Shown here: in pieces, positions 1-10,623 of the stretch
Layout of the letters: every line of letters begins with the position of its first letter
Numbering within the stretch: the stretch's first letter is position 1
NCBI GenBank assembly: GCA_031425655.1
Contig: JANPJS010000103.1
Coordinates: 1 to 10,623 of the forward strand
Source of the DNA: Abditibacteriaceae bacterium
GTDB lineage: Bacteria; Armatimonadota; Abditibacteriia; Abditibacteriales; Abditibacteriaceae
Length of the DNA: 10,623 nt
Reading direction: 5' to 3'
The notes under the pieces: model-generated
The model's database searches: none
Seen by the model: only the letters and a program-made list of their open reading frames with translations
Told to the model about the DNA's origin: nothing
Translations under genes and position numbers: made by a program

Positions 1-85
1 CAAGGATTTTCACCGATCAATCTTAAAATTATCCGTGTAAATCCGTGTCGTTTCGGGCGCCCTCTGGGCAGGATCGGCGAAGCCG
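1..85. repeat. Partial palindromic REP/MITE-like element, cut by the window edge
   Basis: 1-17 CAAGGATTTTCACCGAT pairs 14/17 with 31-47 ATCCGTGTAAATCCGTG. ATCCGTGT repeats at a 10-nt period (31, 41). 53-74 TCGGGCGCCCTCTGGGCAGGAT nearly matches 4817-4837. CGGC-GAA-GCCG mini-hairpin at 75-85. Confidence 0.65.
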
Positions 86-105
86 CCGTGTTCCATTTTA
101 ATCTC

Positions 106-1365
106 ATGCAAGTGACTTTTCATACTATTGCCGCCGGGGGCGACGGCGTTGGGCGCGATGAAAACGGACGCACGGTTTTCGCGCCGTATGCCGCGCCCGG
201 CGATGTGGCGCAGGTCAAAATCGTCGAAGAGCGCAAAAACTTCGCGCGCGGGCACATTCTCGATTTGCAAAGCGCCTCGCCGCAACGCAGCGCGCCGCCG
301 TGTCCTTATTTCGTGGCCCGGCGCGGCGACGAAACAACGGCGTGCGGCGGCTGCCAGATTCAGCATTTGAGTTACGCGGCGCAACTCGACGCCAAACGCG
401 CTCTTGTCGGCAGTGCGCTGGCGCATATCGGCGGCTTTGAGAACGCGCCCGTCGAATCGTGCGTGCCGTCGCCGCTGACCTTCGCTTATCGCAACAAGGC
501 GCAGTTTTTTGTCGAAAACGGCGCGATTGGCTTTCACGCGCGGCACACGCACAAAGTTATTGACATCGCGCGCTGCCCAATTTTGATGGAGCCGCTGAAT
601 CAAGCGTTAGCTGCCGTGCGCGAATTATTCAACGGCGCGAACGCGAACGGCGCAAGCCCGGCGCGCTCGTTCGAGGTGCGCGTAGATTCGCACGGCGCCA
701 TCGCCTTGCGCGTGGCGTGGGAAAACGGCATCGCTTTCGATAGAAAGCCGTTTTTCGCGGCTTTGCGCGAACGCTTGCCGTCGCTGGTTGACCCGCATCA
801 GGCGATTTTAGAAGAAGAAGTGAGCGGCCTGAAATTTCGCGTCGGCGCCTTCGATTTCTTTCAGGTCAATCCTTCGCTGACGCCGCGCCTTGTCGAAACT
901 ACGCTGGAATTATGTGTTCCGCGCACCGGACAGCGCGCTTTAGATTTATATTGCGGTTCGGGATTATTCGGCGTTTCTCTGGCACGCGCCGGAATGGACG
1001 TGACCGGCGTAGACAAACACGGAGGCTTGGACGCCAACGCGCGTTTGAACGACTTATCGGCAAAATTTCTGCGCGGCGAGGCCGGACGCTTTTTGCGCCG
1101 CATCGCCGAGCAAAACGAGGCAAAAACCGCGCGTTACGACTTGGTTTTGCTCGACCCGCCGCGCGCCGGAGCCGCCGATTGCATTGAACCGCTGGCCCGT
1201 TTGCGCCCGGCGCGCATCGTTTACGTTTCGTGCGATCCGGCGACGTTAGCGCGCGATTTGAAAGCGTTGGTGGCGCAGGGCTATGTCTTGAAGCGTGCGG
1301 TGCCGCACGATATGTTTCCGCAAACCGCGCACGTCGAAAGCGTGGCGATGCTGGAATGCCGATAA
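106..1365 (+). CDS. rlmD: 23S rRNA (uracil-C5)-methyltransferase, RlmD/TrmA family (about 419 aa)
   Basis: N-terminal TRAM-like segment (GGDGVGR..VFAPYAAPGD), Fe-S cysteines C..CGGC..C, YRNK, FFQVN, SAM motif LDLYCGSG, LDPPRAG, catalytic YVSCDPATLARD and FPQTAHVE. ATG at 106 preferred because the GTG at 88 adjoins the repeat element. Confidence 0.88.
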   Translation: MQVTFHTIAAGGDGVGRDENGRTVFAPYAAPGDVAQVKIVEERKNFARGHILDLQSASPQRSAPPCPYFVARRGDETTACGGCQIQHLSYAAQLDAKRALVGSALAHIGGFENAPVESCVPSPLTFAYRNKAQFFVENGAIGFHARHTHKVIDIARCPILMEPLNQALAAVRELFNGANANGASPARSFEVRVDSHGAIALRVAWENGIAFDRKPFFAALRERLPSLVDPHQAILEEEVSGLKFRVGAFDFFQVNPSLTPRLVETTLELCVPRTGQRALDLYCGSGLFGVSLARAGMDVTGVDKHGGLDANARLNDLSAKFLRGEAGRFLRRIAEQNEAKTARYDLVLLDPPRAGAADCIEPLARLRPARIVYVSCDPATLARDLKALVAQGYVLKRAVPHDMFPQTAHVESVAMLECR

Positions 1366-1370
1366 ATCCC

Positions 1371-1400
1371 TTGCCGAAAACCGGTTGGACACGGTATATT
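1371..1400 (+). promoter_or_regulatory. Candidate sigma70 promoter for the outer-membrane protein genes
   Basis: TTGCCG (1371-1376), 18-nt spacer, TATATT (1395-1400). Motif match only. Confidence 0.35.
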
Positions 1401-1423
1401 TAAATGTCGGTCAGGCTAAGAGC

Positions 1424-1637
1424 CTTAGAAGCTGTCTGAGAATAGCTATCAATCCTGAGTTGAGCCGTTTTGAATAGGACGCGGAGCTTCGCTACGCGGA
1501 TTTCATGCGCGGATTCTCGCTGATTTCTTTCAGTAAAACCGCGAAAATCCGCGCACAACGTCCGCGCAGCGAAGCTCCGCGTCCTATTGAAAAATCTTCG
1601 GTTTGAGACTTTGACGAATTCTCAGACAGCTTCTAAG
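1424..1637. mobile_element. MITE-like element with 20-bp perfect terminal inverted repeats and nested internal palindromes
   Basis: CTTAGAAGCTGTCTGAGAAT (1424-1443) is the exact reverse complement of 1618-1637. Inner inverted repeats: 1473-1500/1561-1588 (27/28) and 1506-1520/1541-1555 (14/15). No transposase. The ends TA|GAAGCTGTC...GACAGCTTC|TA resemble IS5-family ends with a possible TA duplication. Confidence 0.75.
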
Positions 1638-1731
1638 CCACAGCGCGCTTTTACACATTTTTCATACTCCGCGCGCCGCATTAAATCGCACCAAATCGCT
1701 GGATTTTGTTGGATATAAGGGTTGAATCGTC

Positions 1732-2925
1732 ATGCGCCACGCAGAACTGGGCTTCGCATTTTCGCATCGCCTGCGCCGGATTGTGCTTCGCACTCCGCGC
1801 GGTGCGGCGTTGGTGTGCCTGCTTGGTATTGGCGTGCTGAGCGGTGCCCCGACCGCGCGAGCCGACGAATTTTCCACCATCGCTACGGGCGACCCAATTT
1901 ACACCCAACTGGCGACGCTGCGCCAAAGCGTGAGGAGCGGCGATGCTATCGCCGCACACGCCTTGACCCGTTACGAAGTGGCGATTGAAACCGCCAAAGC
2001 CATTCTGAAAGTCAACGCGCAGCGCAACGCCAATCCCAACGCTTTGCCGGCCAACCGCAGCGCGCTGCACGCTTTGCGCGCTCTGACGGTCGCGCTTCGC
2101 CCCGAACTGAGCCGCCTCGACATTGACGTTGCGGCCACACTGCGCTTGCTCGACGGCTTGACCAGCACCAGCGCGAAAGCAACGGAAACCGCCTCCGAGC
2201 GCGTGCCGGTTAGTGCGCCCAAATTGAAAGACAAAGACAATTCCGTCGCACGGCGCCTGCGCGTTTACAGTGCGCTCTCCGCCGTGGCGCGCGATACCGA
2301 TGATCTGTTTGGAGATAATACCAGCGATTTCGCCGCGCACGGACTTTTGGCGCCACGCAGTGGCCTGGTTGGCTCCGCCGTGAGCGGCTCGCCCGCTCTT
2401 GCCGTCGCGCAGCCTGCGGCTTTGAGCGGCACGGTGAAGACCGGCGCTGCTATCGGCCTGACCAACTGGATGCAAGTGCGAGCCGGCTACGAGGCGCGCA
2501 ACTTATCGCCCGGCAACGCGCCGTGGAATGGCCTGCGCGCTCCGATGTTGGCCGGCGCCCGCGAAGAGCGCAGTTTGGGCACGGGCATGGACATCGCGCT
2601 GCCTCTGGGCCTGACGGTTTCGGGCGATGTGGCGCGCGTTGCGGCGACCTCGCTGCGCAGCGGTTATGCGGGCCAGCGCGGCACGCGCTACGGCGGCGCG
2701 CTCAATCTTTCGGCGTGGCAAAACCGCTTGTCGCTGAGCGCCAATTTGTCGCGTTTAGTGCCTGAAGATTCGCAGAAACTGTCTTCAACGGCCACGGAAT
2801 TCAATTTAGGCGTCGGCGTCACCAACAGGATGCAGCTCACGCTGCTTTATCAGCAAATGTTTAGCGCCAATCGGCCTGCGGGCAGCGACCGTTCGCTTTC
2901 GGGTGGCATCAGCGTTAAATTCTGA
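1732..2925 (+). CDS. Secreted outer-membrane beta-barrel protein with SLH-like N-terminus and helical stalk (OmpM/SlpA-like architecture)
   Basis: Signal peptide (basic region, AALVCLLGIGVL, ARA|DE). FSTIATGDPIY..L and LTRYEVA..AKAI resemble the SLH-like motif of OmpM-type porins. A Leu-rich helix is followed by alternating amphipathic strands and a terminal Phe (GGISVKF). Start codon uncertain. Confidence 0.6.
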   Translation: MRHAELGFAFSHRLRRIVLRTPRGAALVCLLGIGVLSGAPTARADEFSTIATGDPIYTQLATLRQSVRSGDAIAAHALTRYEVAIETAKAILKVNAQRNANPNALPANRSALHALRALTVALRPELSRLDIDVAATLRLLDGLTSTSAKATETASERVPVSAPKLKDKDNSVARRLRVYSALSAVARDTDDLFGDNTSDFAAHGLLAPRSGLVGSAVSGSPALAVAQPAALSGTVKTGAAIGLTNWMQVRAGYEARNLSPGNAPWNGLRAPMLAGAREERSLGTGMDIALPLGLTVSGDVARVAATSLRSGYAGQRGTRYGGALNLSAWQNRLSLSANLSRLVPEDSQKLSSTATEFNLGVGVTNRMQLTLLYQQMFSANRPAGSDRSLSGGISVKF

Positions 2926-2951
2926 GCTAAAATCAGGTCGAATGCTTTTCG

Positions 2952-2990
2952 CGCCGGTCGTGCTCGCGAGCACGACCGGCGGTTTGTTTC
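2952..2990 (+). terminator. 30-nt perfect palindrome followed by a T-rich tract; probable intrinsic terminator or attenuator
   Basis: CGCCGGTCGTGCTCG|CGAGCACGACCGGCG (2952-2981), then GTTTGTTTC. Confidence 0.6.
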
Positions 2991-2997
2991 CGGCCCC

Positions 2998-4659
2998 ATG
3001 ACAACACGCTTCGCCGCTTTCATCACACCAGTTTCGCTGCTTTATGCCCTACCCGCGCTTTGCCAGAATGCGTCGGGCGGAGGCATTCCTCCTGCGTCCA
3101 CTTCTCCCTCGTCGGCGCCGCCAATTTCGCTTTTTCCTTCTAAAAGCAAGCCCAGTTTGGACGAAACGCCGATCACGCCGCGCCTGAGCGCCGATAGTGT
3201 GCGCTACGAAGGCGGTTTAATCATCGCCGAAGGCAGCGCGGGGCATCCGGCGCGGTTTCTGAGCGGCGCCGGCCAAATTACGGCGCAAAGTGTGCGTGTT
3301 GATACGGTCAATCGCACCATCAAAGCCAGCGGCGGCGTGATGCTGAAACGCACGCGCATGACTCGCAGCCGCGTCATGCGCAGCTCGAAGCTGCGGGCGC
3401 GCTACGAACACACCTTAGTCACCGACACGCTGCGCGGCGAAAACCTCGACTACGATTTCAAGACGCGGACGGGCCATCTGGATAAAGGCCAGGTGCAGGT
3501 AGCGAACTTCGATTTGACGGTCAACGAACTGACGATCAATGGCGACCGCTACACGGCGCGCAACGTGGTTTTGCGGCCCGGCGCGCAAACGCCCGAAGAA
3601 GACAAAATTTACGGAGTGCCGCCGCTGAATTTGCGCGCGAAGGAAATCACGGTCACGGTTCCGCCCGACCTGAAAGTGCAAACGCCGCCGATTGTCACCG
3701 CCAAAGGCGCCGCGCTTTATTTCAAGAACACGCGCCTTTTGCCCATCCCGCGCGCGGTTTTCGGCTTGTCGCGGCGCATCAACGCGCCGCGCGACGAGGA
3801 AGCATTCAAAATCACGCCGGGCATCGCTTTTAACTCGACCGACAGCGTGCTGTTAACCACACGCGTGACGGTGCCTCTCGATCAAAAGCTGCGCGGTTTG
3901 GTTTTAGTGGCCGACATCGGCGCGTCGGCCAAGCAAACATTTCGCGGAGGCGTGTCGCTGGAATTGGATAGCAAATTGGGGCAATTCGCCTTGCGCGGCA
4001 AAGTCAAAGACATCGTGACGCAGCAGCTTTTAACCAATAAGTTTTTGCTCGACCGCGTGCCGGAACTGATTTATCAGTCGCCGGAGTTGCGCTTGTTCAA
4101 GCTGCCGGGTGGTTACCAAACCGGTCTGCGCTTCGACGCCGGCATCGGAGACTTCAAGGAAAAAGTTTTGCAAAGCACGACGGGCATTATCGGCTCGTCG
4201 CTGCGCTCGTCGCGGCGCACGGCGGGCGTGACTTTCACCACGCGCATGGACGACGAATTCGGCACGACGCGCGACGGCCCGTATCTCGACCTTTTTGCTA
4301 CTACTTCGCGCTATTCGGCGAACAACGTCCGTTATCGCACGGCAGGCTTTGAAATCGGCTACGACGGGCGCATCACCAGCCGCTTAGGCGGTGTAATTTC
4401 CTATCGCCACAACGAGATCAGAGGCGCCACGCCGTTTCTCTTCGACCAAGTGGAAATCCCGCGCGAGCTACGCACCACCTTCGATTATCGCCTGACGCCG
4501 CGCTTTTTGATTCCCATTGATTTGCGCTACGACATAGACCAAAAAAAGCTGCGCGACCGCAGCATCGGGCTTTTGCGCGCTTATAAAAGCTTCGCTTACG
4601 GCGTGATTTACGACAGCGCCCGCAAAGACTTGAAACTCGAATTTCGCGCCGGTTTTTAA
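2998..4659 (+). CDS. LptD/OstA-like outer-membrane protein (LPS assembly protein-like)
   Basis: Signal peptide and Pro/Ser linker, then beta-jellyroll-like repeats (LSADSVRY, ITAQSVRVD, IKASGGV, LRGENLDYDFKTRTG, LRAKEITV, A.LYFKNTRLLPIP). LDRVPEL and TPFLFD motifs, amphipathic strands and terminal Phe. Confidence 0.65.
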   Translation: MTTRFAAFITPVSLLYALPALCQNASGGGIPPASTSPSSAPPISLFPSKSKPSLDETPITPRLSADSVRYEGGLIIAEGSAGHPARFLSGAGQITAQSVRVDTVNRTIKASGGVMLKRTRMTRSRVMRSSKLRARYEHTLVTDTLRGENLDYDFKTRTGHLDKGQVQVANFDLTVNELTINGDRYTARNVVLRPGAQTPEEDKIYGVPPLNLRAKEITVTVPPDLKVQTPPIVTAKGAALYFKNTRLLPIPRAVFGLSRRINAPRDEEAFKITPGIAFNSTDSVLLTTRVTVPLDQKLRGLVLVADIGASAKQTFRGGVSLELDSKLGQFALRGKVKDIVTQQLLTNKFLLDRVPELIYQSPELRLFKLPGGYQTGLRFDAGIGDFKEKVLQSTTGIIGSSLRSSRRTAGVTFTTRMDDEFGTTRDGPYLDLFATTSRYSANNVRYRTAGFEIGYDGRITSRLGGVISYRHNEIRGATPFLFDQVEIPRELRTTFDYRLTPRFLIPIDLRYDIDQKKLRDRSIGLLRAYKSFAYGVIYDSARKDLKLEFRAGF

Positions 4660-4676
4660 AAGCGTCTAAAGGAATG

Positions 4677-4849
4677 AACCACAGATGAATCCGCCCAGAG
4701 GGCACCCGATAAACACGGATAAACATAGATGAATAGATGGCAGGCGAGTGAGTCCTTGCGGTGCCAAAGGCACAAGGCAAAATCAACACATCGAAATCGG
4801 TTTTTATCGGTGTTTATCGGGTGCCCTCTGGGCGGATTCATCAGTGGTT
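4677..4849. repeat. Long inverted repeat (47-bp arms, 79-nt spacer) between the converging lptD-like and intI genes
   Basis: 4677-4723 pairs 45/47 with 4803-4849. The arms are built from CACRGATRAA-like decamers around CCGCCCAGAGGGCACCC. A small hairpin GTGCC-AAA-GGCAC lies in the spacer (4761-4773). Confidence 0.9.
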
Positions 4850-4879
4850 GAAATCTCTTTTATTGAGACGCTCTAAATA

Positions 4880-5845
4880 TCAGTCATCGAGAGGGCTGCG
4901 CACGACTAAGCCGGGACGGTTGAGAACGTGGGTGTAAATCATGGTCGTGCTGACGTCCTTGTGGCCGAGCAATTCCTGCACGGTGCGAATATCGCTGCCG
5001 CTTTCCAGCAGGTGCGTGGCGAAAGAATGGCGCAGCGTGTGACAACTGGCTCTGGTGTCGAGTCCGGCGGTTTTCATGGCCTTTTTGACGGCGCGTTGCA
5101 GCGTATCTTCTAAAAAGTGATGGCGAAAAACGGCGCCAGTGTGCGGGTCGGAGGACGGTTTCGCAGCGGGAAAAACCCAGTGCCAAGCCCATTCAAAAGG
5201 CGCCTGCGGATATTTGCGATCCAGCGCGTCCGGCAGCAAAACCGGCACGCGCGCTTCGCCTTCGGCCTCGAATCGTTGGCGCACAGCCTTCAGATGCTCC
5301 CGCAAAGGCTCAACGACCGTGGAGGGCAGCGGCGCCACGCGATCTTTGGCGCCTTTGCCCTGACGCACCACGATTTGCTTCTGCGCAAAATTCACGTCCT
5401 TGACGCGCAAGCGCAAGCATTCGCTGAGACGCAAACCACTGCCATAAAGCAAACTCGCCATGAGGCGATAAGGGTCGTGCAGCGTATCCAAAACCAGCCT
5501 GACCTCCTGACGCGTCAGCACGACGGGCAAGCGAGACGGACGCTTGGCTCTTTCAACATTTTCCAATTGGGGAAACTCGCCCTGCAAAACATGGCGATAA
5601 AGAAACAAAAGGGCGCTAAGTGCCTGATTTTGGGTTGCCGCCGTAACATTTCCGCGCACTGCCAAATCTGTGAGAAACGCTTCGATTTCGGGCGCACCCA
5701 TGTCTTCAGGCGGCTGGCCATGAAACTTGGCAAAACGCCGAATCCACAGCAAATAAGTTTGCTCAGTGCGGTAGCTCATGTGGCGCCGCCGAAAGGCATC
5801 GCGCGCTGCGTCACATAATTGTGAAAAAGTATCAAATCTTCTCAT
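4880..5845 (-). CDS. intI: Integron integrase (tyrosine recombinase), 321 aa
   Basis: [35 protein letters not shown]. Catalytic [29 protein letters not shown] and TTMIYTHV. Integron-specific insertion [21 protein letters not shown]. Confidence 0.97.
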
Positions 5846-5871
5846 ATTGCGGTTTTTGCGTATTCTCGATG

Positions 5872-5879
5872 ATTATACC
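5872..5879 (-). promoter_or_regulatory. Candidate Pint -10 box
   Basis: Minus-strand GG-TATAAT with the hexamer at 5877-5872, 26 nt upstream of the intI ATG. The -35 match is weak. Confidence 0.5.
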
Positions 5880-5978
5880 CCACTCTAATTTACAATACGA
5901 AGCATTAATTTTTTCTCGTCAATTTGCGGATTTACTGGTATTTTAGAGGATTATGCCGCTAAAAAGCATAAAATTGCG

Positions 5979-5997
5979 GTATAATTCAGAGTTGGGC
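5979..5997 (+). other. attI simple site, crossover G|TT at 5991/5992
   Basis: L-like GTATAAT, 5-nt spacer TCAGA, R box GTTGGGC. GTTGGGCTGCTTG (5991-6003) is the exact reverse complement of CAAGCAGCCCAAC (6614-6626) at the first attC. Confidence 0.88.
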
Positions 5998-6015
5998 TGC
6001 TTGCGCGCGGCTTCG

Positions 6016-6588
6016 ATGAAATTTATAGGTTTTTGTGATAAAAAGGATGCTATGCTTCCTAAAATCCTTCTTGGTTCAGGCATGGCCTATTGCGGGCCAG
6101 AAGATGAAGACTGGTTGAGATATTTATCGCGTATCGGCGATTACGCTCAAACACTCGACCTCAGATTTTTATCTGAAATGTGTTATGAGCATGGCAGACG
6201 CTTCAATGATTATTTTCCCAAGTTCGATCTGAACGTCCACAAAATTCAAACACGTTTTGTAACTGCGTCTGAAATACAAGAGTTTGTTCGCTACGACAAT
6301 AATGAGCCAGCTACTTTTTGGGCGCTTCAATTCGATAATTATCGCGCTAAACCCCAACCGTTCAAATATTCGATATTTGAACACATGACTAAAAATGGCA
6401 CTTGGCCTTTTCCGCCCGTTATTATTGATAATAGTAACGGGTTCGCCAGCAGTCTCAGCAAGCGTTCTCTTGGCTCACCCTGGCATTTGATCGAGGGAAC
6501 ACATCGCGTGAGTTATTTGAATCGAATGTTGGAACTGGATTTGATTTCGCCATCAAGCGAGCATGAAGTTTTCTGGCTGTGCGGCTAA
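6016..6588 (+). CDS. Cassette 1: hypothetical protein with a ParB/sulfiredoxin-like motif
   Basis: Sole long ORF in the cassette. WPFPPVII followed by HLIEGTHR resembles the ParB/Srx P-hh...LhDGxHR signature. The start may be 6016, 6052 (AAGGA upstream) or the in-frame 5953 inside the attI region. Confidence 0.6.
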   Translation: MKFIGFCDKKDAMLPKILLGSGMAYCGPEDEDWLRYLSRIGDYAQTLDLRFLSEMCYEHGRRFNDYFPKFDLNVHKIQTRFVTASEIQEFVRYDNNEPATFWALQFDNYRAKPQPFKYSIFEHMTKNGTWPFPPVIIDNSNGFASSLSKRSLGSPWHLIEGTHRVSYLNRMLELDLISPSSEHEVFWLCG

Positions 6589-6619
6589 CACATTCAGTCG
6601 CAATACCGTCCAACAAGCA

Positions 6620-6723
6620 GCCCAACAAGGCGCTGCACCCGACCGCCTACAGCCTACGCTCCTTCGCTCGTTCCTCGCTTCGTCGCTCCGGCTTCCGGCG
6701 GCGGGTGAGCTTAGTCGTTTGGC
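6620..6723 (+). repeat. attC1 (104 bp)
   Basis: GCCCAAC-AAGGC-GCT(G)CACCCG(A)CCGCC ... GGCGGCGGGTGAGC-TTAGTC-GTTTGGC. Two extrahelical bases and a 5/6-nt unpaired spacer. Confidence 0.95.
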
Positions 6724-6859
6724 GGCTGCGCGCGGCTTGGTAGAAAACAGAACTATACAAACATCAGGAGCGACTGGTAGCCTTGAGCGTATCTCGAAAA
6801 TGGCAAGCGGTTTGCTACACATTGTTAGAGAATTCCTTTCCGAAAGATAGCCATATTTT

Positions 6860-8380
6860 ATGAATGCCCCTCTACCGCCAAATGAGGCCGAGCGTCTGCA
6901 AGCACTGCGCAATTACGACATCTTGGATACACCGCCAGAAATTGCTTTCGAGCGTCTGGTCAGTTTGGCGGCGCGCCTCTTTAATGTTCCTATTGCTTTA
7001 GTCTCTCTGATAGATACGGATCGGCAATGGCTCAAATCTTGTTTTGGCATGGACACCCGCGAGACTTCTCGTGAGTTGTCGTTTTGCGCCCACACCATTC
7101 TCTCAGAGCAGGTGATGGTGGTGCCGGATGCGCGGGCTGACCTGCGCTTTGCAGATAATCCTACCGTTACCGGCGCGTCCGGCATTCGGTTTTACGCAGG
7201 AGCACCGTTGCAAACTCCTTCAGGCCACAATCTGGGTAGTTTCTGTCTGGTTGACACGGTTCCCCACCAATTCACCCAAGAGCAGCAGTCCATGCTGGAG
7301 GATATGGCGGCTATCGTAGTAGATGAATTGGAGTTGCGGCGAACGGCGCGCGAACTTCGAGAAAGCGAGGCAATGTTACGGCAGACCTCGCAGGAAAACA
7401 GCCGACTATCCACAGCCGTTGCCACTTTATCCAGCGGAGTCGTGATTACTGATCCCAACCTGCCGGACAATCCCATCATCTTCGCCAATCCGGGTTTCTA
7501 CGAGATAACCCAATATTCCGCCGAAGAGATCATAGGCTATAATTGTCGTTTTTTGCAGGGGCGGGAAACCGATCCTGGGATTGTAAAAGAAATCCGGGAC
7601 GCTATCGCGGAGCAACGCCGTTTCACAGGCACGATACTCAACTATCGCAAAGACGGCACACCGTTCGTGGACGAACTCAGCATTAGCCCGGTGTTTGATG
7701 AGGCAGGCCAACTCATGAACTTTGTCGGGCTGCAAAATGACGTAACCGAACGAGAACAGGGCAAGCAACTTCTGGAGCAACGGGTGCAGGAGCGCACCGA
7801 GGAGTTGGCACAATCGCAGATCGAAATTCTCAGCCGCCTGGCACGAGCGGCGGAGTTCCGCGACGACGACACCGGCCAGCATACGCAGCGCGTCGCGCAC
7901 ACGGCGGCTCTGCTGGCTCACTCATTGGGCTTGCAGTCAGAACAAGTTGAATTAATCCGGCAAGCGGCACCATTACATGATGTCGGCAAGATTGCCATCT
8001 CTGACATGATTCTCTTGAAGCCGGGCAAGCTGACGGACGAGGAGTTCGCCACCATGAAATCGCACGCCGCTCTTGGGGCGGCGTTGTTGTCGGATGGACA
8101 TTCTGAAGTCGTTCAACTGGCCGAGCGAATTGCCGGTGCTCATCATGAGCGTTGGGACGGCAAGGGTTACCCACAGCGATTGGCAGGGGAGCAAATACCA
8201 CTTGAAGGGCGCATCTTAGCCATTGCGGATGTATTCGACGCACTAACCCATGAGCGACCCTACAAAAAAGCTTGGTCGGTAGCAGAGGCGGTGGCTGAAA
8301 TTACACGACAGAGCGGCCAGCAATTTGATCCTCAAGTGGTAAAAGCATTCCTATCGTTGCCGCATGAGGATTTACTTTGA
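6860..8380 (+). CDS. Cassette 2: GAF-LOV(PAS)-HD-GYP phosphodiesterase, 506 aa
   Basis: GAF: EAERLQALRNYDILDT..SFCAHTI..IRFYAGAPL..LGSFCLVD. LOV: ITDPNLPDNPIIFAN..GYNCRFLQG..NYRKDG..GLQNDVT. HD-GYP: EFRDDDTGQH, LHDVGK, ILLKPGKLT, HHERWDGKGYP, ADVFDALT..RPYK. Confidence 0.93.
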   Translation: MNAPLPPNEAERLQALRNYDILDTPPEIAFERLVSLAARLFNVPIALVSLIDTDRQWLKSCFGMDTRETSRELSFCAHTILSEQVMVVPDARADLRFADNPTVTGASGIRFYAGAPLQTPSGHNLGSFCLVDTVPHQFTQEQQSMLEDMAAIVVDELELRRTARELRESEAMLRQTSQENSRLSTAVATLSSGVVITDPNLPDNPIIFANPGFYEITQYSAEEIIGYNCRFLQGRETDPGIVKEIRDAIAEQRRFTGTILNYRKDGTPFVDELSISPVFDEAGQLMNFVGLQNDVTEREQGKQLLEQRVQERTEELAQSQIEILSRLARAAEFRDDDTGQHTQRVAHTAALLAHSLGLQSEQVELIRQAAPLHDVGKIAISDMILLKPGKLTDEEFATMKSHAALGAALLSDGHSEVVQLAERIAGAHHERWDGKGYPQRLAGEQIPLEGRILAIADVFDALTHERPYKKAWSVAEAVAEITRQSGQQFDPQVVKAFLSLPHEDLL

Positions 8381-8432
8381 ATATGAAACTGAGTGCTATG
8401 AAAAAGCACGCTCCCGAAATCAACTAACAGCC

Positions 8433-8536
8433 GCCGAACAAGGCGCTGCACCCGACCGCCGACAGCTTCGTTCCCTACGCTCGTTCCTCGCTTCGGTCTC
8501 TGCGCTTCCGGCGGCGGGTGAGCTTAGTCGTTGTGC
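8433..8536 (+). repeat. attC2 (104 bp)
   Basis: GCCGAAC-AAGGC-GCTGCACCCGACCGCC ... GGCGGCGGGTGAGC-TTAGTC-GTTGTGC. Confidence 0.95.
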
Positions 8537-8575
8537 CGTCGCGCGCAGCTTGGATGCAGATATACTGAATTTATA

Positions 8576-9010
8576 ATGCCAAATCCAGAGCATTTGCCTT
8601 TGCCTCAAGCACTTTCTAATCTAATTGAGAGCGGTTTCTGGCCAACGACTGAAGCAGATTCGTTGGCACAAAATCTCAAGTCGCTCGTGCCGCGAGATAG
8701 AATCAAGGCATTTGCGCCAGAGGAGGACTCCATCTATTTTTATCAGCCTCCATTTGCGACAGTGAGTTTGTGTAAGAAACACGGCGAACAGTTTTGGGAT
8801 TGGCCTATGTCAGCCGCTCACGAGATTGATGCGGATAAGACGATACTGATTGGAGACTTTGGGCTTGGTTCTGATGCGCCAATCGCGTTGGATTACAGGC
8901 GGAATACAAATAGTCCTTCTGTTATCCGGTTGAAATGGTCACAGGAGGGCAATAATTGGGTTGAAGTTGCTGCCACCTTTGAGGACTTCATAAAACTAAT
9001 TCTTGGCTAA
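8576..9010 (+). CDS. Cassette 3: SMI1/KNR4 (SUKH superfamily) protein, about 144 aa
   Basis: LPQAL at the N-terminus, then ILIGDFGLGSDAPIALDYR..PSVI..W.EVAATFEDFI, typical of the SUKH C-terminal half. ATG 8576 is the first ATG of this ORF inside the cassette. Confidence 0.75.
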   Translation: MPNPEHLPLPQALSNLIESGFWPTTEADSLAQNLKSLVPRDRIKAFAPEEDSIYFYQPPFATVSLCKKHGEQFWDWPMSAAHEIDADKTILIGDFGLGSDAPIALDYRRNTNSPSVIRLKWSQEGNNWVEVAATFEDFIKLILG

Positions 9011-9048
9011 AGGTGAGATAAAGCCGTAGGCCCAACATCCTAACAACG

Positions 9049-9148
9049 GCACAACAAGGCGCTGCACCCGATCGCCTACAGCCCTGCGTTTCGCTCGTGC
9101 CTCGCTTCACTTCGGGCTTCCGGCAGCGGGTGAGCTTGGTCGTTAGCT
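9049..9148 (+). repeat. attC3 (100 bp)
   Basis: GCACAAC-AAGGC-GCTGCACCCGATCGCC ... GGCAGCGGGTGAGC-TTGGTC-GTTAGCT. Confidence 0.95.
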
Positions 9149-9177
9149 TGGCGCGCGTTATGCTACGGGAGCCAAAC

Positions 9178-9771
9178 ATGGAAGATTACAACCAAGAATA
9201 CGAACAGCGATTTGCATGGCGTAAAGAAAGGCAAATACACAATTTACAGGAACTCGCTGAAATAGCCCAATCGGGCGGCGCTGACGCCTTGAAGATTTTT
9301 CCTGAATTGGGTGATTCAATTGGCAGTAGTCGTCCGCATGACGCGCTGCGCTGGTCTATTGTCATGCTTTGGTGTGAGGCCGCAGAATGTTACATTTTTG
9401 GCGAGTTTCAATCCTGCGTCTTGGTTTGCGGTGCAATAGTTGAAAGATGCCTGAAACTTGAATATAGTAAAGCAAATGGGAGCCTGCCGAAGGATTCCCA
9501 TTGGACATTGGGCGCTTGCATAAATAAATGCAAAGGGGTGGTTAAGCCGGAAGTAATTCATCTTGCTCAACAAATTTTAGGGCCGCGTAACAGCCGCGCC
9601 CATGCACTTTTGGAACATTCAGACCCTCAATTGTCAATATTGGGTGGGCCAAATCAGGGCGTTGAAGTAATCAGCTCAAGACACGCACAAATTGAGCCTT
9701 ATCGTGGTGAGGCAAGAAGTGCAATTGAGAACACCTTTCAAATCCTGACCCATCTTTACGGCAAAGAATGA
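9178..9771 (+). CDS. Cassette 4: HEPN/DUF4145-like protein with RxxxxH motif, about 197 aa
   Basis: GGGAG RBS at 9167-9171. EAAECY..G.F..CV.VCGAIVE..LK, TLG.CI and RNSRAH (9586-9603) follow the HEPN helical pattern. Confidence 0.65.
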   Translation: MEDYNQEYEQRFAWRKERQIHNLQELAEIAQSGGADALKIFPELGDSIGSSRPHDALRWSIVMLWCEAAECYIFGEFQSCVLVCGAIVERCLKLEYSKANGSLPKDSHWTLGACINKCKGVVKPEVIHLAQQILGPRNSRAHALLEHSDPQLSILGGPNQGVEVISSRHAQIEPYRGEARSAIENTFQILTHLYGKE

Positions 9772-9792
9772 GAGCGAGATGCTATAACACCA

Positions 9793-9879
9793 AGCTAACA
9801 AGGCGATGCACCCGACCGCCTACAGCTTCGCTCGTTCCTCGCTCCGGCTTCCGGCGGAGGGTGAGCTTGGTCGTTCGGA
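9793..9879 (+). repeat. attC4 (87 bp)
   Basis: AGCTAAC-AAGGC-GATGCACCCGACCGCC ... GGCGGAGGGTGAGC-TTGGTC-GTTCGGA, with a shorter central region and two stem mismatches. Confidence 0.93.
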
Positions 9880-9919
9880 GGCTTGCGCGCTACTCTTCTG
9901 GCCTGATACGCTTGATTTG

Positions 9920-9927
9920 GGTAAAAT
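9920..9927 (+). promoter_or_regulatory. Candidate -10 box of the TA cassette's own promoter
   Basis: GG-TAAAAT with the hexamer at 9922-9927, 8 nt before the toxin ATG, suggesting a near-leaderless transcript. Confidence 0.4.
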
Positions 9928-9935
9928 AGTGGTGA

Positions 9936-10220
9936 ATGAGAATCGAAGAAATAATCTGGCTGGATGTCATCGTTGACAAACTTGCCGTTAAACATGGAGT
10001 CGAAACGGAGGAGGTTGAAGAAGTATTGAGCAACAATCCTCGCTTTCGCTTCGCGGAAAGCGGAACGCGCGTTGGCGAAGATGTTTATATGGCATCAGGT
10101 CAAACAGATGGAGGGCGCTATTTATCGGTTCTTTTCATTCACAAGGCGACTAACGATGCGTTAATTCTGAGTGCCAGAGATATGTCGGGCTGGGAGCGCA
10201 AACGATATGAACGAAAATAA
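9936..10220 (+). CDS. Cassette 5: BrnT-family (RelE-like) RNase toxin
   Basis: W....DKL..KHGV..EEVEEV, G.T..GRYL.V.F and ILSARDM..WERKRY are BrnT-type motifs. The toxin precedes the antitoxin. Confidence 0.85.
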   Translation: MRIEEIIWLDVIVDKLAVKHGVETEEVEEVLSNNPRFRFAESGTRVGEDVYMASGQTDGGRYLSVLFIHKATNDALILSARDMSGWERKRYERK

Positions 10221-10461
10221 AAAGCCGGAATTTGAATCTATCGAAGAACTCACAAACTTCTTCGATAATAACGATATGGGCGAATACTTCGACGAAATGC
10301 CGGAAGTGCATTTCGATGTTGATATTCAGCGTCGCAGCTTTCTTGTGCCGATTGATAAAGAATTAATGAGAAAATTAGCGGAATTGGCTAAATCTCAGCA
10401 TACGTCAACCGGCCAGTTAGTCAATTCGTGGCTCGAAGAAAAGGTCGCACACGCAGCGTAG
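10207..10461 (+). CDS. Cassette 5: CopG/BrnA-like antitoxin, about 84 aa
   Basis: Acidic N-terminus PEFESIEE..FFD..D..EY, then a ribbon-helix-helix-like C-terminus (FLVPIDKELM..LAELAK..QLVNSWL.E). Overlaps the toxin stop by 14 nt. Confidence 0.82.
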   Translation: MNENKKPEFESIEELTNFFDNNDMGEYFDEMPEVHFDVDIQRRSFLVPIDKELMRKLAELAKSQHTSTGQLVNSWLEEKVAHAA

Positions 10462-10480
10462 TCCTGCCGTGTGCGTCCCC

Positions 10481-10498
10481 AACATGAGGCCGAACAAG
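10481..10498 (+). repeat. Remnant left end of attC5 (truncated or interrupted)
   Basis: GCCGAACAAG (10489-10498) is identical to the start of attC2. CCGAAC pairs with GTTCGG at 9873. Homology to the attC family then stops. Confidence 0.6.
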
Positions 10499-10507
10499 AG
10501 ACTATGT

Positions 10508-10546
10508 TGACAAGGGGTAAAACGACCTCTTGTCATTTTTATTTTT
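10508..10546 (+). terminator. Rho-independent terminator-like hairpin
   Basis: TGACAAGGGGT-aaaacg-ACCTCTTGTCA (11-bp stem with one G-U pair), followed by TTTTTATTTTT. Confidence 0.65.
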
Positions 10547-10623
10547 CGGCCCTTGTTTTCAAGCCTCTTGGGGCTGGTTTTGCGGAAGGTTTTGCCATGA
10601 CGCATCGAAGGGTTTTTGGTGTT

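What the first reader, a model, noticed from the sequence alone, without database searches (positions are those of the whole stretch)
6718..8530. A one-gene blue-light to c-di-GMP switch (GAF-LOV-HD-GYP) packaged as an integron cassette
Seen: a 1813-bp cassette bounded by complementary ends (GTTTGGCGGCTG and CAGCCGCCGAAC, 11/12). It encodes GAF, a helical linker, a PAS domain with GYNCRFLQG (Cys229, codon 7544-7546) and GLQNDVT (Gln292), a second linker and an HD-GYP domain (HD 373-374, GYP from 436). Established: NCRFLQ marks flavin-binding LOV photosensors, HD-GYP domains hydrolyse c-di-GMP (some also cGAMP), and cassettes are usually short single-domain genes. Inference: IntI could add, remove or reposition light control of biofilm or motility signalling. 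LOV is far more familiar fused to GGDEF/EAL or kinases, so this architecture in a cassette may be undescribed. It is also a candidate optogenetic tool.
Basis: partly seen in the sequence, partly recalled or inferred. Interest (0 to 1): 0.88.

Follow-up and report, generated by a model that had tools for sequence, protein, structure and literature searches.

The report
Light-sensor phosphodiesterase cassette with own promoter
A real integron gene cassette carries an intact blue-light sensor fused to an enzyme that destroys the bacterial lifestyle signal c-di-GMP; it appears to bring its own sigma-54 promoter, which is also kept by non-cassette copies of the same gene in related bacteria, making it both a candidate new photoreceptor enzyme and a rare view of a gene moving between chromosome and integron.

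Summary
Observation confirmed: 6718-8530 is a 1813-bp cassette, second in an intact integron (IntI 428 bits; attI; four attC), encoding a 506-aa GAF-LOV-HD-GYP protein. LOV keeps Cys229, Gln292 and Asn261. The second flavin Asn is Asp271, and the same swap leaves YtvA photocycling. HD-GYP keeps every metal ligand, the third-metal acid (Asp337) and RPYK, so c-di-GMP to GMP is likelier than cGAMP. Linkers vary in steps of seven residues, implying coiled-coil signalling.

It is not unique: 32 of the 120 best protein hits are full-length members, found in 5 of 27 genomes of the host family (Abditibacteriaceae). Three copies are cassettes (two decayed); four are ordinary genes, three of them in genomes without an integron integrase.

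New: all seven copies have a sigma-54 -24/-12 box 55-75 nt upstream. The window's box is the best among 3952 ORFs, and that spacing is strongly depleted genome-wide. The direction (chromosome to cassette or back) is unresolved. I found no LOV-HD-GYP description in print, but one key census was unavailable. Light control is untested. The scan had not reported this protein before.

The parts
4880..5845 (-). integron integrase intI (321 aa, intact)
   Evidence: TIGR02249 428 bits over cut-off 265; the only over-cut-off integrase in the genome
5974..5997 (+). attI-like site, crossover G5991/T5992
   Evidence: same motif at 4 places in the genome, all on contigs that hold attC hits, and before the L117 copy; function inferred
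5992..6717 (+). cassette 1 (178-aa ORF of no known family) ending in attC 6620-6723
6718..8530 (+). cassette 2, 1813 bp: the finding
   Evidence: core/inverse-core pairing 11 of 12; circle-form hairpin
6801..6816 (+). sigma-54 -24/-12 promoter box (GG 6802-6803, GC 6814-6815; predicted start near 6827)
   Evidence: 11 of 12 to the recalled consensus, the only such score among 3952 ORFs; GG-N10-G[CT] in all 7 orthologue leaders; rpoN and two activators in the genome
6860..8380 (+). GAF-LOV-HD-GYP gene, 506 aa
   Evidence: model pLDDT 91.5
6938..7318 (+). GAF domain (aa 27-153), Dcsbis-like, ligand unknown
   Evidence: Pfam; only solved relative 4ZMU, E 3e-39
7436..7750 (+). LOV domain (aa 193-297): Cys229, Asn261, Asp271 in place of Asn, Gln292, DVT
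   Evidence: TM 0.92 to the LOV structure 9vf7
7745..7858 (+). continuous helix from LOV to HD-GYP (aa 296-333), predicted coiled coil
   Evidence: model; Cys-to-HD spacing 145 in 37 and 159 in 5 of 42 direct fusions
7841..8338 (+). HD-GYP domain (aa 328-493): D337, H341, H373-D374, K377, KPG, H402, HHE 428-430, GYP, D457, RPYK
   Evidence: motif meanings
8428..8536 (+). attC of cassette 2 (inverse core 8433-8439, core G8530/TTGTGC)

Best explanation
The cassette is a self-contained, light-input c-di-GMP eraser. Shown: it is a bona fide cassette of an intact integron, and the gene has intact LOV and HD-GYP signatures under purifying selection. Inferred: sigma-54 polymerase, switched on by one of the host's two receiver-type activators, transcribes the gene from the cassette's own -24/-12 promoter wherever it sits in the array. 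The protein forms a parallel dimer. Blue light makes the Cys229-flavin adduct, Gln292 flips, and the change passes through the DVT motif and a coiled coil to a three-metal HD-GYP site that hydrolyses c-di-GMP, probably through to GMP. The GAF domain adds a second, unknown input or a dimer clamp. Activation by light is my guess, by analogy with other LOV enzymes; the sign is not shown. The likely outputs are adhesion, matrix or type IV pili rather than flagella. The integrase decides whether a cell has the gene; it probably does not set its expression. The same gene with the same promoter is an ordinary chromosomal gene in sister lineages, so it crossed between the two states at least once with its promoter attached.
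For: Integron and attC. LOV residues: Cys in 30 of 34, Gln in 33 of 34, Asn261 in 32 of 34 family sequences; fold match; YtvA N104D still recovers thermally (1100 s against 2100 s, PMC4161478 Table 1). HD-GYP: H341, H373, D374, K377, H402, H428, E430, GYP, D457, R466, Y468, K469 in 34 of 34; D337 aligns with PmGH E185 by my count. Heptad steps: LOV-to-HD 145 or 159; GAF-to-LOV 38 in 27 of 32, others 24, 31, 45, 66, one unscored, as in LOV-GGDEF enzymes with a 14-residue step (PMC10396304). dN/dS 0.12-0.16 among cassette copies, LOV included. Promoter: scores 11, 9, 8, 9, 9, 9, 9 of 12 in 7 of 7 leaders against backgrounds of 209, 60 and 1 of 3952 ORFs at thresholds 8, 9, 11; TGGCA-N6-TTGC occurs 10 times against 61-108 for the six other spacings; the TTGTA variant is identical upstream of rpoN in 3 genomes of the genus; rpoN in the window's genome and in all 4 other carriers searched. 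Contexts.
Against: No biochemistry and no expression data. Asp271 is a non-canonical flavin contact found in 7 of 34 sequences, and 4 of 34 relatives have lost the Cys, so LOV function can be shed. LOV domains in multi-domain c-di-GMP enzymes do not always control the adjacent domain. The promoter test is partly after the fact: the 45-80 nt window was chosen after seeing the sites, the seven leaders are kin, positional enrichment of such boxes before genes is weak, the TTGT variant used by three chromosomal copies is not depleted (38 against 29-59), and 19 of 200 shuffles of the window hold one exact box. Only 83 bp lie between the cassette start and the box, and about 30 of them are deleted in L111, leaving little room for an enhancer. 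The host already has 13 HD-GYP-motif and 18 GGDEF-motif ORFs, so the effect may be small or local.
Confidence: 0.55

Rival explanations
1. Classical cassette control: the gene is promoterless and IntI tunes light control by moving it relative to the Pc promoter; the sigma-54 box is a relic or even a repressive site.
For: One copy (L117) sits directly after an attI-like site and the window's copy is second; no enhancer identified; only two activators in the genome.
Against: The box is kept in 7 of 7 leaders while flanks diverge (3 invariant upstream columns, all in the box, apart from the T before ATG); the G003 copy is last in a decayed array with a frameshifted integrase yet stays intact at dN/dS 0.12; no sigma-70-type promoter was found near attI.
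Confidence: 0.15
2. Active c-di-GMP phosphodiesterase that is not light-gated: the LOV domain binds flavin weakly or reads redox, and the GAF domain or abundance controls activity.
For: Asp271 substitution; Cys lost in 4 of 34, including the chromosomal G023 copy; related GAF-PAS-HD-GYP proteins without LOV motifs exist.
Against: Cys, Gln and both flanking motifs kept in about 90% of the family; LOV dN/dS 0.12; fixed heptad linker; N104D is tolerated in YtvA.
Confidence: 0.2
3. A photoreceptor whose HD-GYP domain prefers cGAMP or acts as a binding or protein-interaction module rather than as a c-di-GMP hydrolase.
For: Some HD-GYP domains hydrolyse cGAMP or are inactive, including RpfG itself; a cGAMP enzyme is the second-best solved relative.
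Against: RxYK, all metal ligands and the third-metal acid are invariant or nearly so; cGAMP-shifted enzymes have RxxQ or RxxN.
Confidence: 0.1

Closest known systems
PmGH, GAF-HD-GYP phosphodiesterase of Persephonella marina (PDB 4MCW/4MDZ)
   Same: Best solved relative of the HD-GYP domain (E 9e-53; top fold hit); GAF, long helix, three-metal site, RxYK.
   Different: No LOV domain, no light input, not reported as a cassette.
LadC LOV-GGDEF cyclases (PMC10396304) and the LOV-GGDEF-EAL protein SL2 (PMC8846402)
   Same: LOV joined through the D(I/V)(T/S) motif and a coiled coil whose length differs by 14 residues to a c-di-GMP enzyme.
   Different: Output is GGDEF or EAL, not HD-GYP; no N-terminal Dcsbis-type GAF.
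YtvA / Mrub_1259 / Brucella LOV-HK LOV domains
   Same: 46-50% identity, rmsd 0.6-1.5 A over the LOV core; GxNCRFLQ and Gln kept.
   Different: Asn104 equivalent is Asp; effector differs; below the YtvA family cut-off (154.8 against 250 bits).
Dcsbis GAF-GGDEF of Pseudomonas aeruginosa (PDB 4ZMU)
   Same: Only solved relative of the GAF domain.
   Different: Cyclase output; no LOV.
Cassettes with their own promoter: cmlA, qac, qnrVC, toxin-antitoxin, Sucellos (PMC8876359; bioRxiv 2024.07.02.601686)
   Same: Cassette-borne promoter makes expression independent of array position.
   Different: The mapped example whose type was stated in the passages I read (qnrVC) is sigma-70-like; none read was sigma-54 type or shared with a non-cassette orthologue.

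Membership tests
Integron gene cassette | Adjacent integron integrase | tested here: met
   TIGR02249 428 bits over 265
Integron gene cassette | ORF followed by attC; inverse core complementary to the cassette's own 5' core | tested here: met
   11 of 12; circle-form hairpin; profile scores 81.8 and 86.0 bits for the two flanking sites, from a profile that includes them
Integron gene cassette | Found with different neighbours in other arrays | tested here: met
   L111 and L117, 85% identical, other neighbours; their attC sites are decayed
Integron gene cassette | IntI-mediated excision and insertion | not testable with these tools
   contigs only; joints fall in attC repeats and are not informative
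LOV photoreceptor | GxNCRFLQ with adduct Cys | tested here: met
   GYNCRFLQ 226-233; Cys in 30 of 34 relatives
LOV photoreceptor | Flavin hydrogen-bond set (Gln, Asn, Asn) | tested here: inconclusive
   Gln292 and Asn261 present, second Asn is Asp271; the same swap leaves YtvA cycling
LOV photoreceptor | Flavin binding and photocycle | not testable with these tools
   needs purified protein
HD-GYP c-di-GMP phosphodiesterase | Metal ligands H, HD, H, HHE, D and GYP | tested here: met
HD-GYP c-di-GMP phosphodiesterase | RxY[K/R] guanine-specificity motif and KPG | tested here: met
   RPYK 466-469, KPG 387-389
HD-GYP c-di-GMP phosphodiesterase | Third-metal acidic residue (PmGH E185) | tested here: met
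   Asp337, nearly invariant; Glu or Asp accepted; register counted by hand
HD-GYP c-di-GMP phosphodiesterase | Measured hydrolysis | not testable with these tools
   needs assay
Sigma-54 promoter | GG and GC exactly 10 nt apart in a TGGCA..TTGC context upstream of a gene | tested here: met
   6801-6816; consensus recalled
Sigma-54 promoter | RpoN and enhancer-binding activators in the host | tested here: met
   rpoN over cut-off; two full-length activators
Sigma-54 promoter | Upstream activator site and RpoN-dependent transcription | not testable with these tools
   no enhancer identified; no RNA data
Bilin-binding GAF photoreceptor (phytochrome or cyanobacteriochrome) | Cys-His chromophore motif and DIP/DxCF motif (recalled) | tested here: not met
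   GAF reads SFCAH with no DIP motif; nearest structure is Dcsbis

The most novel reading that the evidence does not exclude
This is the first natural family of LOV-gated HD-GYP phosphodiesterases, and the cassette form was made by capturing a resident chromosomal gene as DNA together with its sigma-54 promoter. Because a -24/-12 box lies upstream of the transcript start, such a cassette could not have been copied from its mRNA. It would be a traceable case of cassette genesis, and a cassette that plugs straight into two host regulatory networks, against the view that chromosomal integrons are functionally isolated.
Probability: 0.27. Interest if true: 0.87.

Novelty: new variant of a known kind. 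Interest (0 to 1): 0.7.

Why it matters
A LOV-controlled HD-GYP would add a blue-light enzyme that clears c-di-GMP, probably through to GMP, in one 506-aa chain. That is useful for optogenetic control of biofilms and for learning how coiled coils gate HD-GYP sites. The same gene and promoter in cassette and non-cassette form gives a rare natural pair for asking how cassettes are made or domesticated, an open question, and tests the claim (PMC11551772) that chromosomal integrons are functionally isolated from host physiology. It also gives a first hint of light and sigma-54 signalling in Abditibacteriaceae.

Tried and rejected
Rfam: three microRNA matches far below gathering score, all in palindromes outside the cassette. 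Folding of integrated attC sites: no better than shuffles. Dimer prediction of LOV plus HD-GYP with FMN: no answer, score 0.33 against a mark of 0.42; not used either way. Sequencing runs: no RNA holder listed; one DNA run holds 95% of the words and may be the source; laying contigs showed the cassette as one piece without differences, and joints only at attC repeats, so excision was not shown. Viral contigs: 10 pattern hits, none related. Plasmids: 12 records, all under 60% identity, no family member. Profile-free search of 1.84 billion representatives: dominated by multi-PAS proteins; 0 of 147 new proteins had both motifs. The metagenome pattern scan gave only 3 loci, one cut short. Tree rooting: cassette clade 98-99 support, non-cassette group 85, root unresolved; the careful search did not finish and quick trees were used. 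The ubiE-M20 position is limited to 3 genomes and is not family-wide, so it does not prove an ancestral chromosomal home. Five GAF paralogues of the host lack the sigma-54 box (best 5-6 of 12 or none). The MshEN-type ATPase behind another sigma-54 box lacks the recalled c-di-GMP motif. In one search the boundaries typed for cassette 3's end and cassette 4's start were off by one, so only the folds for cassettes 1 and 2 are used. One search was a self-comparison and uninformative. The LOV census of Glantz et al. 2016 is not held.

Full report
1. Observation. The window is a whole 10,623-bp contig of a 5.98-Mb, 97% complete genome. An intact integron integrase (4880-5845, minus strand; TIGR02249 428 bits against a cut-off of 265) faces away from an attI-like site (crossover G5991/T5992) and four attC repeats spaced 1813, 616 and 744 bp. 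The second cassette is 6718-8530. Its ends pair at 11 of 12, and when the attC is rebuilt as in the excised circle the bottom strand folds into a single hairpin (-29.8 against -23.3 kcal/mol). The genome holds 70 attC profile hits on 34 contigs. Of 29 attC-to-attC intervals under 4 kb the median is 723 bp and this cassette is the fourth largest.

2. The protein. Pfam gives GAF 27-153, PAS_9 193-297 and HD_5 328-493. The AlphaFold model (mean pLDDT 91.5, pTM 0.56, so domain orientation is uncertain) has unbroken helices at 140-188 and 296-333. The LOV core matches solved LOV domains at 46-50% identity and rmsd 0.6-1.5 A. I aligned 34 full-length sequences (32 of the 120 listed hits, plus L115 and L117; partial hits and 4 non-LOV outgroups left out; L117 shares a cluster with P0002). 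Cys229 is kept in 30 of 34, Gln292 in 33 and Asn261 in 32. Position 271, an Asn in 26 of 34, is Asp in 7, including every cassette copy. The equivalent YtvA change N104D still recovers in the dark, about twice as fast (PMC4161478, passages and Table 1 read). All HD-GYP metal ligands, GYP, R466, Y468 and K469 are invariant. By the motif rules of Galperin and Chou (bioRxiv 2021.11.05.467447, sections 6 and 16 and passages read), RPYK points to c-di-GMP rather than cGAMP, and Asp337, which I align with PmGH Glu185, points to the three-metal class that usually goes on to GMP. Among the 120 hits, 50 carry both a LOV-Cys and an HD-GYP motif; 42 are direct fusions with Cys-to-HD spacing of 145 (37) or 159 (5). 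GAF-to-LOV spacing is 38 in 27 of 32 and otherwise 24, 31, 45 or 66, with one unscored. Every measured step is a multiple of seven, the signature of coiled-coil transmission seen in LOV-GGDEF enzymes (PMC10396304, passages read). The GAF is Dcsbis-like and lacks the recalled bilin motifs. Cassette copies evolve at dN/dS 0.12-0.16.

3. Distribution and context. Named hits point to Abditibacteriota. Full-length orthologues occur in 5 of 27 genomes of the host family and in none of the other 374 genomes sampled from the phylum. Seven contexts could be read. Three are cassettes: the window; L111 (G003, 85%), last in an 11-site array whose integrase is in three pieces and whose flanking attC sites have decayed; and L117 (85%), right after an attI-like site and followed by half an attC. 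Four are not: G012, G021 and G023 (67-70%) carry it between ubiE and an M20 amidohydrolase, and L115 (73%) lies among signalling genes and transposases; none has an attC hit nearby. G012, G021 and G023 have no integrase over the cut-off and 0, 2 weak and 0 attC matches. That chromosomal position is limited to these three genomes. The G021 copy is frameshifted and the G023 copy has lost the LOV Cys. Quick trees give the cassette copies one clade (98-99) and the non-cassette copies a weak group (85) with no resolved root. One change of state is enough, but its direction is open. The parts are host-like: a chromosomal hybrid kinase has a 65% identical GAF and a receiver-HD-GYP protein a 70% identical HD-GYP.

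4. A promoter inside the cassette. At 6801-6816, 59 nt before the start codon, lies TGGCAAGCGGTTTGCT, an 11 of 12 match to the recalled sigma-54 consensus with exact GG-N10-GC spacing. It is the only such score among 3952 ORFs of 200 aa or more. All seven leaders have GG-N10-G[CT] 55-75 nt upstream (scores 11, 9, 8, 9, 9, 9, 9), against backgrounds of 5.3% at 8 and 1.5% at 9; the distance window was set after seeing the sites and the leaders are kin. In the alignment the only invariant upstream columns, apart from the T before ATG, lie in the box (L115 is misaligned there). The genome encodes RpoN and two activators, and so do all 4 other carriers searched for rpoN (rpoN only). TGGCA-N6-TTGC occurs 10 times genome-wide against 61-108 for the six other spacings, and CGGCA-N6-TTGC 59 against 214-338, as expected if RpoN binds such sites and stray ones are purged. 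The TTGTA form used by three chromosomal copies is not depleted, but an identical TTGTA box precedes rpoN in three genomes of the genus. Against: weak positional enrichment, 19 of 200 window shuffles contain one exact box, no enhancer found, and no RNA data. No other of the 29 cassette leaders scored above 9.

5. How it most likely works. Transcription from the cassette's own sigma-54 promoter (inferred, about 0.75); flavin photocycle (about 0.85); active c-di-GMP phosphodiesterase (about 0.85); light coupling through the coiled coil (about 0.65, sign unknown). The host has 18 GGDEF-motif and 13 HD-GYP-motif ORFs, one other credible LOV protein (a kinase), one PilZ match, 18 prepilin-motif ORFs and no flagellin. 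So the output is more likely adhesion or pili than swimming, and may be local.

6. Comparison with print. One search (LOV, HD-GYP, light: 19 papers, 17 listed) showed no title or abstract on a LOV-HD-GYP protein. The HD-GYP census has no occurrence of 'LOV' in its text, although it notes PAS_9-HD architectures; its Table 3 is an image and its supplements are closed, so an entry could be hidden there. A LOV review of 1390 bacterial proteins has no 'HD-GYP' (PMC4844311, passages). A sensory review names only EAL-type LOV phosphodiesterases (PMC8846402, passages). A cyanobacterial survey counts 9 HD-GYP proteins with photoreceptor domains, type not seen in the passages (PMC3747582). The large LOV census of Glantz et al. 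2016 was not held and may list HD effectors. Cassette-borne promoters are known (PMC8876359, passages), but one search (integron, cassette, sigma54 promoter) gave 3 papers, none on this by title or abstract. Cassette genesis is treated as unresolved, with a group IIC intron model (PMC7923331 and PMC3001079, passages); the mRNA reverse-transcription model is recalled, not read. PMC11551772 (abstract and passages) argues that chromosomal integrons are functionally isolated. PMC8352920, PMC8618304 and two bioRxiv preprints were seen as passages. The scan's own notes held nothing on this protein; a BLUF-HD-GYP fusion was noted in another genome.

7. Verdict. A real, intact and selected cassette encoding a domain order I could not find described, built from known parts: a new variant of a known kind. 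Interest 0.70.

Noticed in passing
window 9936-10461: Last cassette is a BrnT-like toxin with a CopG-type antitoxin; only a trace of an attC follows near 10470-10500.
   Followed up: partly
window 8531-9142 and 9143-9873: Cassette 3 encodes a weak SMI1/KNR4 match; cassette 4 and cassette 1 encode proteins of no Pfam or NCBIfam family.
   Followed up: partly
window 1424-1637 and 4677-4849: Two palindromic elements between genes; the second contains CCCAGAGGGYRCCC, a motif with 229 copies in the genome that also sits inside some attC sites.
   Followed up: partly
G000 genome: One intact integrase but four attI-like sites and 70 attC hits on 34 contigs: many integrase-less arrays that may be served in trans.
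   Followed up: partly
L161:177-1373: A 398-aa histidine kinase between two attC sites: a second signalling cassette in this genome.
   Followed up: partly
L162:4111-6838: Asparagine-synthase-like plus transglutaminase-like pair between attC sites, resembling part of a lasso-peptide cluster (recalled), in a 3.2-kb interval.
   Followed up: no
G000 genome; L127, L156, L157: Exact sigma-54 spacing is depleted six- to tenfold genome-wide; rpoN has an identical upstream box in three genomes of the genus, and an MshEN-type pilus ATPase has a similar one.
   Followed up: partly
L114:8730-11269: The G021 copy is frameshifted near codon 98 and followed by a separate GAF-only paralogue.
   Followed up: partly
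L117:4740-5753: A CRISPR array with a 30-nt repeat lies 1.2 kb beyond the decayed cassette array; the cassette's 5' end there has become a perfect palindrome.
   Followed up: no
P0031, P0039, P0043, P0054, P0065, P0070: The same GAF-LOV head is fused to PAS-HD-GYP or to hybrid kinases in relatives, so it is a reusable module.
   Followed up: partly
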